64,000 nucleotides of DNA, taken from contig NC_043017.1 in NCBI RefSeq assembly GCF_006345805.1, forward strand, positions 8,680,001-8,744,000, read 5' to 3'. Origin of the DNA: Octopus sinensis (Eukaryota). The notes under the pieces are model-generated. The model searched no databases and had not been told where the DNA came from. It worked only from the letters and a program-made list of their open reading frames with translations. Numbering within the stretch: the stretch's first letter is position 1; the number at the start of each line of letters is the position of its first letter. The position numbers were made by a program, and so were the translations under genes. This document shows, in pieces, positions 1 to 64,000 of this stretch.

Positions 1-99
1 GAGATATTTGACTGAATGTCTGGTTTTTAAAACAGCCGACAGTTAAGATTTATGTGAAAAGTCTGGACTTGTGATCAAGAAGAAAGCTAAAGACTTTAA

Positions 100-232
100 A
101 AAAGTATATATATAATACATACATACATATATACATATATTTATATATATATATGCAATATATATATATATATTTATGTATACATATACATACGCACATA
201 CATCTATCCATATACATAATATGTGCATGTGC

Positions 233-266
<34 letters not shown>

Positions 267-271
267 TATAA

Positions 272-306
<35 letters not shown>

Positions 307-308
307 CA

Positions 309-378
<70 letters not shown>

Positions 379-449
379 GTATTATATATGTATATATATA
401 ATGTATATATATATATATATATATATATACATACATAAAAATTTACACA

Positions 450-480
<31 letters not shown>

Positions 481-875
481 CATATGCTCATATACTGATA
501 ACGACACCGCAAAAAAGAACAAGGAAAATAAACTTTTACATAGAAAAAAACGTTAAAACGTTTTTCAGAATGACAAAAGTAAATAAAAAAAAAACATATA
601 ACGGAGAGGTTTTTTTTTTATATATTTTGTTGTTAATTTTTATGATCCATTATGGGCCAATAATACTTAGTTAATTCAGATATTTGTTGTGTTTAGATCG
701 AATAACAGGGGTTACGCCTTCAGACATATTTTCGGGGCGACATTTTTTAAAGAGGTCAACATGTCCGTTTAGAAAAACCCAAACTTAAGCATATTTCAGG
801 AGATATTTCCTCGTTTTCTACTTTACTTTGTTGGAACTGACAAATGTCAGTACGTGTGAGTTGTATTATTTGCAT

Positions 876-926
<51 letters not shown>

Positions 927-1083
927 TACACACACACACGCACACACATACACACACACACATACATGTAAGTATATATGTATGTGTTTACATATATATA
1001 TGTATGTGTATATGTATATATATGCATTTGTATATATTCATATGTATGTGTTTGTATATTATTATTATATTTATACATATATA

Positions 1084-1146
<63 letters not shown>

Positions 1147-1450
1147 TTATATGTATACGTCTATATGTATGCATGTGTATATATATATATACATGTGTGT
1201 GTGTGTATGTATTGGTATATAAATGTAAGTATGTATATATATATCTTTATATATATATATATTTACACAAATCTAAAACTATATTTATATACACACACAT
1301 ACATACATGCATACATATATATACATACATACATACATACATACATACATACATACATACATACATACATACATACATACATACATTCATACATAGATGT
1401 ATATATATTTATATTTGTGAATGTATATATGTATGAAGGTATGTATGTAT
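100..1450. repeat. Compound (TA)n/(CA)n/(TACA)n microsatellite fields
   Basis: Directly visible dinucleotide and tetranucleotide runs; they generate the Y/I/C/V/H/T-rich ORFs. Confidence 0.95.
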
Positions 1451-2411
1451 AAGTCTACACACAAATTGTGCTGTTTGTGTGTCCATGTGTCACGATGTTT
1501 TATAGAAAAGCTCTTTCTTAAATTACAATATATTATCTCACAGTATATTATCTTTAAAGAAAACAGAAGGCAGTTTTGGTGCAAGCACTTTCACTGTTTG
1601 CAGCCTTATGCCTTGTGTGTTTGAAAAGCTGAAAACAGAGAAAGCGCTATATATATATGTTATACTACGGACTTATACACAATTTCTATCAACCAAATTC
1701 CCTCACATTCGTTGGTCCAGGTCTATTGTAGAAGTCAATGGCATCTAGGGCCGACCTAAATATGTTAGGTGCCATACTTTGATGACTGCTCGTGTTGGAG
1801 ATGACTCTTAGCGAAAGCGGGCTCGCTTTTCTTAACATTGCAATATCTAACGAAGACTCATATTTGTTAATGTCACGTTCTAGTGTGAGTCCTCATTGCA
1901 TGTGACGTAAATGAAACTCACATTTCTAAAGAGGTTTGAGTATACCAATGCAATTAATTACCTTGCTGACGGGGATGTTATACAAAGGGGGCATCTAGGG
2001 TTTCGCTTAATGGCGAACAGTGTTGCTAGGAAATCGTATCGCAATAAGCTTTGTCTTTACTCCTTCACTAAAATAGGAAGTCCCACGGAACAAACTGACT
2101 CCAAGCCATTCCCTGAACACACACATATTCCCTTCCAAAATATTCGTCACGTAAACATAGATGTCGTGTATGGGGGGGGGGGGATTGTGTGTGTGTGTGT
2201 GGGGGGGGGGGGTTATGTGTGTGTATGCGTTTTTTTGTGTTTCTGTGTGTGTTTCTGTGTGCTTTGTATGCATTATGTGTCAACATCGCCAAGTAACAAT
2301 GGCGACGGTTTCCCGATGACAACAGCCATTTTCAATCGGCTCCACATTATGTGTTGACACGACAGATGACTCCGATATCAAAGCTTTGCCTCTGTTTATG
2401 TGCATACGTAG

Positions 2412-2613
2412 CCATACATACATACATACATACATACATACATACATACATACACACACACATACATACATACATACATACAAACATACGTACATACATA
2501 CGTACATACATACATACATACATACAAACATACATACAAACATACATACAAACATACGTACATACATACGTACATACATACATACATACATACATACATA
2601 CATACATACACAC

Positions 2614-2644
<31 letters not shown>

Positions 2645-2711
2645 TACATACATACACACACACACACATACATACATACATACATACACACACACATACA
2701 TACATACACAC

Positions 2712-2744
<33 letters not shown>

Positions 2745-3030
2745 TACAAACATACGTACATACATACATACAAACATACGTACATACATACATACATACA
2801 TGCATACATACATACATACATACATACGCACAATCACACACATACTGACGTGCGCGTGCAGACACACACTTTCTGTATGTGCGAGTGCGTGCGTTTGGAT
2901 GTACGTATGTGTGTGCGTGCGAGCGTGTGCGCGTATGTGAATATACGCATTCACATATCTACATATACATATACGTATAAATATATGTGCGTATCGACAG
3001 ATAGATAGATAGACAGATAGATAGATAGAC

Positions 3031-3064
<34 letters not shown>

Positions 3065-3085
3065 ATAGTAGACAGATAGATAGAC

Positions 3086-3144
<59 letters not shown>

Positions 3145-3161
3145 CAGATAGATTGATAGAC

Positions 3162-3239
<78 letters not shown>

Positions 3240-3269
3240 ACAGACAGACAGATAGACAGAGAGACTGAC

Positions 3270-3352
<83 letters not shown>
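2412..3352. repeat. (ACAT)n array followed by (AGAT)n array
   Basis: About 2412-2830 is ACAT/ACAC units; about 2996-3352 is AGAT/AGAC units. Confidence 0.95.
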
Positions 3353-3353
<1 letters not shown>

Positions 3354-3425
3354 GGGTAGATAGGTAGATTACAAATGGTTTGCAGAACTAGTTCTTTACA
3401 TTTGTGAAAACTTTCGTCGGCAAGC

Positions 3426-3474
<49 letters not shown>

Positions 3475-4127
3475 CACCTTCAAGTCTTCTGGTGGAGTCC
3501 TTGGAAAATTTTAATGTGTCGTGAATATAGCGTCTGTGTCTCAGCCGTTGAAGTATAACTCAAAACGAACTCATCACATCAAGTATGGTCGTTTGAACAA
3601 GTGTAGTTTGGTTCTACATAAAGTTCGCCTGTGGCAACTGTAAGCAACTTATTTTCCTTCTGGATCACCTTGAGTGCAAAAGCACTAAAGCCAGTTCCCC
3701 CACCACCAAAATAAAAGTCGGGAGAAGCGTATTCAAAATACAATGAAGATGTTTCGAAGATAATTAACATTTTGAAGAAGAAATGTGTTTCATTTCTTTT
3801 ACTTCATTTTTATTAATTTGTTTCTTTGTTTGTTTATTCATATATTTATTATATGGTATTCCCAGTGAACCGAAACAACTTGTGTACAGTAAGTGGCAAT
3901 AAAATGCGTCAGTTTATAATAAATTACAAACTACAAGCTACAGAAGAAGTCTTGGCTTCAGCTTGGAAGCGTTTTGTTTTCAATAGTTCAATCGATTGCC
4001 TGTTGTGCAATACTGGACAGAGAGGCCTCGTCTTGGGATTGCATGGATAATTACTACTACTGCATGTAAACACACACACACATCTGCACATAGATTTATA
4101 TATGTCTATATATATATATACATACAT

Positions 4128-4410
4128 GCGGAGGCGCAATGGCCTAGTGGTCGTAGGATCGCGGTTTCGATTCCCAGACCGGGCGTTGTTAGTGTTTATT
4201 GAGCGAAAACACCTAAAAGCTCCACGATGCTCCGGCAGGGGGTGGTGATCCCTGCTGTACTCTTTCACCACTCTTTCTCGCACTCTTTCTTCTGTTGCTC
4301 GCTTAGCCAGCGGAGTGGCGTCATTCGAAGGCTAAAACAATGCGAACGCATTGTGACCAGCGATGTGTAACTACATCTGATGGACTGGTCGGTCACGTGA
4401 TCACGTGATA
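4128..4410 (+). mobile_element. tRNA-derived SINE
   Basis: Head GGAGGCGCAATGGCCTAGTGG (A-box-like) and GGTTTCGATTCCC (B-box-like); ends in GTCACGTGATCACGTGA before a (TA)n run. Confidence 0.8.
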
Positions 4411-5360
4411 TATATATACAAATACAAATACGTATACATACATACACACGCATATATATATATAAACATACAGATATATATGTATGTATATACATACACA
4501 AATACGTATACATACATACACACATATATGTGTTTGTGTGTGTGTAAGTGTGTCTTTCGGGGTCGTGGTCGTCATCATTTTTACGTATGCCATGCTGGCA
4601 TAGGTTGGGGGATTTGACAGGACAGGATCCAACGATTGGAGGACTGCATCGAACTCGAATGTCTGCTTTGGCATGTTTCTGCAGCTGGATACCCTCCCTA
4701 ATGCCAACCAATTTGCAGCATTGCTGGGTGGGGAGGGGGGTCGTGACAGTATTAATGAGATCGCTTCGTGGTTCGCAAGATTAGGATCGCCATCGACTGA
4801 GTACGGTCACAGTAAAGAGAGGGAGAGAGAGAGAGAATATGTATGTACGTATGTATGTACCCTTGCCTGACATCATTTTCTACAAGAATCGGATCAAACA
4901 GGAAAATACCATTCGAAATGAAGTAGATTTTCATACAAGAGTATAGAGTAAAAAAGATATCGACATCCTTCACGGGGTACCCCCATCATTTCCCGAATTC
5001 TCCATGATATATTTCCATTCGACCATGACAACAGGTTTCCCTAAATCAACAAAGTTGATATACCGTGTACGTGTATGCATATAAATATACATACAAGCTA
5101 ATACATACATACATACATACATACATACATACATACATACATACATACATACATGCTAATACATACATACATACATACATACATGCAAATAATATAGGTA
5201 ACGAAAATTGTATACATATTTGTTCACATAAGCATTCACAACCCACTACCATAGCTCACGCCTAGCTGTCTATATACCAAGATTTATTATATTTACGTAA
5301 TGACTGGGTGTATACAACGGACTCAAAAAAATGTCTTCAAAAAAAAACACGACATACCTA

Positions 5361-5368
5361 TGACGTCA
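5361..5368. promoter_or_regulatory. Palindromic CRE motif TGACGTCA in CpG-retaining unique sequence
   Basis: Exact 8-mer. Function is not shown; an 8-mer match can occur by chance in 64 kb. Confidence 0.15.
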
Positions 5369-5413
5369 TCACGTCTGGATTATTTTTACTTTCCCTCTCC
5401 CATTTTGCTATGT

Positions 5414-5454
<41 letters not shown>

Positions 5455-5523
5455 ATATATATATATATATATTTGTATATGTATATATATATCGATCTAT
5501 CTATCTATCTATATATATGTATG

Positions 5524-5569
<46 letters not shown>

Positions 5570-5742
5570 CGATCTATCTATCTATCTATCAGTCTATTAA
5601 TCTCGCTAGCTACCCCTCTAGCTGTGTCTCTCTTTTAAAGTGTATTATTGTATATTTATACAAACTTTAGATTGTATATGTACATATATACATATATACA
5701 CACATACATACTTATGTGTATGTATGTACATGCACACATACA

Positions 5743-5822
<80 letters not shown>

Positions 5823-6048
5823 CATACATATATATACACACATATATATATACACACATATATATATATATATATAAATATTATTATAATAAAGGTTACT
5901 ACGAAGTTGCATAGCATTACCTTTAATTCTTTAATTTATATATCGCCTCGCAAAGACCAACGCATGTTTCAATTGCACCGATTATATGTGTGCATGTCTG
6001 TGTGTGTGTGCATACATATTATATATAATTATGAGCGTATGTATGCGC

Positions 6049-6089
<41 letters not shown>

Positions 6090-6499
6090 TATATATATAT
6101 TGTACATGTCCCCGGGCAGAAACCAATTAACTATTGTAAAGTTGCATAATGCCAGTATATTCGTATCTTATATGCGCGCTTAAGTAATTACATATCAGAG
6201 TCGCCAACGATTTGCAAAGCATGTAACAACAGTGGAATAAGTGAATAACCATCATATCCTTAAATAATTACGACCTTTTGGCCATTTAATTAAGTCTTTG
6301 CCTTTTACCATTCGTTGCAATATAAAACTTCGCCCGACGTCTCTCTTTCGCAATTAGCCTAACAAATATGGCTGTTATTTCGATGTTATTCAATCTGCGG
6401 TCGAATAATCGTTAAATTTCAGCACGAAAACATTAATAGCGCATTAACACCAACCACAAGAAATGTCTTGAATCTTTGGGCTTATAGGGCCCGGTTATT

Positions 6500-6682
6500 C
6501 GGTTTCCATGACCTAGATTACAACATTGCCCTTAAAGGGAACGCCAGTCTATTGCAGGTTTACTCATTTACAATAGAGTGGACTTGAGCAAATTGAAATT
6601 AAGTGTTTTGCTCCCGAGCCACAACGCACCGCTTTGCCCGAGAATTGAAACTACGCTCTTACGAACCACTATGCCACACCCC
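6500..6682 (-). mobile_element. Degenerate tRNA-derived SINE, same family as 30045..30382
   Basis: Minus-strand head GTGTGGCATAGTGGTT followed by GAGCAAAACACTTAATTTCA..TTGCTC..GTCCACTC, matching the 30-kb copy. Confidence 0.6.
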
Positions 6683-6707
6683 TTCACAACGCTAATCATT
6701 CTAATCA

Positions 6708-7126
6708 TTACGGGGACGTAAACACACCAGCATCGGTTGTCAAGCGATGTTGGGTCGGTGTGTGTGCAAACACAGACACACAAACATACACACATACATA
6801 TATACGACGGCCTTCTTTTCAGTTTCCGTCTACCAAATCCACTCACAAGGCTTTGGTCGGCTCGAGGCAAGTAGAAGACACTTGCCCAAGGTGCCACGCA
6901 GTGGGACTGAACCCAGAATCATGTGGTTGGTAAGCAAGCTACTTACCACACATCCACTCCTGCGACTAGATGTATGTCTTTGGGCGCGAGTGTGTGCGCG
7001 CGCATGATGCAGCCATGATTAAAATAAGTACTAGGCTTACAAAGAATAAATCCTGGGATCGAGTTGCTCGACTAAAGGAGGTGCTTCAGCATGGCCGCAG
7101 TCAAATGACAGAAACAAGTAAAAGAG
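6708..7126. mobile_element. SINE split into an inverted 5' part (6708..6964, minus) and a sense 3' tail (7023..7126, plus)
   Basis: Both parts match the intact plus-strand copy at 31717..32157 (GGCACCTTGGGCAAGTGTCTTCTAC; AGTACTAGGCTTACAAAGAA...CAGCATGGCCGCAGTCAAATGAC). Confidence 0.75.
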
Positions 7127-7281
7127 TTTCTGCGAGAGTTAGAGGTTGGGAAGCCAACTAAATACCTCTCCAATACACTGCTGGTAGGTTTACCCAATTA
7201 TTCATACCCAAATGCTGGTCATTGCGTGGCAATCTCGCAATTGAGAGTCATATATGGGCAGGGTATATATATTTATATATA

Positions 7282-7342
<61 letters not shown>

Positions 7343-7987
7343 CCGTGTTCGTCCCTTCCTGTATTTCACGTTCTTTATATATAAAAACATTTATTCTTAT
7401 ATATATACCCTGCCCATGGTGGTGATGATAGTTATAGTGATGGTGCGGTGTTGGTGGTTGTAGTGGGGATCCTCGTGATCGTCATTGGGTCAGCGGTGGT
7501 ACTTGTGGTGCTTTGGGCTGGTAGCCGTGGTGGTAGTCGTAGTGGTGGTCGTCATGGAAACTAGTGGTGCTGGTGTCGGTCATCGCCGTCATTGTGTTGG
7601 GTGCGGTGCTAGTGGCGGTGGTCGTGGTAGAGAGAGTCGTGGCAGTGGAGAGGTTAGTAGATAGATAGGTAGATAGATAGAGAGAGAGAGAGAGAGAGAC
7701 ATACATACGCATGCACACACACACACATACACACCCACACACACCTAATTGTAGACTAAACAAAGGGACAAGTTTGTATCCATTAAACATGGAACCCTGC
7801 TGAGAAGAACAAAAAATAGTAATGTAATACTTGTACACACTGGATGCGTACACACGGGTATACATATACACTCATATGCATAGATACACACACACACACA
7901 CATACCACGTTCACATTATTTTAACAAACTGTGGTCCATAGAGGGCGTTTTAGTGGTGGTGATGGTGGTGGTGGTATTAGTGGTTGT

Positions 7988-8219
7988 GAGCTGTGAGCTG
8001 GCAGAAACGTTAGCACGCCGGGCGAAATGCGTAGCCGTATTTCGTCTGTCGTTACGATGTGAGTTCGAATTCCGCCGAGGTCGACTTTGCCTTTCATCCT
8101 TTCGGAGTCGATAAATTAATTACCAGTTACGCACTGGGGTCGATGTAATCGACTTAATACCTATGTCTGTCCTTGTTTGTCCCCTCTGTGTTTAGTCCCT
8201 TGTGGGTAGTAAAGAAATA
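7988..8219 (+). mobile_element. tRNA-derived SINE (GAGCTGGCAGAAACGTTAGCAC family) with 15-bp TSD
   Basis: Central block GTCGACTTTGCCTTTCATCCTTTCGG; perfect TSD GGTATTAGTGGTTGT at 7973-7987 and 8220-8234. Confidence 0.9.
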
Positions 8220-8331
8220 GGTATTAGTGGTTGTCGTCGTTGTAGTATTGGTAGTGTGTTGCATTGGGAAAGGTGGTGATGTAGTGTTGGTGGTTTGTTG
8301 ATAATAGTTGAGGCTATAGTACAGAGTCAGT

Positions 8332-8565
8332 TAAGGCAGCGAGCTGGCAGAACCGTTAGCACGCCGGGCGAAATGTGTAGCCGTATTTCGTCTACCGTTA
8401 CGTTCTGAGTTCAAATTCCGCCGAGGTCGACTTTGCCTTTCATCCTTTCGGGGTCGATTAAATAAGTACCAGTTACGCACTGGAGTCGATGTAATCGACT
8501 TAATTCGTTTGTCTGTCCTTGTTTGTCCCCTCTGTGTTTAGCCCCTTGTGGGCGATAAAGAAACA
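8332..8565 (+). mobile_element. Second copy of the same SINE with 17-bp TSD
   Basis: Highly similar to 7988..8219; TSD TATAGTA(C/T)AGAGTCAGT at 8315-8331 and 8566-8582 (1 mismatch). Confidence 0.9.
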
Positions 8566-8774
8566 TATAGTATAGAGTCAGTGGTGAAGGGAGCAGTGAC
8601 TGTGGCGCTAGCTGCGATGTTTAGTCATTGTTTGGTTGGCTGTTTGACTGGTTGATTAGTTAATTAATCAGTTGATTGGTTGACTGGTTAATTGGTCAAT
8701 TAGTTAATTGGTTGGTTGGTTGGTTAGTTGATTAATCAGTTAATTGGCTGGTTGACTGCTTGGCTGGTTGGTTT

Positions 8775-9003
8775 ATTAATTGGTTAGTTAATTAAATGGT
8801 ATTAATTGGTTAGTTAATTAATTGGTTAGTTAATTAAATGGTATTAATTGGTTAGTTAATTAAATGGTATTAATTGGTTAGTTAATTAATTGGTTAGTTA
8901 ATTAAATGGTATTAATTGGTTAGTTAATTAATTGGTTAGTTAATTAAATGGTATTAATTGGTTAGTTAATTAAATGGTATTAATTGGTTAGTTAATTAAT
9001 TGG
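8775..9003. repeat. Minisatellite of 26-bp ATTAATTGGTTAGTTAATTAAATGGT units mixed with 16-bp truncated units
   Basis: Directly visible tandem units. Confidence 0.9.
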
Positions 9004-9475
9004 CTGGTTGGTAGGTTGGTTTGTTGGTTGGTTGATTACTTGGTTGGTTGACTGGTTGTTTATCACAGGTGAGCTCCGGTTGAGCAAGCCACTGAGTCAT
9101 AACCCATCTGCCATCATTCTCTTAGATATTACCTATTGCAGATTACGCAGTCAAATGTGTTACTCAATGTATTACTCCAAGACAATAGAATGTAATTTGA
9201 GGAAGCTATAGTTGCTATTTCTAGCAGATCAAGTGACCACTTGTAGTAGTAGCATTGTGTTACAGTAGTAGTGTTAGTGGTGATGGCAGAGGTGATAGCG
9301 AGAGCTGATAGGGATATGTGTATCTATCTACTTATCTATCTAGCTATCTATCTATCTGTCTGTCTGTCTGCCTGCCTGTTATCCTTCCATCCATCATCTG
9401 TCTATCTGTCTTTCTGTCCATCCATCCGACTGTCTATCCATCCATCCATCCATCCATCCATCCATCCATCCATCC

Positions 9476-9539
<64 letters not shown>

Positions 9540-10211
9540 GTCTGTCTGTCTTTCTCTCTGTCTGTCTACCTCTCTATCTATCAATTTGTCTATCTGTCTA
9601 TCTGTCTGTTAGTCTATCTATTTGTCTATCTGTCAGTCTATCTATCTGTCTATCTGTTTGTCTATCTATTTGTCTGTCTGTCTGTCTGTCTATCTATTTC
9701 ACCGGTGAGTGTGTTACATAATAAGGCACAAAAAGAAAATGACTCTCCCCAGACACAGCAGAATATGCTTCAACACACAAACTCAAATATATCTATATAT
9801 ACAAAGACATAGACGCACACACACACACACAGACACACACACACACACACACATACACACACACACATGTAAATGTATGTATGTATGTGTTGTATAAATG
9901 TTTGTGTGTGTATTTGATAGATAGCAAGATAGATATAGAGATAAATATATATATAGATACACATGCGCATGCACATAAGTGCAGGAATAAAGTGATATAC
10001 CCAGCTTGACGCATAACATGTCATTCCTTTTTCCCAGACCATTTCCGGTGTGGGAGGAATCCTCAGAGAATGATGAAGGAGGCGCCAGTTACCTGATGCA
10101 CCACCAAAACATCAGCAACAACAGTCACACCCTTCTTTAAAAACAATGTAAAAGTAAAGCTTACATGTTCTTCCTCTCCTGAGACATAGGCCTTGCAGCT
10201 AACGAGCAATT

Positions 10212-10545
10212 GCATAACATTACATCATCATCATCATCTTCATCATCATCGGCGACGTCATCACCACCGCCTCAGTCACCATCACCACCACTACAATCAT
10301 CATCATCGTCGTCGTTGTCGTTGTAATTATCATCATCATCTTCATCATTATCACCACTACCACTACAACTATCATCATCATCACCACCATCGTCATCATC
10401 ATCATCATCACCTTCATCATTATCACCATCACCACCACCATCACCATCATCATCATCATCACCATCACCACTACAATCATCATTATCAGCAGCAGCAGCA
10501 GCAGCATTGTCATCATCATCATTACCATCTTCATCATCATCATCT
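10212..10545. repeat. (CAT/CAC/CAG)n trinucleotide tract
   Basis: Low-complexity tract; source of the poly-His, poly-Asp and poly-Met ORFs. Confidence 0.9.
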
Positions 10546-11283
10546 TTTAACATCCGTCTTCCAGTGAAATGCATTTAGCTGCAATGTCTGCTTTGCATTG
10601 GTCTCTATGGTTGGATGCCCTTCCTAATGCCATCCACTTTACAGAATGTCCCAGATATTTCTTTTTTTTTTGTGGCACCATAAACTAGTGAGGTCACCAT
10701 GTAATTCACAATACAAAAGATCCCCTCAAAAGAGTGGGAGTAATAGTAGAGAGGAAGACAGCTTGGTGCCATGTGCTCAGAGCTTCAAGCAATGGTTCTC
10801 AGTTGAGGTCCATATGATCTTTAGGGATCCATATGACTTTTAGATCTTGTGGGTAAAGTCTATACATCCACAATATACAAAATAGTTTAAGAATTTTTTA
10901 TACAAACATAGCTTTGGAGTAAGAAGCTTGCTTCCCAGGACTATAGTACAAGACACTTGCCCAAGGTGTCATGCAGTGGGACTGAACCTGAAACCATGTG
11001 GTTGGGAAGCGAGCTTCTTATCACACAGCCATGTCTATGCCTATTTGATTATATAAATATAACAGGATTTTTTTCTTAACACGGGTGTCCTGTAGAGCAA
11101 AATAGAAATCAAAAGGGTCCATATATATAGACTGGAGTGCAGGTTTCAAACCTGTATCTGACTGATATCAGAGTGGTTCATTTCCACCTTTTGGGCGAAG
11201 GACACCAAGGGCCTTCTTTTATCATAGTGGTGCTCCAGCATGACCACAGCCACATGGCTGAAATGATTAAAAGAGTATATATG

Positions 11284-11354
<71 letters not shown>

Positions 11355-12368
11355 GGATATGGCACTTTGGTCTTAAAGAGACTTTCATCTAAAGACACCT
11401 TGGTATAATGACACTTCGGTAAAATGACACTTAAGTTAGGTATACCTTGTGTTGATTATTTGTTCTTCTTTTCTTTGAACATCAAGAACATTATATGGAT
11501 TTGAATATGATTTGAATAAGACACTAAATTGCCTATGCCATGATTCAATAGTGTGAACTCATAAACATTCCATTCAGGTATTGAAAATAGTGGCTTTGAC
11601 CATCTTCCATTTCATTATAGCATTCCTTTTACAAAAGTATTTTCTATGTATTCAATAAACAGCAATGTGTTTTCAGGCGCATTCTGTTTCAAGCATTGCG
11701 GTCCTATTGGTACAACAGCAACAGGCAGAAAGGCCGAAGCATTCACTTTTTTCTTTTCGACAGAATAAAGAAAAGTCTATATCATTATCATAAAATTTTA
11801 CGAGTCCCAATGGCTGAATTTTTTTCCAAGTTGATTGGCAGAAATGGAAAAAACAGAAATGCACAGCAATATCACCAAAAACATGTAAAATTGCATTTCA
11901 AGCTGCCAGTCCAAAGTCTATGCTCACCTCACATTTTCAATTCCATGAGTTTCCATTCCTTCTACAAGAGCATACATCTTAACATAAATCTCTTCCAACT
12001 TCCCTGGTAGCAATACAAAAACAAACGGATGTATTTCACTGTGGATTTCAGCTTGAATTGTATATATTTGGTAAAAGATCTTATAAAACAATCAAGTCAT
12101 TATACCGAAATAATCATTAGATGATAGTTCTTTGTCCAAAAAGGATTATTAGAATATAGTTATTTAGAACTTTTCACAATTTTTTTTTGGTGGGGAGGGG
12201 ATTCTATCGACAAAACTGCTATTAAACAAAAATGTCTTTATACCAAAGGGCATTTAGACAAAAATGTCTTTAGACTATAGTGTATTTATACAAAAGTCAC
12301 TTTAGACCAAGGTTCTTTAAACCATGGTGCATTAGATTGAAGTGTTTTAGACGAAAAGTCCTCAATCC
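11355..12368 (-). mobile_element. Degenerate Mutator-like (MULE) DNA transposon with repetitive subterminal ends
   Basis: Minus-strand translation IDFGLAA*NAILHVFGDIAVHFCFFHFCQSTWKKIQPLGL...DFSLFCRK / AFLP / FSIPEWNVYE resembles the MULE DFExAxxNA...GCxFHxxQ motif. Termini GGATATGGCACTTTGGTCTT and the reverse complement GGATTGAGGACTTTTCGTCT sit in (TA)n, with short periodic subterminal repeats. Confidence 0.75.
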
Positions 12369-12868
12369 ATATATATATATATATATATATCTTCTCCATT
12401 TTTATAATTGTTTATGGTGTTTTATACCTATAACAAACTTTTCACTATATATATATATAAATAATAAATAGCAAAGAAGTAGTTTGATGAAATGTTATTT
12501 AACAATAAGAAAATTCTAATTGCTTCATAACTTAAAAGCATGTAAATAATTTATATTATTATATTTAACAATAAATCAATTACTTACATGCTTGCATTAA
12601 TGCAAAATGTCTTTCAAAATAAGTATAAAACTAGTTCCATGTTCTATGTCTCAAGAGAAAAAGAATGCTTAAGATTGTTTTCACATTGTTATAATGAAGG
12701 GTGTGTCAGATGTGATTATAGTGTTGGCAGTGGTAGATCAGGCAACTGGCGCCTTCTTCCTTAAATGCAGAGGATTCCACACTTTGGATAATTGTCTGCA
12801 AGTAGAAGACATTCTATACACTGTACTGGCTATATAGTTTTATAACTCCTCATGTATGCTTTAATATA

Positions 12869-12924
<56 letters not shown>

Positions 12925-14070
12925 AAAATTGAGCTAAGAGAAATAACTCAAAACAGCCAGGGACATGTATTTGAACATCATAGAGAAATACAGGTATATC
13001 AAATACCATACAACATAAATTCTTGATTTATTAAAATTTTTCTCTGCCCCTAGGGGATGTTATCTAAATTATCAAATGGCAATTAAGACCAGCTCCACTT
13101 GAAGAGGAGAGAGATTCTCACGATTCAAGAATTCTCCAAAGATGTCTTACTATCTGCATATATACATACATATATATATATATATATATAGTTATATCTC
13201 TGTTTATCTAGTTGTAAGTATATATATTTGTTTGTATATGTGTATGTATGTGTGTATGTATATATGTGTGTGTGTTTGTTTGTGTGTGTGTGTATAGTGC
13301 AAAGGTGATGAAAAGTATAACAAAGTAAAAAAAAACAAGGTAAAAAAAATAAACACAGATTTGGTATTAATTTGATACTTAGGACATGGGAAAAAATGAA
13401 GGAAATGTCTTTAACATTTCGAGTATACACTCTTCTTCTGAATGATAGGATAAAAATAAAGGGAAAAGAATGAAGAAGGAGAACTGGCAAAACAAATGTT
13501 TGTATAACTATACATCTATCTATTTCATTGAGAAACTGATAGGCTGTGTCACGGCTGAAATTATTGGCATGTCATGGTTGACTAAGTTTGAATAATGTCT
13601 GAGGCTGGAGATTTATGTAACATGATGAAATTTGTTATGACTATATCAAATACATTTCTCCTGAAACAACCGTCATAAATTTAAACTGTCATATTGTTTA
13701 TCCTGTATGAAAAGCATATTGAGGTGTGGTTGAGGTGAGTGTAAGAGTTTAGAAAGTTCAAATTCCTTCTGTGGGCGTTTTGTGATCTTAATTGACTTCT
13801 TATAGAAGTTTATTGTTGAGAAACACAATTTTTTAGTATTCAATTGACATCCCAGCCTTGAAGCAGTCATCTGTGAATTCTGTTGAACCTTTAAATCACC
13901 AAATGTTTTGTCCCCCCACACATACACACACCTACCTGCTTGTGTAATTACTTTGGCAAAAAAAATTATCTTATTTCTATTGTCATATTTGGGGATCATC
14001 ATGTTTTTGTCATTTAAGCACAAGCTTTATATATTTGGTTTTCTCTTCATCTTTGTTATTATTTTAATTT

Positions 14071-14225
14071 TAGTTTCTTTGTCGAAACTCTTTCACCTCA
14101 CATCCTGTGACCTCTTCAGTGACTCTTTATCTCAAATGTCCCCTTTTGTCATATCTATTCACATGGGATAGAGAATCACTGATGAGGTCACAGGATGTGT
14201 GATGAAAGAGCTTTGACAAAGAAAC

Positions 14226-14227
<2 letters not shown>
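14071..14227. repeat. 157-nt fold-back: 64-bp arms (56/64 complementary), 29-nt loop
   Basis: Arms 14071-14134 and 14164-14227 aligned by hand. Confidence 0.9.
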
Positions 14228-14261
<34 letters not shown>

Positions 14262-14473
14262 AATAATGATAATGATAATGATGATGATGATGATGATGAT
14301 AATAGTTGTGGTCAATGAAAAAGGTATATAATTATATATGTTTTTATTATTATGTTTTTGCAATTTACTTAATCATTGACTTTTTATTGTTATTTTAATT
14401 TTAATATTTCTATTTTCTAGATGGTGTAATTTAATTGTTCATTTTGAATTGATAAAATGTGTTTTTTTTCTAA

Positions 14474-14531
<58 letters not shown>

Positions 14532-14582
14532 GCATATATGTACATATATATTATTTATATTATTATATGATTGAACTTCTTC

Positions 14583-14618
<36 letters not shown>

Positions 14619-14779
14619 TACATACTCACATATATGTATACATACACAAATTTTGGTTGGTATCATGTTAAACACCTTAACTGAACGTTCACAAGCTTTT
14701 AATATACCATCTGTTAATCTTCGTTCTTTCTTCATTCCTTATCTCTCTCTTTCTCTCATTCGATCAATCTACCTATCCG

Positions 14780-14830
<51 letters not shown>

Positions 14831-15880
14831 CTGTATCCTTCTCCTTCCTCCCCTCATTCTCCTTCCCCTTCCCTCTCTATCTCCATTCAACTTTCTCCTT
14901 CATCTCTCTCTATCCATCTCCTTTCTCTTTCTCCTTTTCTCTCTTTTCTCTTTCTCTCATCCAGCACTCTCAACTGTATCCTCTCTTTCTTTCTCTCTTT
15001 CTCTCTCTTCCTCCAAATACCAAATACATCCATATATAGATATACAAATATATAAATATATGAATATACAAAATATATAAATATATACATATATCTATGT
15101 TCTACTTTTTTCAGGTGTGAACTCTTGGAAACTATAAAGAAGTAAAAAAAAGTAAGAAGAAAAGGAAAAGAAAATACTTAGAGGCATTGGGAAGACCCTA
15201 CTCCCACCACAACCACCACCACTACCTCCACCAACAACACCAACACCACCACTACATTACCACCTCCACCACCATCACCACCACTATTGCATGGTATCTT
15301 TTTGGTCCATCATGAATTCTACGTCTCGTTATGGTGAATGATGTAATTGTTCTTACTCGAATGAAGATGAAACTAAAAATTAGTCAGGAACCAGAAATGG
15401 TTCCCAGATGTGATGCGTATAGAGGTTTGGTGTGTGAGGAATATCGTTAACTGATTGAAGAGAGTGGTCTGCCTAAAAATTATCCATATCGGCAAGTTAA
15501 ATAATTAAGAACAAACTCAGCAGCTACAACTACAACAACAACAACAACAACAACAACAAAAACAACAACAACAGCAGCAGCAGCAATTATAATGTTTTCT
15601 TTATTTGCCACAAGGGGAACGTATGAAGAACAAAGACAATGCACAAAAGCGGTCAGAGTTTTACATTGTGTGTTGGCATAAAAAAAAATTGCTACATAAC
15701 AAATAGAAAAGATATAAATGGAATATATGCAAAACATAAATACCATATTTTCTTATGTATAAGTCACACTCGTGCATAAGTCACACTTATATATAAGTTG
15801 CACTCATGTATAAGTCACACCCCAGTTTTTTCAGTTAAAACCAAGTAGAAAATAGTGTGACATATATACGAGTAAAAAAG

Positions 15881-15923
<43 letters not shown>

Positions 15924-16174
15924 TGCGTGTGTGTGTGTGCATGTGCGTATGTATCTGTGTGTATATGTGTGTGTGCACATGACTGTGATCCAAAGGATGA
16001 GGATGGACACACTAGTGCAATTAAGGGCTTGCCAAAAATCATCAGCGTTCCCTTTGGCATTAAGGCAAGTGGCTTCTCCATGCTGTGATGATTCTGTAAA
16101 TGAAAACTGAAAGTAGATCTAACCAGCCATACTGAGACACTCATACACACGTACATACATACACTCACCAACCT

Positions 16175-16208
<34 letters not shown>

Positions 16209-16213
16209 TAATA

Positions 16214-17410
16214 ATGTTCGTTTCACACGATATTGTTTCAGCTTTGTCTGTTTTGCTTCTTCTTGTCATTCATGTTGCTGGGGCACGTGTTTCTGTGACA
16301 AATGACACAAGCTTAAGGTTACATAAACCTTCATTCCGTCGCCAGCCCCAGCCTCTCCAATATGGCACACCAGGTGAGAAGATGAAGTTTGTATGTAAAG
16401 TCAGAGGTCACTCCAAGTTAAGCATGTCCTGGTTCAAAAATTCACAGATTCTGAAGCAAACGGCAGACACTAACAATAATAGTTCCCGAATTAAAGTTTC
16501 ACGGAATACTTTAGTAATGAACCCTTATAAAGCAGAGGATTCTGGGAATTATTCTTGCAGAACAGAAACAAAAAATGGTCATAAACTGAGATCAGATTTC
16601 CGGGTTCTCACCAAAAATCTTTCTCAGGCAGAGTCCATAAAAACTGACCAAATGCACAATGAAAGCATTGAAGGGGAAAGCGAAGGTAAACCTCCATTTT
16701 GGGTTCGTAAAGACAGATCTGATCTATACTTTCCTGCAGGATCACAGTTAAAACTCCGCTGCTACGCTGATGGAAATCCTGTTCCGAAAGTGATATGGAA
16801 GAAAGGGAATCGTATCAAATGGGAAGGTCAAACGATGATAATGAAAAAATTGGCCCCTAAACATGAAGGGGAGTATCAGTGTATTGCTGAAAATAAACAT
16901 GGTCGAATTACTCATCGATACAATCTACATGTAATCAGAGTAAGCAAGCAGGCACCACCTGTAGTTAAAGGCATCACTAACCAAACCGTAGCTGAAGGTA
17001 GTGTTGCCAGGTTCAAATGTGTTGTGAGTAGCGTATCATCGCCTTATATCGAGTGGTTGAAAGTATCTTCGGTGAACACAACAGGAAGCACAAATATAAA
17101 ACAGGAACTGTTTATTGAGAAAAACCAGGCGACTGGGTTATACGTGGTCTGGTTTGTCATACAAAATGTCACAGCATCAGACACGGGCCGATACATCTGC
17201 CAGGCATCAAACGCATCTGGTAGAGCATCAATGAGTGCTTGGCTTGGTCTGTCCAGTGAGACAAATAACGACCCAAATCAACCAATCATGGATGAGTTAG
17301 CAGAAAACTCCCGTTCTTCGGGATACTCAGTGACACAACGGCGGTGTAGAGGTCGTGTCGGGGTAATGTTAGCTGTTGTGATAATGGTTGTCAACTTGGG
17401 CTTACGCTGA
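16214..17410 (+). CDS. Single-exon FGFR-like (FGFRL1/nou-darake-like) 3-Ig protein, 398 aa, no kinase, probable GPI signal
   Basis: Only long non-repetitive plus-strand ORF. Signal peptide MFVSHDIVSALSVLLLLVIHVAGA; three Ig Cys pairs (FVC..DSGNYSC; LRC..HEGEYQC; FKC..DTGRYIC). FGFR D2/D3-like motifs PPFW, PAGSQLKLRC, GNPVPKVIWKKG, ENKHGRITHRYNLHV, NQTVAEGSVARFKCVV, PYIEWLK, SAWL. About nine N-glycosylation sequons. Hydrophobic tail VGVMLAVVIMVVNLGL ends one residue before the stop. Confidence 0.88.
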   Translation: MFVSHDIVSALSVLLLLVIHVAGARVSVTNDTSLRLHKPSFRRQPQPLQYGTPGEKMKFVCKVRGHSKLSMSWFKNSQILKQTADTNNNSSRIKVSRNTLVMNPYKAEDSGNYSCRTETKNGHKLRSDFRVLTKNLSQAESIKTDQMHNESIEGESEGKPPFWVRKDRSDLYFPAGSQLKLRCYADGNPVPKVIWKKGNRIKWEGQTMIMKKLAPKHEGEYQCIAENKHGRITHRYNLHVIRVSKQAPPVVKGITNQTVAEGSVARFKCVVSSVSSPYIEWLKVSSVNTTGSTNIKQELFIEKNQATGLYVVWFVIQNVTASDTGRYICQASNASGRASMSAWLGLSSETNNDPNQPIMDELAENSRSSGYSVTQRRCRGRVGVMLAVVIMVVNLGLR

Positions 17411-17759
17411 ATGATAACACATACATATAATACACAAATACATATATACATATCTACACATATATGCACATACATATACATATACAGATATATACATACA
17501 TATGTATATATTTATATATATATGTATAAACATACACATATATGTATAAACATACACATATATATACATACACTCACATATATATAGACACATATGTATA
17601 TAGATAGATAAATGTGCATATATATATATAAAAATTTAGGTTAGTTGAAATATGTTTGTGACATATTTCAACTGCTAGAAGGCAAATACACAGCGGTTAC
17701 CATGGAGAATATATCTCTCTTAAGGTAACAAGGCATGAAAACCTGGTTATATACATACT

Positions 17760-17799
<40 letters not shown>

Positions 17800-18241
17800 C
17801 ATACATACACATACATACATATACATATATATGCTATATTAGTTTGATACTCGGTGAAAGTTTTAGATGGAAAATTAAAAGTTATTTTTTGACCACGTAG
17901 CAACCCATGTGCTTTTTTCCTGACTGTCCGTTCCTTTCTCTTTTTCCTCTTCCCTGGATTTTCTTTCACTATCCAATGAAGAGCCATGCTCAAAACATCA
18001 TATATGCTATATTGCATATATGCGTGTGTGTGAGTGTGTATGTGTGTGTGTGTAATATATATATCTATATCTATCTATCATCCTCACCATCATCGTTTAA
18101 CGTCTGTTTTCCATGCTAGCATGGGTCGGACGGTTCAACTGGGGTCCGGGGAGCCAGGAGGCTGCACCAGGCTCCAGTCTGATCTGGTAGTGTTTCTACA
18201 GCTGGATGCCCTTCCTAATGCCCACATCTCTCTCTCTCTCT

Positions 18242-18272
<31 letters not shown>

Positions 18273-18467
18273 GATATAGATATACATACATTTACACATA
18301 TACATACATATGTACATACATATATATTTATGCATACATAAAAAAAAATCATATATATAAATCTTTGTTTATAACTGTTAAACATTAACTGAAGGTTTAC
18401 TCAATAGCTGTGTCAGATATATATTTGATACAGATACATACATATATACACATATTATTCTTACATG

Positions 18468-18501
<34 letters not shown>

Positions 18502-18700
18502 TGACTTTTTACAAGGGAAAGGTTGACAGTGACATCAAAATTTCGGTTCAACTCATGCTAGCATAGAAAACAAACAAGAAATTATGTAAGTGATGATGAT
18601 GACAATGATGGTATATATGTATAAATGTGTGTGTGTATTCATATACACACCTGCACACATATACACATACACAGGCATATATGCTTATATATATATATAT

Positions 18701-19370
18701 TATATTAGAGGAAAAAGCAAAACCAAGGCCGAACGAGTATCTCAAGTCATTTAGAATAAATTAATTAGGGGAAGGTGAGTTTGAAGCCTTACAGCTGTTT
18801 CTGAGGTAATCCAAGCGATAAATTAGTATGTCCATGAACTCACTGGGCATTCCGTCATCAGCGACAAGATATGAATATTTTAGACAGGGGAAATTTACAG
18901 TTTACAAGAAATAAAATTCACAGTTTATAAGGAATAAAATAGAAGACTAAAGGAGTAAATAGGAGAATAGAGAGTAAAAAGGTAGTTAGAAGAATATAGG
19001 CAGAATAACACTCCCAACTCATCTTTTTTCCAGAGGATATGGATGTAGGTTGGTACTTTCATGAAGGTACAAGTCTCCTACCTATATTCTTCTCACTACT
19101 TTTACTCTTTATTCTTCTATTTTATTCCTTATAAACTGTGAATTTTATTCCTTGCAAACTCTAAATTTCCCCTGTCTTAAATATCCATATCTTGTCGCTG
19201 ATGACGGAATGCCCAGTGTGTAGATATTCTAACCAGAAACGGCTGTAAGGCTTCAAATTCACCCCAGAAACGGCTGTAAGGCTTCAAATTCACCTTACCC
19301 TAATTAAATTATTCTAAATAACTTGAAATACTCGTTCTGCTTTGGTTTTGCTTTTGCTTCAAATATAATA
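18701..19370. mobile_element. Fold-back/MITE-like element with ~300-bp inverted arms and ~80-nt spacer
   Basis: 18701-19000 is the reverse complement of 19081-19370 (e.g. CACTGGGCATTCCGTCATCAGCGACAAGATAT). The right arm carries a 31-bp tandem duplication at 19233-19294. Flanks are TA-rich. Confidence 0.8.
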
Positions 19371-19569
19371 TATACCTGCTATAATGGAACCCTAATATGG
19401 ATCCCTAGATCCATTCTCAGCTGTGAACTTGGAACCTAAAAGACGACCAACTATAGCACTTGCTCAACATACCTATTCATTTAGATCACAAGGGAACCAA
19501 ACCCCTCATATTATATATACATATATATGTGTGAGTGCATATATATGTATATATATATATACATATATA

Positions 19570-19612
<43 letters not shown>

Positions 19613-19698
19613 ATATGTATATATATATATATAATATATATATATATACACATACATATGTACATATATATATACATATATATATACGTATACATATG

Positions 19699-19730
<32 letters not shown>

Positions 19731-19871
19731 AATATACATTTAATTACATATACTTATGAATATAAATGTATATACTTCTATGTATAAATATATATCTTTT
19801 TACATACATATGTGCACACATACATATATATGTGTACATATGTATGCATGTAATTGTATGTATATATCTAT

Positions 19872-19904
<33 letters not shown>

Positions 19905-20527
19905 TTATATATCATTTCCCCTGTATCATTTCCCATGTCAAGCCATTTTTAATGTTCACCTCCCCCTTCTCTCTCTCTCCCCCCTGTCTCTCTCTCTCTC
20001 TCTCTCCAACCACATTCCAGCCAGTAAAATAGTTCACTTTTTTTTCCCCCACTTTGTCTTTTAAGACGATGTACGAGTAATTATACATAAGGTCTAAGTT
20101 AAAGCAGAGTCTTTTGTTTTGTATTCATGAAAGAGGAACATTTTTGTGTGTTTGTGTGTGTGTGTGTATGTGTGTGTGTGTGCTTGTGTGTGTGTGTTTG
20201 TGTGTGTATACGTGTCTGTGTATGTATGTGTGTGTCTTCTCATCATCTGGCATGTGGCTTTGTGGTTAAGAAGCTCACTCTGCAACCATGCAGCCATGCA
20301 ACCACATGGTTTTGGGGTTTTTCACCCCTCAATTTTCCACACGTCCTGAAGAAGAGGTCAATGTCCCGAAATACAGAAATGTAAGGTTAAACTACAAAAT
20401 TGTTTTCTTTTTTTTTTTTGCCTTTTTAGAGTTTACTTTATATCTTCTTGTATACTTCCAGCCATACCCAACAAGTCTCTTTAATACACACACATGTATA
20501 TATGTATCATCATCACATATACATATA

Positions 20528-21787
20528 TTAGGTTGTCAAGAAAGTTCTTGCGGTTTTTAACCTTTAAATTCAGATGCACATATCTTGGCTCAAACAAAAC
20601 TTTATTAATCGAACTAAACACCATCAGACTCAACGCACTTTTGCCAATGCGAAACAAGTTTATTAATTCCAGTAGTGTAAAAATCCTACGTTCTGGTGGT
20701 GATGAAGTCGTTGAAGGAGTGTTTAGCATCGTCTTGGTTTTTGAAGCATTTCTCATGCAGGAAGTTATCGAGATGCTTGAAAAAGTAGTTGGTAGGCGAG
20801 AGGTCTGGTGAGTATGTTGGATGAGGTAGAGTTTTGTAGCCCAATTCATTCAACTTCTGCAGGGTCAGTTGTGCAATGTGTGGCTGAGCATTGTCATGGA
20901 AAAGAATTGGTCCTTTTCTATTGACCAATGCTGGCTGTTATTGTCAGAGTTTCTTATGCATTTCATCCATTTGCCTGGATCCAAAAAGCTGTGATGGATG
21001 AGATTGGCTGCGGACCACCAAACAGTCACCATGACCTTCTTTTGGTGCAACTTTGGCTTCGGGAAGTGCCATGGAGCTTCATCGGCGTCCAACCACTGAA
21101 CTGAGCATCACCGGTTGTCATAAAGAATCCACTTTTCATCGCAAGTCACAATCTGGCTGAGAAACAGGTCATTCTTGTTGTGTAAAAGAAGGGAAGACAA
21201 CACTTCAAAATGGCATTTTTGTTTTGGTTGTTCAGTTCGTGTGGTACCCATTTGTCAAGTATTTTTGTTTTTCCAATCTCTTTCAAGTGGTTGGAAATTG
21301 TGATATACATTATGTCTAATTCAGAAGCAAGCTCTCAAACAGTCGTGCATGGATTGGCTTTGACTAAGGCTCTTAGTTGATCGTTGTCAACATCCAATGG
21401 CCGACCACTATGCTTATCATCTTCAAGACTCTCATCACCACTACAAAATTTCTTGAACCACCATTGTGCTGTACGTTCATTAGTAGTTCCTGGGCCAAGC
21501 ACATCGTTGATATCGTGGGCTATTTCAGCAACTTTTTGGCCTAGCTTGAACTGGAATAAGAAAATTGTGTGAATTTGCTTTTTGCCCGTGTAGTATTCAA
21601 CACGTGTTGTATTCTGAAAAAAATGGCCTAATTATTCAAAGAGAAAAAGAGTAACACGATTAGATAGAGCGAAAAACGGGCTTTAAAATGATATATGAAG
21701 CCAAAGTAATTTAATGAAAATTAATTTGAAAATACATCATTTAAAACCAAAATTAAAACATCCACAAGAACTTTCTTGACAAACTAA
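20528..21787 (-). mobile_element. Mariner (DD34D) transposon, near full length, inactive
   Basis: TIRs TTAG(G/T)TTGTCAAGAAAGTTCTTG with TA on both sides. Transposase motifs WVPHEL, IVTCDEKWILYDNR, HDNAQPH, YSPDLSPTNY; the third catalytic Asp, 34 residues after the second, is Asn. Stops, frameshifts and an internal deletion are present. Confidence 0.95.
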
Positions 21788-22743
21788 TATACAGGTAGAT
21801 ATAGATATATATATACATATATTACATATAAATATATATAGTATATGGATATATAATATATAAATATATAGAGAGAGAGAGTGGGGAGGGACAGAAAGAT
21901 AAATAGATAGACATACACGCAAACATACCTATTTATACATATGCTGGCATATATGTATATACATCTTTATAAACATACACATATGCATGTAGACATGCAC
22001 ATATGCATGTAGACATGCACATATGCATGCACACACTCACACACACACAAACATCATATCACTAACCTACAACAGTATCTAGACACCTCTTCCTTGTCTA
22101 GAAGAAACAAGGAACAGTTTATTGTGTTGTCTTCAAGAAACCAGGTAAGCAAGCTAAGCAAGGAATCCCATGTGTCTGTGACATCTTCAGTTGTACAAAT
22201 TCTTAAATAGCAGCAGCGAGGGGTTCAAATCCAGTTGCTGTGTGTCTTAATGTTTTCCTTATGGAATCAATTACATTATAAAACAAACCAAACATACCTG
22301 TAATATTCAGAGGTTGAGTCAACTGACTATACTTTCTTCCACTTTAAATAGGGCTTTATACATATATATATATATTTATATATATATATATAAATTGTCG
22401 ATGGTAACACTATCACTAATCTTGTATGTGTATGTAAAATTATGAATGAAAGTTACACATCTCTGAAGGTTTGACAATGAAACTGGATTATAGAATTTAC
22501 ATTATGTAACTGTTAAACATTTTTTGTTAATGAAATGTGCAGAAGCTATAACTAAATATTTTATAACAACCTTTCCTGTTTTGCCTTATTTTATTTATGT
22601 ATATATGTGTTTGTGTGTGTGTATACATACATATATATATATAGATATATATGTACACACACATATATATATACATATATATATATATATTAGTATATAT
22701 ATGTATGTAGATATATATATATATCTATATTTATGTATGTATT

Positions 22744-22785
<42 letters not shown>

Positions 22786-23429
22786 GAAGGCTTCCATAGA
22801 GTAAAACATTTGCCCAAGTGTAATGAAACATTGTAATTAAATAATTAAATATAATATTATATATGTGTGTGTGTATATATATATGCTCATACATATATAT
22901 GGACATGGAACTTATTTTCATGAAATTTAACTAAAACTGATCAAAAGAGACCTACTGACAGAGTAAAGATGTTTTACAGCCGTGAAAATGGATGCAATTC
23001 AATGAAAAAGACATTTTTTAAAAAACATTTTTTACAATTTTGTTTTATTTTTAATTATTATCTATGCAAGAATTGATTGCAGCAGAGAAAGAACATTTTA
23101 TATATATATATATATATATATGCAGGAACTAACCAAACAACCTTCCATCACATCGCATGTACAAACAAATTTAAATTTACATATTCTAGTAGAAAATTCA
23201 GTCATTCATTTTTATGATGATAAAACAATGCTTTTTCATGCCATGTCATACATTTTTTTTCTTTCTCTTTGATATTTTGTTCCCTAAGTATTCCCCATGC
23301 ATTTAATAAAGATTTCATTTTTCTTAACTAAACCCTGTATAGAAAACTCCCTCCTCCTCTCTGGTACCACTGTGACCAGATGGTTGCCAGATAACCAAAT
23401 TTTCCAGTGATCTAATCATTACTCTTTAA

Positions 23430-23649
23430 CCCTTTTGGTACCAAATCACCTGTGACAGCCTTTGGTTTAAACAGACAAACTTCCTGTTTTAAAGTGATTT
23501 AAATTGAAACCTCCTACGAAGATTTCATGTTAGTTTATGTTCCAAACTTCAGCTAAATTATGACAAATTTACTTTAGCATTCTTTACTATTTTCAAAATT
23601 AACTGAAAGAAAAACAGTTTATTTCAACAGAAGTAAGGTGACAAAAGGG
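23430..23649. mobile_element. Possible piggyBac-type non-autonomous element
   Basis: TTAA|CCCTTTTGGTACC left end and a degraded GGTGACAAAAGGG right end; the right TTAA is missing. Confidence 0.3.
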
Positions 23650-23703
23650 TGGAATTTCCATATTACCGTACAAAACTAATATAAAGTCTATATATACATC
23701 AGT

Positions 23704-23945
23704 ATCATCATCATCATCATCATCATCATCATCGTTTAATGTCTGCTTTCCATGCTAGTATGGGTTGGACGATTTTGACTGAGGGCTGGTGAACCAGATG
23801 GCTGCACCAGGCTCCAATCTTGATCTGGCAGAGTTTCTACAGCTGGATGCCCTTCCTAACGCCAATCACTCCAAGAGTGTAGTGGGTGCTTTTTATATGC
23901 CACCAGCACGAGGGCCAGTCAGACGGTACTGGCAACGACCTCGCT
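23704..23945 (-). mobile_element. 3' end of RTE-type retroposon with (GAT)n tail
   Basis: Same block (GGCGTTAGGAAGGGCATCCAGCTGTAGAAAC...CCATGCTAGCATGGAAAGC..CATTAAACGATGATG) as the copy attached to RTE coding sequence at 62.1-62.5 kb. Other copies lie near 4.6, 10.6, 18.1, 28.2, 40.8, 56.3 and 61.3 kb. Confidence 0.75.
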
Positions 23946-24679
23946 CGAATCTGGTCATTAATATGCTGAATATAGTAGAATTGAGAGCAATAGGAAAGAA
24001 TATAAGTATAATTTAAGTGAATAACAAATTTTATTAAAATAATGAAATACAGGTACTGTCACTTCTCCTCTGGCACTCTGTTGGTTATGATGACAAGGTT
24101 CCAGTTGATCTAATCAAGGAACTGCCTGCTCATGAAATTACGTGCAAGTGGCTGAGTACTCCACAGACATGCATACTCTTAATGTAGTTCTCAGAGAGAT
24201 TTAGCATGGCACAGAATGTGACAAGGCTGTCCTTTTTTGAATTATAGGGACTACTCGTTTTTGCCAGCTGAGTGGTCTGGATCAATATGAAATAAAGTGT
24301 CTAGCTCAAGGATGCAAACACACCACTGCAAATCAAACTGAACACCTTACGATTGAGAACTGAATACCCCTAACCACTAAGCCATAAAGCTTCACTCGGG
24401 TACTGTGAATTCAGTAAAAAAAAATGCTGTACTTTGGGAAGCATTGATTCATTTAAGATAGAATAGGAATTTCCTTTTAATGATAATTACCATATTTGAT
24501 GGCATATAAGACGCATACCATTTTTCTAAAGAACTGCTTCAAAACATCACCCCGGGTCCTAAATGTGAACTTGGTGCTACATTATATGCTTTAACCCTTT
24601 AACATTCAGATTTCCCTGTCAAACGTAATGCTTATTTATTCACCTTTTTTTTAAATTAATCACATATTATCTTATAGCT

Positions 24680-24909
24680 ATTTCTTTACTGCCCACAAGG
24701 GGCTAAACATAGAGGGGACAAACAAGGACAGACAAAGGGATTAAGTCGATTACATCGACCACAGTGCGTAACTGATACTTAATTTATCAACCCCGAAAAG
24801 ATGAAAGGCAAAGTCGACCTCAGCAGAATTTGAGCTCAGAACGCAACAGCAGACGAAATACTGCTAAGCATTTCACCTGGCGTGCACGGTTCTGCCAGCT
24901 CGCCGCCTT
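24680..24909 (-). mobile_element. SINE (same family as 7988..8219) with 16-bp TSD
   Basis: TSD ATATTATCTT(A/G)TAGCT at 24664-24679 and 24910-24925. Confidence 0.9.
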
Positions 24910-25595
24910 ATATTATCTTGTAGCTTTGATATTTCAGTGATGTTGTATATTTTTAGAATAACATTGTCAGGTTGGTGTGAGAAGCTATATCTAGCTAGTT
25001 TAAACATAAAACAGATAGAATAATTCAGCTAGTCTAAAAGCTAAAGCGTTAATTCATTAAAATCTTTTCCTGAATATGCACTTCTGTAATTAATTTGTAT
25101 CCAATATACCCATGTTTCTTTCATGCTATCAATTACAGTAATTAATTAACATAAATGAGCACAAATTCTCTTGACTCTAAATGACAACATATTTTCTTTG
25201 AAATTTTTCTGGGTGCCTGTTGCTTTAGAGTCCTGATTATCTGGGTACTGGATAGGAAGGAGTTAACTCTCATCTGCTTTGCCTGCTTATTCCAAAGGAG
25301 GTTGTGGGGGCAGAATCCTCAAGCAGTTGATCCAGCTGAATCCCCCAAGATTTGTGTACATGGAGTCTACAATTAATATTATTATTATAACATAAGGTAG
25401 AAAGCTGGTAGAAACATTAGTGCTTAGTGGCATTACGTTTGGCTTCAGGTTCTGAGTTCAAATTCTGCAGAGGTTGATTTTTACCTTTTAACTTTTCAGG
25501 ACTGATAAAATAAAGTACCAGATGGACCCCTGGGGTCAATGTCATTGACTAATTCCTCCCCCAAATTTCAGGTCTTGTGTCTATTGTAGAAAGAA

Positions 25596-25647
<52 letters not shown>

Positions 25648-25838
25648 CACTATTATTATTATCTGCAGCAGCAGCATCACCACCATCAATATAATCATCA
25701 TCGTCATCATCAACATAATCCTCATTATTATTATCATTATTATTGTTATTATTATTCATTAATTTATAACAATAAATCATGAAATTATTCAAAGAAACAC
25801 ATTAAGCTTCTCTGCTAAATTATATTTCTGTGTTACCT

Positions 25839-25871
<33 letters not shown>

Positions 25872-27329
25872 TTCTTTATCTTGCAGTTTATGTCATCATC
25901 AAACTGCTGCTGTTGTTACAGTTGTTATTGTTGATTTCTTTTTTAGCCCCAGGTCAGCCAAGATCCAGCTGACCGATGCCACACAGCTAGCTAATGAGTC
26001 AGCTGATCAAGAGACAGAATGCTTCTACGAAAGTAGCAGCAATCATCATTCAATTGAGCTTTCCATATACTATTGAAATAACGACATGGATAATGACAGT
26101 TAGACCCCCCCACCCCAATGAATTATTTTATTGGTTCATTCTTGTCAAACTGCTAAGTTATGGAAACACTAACAAACCAACGCAGGTTGTCAAAAAAGTA
26201 TACACCCACATATGTACATATGTGAACTCACACATACACTCACACACACTGAGTGAAAATGAAAGTGAGCTGATGCAGGAATGATTAACAGATGAGAACA
26301 GTTTGATATCAAACAACCCTCATCAGCTTAGGGCTCAGAATCAATGTAGTTTCAGTGCATATAAAATCTAACAACTTCATGGATTTTCATGTAGTTTCAA
26401 CATAATTATCTCACAAAGCATAGTTTAAGCCTGGATCAGCAGCTGAAGGCACCTGCTCAAGGTGTGTACTGCAGAACTTAATCCCAAAACATGTGGTTGC
26501 TCAGAAAACTTCTTAACAACACAGCTATTGCTTTCATACTTCCAGTAACTACTGCAGCATATCTTTTATTTTTTACCTTTTATCTTTTACTCGTTTCAGT
26601 CATTATGCTGCGGCCATGCTGGGGCACCACCCTGAAGAATTTTTAATTGAATGAATTGACCCCAGGAGTTATTTTTAAGTGTGGTGCCTGTTTTGTAGGT
26701 TGCTTTTGCTGAACTACTATATTACTGCTGAGATGTAAACAAACCAACCCCAGTTAATGGTAGTGGGAGTAACAAATATAACATAAACACAAAAACATAC
26801 ACATACACATTACACATACAATTATGCACATGTATAATACATTTATACATTTAACAGGATTCTACTTAGTTTCCACCTACCAGATTCATTTACAAGGCAT
26901 TGTTCAACCTGGAGCTATAGTAGAAGACACTTGCCCAAGGTTCCTTGGTGTGGAACTGAACTCAAGACCATATGGTTGCAAAGCAAACTACTTAACCACA
27001 CAGCCATCTTGTTTCTTTTTGTTTTGGGTTTTTTTTTCCCAACATCTTTAACAAATTTTATTTTTTTCTCATTTTAACCAAATGACAGAGCATATTTATT
27101 TGCAAGGTCTTGTGGGTGGGGGGCTTGATGGTACAACAGTGTGTGGTTGGGAGTTTGGGGTTGGATGGTGGAGCAGGGTATAGAGTTCCAAGCAGGGTGG
27201 TGGATCACTGGGTGTGATGTTTTCATTTCCTCTTCTCATTTGCAGAAACTCATATAATTGATATCATCCCTGCTACATCACACGTTTTTTTTTGAGGTGG
27301 TTTGGGGTTTCTTTCTACTATTTCTCACA

Positions 27330-27925
27330 CCACTGCTACCATCACCACCACCACCACTACCAATACTTCTACAACCACAGCTACGACTACCACAACTACC
27401 ATCACCACCACAATCACCAGCATCATTACTACCACAACCACCACTACCACGACCATCACCACCACAACCACTAGCAACACCATCACCACTGCTACCACGG
27501 CTACTAACAGCACCATCGCCATCACAATTGCAACCATTCCACCACTACTACCATCACTGCAGCTATCACCTACTCCAGCACCACCACAACAACAACAACA
27601 ACCACAACATCCACCACCAGCCCACCCAACATGAATATCACAACCATCAACACCACCACAGCCACTGACACTGCTGCTACCTCTACAATCTCCACCAGCG
27701 CCTTCTACAACTACCACCTATACCACCATCACCCCCACCACAACTATCACAACTACTACCAACACCACTACCAACTCCACAACCACCACTACCACCACAA
27801 CTAACACACATCACCAGGCCCTACCAACACCACCATCACCACCACTACTCCACCATTTGTAACTACCACCACCACCACCACAAACAACATTACCCCCCAC
27901 CACTCCCAGAGCCACCACCACCACC
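27330..27925. repeat. (CAC/CTA/CAA)n low-complexity tract
   Basis: Trinucleotide-derived; source of Thr-, His- and Pro-rich ORFs. Confidence 0.9.
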
Positions 27926-28126
27926 ACCACCTCCACCTCAATGTTCACATCATCTGCCCTCCTGTCATGCCTTATAGTACCTTCATCTGTTGAAGACATT
28001 GCCATCTATGAACCATATTCTTTAATGACAACCAGAAGGAAAAGACAAGCAAACAAACAAAACAAAAACTTAAAAGAGGAAAATTGCTTTAGAAATAATG
28101 AAAATACCTACACACATGTCATTAGG

Positions 28127-28200
<74 letters not shown>

Positions 28201-28911
28201 ATCATCATCTTCATTTAATGTCTGCTTTCTATGCTGGCATGGGTTGGACAGTTTGACTAAGGACTGGCAAGCCGGGAGGCTGCACCAGGCTCAAATCTGA
28301 TCCGGCAATGCTTCTACAGTCGGATGCCCTTCCTAACGCCAACCACTCCAAGAGTGTAGTGGGTTCTTTGTACATTACCAGTAGAGGAGCCAGTCAGGCA
28401 GAACTGGCATCGACCATACTCGAATGGTGCTTTTTATGTGCCACCGGCACAAGAGCCAGTCAGGCTCTATCTTTCTATCTATCTATTTATCTATCTATCT
28501 ATCTGTCTGTCTGTCTATTTATCTGTCTATATATATATATATATATATATACATACATATATACATATATAAATTAATAGATAGATATATACATACACAT
28601 ACTTATATACATAATACATACATATCTATCAGTCCGTCTCTCTATCTGTATATATGTGTGTACGTGTGCATGTATATATACATACATACATACACACACA
28701 CATATATATATATATATATAATATACACATACATATAAATATATATATATATACATGCACATTTATACATATATATATATATATATATACATACACATAA
28801 ATATGTGTATCTATCTATATACACATATGTGTGTGTGTCTGTGTGTATTTATCTATCTCTCCAACTATCCAATTAGATAACTACTCCTGTAGCTGATTCT
28901 CATTTACTTTC

Positions 28912-28980
<69 letters not shown>

Positions 28981-29292
28981 TATATTATTCTATCTCTTAA
29001 CCTATCACTTTCATCCCTTCCTCCTCTCAACCCATCCCTGCTACACCCCTACACACACACACACATTCCTTACTTGCCCCCAACCTAACTCCTTTATAAT
29101 TACCTCACTAACAATGACTGATAGCCACAGCTGTCATTTAGTACCACCTGACCAACATCTGACAGTTCTTAGCTCCCTCCTAAAACACCTCCTTACTGTG
29201 ATTACATATAACTTATTTTGCTGGGTTACAGGCCTGTGTGCTTGTATTCATATGTATGTATTTATACACATACAACCATCTACATGAAAGCA

Positions 29293-29328
<36 letters not shown>

Positions 29329-29379
29329 CACACACCTATATAAAACATACATACAGACACAGATGTATATATATATATG

Positions 29380-29411
<32 letters not shown>

Positions 29412-29414
29412 TAT

Positions 29415-29452
<38 letters not shown>

Positions 29453-29639
29453 TATATATACATACATACATATACATGTACATACATATACATGTACATA
29501 CATATCTATGTATAAACATATATACATATATATACACAAACATATAAGTGCATATACATATTTAGATACGCGTGAGTATGTTTATGCCTGTATTTATTTG
29601 TGTGTGTGTGTATTTATATATATATACATATATACACAT

Positions 29640-29681
<42 letters not shown>

Positions 29682-29741
29682 TAGATAGATAGATAGATAG
29701 ATAAGTAGATGGATGGATAGATAGATCGAAATCAATTCGAT

Positions 29742-30020
29742 GACAGCACTACATGATTGGCATCCGTGCTAGTGGAGTGCTAAGAGCACCATCTGAGCGT
29801 GGCAGTTGCCAGTACCGCCTGACTGGCCCTCTTGCTGGTGACACGTAAAAGCACCCACTACACTCTTAGAGTGGTTGGCATTAGAAAGGGCATCCAGCTG
29901 TAGAAACTCTGCTGAAGCAAATTGGAGCCTGGTGCTGCCATCTGGTTCACCAGCCCTCAGTCAAATCGTCCAACCCATGCTAGCATGGAAAGCGGATGTT
30001 AAACGATGATAATGATGATG
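29742..30020 (+). mobile_element. RTE-type retroposon 3' end with (GAT)n tail
   Basis: Full 3' block ending GGATGTTAAACGATGATAATGATGATG. Confidence 0.75.
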
Positions 30021-30044
30021 ATATATATATATATATATATATAT

Positions 30045-30382
30045 AAGGGTAAAGACCCCCTTCGGTCATGAATGACCATGGGATTGCACCTAGAAAGTTA
30101 CCCTCCTAGACACAAATCCGGGCAAGGTTGTTTATGGAAGACCAGCAGTCGCCCATGCATACCAGCCTCCCCTCTCCACACCACCAGTGTTATCCAAGGG
30201 AAAGACAAAGGTTGATACAGCTTGGCACCAGTGACGTCGCAACTCATTTCTACAGCTGAGTGAACTGGAGCAACGTGAAATAAAGTGTTTTGCTCAAGAA
30301 CATAACACGCAGCCCGGTCCGGGATTCGAGCTCACAACCTCACGATCGTAAGCTCGATGCTCTAACCACTGAGCCATGCGCC
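30045..30382 (-). mobile_element. tRNA-derived SINE with well-preserved tRNA-like head
   Basis: Minus strand GGCGCATGGCTCAGTGGTTAGAGCATCG...GGTTGTGAGCTCGAATCCCGG continues into a non-tRNA body with no acceptor-stem closure. Confidence 0.85.
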
Positions 30383-30679
30383 GGAGGTCACAAAAGTGAC
30401 ATAGGGTACTGACTAGCACCAGCTATTGCTAGAAACAAGAGTTAAAACAACTCAAAGTGCTGGTAAGTACCCTCTGTCACTTTTGTGACCTCTATTAAAT
30501 TTGCTTTTGGTTCAAATTGGTAAGAAGCCACCATATATATATATATATATACACATGTATAGATATATATATACATGCAAATATATGCACACACATTGGA
30601 AGTATTAACATGTGACAATAGAAAAACCACTTAGAACATAACAGTTTAAGATTGTTCAAGTGAATAATTCTGGGAAGAT

Positions 30680-31210
30680 GATGATGGTGATGATAGTGGT
30701 GGTGTTGGTGGTGGTGGCATTGGTTGGTGATGGTGGTGTTATAGCGGTGGTGGTGGTAGTGGAGGTATTGGTGGTGGTGGTGGTATTGGTGATGGTAGTG
30801 GAGGTATTGGTGGTGTGGGTATTGGTGGTGAAGGTGGTATTATAGCAGTGGTGGTGGTATTGGTAGTGGTAGTGATAGTGGTGGTAGTTGAGGTATTGGT
30901 GGTGGAGATAGTGGTGGCGGTATTGGTGGTGGTAGTGATGGTAGTGGAGGTATTGGTGATGAAGATGGTGGTGGTGGTGGTATTGGTGGTGGTAGTGATG
31001 GTAGTGGAGATATTGGTGGTGGAGATGGTGGTGGTGGTGGTATTAGTGGTGATGGTGGTGTTATAGCAGTGGTGGTGGTATTGGTAGTGGTGGTGGTAGT
31101 GGTAGTGGTAGTTGAGGTATTGGTAGTGTAGATGGTGGTGGTGGTGGTGGTGGTGGTATTGGTGCTGCTACAGGTGATGGCAATGATGTTAGTGGTGGTG
31201 CTGGTGTTAA
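30680..31210. repeat. (GGT/AGT/GAT)n low-complexity tract
   Basis: Trinucleotide-derived; source of poly-Val and poly-Pro/Thr ORFs. Confidence 0.9.
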
Positions 31211-31716
31211 TGATGGTGAGCAAAGAGAGGAAGAGAACTAAAGGTGGAGGATGAAGATGATTGTGATGATGATGATGGTGATATGCAGGATGGGGAGGAG
31301 GAGGAGGACAGCAGTAGGCATGGTCTCTCTCGTGGGAGGGGGAGAAATCACTGCAAAAAGCGATGTAGAATACAAAAGAAATCTCAGCAACAAAGAAAAT
31401 TCTAGAAGCATTCTCTACCCCACCCTCCACACACACACCTATACACACTAATAAAAGCAAAAAAAGAAGAAAAAGACACCATACAATTAAAATTGAAAGA
31501 CAAAAGATTATTAAATGTGTGAGACTCTAATTTTGTCTGACTTGACCTTAGCCTTGGAGGTGAAATGCATCAGGAGTTGGTAAACATTAGTTTTTGATAG
31601 ATTAAAAAAGGGAGATAAATTTGAAATGTTTCTGTTTTATTACATCACATCAGCCACACAACGTGCAATATTGCTTGCTGAAAGTATTGCGATTAAAATT
31701 AATACATACATATATG

Positions 31717-31879
31717 TAAGCATAAGAATGGTTGTGTGGTAAGTAGCTTGCTTACCAACCACATGGTTCCGGTTCAGTCCCACTGCATGGCACCTTGGGC
31801 AAGTGTCTTCTACTATAGTCTCGGACCGATCAAAGCCTTGTAAGTGGATTTGGTAGATGGAAACTGAAAGAAGCCCATC

Positions 31880-31922
<43 letters not shown>

Positions 31923-32157
31923 CGTGTGTGTGTGAGTGCGTGTGTATGCTTGTGTGTCTGTGTTCGCCCCCCCCTCCCCCCACCATAGCTTGACAAACGA
32001 TGTTAGAGTGTTTACGTCCTTGTAACATAGCAGTTCAGCAAAAGAGACCAATAGGATGAGTACTAGGCTTACAAAGAAAAAGTCCTGGGGTCAATTTGTT
32101 GGACTAAAAGCACTGCTCCAGCATGGCTGCAGTCACATGTCAAACAAATACAAGAAT
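31717..32157 (+). mobile_element. Full-length SINE (GGCTGTGTGGTAAG..CTTGCTT family) with internal microsatellite
   Basis: Head, (TA)/(TG) linker, CCCCCACCATAGCTTGACAAACGATG block and CAGCATGGCTGCAGTC tail are all present in order. Confidence 0.8.
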
Positions 32158-32578
32158 ATACATATATATATATATATATATAGACTAGATACTGCGGTAT
32201 TTAGCCTGAAGTAACATCTATAATAGATTTGGTGTATTAAAAATACAAGAAATGTCAGAGAAACAAAAGTTTGTCTCGGCAGCAGCAGCTAGCTACAGCA
32301 TCAGATACCTCCCAGCCTTTTGCATGTATGTATATATGTATATATACATACATGAAATATTTTCTTTTGTAATTTTACGTTTTTTAACTGTTTTGATTTG
32401 CTTCAGTTCTATCCATGGAGGTGTACTTAATACCAGACTGAATTTGAAACATCAAAGCAGAGGTGAAGAGTTAATTTTGTCTTCGGACTAAAGTTTGGTG
32501 AATCGTCTACAGCCTTCGAGGATGCAAAACAATTGGTCACTCTATGACTAGACATTATCATTATTACTTTAATATATA

Positions 32579-33345
32579 GGCGCAGGAGCGGCTGTGTGAT
32601 ATGTAGCTTGCTTACCAACCATATGGTTCCGGGTTCAGTCCCACTGCATGGCACCTTAGGCAAGTGTCTTCTACTATAGCCTCGGGCTGACCAAAGCCTT
32701 GTGAGTGGATTTGGTAAACAGAAACTGAAAGAAGTCTGTCATATATCTATATATATAAAACTGTAGTTGTGTGAGTGTCTGTCTCCTACGATTTAGATTC
32801 CTAACTCCTCCCACATTTTGCGGTGCAGTTTAACCAAATTCGGGTATCTTATAGTCCTGATTAATATCGAGCCCGTCTGGCTATTAGCGCGCGTCTACGA
32901 TGAGTCTACGATTTTAAAAATAATTTAACATCATTTTTTATTCCATTTTAATGCATAATTTTTCGTGTGTCGATGGCGGCGGAGTTGGCGTCCACGCTCA
33001 AACACCTGCACCTGTTTGCTTCTCCCCCTTCTTCCCTCCCTCGTGAAGCTGTGGGGAAGGGAGTGTAAAGAAATCAACGTCGTAATGCGTTGTCAAAGAG
33101 ACCAGCGTTCTTTTAGAACAACGACTTCATGGCTTGAAGACACCAAAACAGAAATGGCTAAGGAAGCCCGAATTGGCATCTATAAGGGAAGTAACTCTCT
33201 AAAAATGCTTATATAGTTATTTCCCTTACAAACCCGAGCAACGCCGGGCGATACTGCTAGTATGTATATATATGTGTTTGTGTGTTTATGTTTTTCCCCC
33301 CAACATCGCTTGACAGCCGATGCTGGTGTACTTACATCCCCATAA
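32579..33345 (+). mobile_element. SINE interrupted by a Helitron
   Basis: Head at 32579-32745; the element resumes at 33261 with (TA/TG) and CCCCCAACATCGCTTGACAGCCGATGCTGG. Confidence 0.75.
32746..33260 (+). mobile_element. Non-autonomous Helitron (515 bp)
   Basis: Inserted at A|T; 5' TC (TCTATATATATAAAAC); 3' GC-rich palindrome CCCGAGCAACGCCGGG followed by CTAG; no TSD. These are the canonical Helitron end features. Confidence 0.8.
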
Positions 33346-33550
33346 CTACTAGCCTTAAAAGAGTATATATATATATTTATTGGTAAAAACGGTAAGATAA
33401 CAAAAGAAAGAAAGAGACCTCAATATTATGTAAATAGAGGAAATTTATGTTTTTCCCCCAACATCGCTTGACAACCGAAGAGATTGTGTTGTGGATCTAT
33501 ATCTTGGCTATTGAATAATGGTAACATATTAATTTACAGATTATCAGGCA

Positions 33551-33953
33551 ATCTTTCGTCTCTAGTAGACCTTTCCGTCGATTTCCGTAAAAAATTTTTT
33601 TTTTTACATATGGGCTTGCGGGAACTTTTGAAGTAATGAGAGCGAAAGAGACTAAGAGAAAGCGATTGTATGACGAGGGAAGTTCTTTTGAAGTTACCGT
33701 GCATGGGAAGCATTGATGTACATGTGTGTGTGTGTGTGTGTGTTGATGGGGTGTGGGAGACAGACAGTATGTTGTGTAAGTGAAGTGCTTCTGTTAGAGA
33801 CAGAGTAATGTGTGAAAGAGAGAGATAACTGAAATTTTTTACTCGGTGTATGTGTATATGTATGTATATTACTTCAAAAGTTCCCGCAAGCCCATATGTA
33901 AAAAAAAAATTTTTTACGGAAATCGACGGAAAGGTCTACTAGAGACGAAAGAT
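33551..33953. repeat. Near-perfect 86/87-bp inverted repeat around a 230-bp spacer
   Basis: 33551-33637 vs 33868-33953 differ only by one base in a poly-A/T run. Confidence 0.92.
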
Positions 33954-34624
33954 CGCCACACATTGAACTTTGTTCACCAAATCACCATTCTTCTGAAAGC
34001 GCTATGGGCCAGCCTTTGTAATGAAAATGTCATTATATTGCAAGTCTGTGTCTGTTGCATCAAATCAGGAAGTGTTCAGCACACTTCGCTGTTTGAAAAC
34101 CTGACTCCGTACTATAATGACGCAACGTCGTCTGACACTCTACATGTAACATTAAAGCGCGTGCAATGAAAACACTTTGGACATACTCTTGTGAAACTTC
34201 ATCGCCAAAACGAACAAGTATAGAAAAATGTTTGGAGTGATTTGAAACATTATTTTTTTCCATGCATAATAATAAAAACTATAATTGTATCTGTGTTTGT
34301 TTTGATACTAAGACTGAAAAAAAAAATCAGCCTTATTTGAAAAAACATTTGGGACCTGAGTTTGCATCCCCAAAGCAAATTTCGTTCCCGCGCCGCGAAA
34401 TTTTTTTCACAAGAGTTCAATTTTTTGATTATCATGTGAATGAATTCCTGTGTGTAGAACACAAATTCGCAAAAAATTTCAGAAAACTCCCCAAAATATA
34501 GCTATGAGGGGTTTAAACCAGAATTCCGCCGTTAAAAATTTTTCATTAAAAAATATTCATTTTCCTGCAAGTTATAAGGAGACAAAATCGATGGGGTACA
34601 ATTGCGTAGGCTTGCCTGGTTTGA

Positions 34625-34860
34625 GTTCAATTTCCACACATTTATTATTTATAGTTTTTTTTCCTCCAAAATTTTCGTTGCTTTTGCAACTTTGTCAGTG
34701 GATGTTGAATCTGCCAGTTATTGGATGCAACCTCGTCAATGGATGTTAACTGTCCGCTACTGGAGCTCCAATAACTGATAAAATTAACATCCATTGACAA
34801 AGTTGCAAAACCAACGAAAATTTTGGAAGAAAAAATATAAATAATGAGTGGAAACTGAAC
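34625..34860. mobile_element. MITE-like hairpin with ~100-bp imperfect arms
   Basis: 34625-34725 vs 34767-34860, e.g. CCAAAATTTTCGTTG(C/G)TTTTGCAACTTTGTCA(G/A)TGGATGTT. Confidence 0.7.
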
Positions 34861-35049
34861 CAGTGAGTGTGCTACATTGTAAAGAATTAATTAAGGCAGT
34901 ACGACTCTCCTCAGACACAACACAAATCCACATAAATAATCTTGCAAAGAAAATACAAAAAAAAACCGAAAATTACAAGCATTTTGTTTTTTTAAAGATC
35001 GTCCTTTCACCCTCGACCCAATCTCTCACCAAACGTTGTTAAATGCATA

Positions 35050-38000
35050 TTTTTTAATGAAATTCTCCAGAAATTCGTTTTCAAGGATGTAGATTATGAT
35101 TATCATAATAAAATTTGAAAAAAGCTTTTAAAAATGCCTAGAAGAAGTTTCGGATAATTCCGCCCTCCCTCACGGAAATAAAGGGACAACCATAACTTTT
35201 CTTATGTTTGAGCTGAAATCTTCTGTTGTTTTCCTTCTTATTTTGCTGAGGAAAATTCACTGAAAATATCCCTGTGGAAAGGTGAGTGAAATGCTAACAC
35301 CTTAACTTACTTAGTGATTAACATATTTCATTCAATTATTATGCTGGTAAATACTTCATGAGAGAAATATAATGAAAAACTGGGAGGTGGTTGGTAATGG
35401 CCTGAAATCCCGCCAAAGTTGTTTTTTCCAAATTTCATCCCAACAATCATATTCTGTGCCCTCAAACCAGGCAAACCTACGCAATTGTGCCCCATCGATT
35501 TTGTTTTCTCTTAACTTGCAGAAAAATGAATATTTTTTCATGAAAAATTTTTATCGGCGGAATTCTGGTTTAAACCCTTCATAGCTATATTTTGGGGGAG
35601 TTTTCTGGAAAGTTTTGCGAATTTGTGTTCTACACACAGGAATTCATTCACATGATAATCAAAAAAAGTTTCTGTATTTGATTTCAGGGCGATTTAGCTG
35701 TTATTTTTAGCACATCTCACGACCATTTAATATCTTCGTCATTTCTTTACCATTCTGACATGCATTGATGGTTTTCAATATTTTTCTCCCTATAAACACA
35801 GGTTAAGGTATTTGAGTCCACGCAAAAAATCCCAGTTTTCTCCTTTTTTTTTTTTTCTTGGTGAAAATCGTGCGGGTGAAAGGATCAAATTTTACCTTTT
35901 GTTTTCTCATAACTTTCAAAAAAAAAAGTGGCTATTGTTTAATGAAATTTTTTACAAATATGCTCCAGATGATGTAGATTCAAATTATACAGAATTTATT
36001 ATGAACAAATTTTTTTCCAAGGAGACTGGTGTTTCGGAAAATTCACAGGAGACAGCTTTGTTTTCTCATAACTTTCAGAAAAATGGATAATTTTTAATGA
36101 AATTTTCCAGAAATTCGTTTTCGAGGAGGTAGATTATGATTATCATAATAAAATTTGAAAAAAGCTTTTAAAAATGCCTAGAAGAAGTTTCGGATAATTC
36201 CGCCCTCTCTCACGGAAATAAAGGGACAACCATAACTTTTCTTATGTTTAAGATGACATCTTCTGTTGTTTTCCTTCTTATTTTGCTGAGGAAAATTCAC
36301 TGAAAATATCCCTGTGAAAAGGTGAGTGAAATGCTAACACCTTAACTTACTTAGTGATTAACATATTTCATTCAATTATTATGCTGGTAAATACTTCATG
36401 AGAGAAATATAATGAAAAACTGGGAGGTGGTTGGTAATGGCCTGAAATCCCGCCAAAGTTGTTTTTTCCAAATTTCATCCCAACGATCATATTCTGTGCC
36501 CTGAAACCAGGCAAACCTACGCAATTGTGCCCCATCGATTTTGTTTTCTCTTAACTTGCAGGAAAATGAATATTTTTTAATGAAAAATTTTAACGGCGGA
36601 ATTCTGGTTTAAACCCCTAATAGCTATATTTCGGGGAGTTTTCTGAAAAGTTTTGCGAATTTGTGTTCTACATACAGGAATTCATTCACATGATAATCAA
36701 AAAAAGTTTCTGTATTTGATTTCAGGGCGATTTAGCTGTTATTTTTAGCACATCTCACGACCATTTAATATCTTCGTCATTTCTTTACCATTCTGACATG
36801 TATTGATGGTTTTCAATATTTTTCTCCCTATAAACACAGGTTAAGGTATTTGATTCCACACAAAAATCCCAGTTTTCTCCTTTTTTTTTTTCTTGGTGAA
36901 AATTGTGCGGGTGAAAGGATCAAAATTTTCCTTTTGTTTTCTCATAACTTTCAAAAAAAAAAAAAAGGATATTGTTTAATGAAATTTTTTACAAATATAC
37001 TCCAGATGATGTAGATAGAAATTATACCAGAATCTGTTAAGAAAAAATTTTTTTCCAAGGAGACTGGTGTTTCGGAAAATTCACAGGAGACAGCTTCGTT
37101 TTCTCATAACTTTCAGAAAAATGGATAATTTTTAATGAAATTTTCCAGAAATTCGTTTTCGAGGATGTAGATTATGATTATCATTAATAAAATTTGAAAA
37201 AGCTTTTTAAAATGCCGAGAAGAAGTTTCGGATAATTCCGCCCTCCCACACGGAAATAAAGGGACAACCATAACTTTTCTTATGCTTGCGCTGAAATCCT
37301 GTGTTATTTTCCTTCTTATTTTGCTGAGGAAAATTCACTGAAAATATCTCTTTGGAAAGGTGAGTGAAATGCTAACACCTTAACTTACTTAGTGATTAAC
37401 ATATTTCCTTCAATTATTTTGCTGGTAAATACTTCAGGAGAGAAATATAATGAAAAACCTGGAGGTGGTTGGTAATGGCCTGAAATCCCGCCAAAGTTGT
37501 TTTTTCCAAATTTCATCCCAACGATCATATTCTGTGCCCTGAAACCAGGCAAACCCACGCAATTGTGCCCCATCGTTTTGTTACCTTTATTAACTTGCAG
37601 GAAAATGAATATTTTTTAATGAAAAATTTTTAACGGCGGAATTCTGGTTTAAACCCCTTCATAGCTATATTTTGGGGAAGTTTTCTGAAAAGTTTTGCGA
37701 ATTTGTGTTCTACACACAGGAATTCATTCACATGATAATCAAAAAAAGTTTCTGTATTTGATTTCAGGGCGATTTAGTTGTTATTTTTAGCACATCTCAC
37801 GACCATTTAATATCTTCGTCATTTCTTTACCATTCTGACATGTATTGATGGTTTTCAATATTTTTCTCCCTATAAACACAGGTTAAGGTAGGTATTTGAT
37901 TCCACGCAAAATATCCCAGTTTTCTCCTTTTTTTTTTTCTTGGTGAAAATCGTGCGGGTGAAAGGATCAAATTTTACCTTTTGTTTTCTCATAACTTTCA

Positions 38001-38697
38001 AAAAAAAAAAAAAGGATATTGTTTAATGAAATTTTCTACAAATATGCTCCAGATGATGTAGATTCAAATTATACCAGAATTTGTTAAGAACAAATTTTTT
38101 TCCAAGGGTGGAGACTTGAGTTTCGGAAAATTCACAGGAGACAGCTTCGTTTTCTCATAACTTTCAGAAAAATGGATAATTTTTAATGAAATTTTCCAGA
38201 AATTCGTTTTCGAGGATGTAGATTATGATTATCATTAATAAAATTTGAAAAAGCTTTTAAAAATGCCTAGAAGAAGTTTCGGATAATTCCGCCCTCACTC
38301 ACGGAAATAAAGGGACAACCATAACTTTTTTTATGTTTGCGCTGAAATCCTGTGTTATTTTCCTTCTTATTTTGCTGAGGAAAATTCACTGAAAATATCT
38401 CTTTGGAAAGGTGAGTGAAATGCTAACACCTTAACTTACTTAGTGATTAACATATTTCATTCAATTATTATGCTGGTAAATACTTCATGAGAGAAATATA
38501 ATGAAAAACTGGGAGGTGGTTGGTAATGCCCTGAAATCCCTCCAAAGTTGTTTTTTTTTTTCAAATTTCATCACATACAGAATTTATTATGAACAAATTT
38601 TTTTCCAAGGAGACTGGTGTTTCGGAAAATTCTCAGGAGTCAGCTTCGTTTTCTCATAACTTTCAGAAAAATGGATAATTTTTAATGAAATTTTCAA
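35050..38697. repeat. Tandem array of a ~1.04-kb A-tract-rich unit (~3.5 copies)
   Basis: Anchor AAAGGGACAACCATAAC at 35180, 36220, 37258 and 38309 (periods 1040, 1038, 1051). The last copy is internally deleted. An inverted partial unit lies at 34421-34625 and another fragment near 38801-38882. Confidence 0.95.
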
Positions 38698-38979
38698 CAA
38701 ATACATTGTAGGGATCTTTTCCAATCCCATTGGGATTAGATTATATCAGGATTAAATGTAAAAGAGAGAGAGAGAGAGAGAGAAAAAAATACGGCCGCAG
38801 GGTACTTGATTCCACGCAAAATATCCGAATGTTTTTTTTGGTTTTTTTTCTTAGTGAAAATCGTGCGGTTGAAAGGATCAAAAACAAAATGGTTGAGATG
38901 GCATAGTCGTGTAGGTTATGCCTAATTGTAATCTATGCCCTCGGAAACGTATCTCTGAAAAAAATTCATCAAAAATGTA

Positions 38980-39338
38980 TGTTACTGCATGGTGCCAAAG
39001 ATTCCAACATCACCATCAAAATACAGGTCCAGATACTGTAACAGCGTGGGTTTCAGAGGACCACAGCTCTTTAACATCCTCCCTAAAATGCCTGAGAGAC
39101 TTACATGGTGTGGATGTGGGTTTCTTTAAAACTAAACTGGATCTCTTCTTGTCGGGAGTCCCAGATGAACCTACCTCACGACAGGAGACGCAGATGCGGC
39201 CAGCAACATCGAACTCCCTTGTTGATCAAGTGCCACGTATCAGAGGTGGATTCACATATTAGTGTAGCTCATTCAGCGGTGGTGCCCCAGCATGGCCGCG
39301 GCCTTCGGGCTAAAACATTTTTAAGGATTTAAGGATTT
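38980..39338 (+). mobile_element. 3' end of a CR1/L2-group non-LTR retrotransposon
   Basis: Frameshifted ORF2 C-terminus NSVGFRGPQLFNILPK / CLRDLHGVDVGFFKTKLDLFLSGVPDEP...ATSNSLVDQ, stop at 39260-39262, short 3' UTR and a (TTTAAGGA)n-like tail. Clade assignment is from recalled motifs. Confidence 0.75.
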
Positions 39339-39682
39339 ACTCTTAACAAAGTTAGGGAGAAATACGGGTACACTGCAAATAAGATGGTTGGATAACATCC
39401 ACGAGTACAATTAGTCTCGCTTGGGGATTCATCCAGATCGATTGGAGATGGGTGCTTCTGACAACCCGATGGAAGGTTTGCTTTGAAAGAGATTTGGCTG
39501 TTGTTTCTGATACTTTGAACGACCATATACAGAGAGGCTCATCCATTATTGGTTTATCAATGTTATCAGATGATTTACATCTGGATATTCGTGTGTGTGT
39601 GTATGATGTGATATGTGTGCGTGTGTTATATGTGTAACGTATGTGTGATGTTTGTGTTTATGATATGTGTGTATGAATGTTT

Positions 39683-40025
39683 GAAGGCGGCGAGCTGGCA
39701 GAAACGGTAGCACGCTGGGCGAGATGCTTAGTATTTCGTCTGCCATTACGTTCTGAGTTCAAATTCCGCCGAGGTCGACTTTGCCTTTCATCCTTTCGGG
39801 TTCGATTAAATGAGTACCAGTTACGCACTGGGTCGATATAATCGACTTAATCCGTTTGTCTGTCCTTGTTTGTCCTCTCTGTGGGTAGTCATAGAGTGAC
39901 CAATTGTTTTGCATCCTCGAAGGCTGTAGACGATTCACCAGACTTTAGTCCGAAGACAAAATTAACTCTTCACCTCTGCTTTCATGTTTCAAATCCAGTG
40001 TACTCTTGTGGGTAATAAAGAAATA
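39683..40025 (+). mobile_element. SINE with perfect 21-bp TSD carrying a 114-bp foreign insert
   Basis: TSD GATATGTGTGTATGAATGTTT at 39662-39682 and 40026-40046; insert at 39886-39999. Confidence 0.9.
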
Positions 40026-41814
40026 GATATGTGTGTATGAATGTTTTTCTTTGAGATTTGTTTCAGCTTTTCTTAATGGAAATCAAAACTGGACCAAGCG
40101 ACAAGACTTTTCAAGTTAAAAAGAGTTCCCTGGGTTTGTATGTGGTCGATTTGGTGTGTGCATGTACACATATAAATGTACGTGCCTACATTTATGTTCA
40201 GTGTGAACACGTCCCTCATGTACTTAGGTGTATGTGTCTATGTGTACAGTACTACTTTTTACATATATGCATTTGTAGACACACACAACCAAGTGTGTGC
40301 ATATATTCATTTAAAGCACCCCACTCCACACTGTAAAGCAGTTTGCATTAGGAAAGGCATCCAGTCATAAAAACCATGCCAAGACAGAATCCCCTCACAC
40401 TTTTGGAACATCTTCCCCTATCCCCTCTACAACTTATATTTCCCCACCCCCACTATTCCCTGTGAGTAGGCCTTCTACCTTTCACTATTTCCCATCCTAT
40501 TTAATTGTCTCCCACCTTCCTTTCTTCACTTGTCCTACTCGGGTAGCCAAGTATCTCCTCTACAATAAGACACCTATTTCTGTCCCTCTATCATACTCTG
40601 ACCTCTCGCCTGGCGCACAGTCACTTCTCTCAACTCCAACCCCTCTCTCAGCTGAAAGGTCTTTGTCTCGCAAACTACTAAGTGACCCCACTGGTGCTGA
40701 TACCACTTAAAAGCACCTGTGCCAGTATCACATACAAAGCCACCATGCTGGTGCCACATAAAACACACCTGTGCTAGTGCTACATAAAAAGCACACAGTA
40801 CACGCTGTAAACTGGTTGGCATTAGCAAAGGCATCCAGCCACAGAAACCTTGCCAAAACAGACAATTGGAGCCTGGTGCAGCTCTTGTCAAACTACCAAC
40901 CTCATGCTAGGATGGAAAATGGACATTAATTGATGATATTGACGATGAATTAATAAAAAATTTATTGATTTAAAAACAATAATTACTTCTTTCTTTTGTG
41001 TCATTACTGCTTTTTATTAAGAAATATTTAAAGAAATTTAATGAAAACACTTAATGAAATTGATAAAAAATAACAAAAATTCAATCACATTAAACTGCAA
41101 ACTTCTTATATCATTGACCCTCTTCACGGAATTGTTGATAACTTATTGACCCCCATCATGTAAATTTCTAAAATAAAATTAAAGAGTATAATTAATAGAA
41201 AATGTCTTGATTTCAAAACAAGAATTTCTTCATTCTTTTGTGTCATTATCGCTCTTTGATAGAAATATTTAAAGAAATTCAATGAAAACACTTAACGAAA
41301 TTGATAAAGAACAATACAAAATTCAGTCATATTATATTGATAAAGTCTGAATATTTAATGTGAAATATGTGTGTGATGAATACTAGTTATTACATTGATA
41401 TTTGACTGTAAATTAGAGTAAATTCAAAATTGTCAGACAACTAAAACCACTCTATTGTAAATAGACTATAAATACACACTAATATTGAGCGTCTCTATTA
41501 CAATGTCTTCATAAAAAGTGTACACTTCTTAATTAGTTTGCCAATCAGCCAGTTGGCATTGCATGTTTACTAGGTGCATGCCAATGGTGTGATATCTGCT
41601 AAGGAATTTTGAGTTTCCTAATTTTAATTCAGATAGATATTTTTAAATGGAATTTTGTTCATCATGAAAAAAAAATACAACAAGCACAAAAAAACCCCCA
41701 CAGTTCACTATTAATTCAGCACCCTTAATGCTCAAATTCATTTCAAATGTTTAGCAACCCCTTTGAAAGCCACATGGATGACCTCCAGGAATCATTGTTG
41801 ACTACTTTACCAAT

Positions 41815-41990
41815 CCCCTGGATTAGAAGTGTTGGACAAAATGTCTTAGTGGAAGCAAGGCCTGGAATTAAAGGGCTCAGAGTTAATTTAGCAAAATCCC
41901 AAGTCTTAGTAGGAAAGCTGACAAATCACAAATCCCTTCAGGTAGATGGCCTAACCCTAACCCTGCTTGATATGTAGAAAAGGCTGCTAG
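41815..41990 (+). mobile_element. RTE-type reverse transcriptase fragment
   Basis: KGLRVNLAKSQVLV resembles the RTE RT motif xGLxVNxxKTKV; degraded. Confidence 0.5.
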
Positions 41991-43398
41991 CTGACTAAAA
42001 GACCTGTGAGTGGACTTCATACACAGAAACTAAGAGAGCCCTTTGTATGTGCATATGTGTGTGTGTATGTAATTATGTGTCATCATCACCATACAAGTGA
42101 TGTTTGCTTCTGGTCTTCCATGAAAACATGTCTGGCAATAGGGAAAATATTGCTTTGTTTGGAAACTGGTGAGGGTTGGTGACAGGAAGGACATTCAGTT
42201 GTAGAAAATTTGCCTCAACAAATTTCATCTGATCCATGTAAGCATGGAAAATTGGACATGAAATAATGATGATGATGATGAGATTAAATATACATACATA
42301 TTCTTTTATTTGATTCAGTCATTTGGCTGTGGCCATGTTGGAGCACCGCCTTTAGTCGAGCAAATCGACCCCAGGACTTATTCTTTGTAAGCCTAGTACT
42401 TATTCTATCAGTCTCACTTGCCAAGCCAGCATCGGTTGTCAAGCGATGTTTCCATCTACCAAATCCACTCACAAGGTTTTTGGGTTTTTGTTTGGCCCGA
42501 GGCTATAGTAGAAGAGTGTGATATTGAAGGACAGGAACAGGTGTATTGCTGAGGGGTTAAAAACAAATATCAGGATTGGTTTATATATTATTCGTATTTT
42601 CTACTATACTGACATGAAAGTGCATTGTCGACCAATCAACCGACATCAAATCAAAAACACAAAAACAAACAGGTTAGGTGAAACAATTTGTTTTATTTTT
42701 TAAATTTTATTTCGACTTAAATGCTTCACTTAGAAATTATATACATACATGTATATATTTATGTATGTATATAGCGAGACAATGATATAAATTTGTATGA
42801 AACAATATTTTGTAGAGACTTATGTATTTACAACAACGGATTTGAAAGGACAATGTCCATATGTGATGATGACGATGCTAGTGATGATGATAAATGGTTG
42901 GAACAGAATATAGTGTATATTCAACATGGAGAGGTATATGTACATATATATATATATATATATGTATTATATACAACCTGGTTTGTCACATTTTGAAGTG
43001 TTATTGTATGTGTGTATGTATGTATGTATATTTATATATATATATATATACACACACACATACATACATACATATATATTCCACATTGTGAAAGTGGTTT
43101 GATGATGATAAAATGGTCATTCAGCCATAAAAATGTAAAGAACAAAAAAAAAAAAGAAAAGAAAAATGAAATATACAACAAACCAGATGACGAAGAACCA
43201 AGGTGCTGTGAAACTCATCTAAACCATTTAAACACGAGGGAAAAAGTATAAAAAAAAAACCTACCCTAAAACCCAGAAATTACATGGCACTATATACATA
43301 TGTATAAATTGTAGGTATATATATATATATATATATATATGAATAAATTGTAAGCATGTGTGTGTGCGTATATATATATACACACAGTGTGTATATTA

Positions 43399-44003
43399 TG
43401 AGGGAGTACCCATAATAAACCAAAATTTTGCAATGTTTTATTCACTTAAGTTTTACATGTTTGCACTTTTATCGCCTTCAAAGTATTCTCCCTTTGAAGC
43501 AATGCTTTTTAACGCCTCCATCGTTTTGATTTTCATCTCTACCACAGAGAGCAAGATTTGGTGGATATGCAGGGTCATGCCATTTTTGGCCCAAAACTAT
43601 CTCACACTCGAGGCGGTGTGCACGGGTGCATTGTTGTGATGAAACCACCACCCTCCACTTTCCTACAGATCCGGGCGTTTTCATCTCACCTCATTTCGCA
43701 AACACTTCAGAACTGCCAAGTAAACTGTCTGGTTAATAGTTTGACCTGGAGGAACAAATCAGCATCATCTTGTCATTTGAGATTCCTTACTCAAAATTCT
43801 TTGGCAGGAGCTCCAGGACACACCAGTCATATTAACAAGTTTGTCAGTTGTTCAATGATGGTCCTCCTAGATCAGTTCATGAATTTTTTTGATGTCTGCA
43901 TTCGTTCAGGAGGTCAACAGACACCCTGACCTCTGGCAGCAGAAGCCTGAATTACAATGAACTTGTCCCACAGAGAATGTTTCCAGTTACTTTTGGGTAC
44001 TCC

Positions 44004-44007
<4 letters not shown>
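43399..44007 (-). mobile_element. Internally deleted mariner derivative (609 bp)
   Basis: TA-flanked TIRs TGAGGGAGTACCCA. Minus-strand remnant KRPDL*ESGGWWFHHNNAPVHTASSVR*FWAKNGMT followed by a PAYPPNLA remnant (HDNAPxH / PYSPDLA-like). Confidence 0.8.
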
Positions 44008-44054
<47 letters not shown>

Positions 44055-44550
44055 TGTTGTCAGAATTTTTGTCCATCACCATAAACCAAGTCTTTGAATT
44101 TGGTTGCGCCTTAATCCTAGAAACTACCTGCTGCTGATATGCCCTCTACCAACAGTCATTTTTTGATTGCAAACAGGTCTTGTAAAATAAGAACAAGGCT
44201 CAGCCTTCCCTCATGAGACCAGAACATGAAGATATTTCAACAGTGAGATATCAAACTCCCACTAGACACTTGTATATATTTTATATATACATATATCTTT
44301 TTTTAGTTGTTTCACTCATTATATATAATATGGTGGTGCTCCAGCATGACTGAAACAAATATATATATGATAGACTTCTGAACAGTCACCTGTATGCCAA
44401 GTCCCACTTAATCTAAGGCTGCAATACAAGACATTGGCCTGTGGTGGCAAGCAATGACATCTGACACTGAGCCATGCGGTTCTAAAGGAAATTTAATAAC
44501 CACACAGCCATGCTTGTCTCTTTATGTATATAGTATATATGATGTGCATG

Positions 44551-44582
<32 letters not shown>

Positions 44583-47500
44583 CACACACATACATAAATA
44601 CACAAATATACATATATATACATTTATGCACACAAATATACATATATGTACACACACACACACACACACATATATATACACATAAATACACAAATATATA
44701 TGTGTGTGTACGCGTGTATAAAATTATATGTATGAATTTATTTGTTGGGTTTGAAGGAAGTGTTAAGAATAGAATAAAATAAAACAATGTTTTGAAAATA
44801 TGTTCTTGAGAATCCCAGATGAATTTAAACAAAGGAGACAGAGCTGATCGTAATGAGACAGGAAGAAAAGGGGTGGGTGGTGGTGTTGGGATCGCCACTG
44901 CCCATCAGGCCTCCCAAAAATGATAATGACAAAAAGATTTCTTAGGTGCAACATGTTGCGAGAAATGTATGATCCATTCAATAATCCCTAGCATATGACT
45001 GGTACTGGCTTCTTTTATGAACCCTGGTCTCCAAACCCAGAAAATGTAAAAGGACAATTATGGTAATGATTATGTAAGGAACCGAATTTAATTGAATGAA
45101 TCACAGATGCACATATGTACCCCCTATTATTGAGGAGATGAATAGGCACAGTGGAATCCCAGGTGTATTTGAACTCAGAATGTAAAGGATTAAAATAAAA
45201 TGATGGCATGTTGAGTCCAATGTTTCTGCCATAACACAGTGATAAAAGAATGATGATGATGAAGATGAGCATGATAATAATGAAGAAGTTAACGATGATG
45301 AAGTCATGATGAGGATGATGACAACAATTAAGTTGATGATGATGGTGGTGATAAGGATAATTATTTCTAACTTTAGTTCATGCTCACAAATTTCAGAAGG
45401 GGATGGGATATTAAATGATTTGACTGACCTCAGTATATTACTGGTACATATTTTATATACTTAGGAAGGGTTAATAAGGCACAACTTTGGTATGATTTAA
45501 ACTCATGACTTCAAGGTATGATAAGGAACACCACAAGGCACATATGCCTGCCACTCCTCCACTAAGTGGATGATGTGTGTAGGGGGTATGTTGATATCAG
45601 CCCCAGTAACTGATTTATTTAATGAACTATTTACCCTCCCCATCTTAAATTTCACCCCAGAATGAAACTTCAGATGAAAATATTTTTTAAACAAACCAAG
45701 GAAAGATTTCAACTCAGAACAGACTACAGAAGATCATTCTAAGCAAAATGTCTGCTGCAACTCAGTTTAGTCCAAGTGTTTCATTACTGGTTTCTTACTA
45801 TCCCCAATATCTAGACTTTATTAATGCCCTTCGTATAAATGGTTTTTGCCTTCAACTTTCAGTGAGGAAGTTGTCCATTAAAAAAAAAAAAAAATGAAAA
45901 AGGAGTTCTGAAGAAAAAAGAAAATATGAAGATTCTGGATTGTTCTGGTTTGTTGTTCACAATGGAGGGGTGATGGAGAATAATGATGATGATAACAACA
46001 ACAATAATAATAATAATGGTTTTTAATTTAGGCATAAGTCTAACAATTTTAAAGGAAAGGAGTTAGTTGATAGCATCAACCCCAGTATTGGACTTATACT
46101 TCATTTTATTGACCCTGAAAGAATGAAAGGCAAAGTTGGTCAAGGCAGGATTTGAACACAAACTGTGAAAATGAGTAATTTCTGCCAAAGTAAACTTAGC
46201 TTGTCATCTCTTCAGGATTGATAAGATAAAGTACCTACCATGTACTGGAGCTAACCCCACTCCTCTTAGAATTGCTTATCATATGCCTAAATTAGAAAAT
46301 AATAATTCTTTCTACCATAGGTACAATTTTTTTTTTGGGGGGGGGGGCTAGTCAAATACATCAACCCCCGGGCTTGGTAATTATTTTATCAACTCTGAAA
46401 GGATGAAAGGCAAGGATGATCTTTGAGATTTGAACTCTGATCACGAAAATGAGCTCCAATTCCTGCTGTGGTTAACACTATCTTTCATCTCTCCGGGGTC
46501 AATTAAAATAAAGTACCAGACAAGTCCCAGAGTGGACACTTTAGTCTAATCCCCACCTCCTTCCCTTAAAATTGCTGGTCTTGTATCTAAGTTAGAAATA
46601 ATAATAATAATAATAATAAAAATAATGATTAATGGAGATGGAATTCTGTTTACTGCAGAAATGAAATAGTAAGTTATGTTACATATTCTGATAGCAAAAT
46701 ATCTTGGGGTTTGGGGGTGATTTTTGGGAGGAAATATAATTGACATTTTTTTTTCTAGCTTTCTTTATGAATGAATTTTGGAAGGAATGAAAGATTTCTT
46801 GAAATATATCTGATTCATTTTTTTTTTTTTTTTTTTTGGTGTGTGTATGTGTTTGCTTTAATATATATATACTTTTTCATGAATGTATGTGGTTTTGGTC
46901 TTTATTTATATTTATGTATTGCTGTTTTTCTCTTTTTTTTTTTTACTTATTACATATTTATATATAATATAAAGATTAGAAAATAAAAATAAAAAATTTC
47001 ACACATATATATAAAAAAACATGGGAAAGAATTAAAAAAATATCTTTGTTTCCAAAAAAAAAAATTGTATATTTTTTTCTTTTTTCATTTTTCAATGTTT
47101 TTATTGTCCTTTGTTCTCTTTTTTTTCCGATAACAAAAAAAAAATCATTCTTTTATTTAGACATCACCCATCGATTTGGGATTTCATTGGCAAACATGAT
47201 GCTGACCATCAAAATAAAGGGGAAAGGTATTGTTTTTTCTGAAGGGTTTAGAGTTCCTTTGGAAATTTTTTTTTCCTTGTGCGTTATCCCTAAACATATA
47301 TGCACATACATATATACATATGTGTGTATGTAACAAACAACAACAACAACACTGCTGCCGTTACAAACTAATTTCTTGTTCATGAGGTTTGACCATACTT
47401 GTAACATGTCCAGAAAATGTTGTCCGCTGTGCTCAAAAATATTGTTCAGCAAGGCATGAAAGATCCAGCCTCTCCTCTTCACCCTCTCATTTACTGTTGT

Positions 47501-48757
47501 TTCATTGAGTTGATTTTTGTTTGTTTTTTCCTTAATGATTAATGAATAAGAAGACTTGTGTTTTTTCTTTTTTTAATGACCAATAAAAAATAATAATGGC
47601 TTTAAATTTTGGCACATGGCCTGAAATTTTAGGGGGAGGGGATAAATTGATTACATTGACCCCCAGTACTTGACTGGTACTTTATTTTATCAACCCAGGA
47701 TTTGAACTCAGAACATAAATAATCAGAAGAAATGCAGCTAAGCGTTTCATCCAATGTGCTTACGAGTCTGCCAGCTCACCACCTTAAAAATTGATAAAAA
47801 TCAATAATAATGATAAACCCTTAAATTCGGCATGTACAGATTTTTGAGTGACAATATTGACTTTAAAATGTACAGCTTTCAAGCAGATTGAGAAAGGAAC
47901 AATTAGGACTCCTCCCAACCCAAAAACTGACCCTTGGGATATAACCTGTACAATACTAATCTGTCTGAGACTCTTCCCTGCTTCTACAATACAAACTTGT
48001 TTTAAAATGATCTAAATTAAAACCTTCCATCAAAATTCCATTTTATTTATTTTCCAAACACTAGCTTAATTAATGACTGTATTATTATTTTTTTTTTTTT
48101 TTTTCGTTTTACAAAACTCTTCATTATTTACAAAATTAATTGAAAGAGAAGAAATATGGTAACAAAATGGTTAAGAACATCAGACAACGAAACAACAATG
48201 TAGGATCTATGCAGTTTCAGAAATAACAGTCAAACTTTCTTCAAATCACACACACCACAATCTTAAGAACATAACATGGCATATTAGATAATGTGGTTCT
48301 AGATGTATGCCAGGTCTGCCAAAAAATACAAATAAAAGAGGGGTGGTAATAGTCACAGCTGGAATGCTTTTGATAAGTGTCTTCTCAATCAGAGCCTGAC
48401 CTGGGGCTAAATAGCATTAAATTAGTTTTAAGAGGGTACTTTAAGATATTTTTGCAGGTGGTGTATCAGAGTTTGTTTAAAATTTTTTTGAGATATGTCT
48501 TGTGTTTTGATTTTTTTTGTGTGTGTGTGTGTCAGTTTAAATGATCTGATTTTAAAATCTGGTTCTAAAACCGAAAAGTCCAAATGATGGAGTCTGATGC
48601 GTAAAGACAATTGAAATGGTTCTGTATTAAGGCATTTAGCATCAGTCCCTGAACATCAATGACTGCCTTTTAAGGTTAAGTCTCAGAAATACATCGATAA
48701 TGTTCTGTTACACTTACAGCTGTGCAGTACAGCTCCCCAAATATTCCTTTATCATTG

Positions 48758-49041
48758 CCATATAAGACAAGGCACTGACTCGGTCTCTGATTGCTGTCAT
48801 ATAATGCAAGGCACTGCATATTCCACCATATAAGGCAAGTCTTTCAGTGTTCTATTAATTACTTCCATTTAAGGCAAGTTTTTGAGTGTTCTATCATTTA
48901 CTTCCATATAAGGCATGTCAATGTGCTATTAATTGCTGTCATATAAGGCAAGTCAGTGTTCCAGTTATTTCCATAATGCTCCTAATCGTCTCCACATAAG
49001 GCAAGTCACTGATTTGTTCTACCAATTATTTCTATAAAAGG
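48758..49041. repeat. Degenerate ~39-bp minisatellite with CCATATAAGGCAAG core (CArG-like)
   Basis: Cores at 48758, 48797, 48826, 48865, 48904, 48939, 48992 and 49032. Confidence 0.85.
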
Positions 49042-50521
49042 CAACTCTGAATGTTCTGCTTTGTAAGCACAAATAAGGCTAGTTTCTTGGTGTAGTGGGG
49101 TGAAAAAATGTGATAAAAATTTGATAAGATTTTCATGAAATTTAGCTGAAGTTCTAAGCTAAAATTAAAAAAGTGAATTTGGTATTTTTAAAAAGAAGTT
49201 GAACTTTAGAAAGCCTACACTGACACCACTACCACTATACTCACTGCCACCACCACCTCTAATTAAGATTTGAGCGACTAACACTGTGTGAATAATAAAA
49301 ATCATACTTTTAATTTATGAAAAAAAATTTAGGTTCAATGTTATTTTTTTTAATTAAAAAATATTTTTTTTGTTTAATAATTCAATGGGTCCAATTAATT
49401 AACTAATGAACATTGTTCGTTAATTAACTAGATCAAGTGTTTAAAAAAAATAATTTTAAAAATATTAATTAAAATAAAGGAAGATAATAAATATTCAAAG
49501 ACACTGTTGAATAATATTCCAAAGAAACTAGTCATATTCCTGTCAAACAATTCCCTGCCCACCACCATTGAATATTTAATAAACAACCATTTTTAAAAAA
49601 TAAAAAAAAAAAAGTAAACGACTGTCCACTCTACCACTCCCCAAAACAAAGCCAATGCAAGTCTGACCATCCCACTCTCTTTCATGGTCCATAACCTGCT
49701 AGAAATAGCAGCCTAATATTTTTTTTTTAATCAAAACACTATACTGAAGTCTTTAAAACAGAAAAATTAAACTTTATTCAGATAATGTGGCTCTCGATAC
49801 ACTTTGTCTAAATATCTAAGTTGGGATAATCATGGCTGGAATATCTTTGATCATCGGTCTGTTGAACCAGGACTGACCAGAAGAAGCTACACGACAACAA
49901 CCAGATAAACTATATACATTATGTACAAGACTAAATGGAACAATGCAATAGATATGTGGTCCTAAATACATTGTAACTGAAAAAAAATTAAATCACACAG
50001 TTTGATTGTAGGTCTTAGAATAACAAGAAAATTCTTCAGTCTTAAGAAGCAAGGTTTCAATCTCTTCTTTCTCCTGTGATGGTGGTGCGGTTTATCTAGA
50101 GTCAGCGCTAAGACAGAGATGTATAGTAGATGATGCGGTTACCCAAATTCTATTTTTAATTAATTAAAATTCCATGGTTATTTCCCATGTCTTTCTTGAT
50201 TAGAATGTTCATTAAGCTAATGATCCTTTCCCCTCATTAAAAATGTGGTTTTAAATTTCTTGGCACACAACATTAAGCATGTTAGCACTGGCCTTAACTT
50301 TTAGTTTTCTTGCAGAGTGTGCCCCTAAGAATTTTTCCTCACTTAGTCCTTCTTTGCTACTCTGTAATCTAGCTTGTTTTCAAGGAGAGAACTATCTCTG
50401 TCTGAGGATCTAATGGTAGCAGTAGGAGTAGAGTGAAATTAAGGAGAAGACAATATAGTAAAAAGGGGGTATGGTGAACTGACAAGAATATATAAATGAA
50501 TTAACATTGTGTGTGTGTATA

Positions 50522-51746
50522 CAGGGTGCGGACAGTATTTGCGGACACGTGCATTTTTAGTAATTTTATTTGACTAACTTTTATTGAACTTGTATTTCAG
50601 AAAATAACAATAACAGGCCCTATGCTTCCTAATGAAATGAAGAGGCTTGCTGTGATTGTGGCTTTGAAGGCTAAGCATAGTGATTTAGAAATTTCTGCAA
50701 GATCTTTTGTCCACAAGATCCAGTGTGAGTTAGGGAAAGAAGATGGCAGCATATTACCTGTATCAAAATATACAAAACATTCCAAACACTGATTCTACCA
50801 GGACACCTGAATTTATTCAGGAAGTTTAGCAAAACATTGAGGACATTCCAAGAAAACCAATGAGGTCAATTGTAAAAACATTTCATGTGTCAGAAAAAAC
50901 AATCAGAAATGTTGTGCATGAAGACATCAGATACAAATCTTACGTGATGAGGAGAGATAAATTCATATCAGAAAAACAAAAGGAAACCATTTCATCAGAT
51001 CCAAAAGACTTTTGAACAAACTTAAAAATCCATCAGAAGATGGTGTGATTTGGTTTTTCTCAAATGAGAAAAACTATGACCAAGACCAGAAAACTAACAG
51101 ATGAAATGACAGATGGCTATGTGCAAACCCTTCTGAAGTTCCAAAGTAATGCACACAAAATTTCCTGCAAATGTCATGGTGTTGGGAGTTGTTAGCAATG
51201 AAGGACATGTGATCCCACCTCACTTTTTACCGCGAGGCCTTAGAATGAATACTGCTGCATATATTGAGGTTCTGGATAAAGTTGTTAAGCCTTGGATCAA
51301 CAGTGTATATTTTTCAACAAGATTCTGCACCATCACACAAGGCTCAAATGACACAAGAAAGGATGGCTGACAATTTGCACGATCACATGACCCCCAACAT
51401 TTGGCCCCCTAATTCTCCAGATCTCAATTCACTGGACTACTATGTATGAAGCATCATCGAGAAAAATATCAATGAACACCTCCATAGCACTAAAGATTCT
51501 TTGAAAGCTGCCATAGTTCAAGTCGTGTCTGATATGAACAAGGACCACTTAATCCGAGTTTGTTAACGATTTTGACCATGTGCAGAGGTAGTTATTGATG
51601 CTTATGATGGTTCTATTGGATGAAATTATTAAATTGATTATTTAGCTTTATGTTTATGTTATTTTTTTAAAATAGTTTTTTCTGTTATTATATAAGCATT
51701 TTTCTTTTAAATCATAAATCTGTCTTCAAATACCGTCTGCATTCTG
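50522..51746 (+). mobile_element. maT-family (DD37D) Tc1/mariner transposon, inactive
   Basis: TA-flanked imperfect TIRs CAGGGTGCGGACAGTATTTG / CAGAATGCAGACGGTATTTG. Motifs WFFSNEK (first D changed to N), VMVLGVVSNEG, FQQDSAPSH, WPPNSPDLNSLDY, with 37 residues between the 2nd and 3rd Asp. Multiple stops and frameshifts. Confidence 0.92.
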
Positions 51747-52911
51747 TATATATATATATAATATAATGATGATATATATATACATATGTTATACCTTCAA
51801 CAGAAGTAAAGATGATCTAAGAAGCTAAGCAATCCAAATAAAGCCAACAGTATTCGAAAAGTCCTCTGCCCTAATCACACAAAGAGGAGATGTGGACATT
51901 GCAAGCCACAGTACAGTCAACTTAACTTGGATAGAAATACTTCTTTATGAAAATCTGGGAGAGGTTAGTGGAGGTAGGAGGCTCTTTAGCCCAGGCAAAC
52001 ACTATAGCACCAGCTGCTGTATTAAAATGGTTCTAGTTCATGCTGCAAACACCATGCGAAAAGTTTTTGGAAAACCTTAATGTGTGTACATACACACTAT
52101 ATATATATATATATATTATTAACATATAAAAACACCTTTGCACAAATGCTTGAAGATTCTGTACATTAAGAAAGGTCATTGTACACTCATATGAATGATC
52201 CATGAAGGTACAGAGAAACCTTGAGACAGCTACTGCTCTATTGTCTTTGGGACCCATTTCAACCAGTATTTAAACAAAACACACACAAGACTTATATTCA
52301 TCAAGATGACCGAATCAAAGGAACACTGTCAGGCCACTTAGAATAAAGTACTCAAAGCAAAATTTTCAATCCTTAATTACGAGTTCAACAAAGCCCTTTA
52401 GCATCCTTTTCAAAGTACTCAAGCTAAACTATATATTCTGTTGAACTTAAAGTCAAGGATTAAAAATGTGTTTGTGTGTGAATGTATTTTGTTCGTATAT
52501 GTATGTGTGCATGCATATGTATATATATATATATACATAAATGAATGCATGTGTGTGTGTGTGTATAATTTCTTTTCTCTCCTCACAATCCACTGATGAA
52601 TACAGTCAATCCTACAAAGCTTTTGCACAGTTGACTGTGCAAAACTTTTGAGTCCGGATATTATAATCCTGTTCACTTTACATATGACAAATATATATTA
52701 CACTAGTGATGTGTGTGTATTATGTGTGTTTGATAAAACACAAGAAGTATAACTCAATACATGTGTGTATATAATTTTAAGTGATTCAAGGGATGCACGT
52801 TTCGTGTATATGTATATATTTGTATATATATATATATATACACACACACATATATAAACATATATATACACATATACATAAATATACAAACATATACATA
52901 CACAAACGCAT

Positions 52912-52968
<57 letters not shown>

Positions 52969-53378
52969 TGTATATGTATATATGTATATGCACACAAATA
53001 GCGTTTCCACCAAGAGTGGATGTTTTCTTAAAAACAATGAGAATGAATGGTAGACTGTATGTATATTCGAGTTTGGAGAGGAAGCTTGTAACCCACCCAC
53101 ACAAACATGATTTCATATTAAAGTATCTTGTAGTTGTTGCTGCTGATGATGATCATACAGTTACGGTAATGTTTCTTCTACATAAAGGCAAGTGTGAAGT
53201 CAACATCTGTTTTAGTAGTAGTAGTTTTGTTGTCATAATAGTAGTAGTAGTAATAATAATAACAACAGTTTAGAATATTACTACACCTGCTCACACTCTT
53301 ATAGTAGAAGTAGTAGTAATAGCAGTAGTAGTAGTAGAATTGTAGCAACTGCTTGTTACTGCTCCCCACTAATATTGT

Positions 53379-54650
53379 TTATATGTAAATAGCATCAGTT
53401 AAGCGTTTCGTGTTTCGGTTGTGTGTATGATGACTGATGGTCTGAATTGGACTGGCGTCTGACCAGTCAGAGTTAGATGATAGGGGTGAGTGAGGAGATG
53501 AACTTGACCACTGACCAGGAGATTCAGGCGACGGCGTTAGGTAGTGGTCTGGTGGGACTGACTGTGTGTGCTGCATGGGGGCTTCCATGCTGACGTGACT
53601 GTGCTGTGAAGGAGGGGTGGGGTACTGTTCAGGGGCGATTGGATGTGGGGCGGCCACTTTTTGACAATGGGGTGAATCCGAGTGATAGAGCAAACCAATG
53701 CTGTCTCCACCATTTCCTCCGCCACCACCAAATGTGCAACTCTCGTGCTGTGCTGCCCTGTTCATTTGTGCATGTTGTTGCATCGCCTGCAGGTGTGTCG
53801 GTGATGTTGGCAGGTTCTTCGGTTTTACAGGTGATGGCACATTGCATGCAATTGGTGCAGGGCCTGTTTGCTGAGGGACTACCTGCACCAGGTGAGGGGG
53901 CATTTGTTGTGGAGGCACTTTCTGTGGTGGTTGTAGCTGTGGTGGTGGTGGAGGTTGTTGCTGTTGTTGCTGCTGCTGCTGTTGTGGTGGCAGTGGCGGT
54001 GGTCCCTGCTTAGTCACCTGCGCAGATTTGAACCAGTTGGGTGACATGTCGTAACTGTGGTTAGGTTTGGCATAATGTGCACGCATAACTGCTCTTTCTA
54101 GATAAACAGGATCCCGCTCTGTGTCCATATTGGCGGTCATCACCAACTGACCTTGACAAGCACCCTGGTCAAACTGAGACATTACATCAACAACCCCACC
54201 AGGGGAAGAGTGCATATTCGGTGGCGATTTAGTCGTAACCAACATCTCGGTGTTTGTGCCGCCGTTCATGGTTGTTGCTTCAGGCGTTTTCTTCTTGCGG
54301 GAGCGAGGTTTTTGTGCTGCTACACTGTTTGGCTTTGTAGACTGGACATCTTTGCACTGAGGATTGTTCTTGGTTGATTTACGTGGACGCTGTTTCTGTT
54401 TCGATGATTGCACAAAGTTCATCGATGGTGGGGAAGGGGCAATGTTGTTTGATACTTGCATCGTCGGCGAAGTATTCAACATGTACTCTTCGAGCAAAGT
54501 AACTATGTCGTGGTGCAACTTCTCGGCAGCCATGTCCTTTGGTAGTCTATCCATGTGATCTGTAATATCTCGGTTGGCATGGTATTCCAAGAGTACTTTG
54601 GCAGTTTCGTAGCCTCCTTCTCGGGCAGCGAGGAACAGTGGAGTTTCATC
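53379..54650 (-). CDS. Notch: Notch terminal exon: end of ANK domain, NLS, polyQ/P, PEST, stop
   Basis: Acceptor TTTTCAG|[15 protein letters not shown]...[13 protein letters not shown]; KPRSRKKK; [14 protein letters not shown]; YPTPPSQHS and [28 protein letters not shown]/phosphodegron. 1272 nt including TAG. Confidence 0.97.
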
Positions 54651-55840
54651 CTGAAAAGACAGAAAGAGAATTGTTCATATAAAAAGATTTGTCGTTATCG
54701 TGAATCAAAACAGTTTAATGAATGGGGAAGTTGGAATAGGGTGCAACGATAGGATAAATGACCAGTTGTCATGTGACCACAATAATCATGTGATCAGCTG
54801 AACTTCTAGGTTCTCTCATTGGTCGTTGTTCTCTGGGTCACATGACAGAATAGAACAGTCAGTGAAAGAGTTTCTGTGTGACAGGTGGTGTTCTGTCACT
54901 CAGTTCTGGAGTAAGAGTAAATTGATAGCAAATGAATATTGTGTTTGAGAAACAAGAGTATCACTGTCGACACTGAACTAATATTATGTCAAAGATAGGA
55001 GTACAACAATTGACACTGGACCAAGTCTCGGAGTATCAGGAGTACAGTAACCGACAGTGAATAATGATATGTGAAGTGTTAAAAGTCTGCAGATCATTAC
55101 CAATAATTTGAGGGTGAAAGCTGATTTGAATGGGTGACCTCCAAAGTTCCAGCGTCTATGTCATGACAACTTGGGTTTTAACAAGAAGCATGGCTACATA
55201 GTTGAGAGAAGCTCACTTCCCGACCATAAAGTTTTCGGGTTCAGTCTCACTATGCGGCACCTCGGGCAAGTGTCGTACACTAAAGTACCAGAACTGACCA
55301 AAGCCTTGTGAATAGATTCAATAGACAAAATTGAAATATATAATTTTTACAAGGGAAAAGACTGACATTGACTTTGAGGTCTCAGTTTGTTCGCCTTTGT
55401 TGGAGAATCTGATGAAGGTAAGTAAGCTGGTGATTTCAGTGTAACAGTGAAGAGGCTGATTTTCATTTGTTTTTTAGTGAAGAGAGAGAGAGAGAGAGAG
55501 AGAGAGAACATAAGGCTTCTACGGTGGTCAGTTGAATACATTCACAGGTATAGAGGGAAAATTACTGAACATTTTGACTTCACCTTGGAGAATGTCTAAG
55601 GGTGAGAATACAGCATGTAGGGAGAAGAGTAGGGTATATAGGGGCAAGTTTAGAATGCATAAGGGCAAGAGTAGAGATGTAGGGAGCAAAAATAGAGTAT
55701 GTTGAGGTAAGAACAGAGCATGAAGGGGCAAAAGTTTTAAAACTCATCATAGCTGAGCACCTCATCAACCCAACCAGCTGTGATGAAGAGTGAGAAACAG
55801 AAGTACAAGAGATCAAAGAGCAAACAGCAATGATACATAC

Positions 55841-55938
55841 CTTGTTATCCTGTGCATCTCTGTTAGCGCCATGATGGAGCAGAACCTTTGCTGCAGCCAC
55901 GTTGTTTACTGAAGCAGCCCAATGGAGACTAGTTTTTC
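55841..55938 (-). CDS. Notch: Notch ANK exon ([13 protein letters not shown]...AQDNK)
   Basis: TTTCAG acceptor, GTATGT donor; 98 nt; phase 1 to 0. Confidence 0.95.
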
Positions 55939-56457
55939 CTGAAAAGATGACAAATGAATACATAAATAGCATGGAACATGGATGTTGAATGATGATGGAG
56001 GACATCCAATTGTAAAAAGCTCAAAACATAAAAAGGCAGACAAAATGCCACTAAGCATTTTGCCCAGCATGCTAACAATTCTTCCAGCTTGCCACCTTGA
56101 GAGAAAGCCATATATTGAGGGCCTGTCCTCTGCAGGGAGCCAGAAGGCAAAATGTAGGGTCACATGCTTTGTCACAAAGTCAAATGTTCTGGTATTTGAA
56201 GGAATAGGTTTAACAGCCCATTTGCCAGCCTCGTCTGGCACGTAAAAAGCACCCACTACACTCATGGAGTGGTTGGCGTTAGGAAGGGCATCCAGCCGTA
56301 GAAACATTGCCAGATCAGACTGGGCCTGGTGCAGCCTTCTGGCTTCCCAGACCCCAGTTGCACCGTCCAACCCATGCCAGCATGGAAAGCGGACGCTAAA
56401 TGATGATGATGATCATCATCATCATTTATAGTATATACTAAGTAAAATGTCTCTTAC

Positions 56458-56605
56458 CTGAATCATCAGCAGCATTTATATCGGCGTCGGCATTAATGAG
56501 GTCTTCCACCATTCTCTCAATGGCCAGTCTTGTAGCCAGAATCATAGGGGTTGTACCACAGTTCATGCGGGCATTCAAATTTGTAGAACGGTTTCTTAAT
56601 AAAAT
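56458..56605 (-). CDS. Notch: Notch ANK exon ([49 protein letters not shown])
   Basis: Not in the ORF track; translated by hand. GACAG acceptor, GTAAGA donor; 148 nt; phase 0 to 1. Confidence 0.95.
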
Positions 56606-57332
56606 CTGTCCAAAACATGGAAAGTAAATAAATCTTAGATTGTCTTATGTACAAACTACAACATATACATTAGCAATAGCATCACAATTGTACACCCACA
56701 TACTACAACAATAATGTCACTGTACCACACAGTACTTGACCATGTGTAGTAATAAAATCACAGTAGTGTACTACATACTGTAGCAGTAACACAAAAGTAC
56801 TACTCATACAATGTAGTAGTAATACTACAGTATTAAACTACATTTTGTGGTAGTAACACCACAGTGTTACAAACTGTAACAGTACCATCAGAGTACTACA
56901 CCATATGATGTAGCAGTAACACTACAGTACATACTGTATGTAGTACAATGCTATACAGAATTACTTGTCAAGCTATGGGTTGCTCCAGCTGACGAAAAAA
57001 GAAAAGTCAAATTTTCCTCATATCAGATCCTTAAAGAAAGAACACTTTAGATAACATAGTTGTTTTACATTCACAATTGTAACAAAAATATGGGATGGTC
57101 ATGGCAGGAACATTTTTGATCAGGTTTGACTTGGGAGCTAAACAACAATTTACCCTTTCGATACCAACCCAACTGAAACTGCCTCTGGTTTCATAGTACA
57201 AATGACTCCAGAAATATCTTAACAGGCAGCATTGTCAAATATGGAATTCCTTTAATCATAAATCTGCTGGATCCAGTTTGATCCAGACACAAACAACAAG
57301 ATGTGAAAATATAAATTCTTATTTCCTCTCAC

Positions 57333-57484
57333 CTGGAAGACACCCTGTGCATCAGCAGATACCGAAGTATGGAGCGGAGTCCTTCCTGTACAATCTTGGG
57401 CGTTGGGATCAGCTCCAGCTTCCAACAAGATTTTAGCTGCATCAGCTCTGGCATAACGAGCAGCCAAATGCAAAGATGATTCAC
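57333..57484 (-). CDS. Notch: Notch ANK exon ([18 protein letters not shown]...DAQGVFQ)
   Basis: TTTAAG acceptor, GTGAGA donor; 152 nt; phase 1 to 0. Confidence 0.95.
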
Positions 57485-57993
57485 CTTAAACAAATAATAA
57501 TAATAATAATCACAATAATAATAATAGTAATGATAATAATAATCACAATAATAATAATATTAATAATAAATATCCATATGACTGTGTGGTTAGGAAGTTT
57601 ACCTGCCAACCATGTAGATTCAGGATCAGTTTCACTGGGCAGCACATTGGGCAAGGATCTTCTACTATGGCCTTGAACTGACCAATGCCTTGTGAATAAA
57701 ATTGTATGGAAGCCTGCTCTATATGCGTGATGGTGCATGGCTTACTGATTAGGGCATTCGGTGTACAATAAGATCATGAGTTCTATTTACAGAGGCACAT
57801 TATTTCCTTGTGTAAGACACTCTATTTCATGCTGCTCCAGTCTACTCAGTTGGCAAAAATGAGTTGTAACCGTAATTCAAAGGGCTGCCCTTGTCACATT
57901 CTGTGTCACACTGTGGACCAAATAATCAGTGATGTTTGTTAACAGTCATCTGAGCATGTGTATGTGTGTGTGCTTAGTGAAACATCTACATAC

Positions 57994-58158
57994 CTGTACG
58001 GTCAGTGCGGGCATTAATGGCAGCTCCTTGCATGAGAAGATTTGTTATGATACCAGCTGATTTATCTTCAGACTCGCCTTCACCAGATATTTCATCATCT
58101 CCATCGGTGTCCAGTCCTTGGCCTCGGAACGATGCCAACATGAGTGGCGTAAAGCCAT
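57994..58158 (-). CDS. Notch: Notch ANK exon ([13 protein letters not shown]...NARTDRT)
   Basis: TTCATAG acceptor, GTATGT donor; 165 nt; phase 1 to 1. Confidence 0.95.
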
Positions 58159-58407
58159 CTATGAACAGAAATATTTGGAGATTTAATATCAAAGGAAACA
58201 GCTTCAAAAGAAATAGTTCAATAAAAATTAAAAGAAATCATTATTATTATTATCAAGATGGTGAACTGGAAGGATTGTTAACATTAATCCTTTGTCACCA
58301 TATTTCCATTGAAATACCTTTGTTTCAATTAATTTTGAAAATTATATAGAATTTAGTAAAATAAGAGATTTGTGGTTTGTTTGAAGTATGGTCGAACCAA
58401 AGAAGGG

Positions 58408-58663
58408 AAAGAAAAGGGGGGGGGATAAGAAAGCTTCTGGCAAGGCAGAAAGTTTTACAAAATCCTTTAATGTCCAGTTACACAGGCTTCGTTACCCTAC
58501 TCAAACTCCTAACACCAAGGAGTTTGAGTAAGGTAACGGAACCTGTGTAACTGGACATTTCCCAGACTGTTTCCTTCTGAGGATGGGCCTTTGCACCTGA
58601 AATAGGAGTTTTTGTAAAACTTTCTGCATTGTCAGAAGCTTTCTTATTTCCCCACTTTTCTTT
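58408..58663. mobile_element. MITE-like double hairpin in a Notch intron
   Basis: Outer ~55-bp inverted arms (58408-58462 / 58610-58663); inner 42-bp arms (58469-58510 / 58518-58559, 39/42) with a 7-nt loop. Confidence 0.8.
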
Positions 58664-58924
58664 CTCAGTAAAATAACTGCCATTATTAAGCTGGTGTTTG
58701 GAACATAATTTAACTTGAAATTTTCAGGAAAAGTTTTAATTTAGATGATTTTTAAACTGGAAGTTTGTATCATAAAGCTAGGTGTGATCTTATATGGGTT
58801 GGTTGTCAAGAGGATTAAATAATGATAATTTGTAATTTTGGTCATATAACTTTTGTTATATATGCATAATAACAACAAGTGAAAAATTCAAATGAAATCC
58901 AATAAGTGTTTTGAACTAACTTAC

Positions 58925-59099
58925 CAGGTCCTCTGACATCAACTTCATTAGAGACATGCTGATCATCTCCCCGTGGAGGTGTCAGGGCAAGAATTGAACT
59001 AGGCAAGTTAGCAGCATCAAAATGCCGCTGAGTCCACTGCCGTGTGTCTGTCTGGTCAAATTCCAAATTGTCATCATTTGATTCACCAATTTCATCCAA
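58925..59099 (-). CDS. Notch: Notch RAM-ANK linker exon (LDEIG...RQWTQRHFDAA...LALTPP...DVRGP)
   Basis: CTCCAG acceptor, GTAAGT donor; 175 nt; phase 0 to 1; Notch motifs QWTQxH and LALTPP. Confidence 0.93.
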
Positions 59100-60024
59100 C
59101 TGGAGGAGAAAAATAGAGAGAGAAAAAGGAAAGATGAGAGAAGTAAAAACAAAGTCCCTAAATTAGACCTATAATTAATCCTCCCACCTGCCACTAAACA
59201 AAAATATTTTAAAAAGTAATTCAACTAGAAATTAAAAACAAAATCATGGATGTTGGGTAATGATTGAAAGAGTATGATCACAAATACAAGCAGCTGAAAT
59301 GGGGTTCTTCCAAAGGATCTCAGGAGTAATATTATTGAACAAGGCACATAGCATGGAGATCAAGGAGTCTCTTCAGGTTGAGCTGCTAGTCTCTGCATTG
59401 GAAGATCACTACTCCAGTGCTATGAACATGTGATTAAAATGTCACCGTAAAGAACTGCAAAATGGATTCTTCAAGCCAAGCCAACTGGCAAGAGGCTTAG
59501 GGGTAGACCACAAGCAAGATAGTTAGATAATATCCATAGTCTCAGTTGGTCGTGTTTGGCAATCTAGCTGGAAAATGTAATGGTAGTTGCTTCTGATAGG
59601 ACCCTATGAAGAAGGAGCCTAAGGACTCTATCCAATAACATTCCCAGGTATAGTGAGAAGAGAAAGCGGGTGGAAGTTATTAACTGTGTGATTGGAATTT
59701 GAACTAAAATGGTAAGCTCAGAAATATCCTTGTTTCTAAAGGAATTGTAGTAGTCCCTCCAATATGCAAGCAAAGCAAGTAGTATAATCACGTATAAATT
59801 GTCATTCTATAATGACCATAACTCTTTAAATTTTCTCTTCCACTGAACCTGCAAGCTTCATTCTCAAATGCCCTTCCATTTATACTAACGTTCAGTCCCT
59901 GTTTTTTTTTTTTTTTTTTTGGTACCACCTCAAGTATATCAATCTTCTATCCCCACCTCTATCCTGATATTCTGGTCACCACAGCCCAATTTCAAACCCT
60001 GTTGGCTGAAAGCTGTCATTTTAC

Positions 60025-60166
60025 CTTGATTCTTTTACATTGATGGTGGTCGTTATCATCTATGTCCCACTGGTCAGTACTTTGTGGAGTTGATCTGTTG
60101 TCGTTGGCATCAAGTTTCATAAGAGCTGGATCAAACTGAGGTAAATTACAAGTTCTTGGGAGATTC
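60025..60166 (-). CDS. Notch: Notch RAM exon (NLPRTCN...QWDIDDNDHHQCKRIK)
   Basis: TTCCAG acceptor, GTAAAA donor; 142 nt; phase 2 to 0 fits both neighbours; KRIK NLS-like motif. Confidence 0.85.
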
Positions 60167-60680
60167 CTGGAAGTAATTTTAAAATAAATTGGTAAAAGGA
60201 AGTAAAAAATAAAATGCAACAATTTATATCTGGATCATTTGTAGACACAGGCATCGCTGTGTGGTAAGAACTCTGCTTCTCAAACATATATGGTTCCTGG
60301 TTTAGTCCCACTGCATGGTGCCTTGGGCAAGTGTCTTCTACTATAGCCCCAGACTGGCCAAGGTCTTGTGAGATGGTTTTGATAGACAGAAATTGAAAGA
60401 AATCAGTTATGTGCGTACATGTTTGTGTTGTATGTATGTAAGCATATGTGAGTATGTGTATGCACACCAGGAAAAATGTTTAGCAGCATTTCGTTCAGCT
60501 TTACATTCTAAGTTCAAATTTCACTGAGGTCAATTTTGCCTTTCATCCTTTCATGGTTAATTAATAAGTACCAGTTGAGTACTGGGGTTGATATAATTGA
60601 CTTACACCCTACCCCAAAGTTGCTGGTCCTGTATCAAAATTTAAAACCAATATTTGAAGAATTCCTTCATTTGTACTTAC

Positions 60681-60903
60681 TTCATCTCTTCCCCATCGGG
60701 CTTACGGCGTGGGATGTGTTTCGATGTGTCCTTGCCAGATCGTATACTTTCAAAGAATCCTTCTGGGAACCAGGTGACACCTCGGGTACGCTTGCGAGAC
60801 ATGACAACCACCAGCAGGATGATGATGGCCAACACACAGACACAAGAAACCACAATGTAGACAAGTTTGAAGGGTGCGTTGGGTTCTTGAGTGCTTTCTT
60901 CAG
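60681..60903 (-). CDS. Notch: Notch transmembrane + RAM exon
   Basis: TTTCAG acceptor, GTAAGT donor; 223 nt; TM LVYIVVSCVCVLAIIILLVVVM, stop-transfer SRKR, CSL-binding TWFPEGF, RRKPDGEEM. Confidence 0.95.
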
Positions 60904-60990
60904 CTGAAACAGGAGATATATACATTGTATATCTTTTGCCAAGGGACACACACACACACACTCACACATACACATATATCTTATACTTAC

Positions 60991-61130
60991 TGTCAATCTT
61001 GTGAATATCAAAATCAGCCTTCCAACCGTGCCGCATTTTTTCTGCTATGAATTCAGCTGCCCTGCTTGTGTTCTGGAAACACGTGCTGCCCTGACATTTC
61101 CGATTGTCAATTTCAACAAACACTTTTGTC
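60991..61130 (-). CDS. Notch: Notch HD-C exon (TKVFVEIDNRKCQGSTCFQNTSRAAEFIA...HKID)
   Basis: Not in the ORF track; translated by hand. CTCCAG acceptor, GTAAGT donor; 140 nt; EIDNRxC motif; phase 2 to 1. Confidence 0.93.
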
Positions 61131-62099
61131 CTGGAGGAGGAGGAGAAAGTAGAGAATGCAAAAAAGAAGGAAAATAAATATTGATGTTAATTAATTAATA
61201 AAAATGTTATCTTCTGACAGAAAATTTTGCATTGAAAATACTTAGAAATATTCCATGCAGGCATGCATCTATAGAGATGTATTCACACCCATACTAATGT
61301 CATCATCATCAGTGTCATCGTTTAACATCCGCTTTCCATGCTGGCATGGGTTGGATGGTTTGACTGAGCGCTGGCGAGCCAGAGTCTGCACCAGGCTCCA
61401 ATCTGATCTGGCAATGTTTCTACAGCTGGATGCCCTTCCTAACGCCAACCACTCCAAGAGTGTAGTGTGGGTGTTTTTTTACATGCCACCGTCATGGGGC
61501 CAGTCAGCTGGCACTGGCACCGACCATGCTCAAATGGTGCTTTTTATGTGCCACCAGCACAGTCCTTATATTACATGTGCAGTGCGTGTTCATATGTATA
61601 AATAACCATAATAAGAAGTTTGCTTCCCCTGGTCTCAGGTTTAGTCCTACTGTGTAGCACCTTGGGCAAGTGTCTTCTACTACAGCCTTGAGCTGATCAA
61701 AGCTTTTTGAGAGGCTGGGAGGGTAGAAATGGAAAGATCTCTGCCATATACAAACATGCGTGTGTGTCTTCTGGTCTTGACATGACATAGTAGTGTAAAT
61801 GAGCATCACTGTCATACAAGCAGTGTTGTTCATTTTCAAAATTCTGTGAAAAATGTGTCTGGCAATAGGGAAGTATTACCTTGTTTGGAAATAGGTGAGG
61901 GTTGGTAACAAGAAGGGCATCTAGCTGCAGAAAATAGGACTCAATAAACTCATGCAAACATGGGAAAATGATTCCTAGGTGTAAGGGGCCAGTTTGAAAA
62001 GAAACAAGTAAAATATTTGGGCCAGATATGGCTGGCTTAAATGCTAATGGGTTAAAAGAAGATTAGTAGTTTTGGGGCCTTTCAGTCAGTCAGAAGTGT

Positions 62100-62485
62100 A
62101 GACAAAAGAAAAAAAGCAATAACTCTGACCATTTCAATGGGAGTTGGGTAAACCCAGGAAGACGTAGGACAAAATGGTAAGAAAGGATCTTTGGACACTG
62201 GTCTTCACTGAGGAAATGACAAGGGAACAGGAGACTCGCCAAGTTAAGTAAAATCGCTGTCATTCATACATTTGGGTTTGTGCTTTGCAGGTGCCAGTGC
62301 TACATAAAATTCACTTGTGCTGGTGACATGTAAAGAGCAGCCAGCACACCCTGGAAAGTGGTTGGCATTAGGAAGGGTATCCAACTATAGAAACCATGCT
62401 ACAACAGACAATTGGAGCATGGTCAGCTCCATGTCAATCTAACCCATGCCAGCATGGAAAATGGATGTTAAAAAATGATGATGTT
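62100..62485 (+). mobile_element. RTE LINE 3' end (ORF C-terminus + 3' UTR + (GAT)n tail), antisense in a Notch intron
   Basis: GKPRKT*DKMVRKDLWTLVFTEEMT resembles the RTE GRPRKTW motif and is followed by the abundant GGCATTAGGAAGGG...CCATGCCAGCATGGAAAATGGATGTTAA block. Confidence 0.7.
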
Positions 62486-62521
62486 GATAATTATTTTTCA
62501 TAGAAAGACTGTTTTACTTAC

Positions 62522-63096
62522 CCTCTAACAACTGCAGCCCTACGTGAAAGCCGATGTTCTGTGCGTAGCAGTTGAGTAATGTAACGTTTCACTAAGTTCA
62601 CCTTGTTATCTGCCTCCTCATCTTGGTACCATGGATAAATCATATAATTCCCATCCTCGCCACGCTTGAGTCGGACCACAGTTTGTAAGAGTGCACCAAG
62701 TTGCCAGATGAATTGGGTGGCACTCTTCCGAAATGTCTCTGGAGGCACAAGAACGATGAGTACCAACGTTCCGACAGCTAAACTTTCTTTGTTCTTATCG
62801 CAGTCCAGACCATCCCAAAGACATTCTTCATTATCACAGCCTTTATCGCACATGCCATTTCCATAGTTTTCTGAGCAGTATGCTTTATAGACAGGGTTGC
62901 AAGCAGCTTGTTTGTCTTTGCAGTCAAATCCATCCCACAGACAATCTTCATTGTTACATTCAGGGTCACATTTGTTGTCTTGGAAAACGTCCCAACAGAA
63001 CCGGCCGTTCGACTGCTTCTTACAGTTCTTGAAAGGGAAGGTTCCTTTGGAACATTCCATGTTGTCATACTTACAAGCATGGGAATTGCATTCAGC
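62522..63096 (-). CDS. Notch: Notch LNR repeats + HD-N exon including the S1 loop
   Basis: Acceptor TTGAAG|GCT, donor GG|GTAAGT; 575 nt; LNR motifs CNSHACKYDNMEC, CNNEDCLWDGFDC, CDNEECLWDGLDC; GTLVLIVLVPPE; MIYPWY. Confidence 0.96.
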
Positions 63097-63696
63097 CTTC
63101 AATTGTGTGGAAAAAATATATAAAGAAAAGAAATAAAATCAATATTGAAATACAAATACATATTCACATTATACACATGCATAAATAACAGTGCCTATAT
63201 AAAATGGTATTAAGGTGGCAAGATAGTAGAATCGTTACCACACCAGGTGAAATGCAAGTACCAGTTGAATACTGGGGCCAATGTAATTCACTTAGATTGC
63301 TGGCCTTGCACTAAAATTTGAAACCAATATAAAATGGTATTTTAACACATTGCACCTTGTGGTTATCTGTACCAGTCTTTTCAATTCTGATGGGAACGCC
63401 TGCGACAACTCTGGTACCAAACTGTAATACTGGTCTTTAAGAAAGGCCTTTCCCTTTGAGAGAACTAGGGAAGGCTTTAATGCATGGGCAACTGCTAGTT
63501 TCAATGTAACAAAGGGAATTGAGAGAACAGTACTAGGTACTCAGGGCACTAGGTGGGAAAAAAAAAACCTTGCCAAGTCTTCAATTACAGGTGCAAATAC
63601 ATTGTCAACACTGACTGATGCAAGCCACTCTGACTGTGGAGGTGTGTTTTCACACATGAACACATGCATAGATAGATATCGATATTTGTGTGTGTT

Positions 63697-63750
<54 letters not shown>

Positions 63751-63755
<5 letters not shown>

Positions 63756-64000
63756 ATTATGGCTGCCCCCTCGTTATCAAGTATGGCCATTGCATGAAGC
63801 TTAATTGTTACTGTTGCTGTGATCGAATGTGACTTTTTAGCCCAGCTAAAGATCTACAATGTCTTGTACAAAATTGGCAACTAAAACCTTTACTGGTAAT
63901 AGCCGGCTGTAGTTGTAACTGGGCTTCATGTACCTTTGCATGTCGTTTAAGTCCTCCTGTCGAATTACACTCTCTTCCACATGCCCGACAGATATGATTA
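63751..64000 (-). mobile_element. Probable RTE LINE 3' end encoding two zinc fingers, with a (TAA)n tail
   Basis: Open frame 63999..63808 translated by hand: NHICRACGRECNSTGGLKRHAKVH...FSCQFCTRHCRSLAGLKSHIRSQQQ*. It is followed by a ~47-nt UTR and ATAATAATAA. Truncated by the window edge. Confidence 0.65.

What the first reader, a model, noticed from the sequence alone, without database searches (positions are those of the whole stretch)
16214..17410. Intronless, kinase-less, probably GPI-anchored FGFR-like receptor: candidate FGF decoy or co-receptor
Seen in sequence: an intact 398-aa ORF in repeat-saturated DNA, a signal peptide, three Ig domains (the last two with FGFR D2/D3-like motifs), an acidic linker (NESIEGESEG), about nine sequons, small residues (NSRSSG), a basic spacer, then a 16-aa hydrophobic stretch ending one residue before the stop. 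Established: FGFR and FGFRL1/nou-darake proteins have a TM segment plus a cytoplasmic part and, as far as I recall, introns between Ig domains; planarian nou-darake restricts brain tissue. Inference: a retroposed or intron-lost paralogue that replaced TM+tail with a GPI signal, giving a releasable FGF trap. I cannot tell whether it has been described.
Basis: partly seen in the sequence, partly recalled or inferred. Interest (0 to 1): 0.75.

Follow-up and report, generated by a model that had tools for sequence, protein, structure and literature searches.

The report
Kinase-less, GPI-type FGFR-like octopus gene
This octopus gene encodes only the outer, three-domain half of an FGF-receptor-like protein, apparently held on the cell surface by a lipid anchor. 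It is real, expressed and conserved in octopuses and cuttlefish, and it is machine-annotated but unstudied; whether it still binds FGF is doubtful.

Summary
Window 16214-17410 (+) is an intact 398-aa ORF with a signal peptide, three Ig domains, 10 sequons and a 16-residue uncharged C-terminal stretch followed by one Arg and the stop. The gene is real. dN/dS is 0.10-0.20 among octopods, an 86% orthologue comes from an octopus meta-transcriptome, and cuttlefish orthologues occur as spliced mRNA contigs.

FGFR kinship holds. In a per-envelope HMM test against about 3000 Ig envelopes, FGFR3, FGFR1 and FGFRL1 rank first for D3, D2-D3 and D1-D3. Three D3 sequons sit at FGFR1 N264, N296 and N330. There is no TM-plus-tail or kinase in the ORF, the transcripts or the 64-kb window.

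The GPI-type tail is kept in all five family sequences, but this rests on a home-made rule, not a validated predictor. "Intronless" holds only for the coding sequence; cuttlefish mRNAs have a 5'UTR intron.

The FGF-trap idea is weakly supported. The FGFR1 contact residues I recall are mostly changed (R250 to Val in all five; A167, D282, Q284), and D2 has a 12-residue deletion. A conserved basic D2 remains.

RefSeq names the O. bimaculoides orthologue "FGFR3-like". I found no paper on it. It is a new variant of a known kind and moderately interesting.

The parts
15866..16213 (+). Transcribed 5' leader, at least this much. It is collinear with an octopus meta-transcriptome contig. A candidate acceptor (ttttttcag) lies at about 15827-15835 but is untested.
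   Evidence: L002 (SRR3401912, RNA) aligns to window 15943-17424, and its first 21 nt match about 15866-15890 across the microsatellite. The acceptor was read by eye.
16214..17410 (+). Complete coding sequence, 398 codons plus TGA, in a single exon
   Evidence: The exact protein is on record from two NCBI chromosome assemblies. dN/dS is 0.10-0.20.
16214..16285 (+). Signal peptide (aa 1-24; hydrophobic core 10-22; cleavage most likely after VAGA)
   Evidence: Kyte-Doolittle windows of 1.7-2.8. AlphaFold2 models helix 4-26. An equivalent hydrophobic N-terminus is present in all five family members. No SignalP run.
16331..16618 (+). Ig domain D1 (aa 40-135; C61-C115). Generic I-set, not specifically like FGFR D1.
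   Evidence: Pfam. In the per-envelope test FGFRs rank only 29-98 for D1. dN/dS is 0.11-0.17.
16619..16693 (+). D1-D2 linker (aa 136-160) at the position of the FGFR acid box. It is mildly acidic in octopods (NESIEGESEG), poorly conserved and predicted disordered.
   Evidence: Alignment to FGFR1, FGFR3 and FGFRL1. pLDDT is below 50 for residues 136-156. dN/dS is 0.21-0.41.
16694..16942 (+). Ig domain D2 (aa 161-243; C183-C223). It has the FGFR-type start PPFWVRK and a net charge of +10. Relative to FGFR it has a 3-residue and a 12-residue deletion.
   Evidence: dN/dS is 0.07-0.09. pLDDT is 80-94.
16943..17251 (+). Ig domain D3 (aa 244-346; C269-C329). It carries FGFR-type motifs: NQTV...FKC.V....PYIEWLK and YIC.A.N..G....SAWL. 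Sequons N256, N288 and N318 sit at the columns of FGFR1 N264, N296 and N330.
   Evidence: The D3 envelope scores 53.6 and 53.4 bits for FGFR3 and FGFR1, against 40.0 for the best non-FGFR domain.
17252..17356 (+). Stalk (aa 347-381) with a conserved small-residue cluster that could hold the GPI omega site (S366, S368 invariant; candidates S368, G370, S372 at 17315-17329). A basic spacer QRRCRGR follows in octopods only.
   Evidence: pLDDT is below 50 for residues 350-384.
17357..17410 (+). C-terminal uncharged hydrophobic run VGVMLAVVIMVVNLGL (aa 382-397), then R398 and the TGA stop. This is the hydrophobic part of a GPI-attachment-type signal.
   Evidence: All five family members end 0-1 residues after a 16-18 residue uncharged run. 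The ad hoc rule passes 11/11 family sequences, 32/42 contactins and 0/27 TM or other Ig proteins.
16176..16215 (.). (ATA)n microsatellite running directly into the start codon
   Evidence: sequence.
17417..17632 (.). TA/CA-rich microsatellite array starting 7 nt after the stop codon, inside the presumed 3'UTR
   Evidence: sequence.

Best explanation
This is a real, expressed gene found so far only in coleoid cephalopods (octopuses and cuttlefish-type decapodiforms). Its whole coding sequence sits in one exon. It encodes a secretory-pathway, heavily N-glycosylated protein made only of an FGFR-family ectodomain (D1, linker, D2, D3), with no transmembrane-plus-cytoplasmic part and no kinase.

The C-terminus has the design of a GPI-attachment signal: a conserved cluster of small residues, a spacer, and a 16-18 residue uncharged tail that ends at the stop codon.

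Inferred mechanism: the signal peptide is removed, the tail is exchanged for a GPI anchor in the ER, and the three-Ig ectodomain sits on the outer leaflet of the plasma membrane. From there it could also be released by lipases. Having no signalling part of its own, it would act by binding. Through its conserved, strongly basic D2 and its highly constrained D2-D3 unit it would engage heparan sulfate and either an FGF-type ligand or a signalling FGFR. It would thereby tune FGF signalling, most likely dampening it, as a decoy or co-receptor.

Shown here: the ORF, the domain make-up, FGFR-family kinship, absence of a kinase, purifying selection, transcription, the single coding exon, and conservation of the tail design.

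Inferred only: GPI anchoring, heparan sulfate binding, FGF or FGFR binding, and the direction of the effect.
For: ORF and features. Three Ig domains.

FGFR kinship:
- FGFR3 ectodomain is the top PDB hit, at 104.7 bits for the single sequence and 138.9 bits for the family profile. FGFR1 aligns collinearly over all three domains.
- BLASTP gives 114 bits against human FGFR1, whose sequence I verified as 100% identical to 8jqi_B.
- In the per-envelope HMM test against about 3000 Ig envelopes from 225 Ig-rich proteins, the D2-D3 scores are FGFR3 113.9, FGFR1 106.0, a fish FGFR 97/93 and FGFRL1 86.7, against 70.3 for the best non-FGFR. For D3 the scores are 53.6 and 53.4 against 40.0.
- The D3 motif C.V....P.I[EQ]W[LS][KR] occurs in 4 of about 3900 other Ig domains. 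SAWL occurs only in the FGFR among 225 non-family proteins.
- Sequons at FGFR1 N264, N296 and N330 are kept in all five members.

No kinase: no kinase motifs in six frames. tblastn with full FGFR1 hits only the ectodomain ORF.

Functional gene: dN/dS is 0.097-0.197 among octopods and 0.195 between the two decapodiforms, and lowest in D2 and D3.

Expression: L002 comes from an octopus meta-transcriptome. Cuttlefish contigs are spliced to upstream exons. One run is from Acanthosepion esculentum.

Tail design is conserved in five sequences down to 39-43% identity, with S366 and S368 invariant.

D2 has a net charge of +10 to +13. K/R is kept at FGFR1 K160, K175, K177 and R209.
Against: - No validated GPI predictor (NetGPI, PredGPI, big-PI) or SignalP could be run. 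My tail rule is ad hoc, and I loosened one threshold after seeing the first result.
- The octopod spacer is unusually basic (four Arg in six residues).
- The FGF-contact residues of FGFR1, as I recall them from the Plotnikov/Mohammadi structures, are mostly not kept. R250 in the D2-D3 linker is Val in all five. A167 is Tyr. D282 is V/V/V/D/H. Q284 is S/A. V316 is N/H/K.
- D2 lacks 12 residues that include FGFR1 K207, and it lacks the KKL of the heparin-binding stretch.
- D1 is not FGFR-specific.
- The acid box is weak and not conserved.
- Whole-chain PDB scores for Robo, DSCAM and titin come close to FGFR. Fold search does not single out FGFR.
- There are no tissue expression data and no binding data.
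Confidence: 0.55

Rival explanations
1. The protein has FGFR ancestry but now works as a GPI-linked three-Ig cell-recognition or adhesion molecule, in the manner of IgLONs (OPCML, NEGR1, IgLON5) or insect DIPs and Lachesin. It would bind itself or another surface protein rather than FGF.
For: - The architecture (signal peptide, three Ig domains, GPI-type tail, many sequons) is that of IgLONs as I know them.
- IgLON and DIP three-Ig structures are among the top fold matches.
- Most canonical FGF-contact residues are changed and D2 is shortened.
- An 'amalgam' protein is the best non-family hit of the word-indexed searches.
- FGFRL1 itself is reported to induce cell adhesion (title and abstract of PMC4899019).
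Against: - By sequence, IgLONs are far weaker matches than FGFR. NEGR1 scores 66 bits against 139 for FGFR3.
- Amalgam's D2-D3 envelope scores 40 bits against 106-114 for FGFR.
- The conserved basic D2 and the FGFR-type D3 motifs suggest that at least part of the ancestral binding surface is retained.
Confidence: 0.28
2. It is the cephalopod orthologue of FGFRL1/nou-darake. It would have lost its introns and its cytoplasmic tail, and the C-terminal hydrophobic run would be the remnant of the FGFRL1 transmembrane helix.
For: - It has the same kinase-less three-Ig layout.
- Its domain spacing is almost the same as that of Lottia FGFRL1: SP 1-31, Ig 48-113, Ig 167-231, Ig 262-349, TM 381-403 (PMC2754479).
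- BLASTP scores against human FGFRL1 (96-112 bits) are close to those against FGFR1 (108-115 bits).
Against: - Per-envelope HMM scores favour FGFR over FGFRL1: D3 53 against 34 bits, and D2-D3 106-114 against 87 bits.
- All three conserved D3 sequon columns are shared with FGFR1 and FGFR3, but only one with FGFRL1.
- FGFRL1 keeps the linker Arg and this family does not.
- FGFRL1 genes, including Lottia's, are multi-exon.
- The human FGFRL1 sequence I used was written from memory and could not be verified.
- No molluscan FGFR or FGFRL1 could be retrieved for a tree.
Confidence: 0.1
3. The C-terminal hydrophobic run is not a GPI signal. The protein would then be either a type I membrane protein with essentially no cytoplasmic tail, or be fully secreted.
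For: - No validated predictor was run.
- AlphaFold2 models residues 375-397 as a helix.
- The octopod spacer is very basic, which is atypical for GPI signals (my own knowledge).
Against: - The uncharged run is only 16-18 residues and ends 0-1 residues before the stop in all five sequences.
- The basic residues lie on the luminal side of the run, which goes against the positive-inside rule for a type I anchor (established knowledge).
- A small-residue cluster 26-32 residues from the C-terminus is conserved.
- The tail evolves faster than the Ig domains while keeping its composition, as signal sequences do.
- It passes the same rule as 32/42 contactins and 0/27 TM or other Ig proteins.
Confidence: 0.12
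4. It is a chance ORF or a dead retro-copy with no function.
For: It lies in microsatellite-rich DNA, has a single coding exon, and no study of it exists.
Against: - The chance probability of such an ORF is about 1e-13 per start.
- dN/dS is 0.10-0.20, with dS of 0.3-1.1.
- The reading frame and stop position are kept between octopods and decapodiforms.
- RNA-derived and spliced contigs exist.
Confidence: 0.01

Closest known systems
Canonical FGF receptors (vertebrate FGFR1-4; invertebrate FGFRs)
   Same: It has a three-Ig ectodomain that aligns collinearly with D1, linker, D2 and D3. FGFRs are its best sequence relatives for D3 and for D2-D3. It shares the D2 start motif P(F/Y)W, the D3 motifs P.I(E/Q)WLK and SAWL, and three D3 N-glycosylation positions. 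D2 is basic.
   Different: It has no transmembrane helix with a cytoplasmic part and no tyrosine kinase. It ends in a GPI-type signal. The acid box is weak. D2 is shortened by 12+3 residues. The linker Arg (FGFR1 R250) and several other FGF-contact residues are replaced. The coding sequence is in a single exon.
FGFRL1 (FGFR5) / planarian nou-darake
   Same: It is a kinase-less member of the FGFR family with three Ig domains and very similar domain spacing. The decoy/modulator idea comes from this precedent.
   Different: FGFRL1 has a transmembrane helix and a roughly 100-residue cytoplasmic tail, a multi-exon gene with one Ig domain per exon (PMC2754479), and keeps the linker Arg. This family scores lower against FGFRL1 than against FGFR in D3, and it appears limited to coleoid cephalopods, whereas FGFRL1 is pan-metazoan.
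IgLON family / insect DIPs, Lachesin, Amalgam (three-Ig, mostly GPI-linked recognition molecules)
   Same: The overall architecture is the same: signal peptide, three Ig domains, GPI-type tail and many sequons. They are among the top fold matches.
   Different: Sequence similarity is much weaker than to FGFR (66 against 139 bits in the PDB profile search). The family lacks nothing that would exclude a similar mode of action, but it is not a member by sequence.
Soluble or truncated receptor decoys in general (secreted FGFR splice forms, sFlt-1) and GPI-anchored tail-less versions of transmembrane families (T-cadherin, NCAM-120). This comparison is from my own knowledge.
   Same: In each case a binding ectodomain is kept and the signalling part is removed. 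Here, as in T-cadherin and NCAM-120, a GPI signal takes its place.
   Different: The splice forms (secreted FGFR, sFlt-1, NCAM-120) come from the parent gene, and T-cadherin belongs to another family. This is a separate FGFR-family gene, conserved across octopods and decapodiforms.

Membership tests
FGFR family (ectodomain level) | The closest sequence relatives of the D2-D3 unit are FGFRs, in collinear order | tested here: met
   Per-envelope D2-D3 scores are FGFR3 113.9, FGFR1 106.0, fish FGFR 97/93 and FGFRL1 86.7 bits, against 70.3 for the best of about 3000 other Ig envelopes. The PDB profile search puts FGFR3 first, and FGFR1 aligns 45-358 to profile positions 67-362.
FGFR family (ectodomain level) | D3 signature motifs (P.IQWLK after the first Cys; SAWL at the end) and D3 glycosylation positions | tested here: met
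   The family has PYIEWLK or P(Y/F)IEWSR, and (S/R)AWL. The motifs are rare in about 3900 other Ig domains. Sequons align with FGFR1 N264, N296 and N330 in all five members.
FGFR family (ectodomain level) | Acid box between D1 and D2 | tested here: inconclusive
   A short, mildly acidic stretch (NESIEGESEG) sits at the right place in octopods. It is not conserved in the decapodiform members.
FGFR family (ectodomain level) | Conserved FGF-contact residues (FGFR1 A167, P169, V248, R250, D282, Q284, V316, N345; list from my memory of the FGF2-FGFR1 structures) | tested here: not met
   Only P169, V248 (as Ile) and N345 are kept. R250 is Val in all five. A167 is Tyr. D282 is V/V/V/D/H. Q284 is S/A. 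V316 is N/H/K.
FGFR family (ectodomain level) | Basic heparin-binding surface on D2 | tested here: inconclusive
   D2 has a net charge of +10 to +13. K/R is kept at FGFR1 K160, K175, K177 and R209. K163, K164 and K207 are deleted and K172 is lost. No binding assay was possible.
Canonical FGFR (receptor tyrosine kinase) | Single transmembrane helix followed by a cytoplasmic split tyrosine kinase domain | tested here: not met
   The ORF stops one residue after the hydrophobic run. There are no kinase motifs in six frames of the 64-kb window. tblastn with full-length FGFR1 finds only the ectodomain. Transcript contigs read through the stop codon.
FGFRL1 / nou-darake | Three Ig domains plus a transmembrane helix plus a non-kinase cytoplasmic tail | tested here: not met
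   Three Ig domains are present, but no residues follow the hydrophobic run apart from 0-1. FGFRL1 features are taken from PMC2754479.
FGFRL1 / nou-darake | Multi-exon gene with Ig domains in separate exons and phase-1 introns | tested here: not met
   The whole coding sequence is contiguous in genomic DNA in octopus. It is collinear between intron-bearing and spliced contigs in cuttlefish. FGFRL1 gene structure is from PMC2754479.
FGFRL1 / nou-darake | Groups with FGFRL1 rather than FGFR in a phylogeny | not tested
   No lophotrochozoan FGFR or FGFRL1 sequences could be retrieved. As a proxy, HMM envelope scores favour FGFR over human FGFRL1, but that FGFRL1 sequence came from memory and is unverified (one search found no PDB entry).
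GPI-anchored proteins | N-terminal signal peptide | tested here: met
   There is a hydrophobic core at residues 10-22 with small residues at -3 and -1 (VAGA|R). The feature is conserved in all family members. This is by inspection only; no SignalP run.
GPI-anchored proteins | C-terminal signal: small omega, omega+2 residues, a spacer, then a hydrophobic tail that ends the protein | tested here: inconclusive
   Omega candidates lie 26-32 residues from the end, with S366 and S368 invariant. An uncharged run of 16-18 residues ends 0-1 residues before the stop in all five. The ad hoc rule passes 11/11 family sequences, 32/42 contactins and 0/27 TM or other proteins. No validated predictor was available.
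GPI-anchored proteins | Release by PI-specific phospholipase, or chemical proof of the anchor | not testable with these tools
   This needs an experiment.
IgLON / DIP-type three-Ig GPI-linked adhesion molecules | Sequence membership (closest relatives are IgLONs or DIPs) | tested here: not met
   NEGR1 scores 66 bits and other IgLONs less, against 139 for FGFR3. The amalgam D2-D3 envelope scores 40 bits. Only the architecture and fold match.
Retrogene (retroposed copy of a multi-exon parent) | Intron-free copy of a parent mRNA, with a poly(A) remnant or target-site duplications and an identifiable parent | tested here: inconclusive
   The coding sequence is intron-free, but a 5'UTR intron exists in cuttlefish. 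No poly(A) trace is recognisable in the microsatellite-rich flank. The parent gene was not available. The single coding exon is shared by octopods and decapodiforms, so the event, if any, predates their split.

The most novel reading that the evidence does not exclude
Coleoid cephalopods independently invented a lipid-anchored, kinase-less FGFR. It would be a lineage-specific offshoot of the canonical FGFR, possibly a retrogene, that replaced the transmembrane helix and kinase with a GPI signal. It has been kept under strong purifying selection since before octopods and decapodiforms split. It would act as a releasable modulator of FGF/heparan-sulfate signalling with an altered ligand-binding mode, in parallel with the pan-metazoan FGFRL1/nou-darake.
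Probability: 0.3. Interest if true: 0.6.

Novelty: new variant of a known kind. Interest (0 to 1): 0.42.

Why it matters
Kinase-less relatives of FGF receptors (FGFRL1, planarian nou-darake) shape tissues by limiting or redirecting FGF signals. All the ones I know of are transmembrane proteins from multi-exon genes.

This gene would be a second, structurally different solution: a lipid-anchored one, encoded in one coding exon and found only in coleoid cephalopods. These animals have unusual brains, arms and regeneration, and FGF signalling in them is hardly studied.

The gene is short, has a single coding exon and has clear orthologues. That makes it easy to express, to test for PI-PLC release and for heparin, FGF or FGFR binding, and to localise by in situ hybridisation.

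If it no longer binds FGF, it is instead an example of a growth-factor receptor ectodomain being re-used as a surface recognition molecule.

Tried and rejected
1. The exhaustive profile search of 1.84 billion representatives was swamped by giant multi-Ig proteins whose scores add up over many domains. Only P0001 and P0003 were family members in the visible top 150. Weaker orthologues (below 182 bits) outside cephalopods cannot be excluded.

2. I tried to pull in molluscan FGFRs by adding a chimeric row to the query alignment (octopus ectodomain plus human FGFR1 kinase). It failed: no FGFR was scored, and contactins and VEGFR1 came up instead. It did reveal one more family member, P0166.

3. 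The third word-indexed search, with the five-member profile, found no further members. No FGFR/FGFRL1 phylogeny with lophotrochozoan sequences was therefore possible.

4. The AlphaFold2 model (mean pLDDT 63.5, with good D2 and D3) and a Foldseek search against the PDB did not discriminate. Any three-Ig chain matches. FGFR2 came 48th, although with the highest sequence identity (28%).

5. Whole-chain PDB scores for single-domain profiles are inflated for multi-Ig chains. I replaced them with a per-envelope test.

6. A search for kinase or transmembrane exons downstream found none. A search for paralogues in the window found none.

7. Looking up run accessions in papers identified only SRR3401912 (octopus meta-transcriptome) and ERR12945500 (Acanthosepion esculentum). 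The species behind P0001, P0002 and P0166 remain unnamed.

8. My first version of the GPI rule (at most 4 residues after the best 12-residue window) failed the octopod sequences and many contactins. I loosened it to at most 6 residues after seeing this, so it is a soft control only.

9. Literature searches for a described cephalopod FGFR-like, GPI-anchored FGFR or nou-darake homologue found nothing relevant. I also found no open paper stating the role of the FGFR linker Arg, so that point rests on my memory.
Full report
**1. Is it there?**

Yes. The ORF at 16214..17410 (+) is 398 codons from ATG to TGA. The only other long non-repetitive ORFs in the window are exons of a Notch gene far downstream on the other strand.

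The window is AT-rich, with GC of 0.28-0.43. Stop codons should then make up about 7% of random codons, so an open run of 398 codons has a chance probability near 3e-13 (my calculation).

Direct reading shows:
- a hydrophobic N-terminus (core 10-22, VAGA|R);
- six Cys in three Ig-type pairs (61/115, 183/223, 269/329);
- ten N-x-S/T matches, which is nine sites;
- NESIEGESEG at 149-158 and NSRSSG at 365-370;
- the basic stretch QRRCRGR;
- an uncharged run VGVMLAVVIMVVNLGL (382-397), then R398 and the stop.

Pfam finds three Ig/I-set domains. Microsatellites crowd both flanks: (ATA)n runs into the ATG, and a TA/CA array starts 7 nt after the stop. None lies inside the ORF.

**2. Where is it from, and is it already annotated?**

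The window is 100% identical to GCA_006345805.1, chromosome CM016879.1. The identical protein is encoded in GCA_951406725.2, OX597834.1. From memory, these are the Octopus sinensis and O. vulgaris assemblies.

The exact 398-aa protein is on record from NCBI, so gene callers already take this single ORF as the coding sequence. Its 90% cluster holds the O. bimaculoides orthologue, which RefSeq names "fibroblast growth factor receptor 3-like" (XP_014776481.1 plus XP_052831456-8, four accessions for one protein). I found no paper that mentions the gene.

**3. Is the gene alive?**

Three searches of the 5.8-billion-protein collection found only four 90% clusters of relatives:
- P0001: 93% identical; the cluster that also holds the window's own protein and the O. 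bimaculoides orthologue.
- P0002: 86% identical; another octopus.
- P0003: 43% identical.
- P0166: 39-43% identical to the octopus protein and 66% identical to P0003.

Nei-Gojobori dN/dS is 0.097, 0.197 and 0.179 among the octopod sequences (dS 0.32-0.49), and 0.195 between the two distant members (dS 1.1). By region it is lowest in D2 (0.07-0.09) and D3 (0.02-0.21). It is highest in the signal peptide, linker, stalk and tail. This is the pattern expected of a working secreted-pathway protein whose two signal sequences are constrained only in composition.

**4. Is it transcribed, and how is the gene built?**

Contig L002 (P0002) comes from run SRR3401912, which a virome paper describes as the meta-transcriptome of an octopus (PMC11662614). 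It is collinear with the window from about 15866 to 17424. That span covers about 350 nt of leader, the whole ORF, the tail and the stop.

The P0003 cluster is carried on more than 100 contigs of 2-4 kb from many runs. One of these runs, ERR12945500, is Acanthosepion esculentum (golden cuttlefish) short reads that were used for chromosome depth analysis (PMC13218726).

These contigs fall into classes that are identical from a point 435 nt upstream of the ATG onward and differ before it:
- One class has ...ttttttcttttttcttttcAG at that point, a textbook polypyrimidine-AG acceptor. The A. esculentum read set gives this form.
- A second class has one upstream exon, ending ...CAATAAG.
- One contig has a different upstream exon.

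So these are spliced mRNAs alongside intron-bearing DNA or pre-mRNA. The gene has at least one 5'UTR intron with alternative first exons. The 435-nt leader, the whole coding sequence and at least 1.5 kb of 3'UTR form one terminal exon. None of the contigs compared splices out before the tail.

"Intronless" is therefore right for the coding sequence and wrong for the gene. Octopods and decapodiforms share the single coding exon, so whatever produced it is old. Retroposition is a reasonable inference, because FGFRL1 genes, including that of the limpet Lottia, are multi-exon (PMC2754479). There is no poly(A) trace and the parent gene is not in hand, so it stays an inference.

**5. Is it FGFR-like or just another Ig protein?**

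This needed care, because whole-chain scores flatter multi-Ig proteins. In the PDB searches the FGFR3 ectodomain is first: 104.7 bits with the single sequence and 138.9 bits with the family profile. FGFR1 aligns collinearly over all three domains. But titin, Robo2 and DSCAM come close, and single-domain profiles give mixed rankings.

I therefore scored individual alignment envelopes. I used family profiles for D1, D2, D3, D2-D3 and D1-D3. The targets were 225 Ig-rich proteins that the large searches had returned as the best matches (about 3000 envelopes), plus human FGFR1, the FGFR3 ectodomain and human FGFRL1. My recalled FGFR1 sequence proved 100% identical to PDB 8jqi_B. The FGFRL1 sequence is from memory and unverified.

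Results:

| Profile | FGFR-family scores (bits) | Best non-FGFR (bits) |
|---|---|---|
| D2-D3 | FGFR3 113.9; FGFR1 106.0; fish FGFR model 97.3/92.7; FGFRL1 86.7 | 70.3 |
| D3 | FGFR3 53.6; FGFR1 53.4; fish FGFR 48.4 | 40.0 |
| D1-D3 | FGFR3 133.5; FGFR1 124.1; FGFRL1 103.6; fish FGFR 98.4 | 80.6 |

An insect Robo (sax-3-like) and contactins reach only 35-48 bits for D2-D3. D2 alone ranks FGFR3 third, and D1 is not FGFR-specific.

The alignment shows the FGFR-type start of D2 (PPFWVRK against APYWT.PE). It shows the D3 string NQTV..G....FKC.V....PYIEWLK against N(K/Q)T...G..VEF.CKVYSD.QPHIQWLK, and the end YIC.A.N..G....SAWL against YTCLAGNSIG.SHHSAWL.

The D3 motif occurs in 4 of about 3900 other Ig domains. 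SAWL occurs only in the one FGFR among the 225. Three D3 sequons sit in the same alignment columns as FGFR1 N264, N296 and N330 in all five family members. FGFRL1 shares only the first.

I conclude that the ectodomain belongs to the FGFR family. On present evidence it is nearer to canonical FGFRs than to FGFRL1. A proper tree with lophotrochozoan sequences could not be built.

**6. What is missing?**

There is no cytoplasmic part and no kinase. The protein ends one residue after the hydrophobic run. Six-frame translation of the whole window holds no tyrosine-kinase motif. tblastn with full-length FGFR1 hits only the ectodomain ORF, with 46 kb of sequence downstream searched. The mRNA contigs carry the stop codon and the 3'UTR.

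**7. The C-terminus**

All five sequences, down to 39-43% identity, end 0-1 residues after an uncharged run of 16-18 residues. A spacer precedes the run, and before that lies a cluster of small residues in which S366 and S368 are invariant. Candidate omega/omega+2 pairs lie 26-32 residues from the end.

This is the textbook layout of a GPI-attachment signal. The run is short for a membrane span. In octopods the basic residues lie on the luminal side of it, which is the wrong side for a type I anchor.

As a soft control I applied a home-made rule: hydrophobic 12-residue window of at least 1.8, at most 6 residues from the end, at most 2 charges in the last 15, and a small omega/omega+2 pair. It passes 11/11 family sequences, 32/42 proteins that their sources name contactin (a GPI-anchored family), and 0/27 named transmembrane, kinase or other Ig proteins. 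No validated predictor was available.

**8. Would it bind FGF?**

I mapped the FGFR1 residues that, as I recall from the FGF2-FGFR1 and FGF-FGFR2 crystal structures, make the primary contacts. Only P169, V248 (as Ile) and N345 are kept. The D2-D3 linker Arg (R250) is Val in all five. A167 is Tyr in all five. D282 is V/V/V/D/H, Q284 is S/A and V316 is N/H/K.

D2 also lacks 12 residues (the stretch of FGFR1 that contains K207) and the KKL of the heparin-binding stretch.

On the other side, D2 is strongly basic in every member (net +10 to +13). K/R is kept at FGFR1 K160, K175, K177 and R209. D2 and D3 are also the most constrained parts of the protein.

A conserved binding function is therefore very likely and heparan sulfate binding is plausible. 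A canonical FGF-binding mode is doubtful.

**9. Best reading and rivals**

The best reading is a lipid-anchored, kinase-less offshoot of the FGFR family that acts by binding on the cell surface, or after release. Its most likely role is as a modulator of FGF/heparan-sulfate signalling (confidence 0.55 for the whole statement). Of its parts, FGFR kinship, absence of a kinase and a live, expressed gene are close to certain. The GPI anchor is about 0.75 and FGF or FGFR binding about 0.4.

The main rival (0.28) is that the ectodomain has been re-used as an IgLON/DIP-like recognition molecule. That fits the architecture, the fold matches and the changed FGF contacts.

A truncated FGFRL1 orthologue (0.1) is disfavoured by the D3 scores, the sequon pattern and the lost linker Arg. 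It is not excluded.

**10. Novelty**

The gene model exists in RefSeq under a best-hit name that wrongly suggests a receptor kinase. Nothing about its architecture, anchor or restricted distribution appears in the literature I could search.

Kinase-less FGFR relatives are known (FGFRL1, nou-darake), and so are GPI-anchored tail-less versions of other receptor families. This is therefore a new variant of a known kind: moderately surprising and easy to test.

Noticed in passing
window 53379-54590 (-) and 62518-63102 (-): A Notch gene lies on the minus strand, convergent with the FGFR-like gene. Its 3' end is about 36 kb downstream. The 62518-63102 ORF has LNR and NOD domains (Pfam E-values 1.5e-26 and 4e-19). 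The 53379-54590 ORF reads like the ANK-distal, polyQ/PEST-type C-terminal exon and has no Pfam hit.
   Followed up: partly
window 18080-18245, 23719-23863, 28198-28343, 29868-30019, 56272-56412, 61315-61449 (plus fragments at 40815-40882 and 62361-62483): An interspersed repeat of about 145 bp (SINE-like) is present in at least six copies at 80-88% identity on both strands. One copy lies 670 bp downstream of the ORF's stop. It explains the recurring 'LDALPNA' pseudo-ORFs.
   Followed up: partly
window 17339-17356 (aa 376-381) and the orthologues: The spacer before the hydrophobic tail is very basic in octopods only (RRCRGR, RQRCKGH, RWRKDR). RRCR fits a minimal proprotein-convertase motif. The decapodiform members have nothing like it. 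If the anchor is GPI, this stretch is removed with the propeptide. If not, it could be a shedding site.
   Followed up: no
L006 position 663 (cuttlefish orthologue); L010-L013, L016, L019: The cuttlefish gene uses at least two alternative upstream 5'UTR exons, both spliced to the same acceptor 435 nt before the ATG. One of them is at least 947 nt of upstream transcript sequence.
   Followed up: partly
P0104 (738 aa, returned): This fish FGFR-like protein model has the D2-D3 unit repeated (two full copies plus a third D3) and no kinase. It is probably a mis-assembled or mis-predicted gene model. I used it only as an FGFR comparator.
   Followed up: no
window 30840-31460 (-): A 206-aa ORF made almost wholly of Pro/Ser/Thr/His runs has no Pfam hit. 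It looks like translated low-complexity DNA rather than a gene.
   Followed up: partly
window 15526-15573 and 16176-16215: Trinucleotide arrays (ACA)n and (ATA)n lie in the presumed 5' leader, and the second touches the start codon. Length changes there could alter the leader but not the reading frame.
   Followed up: no
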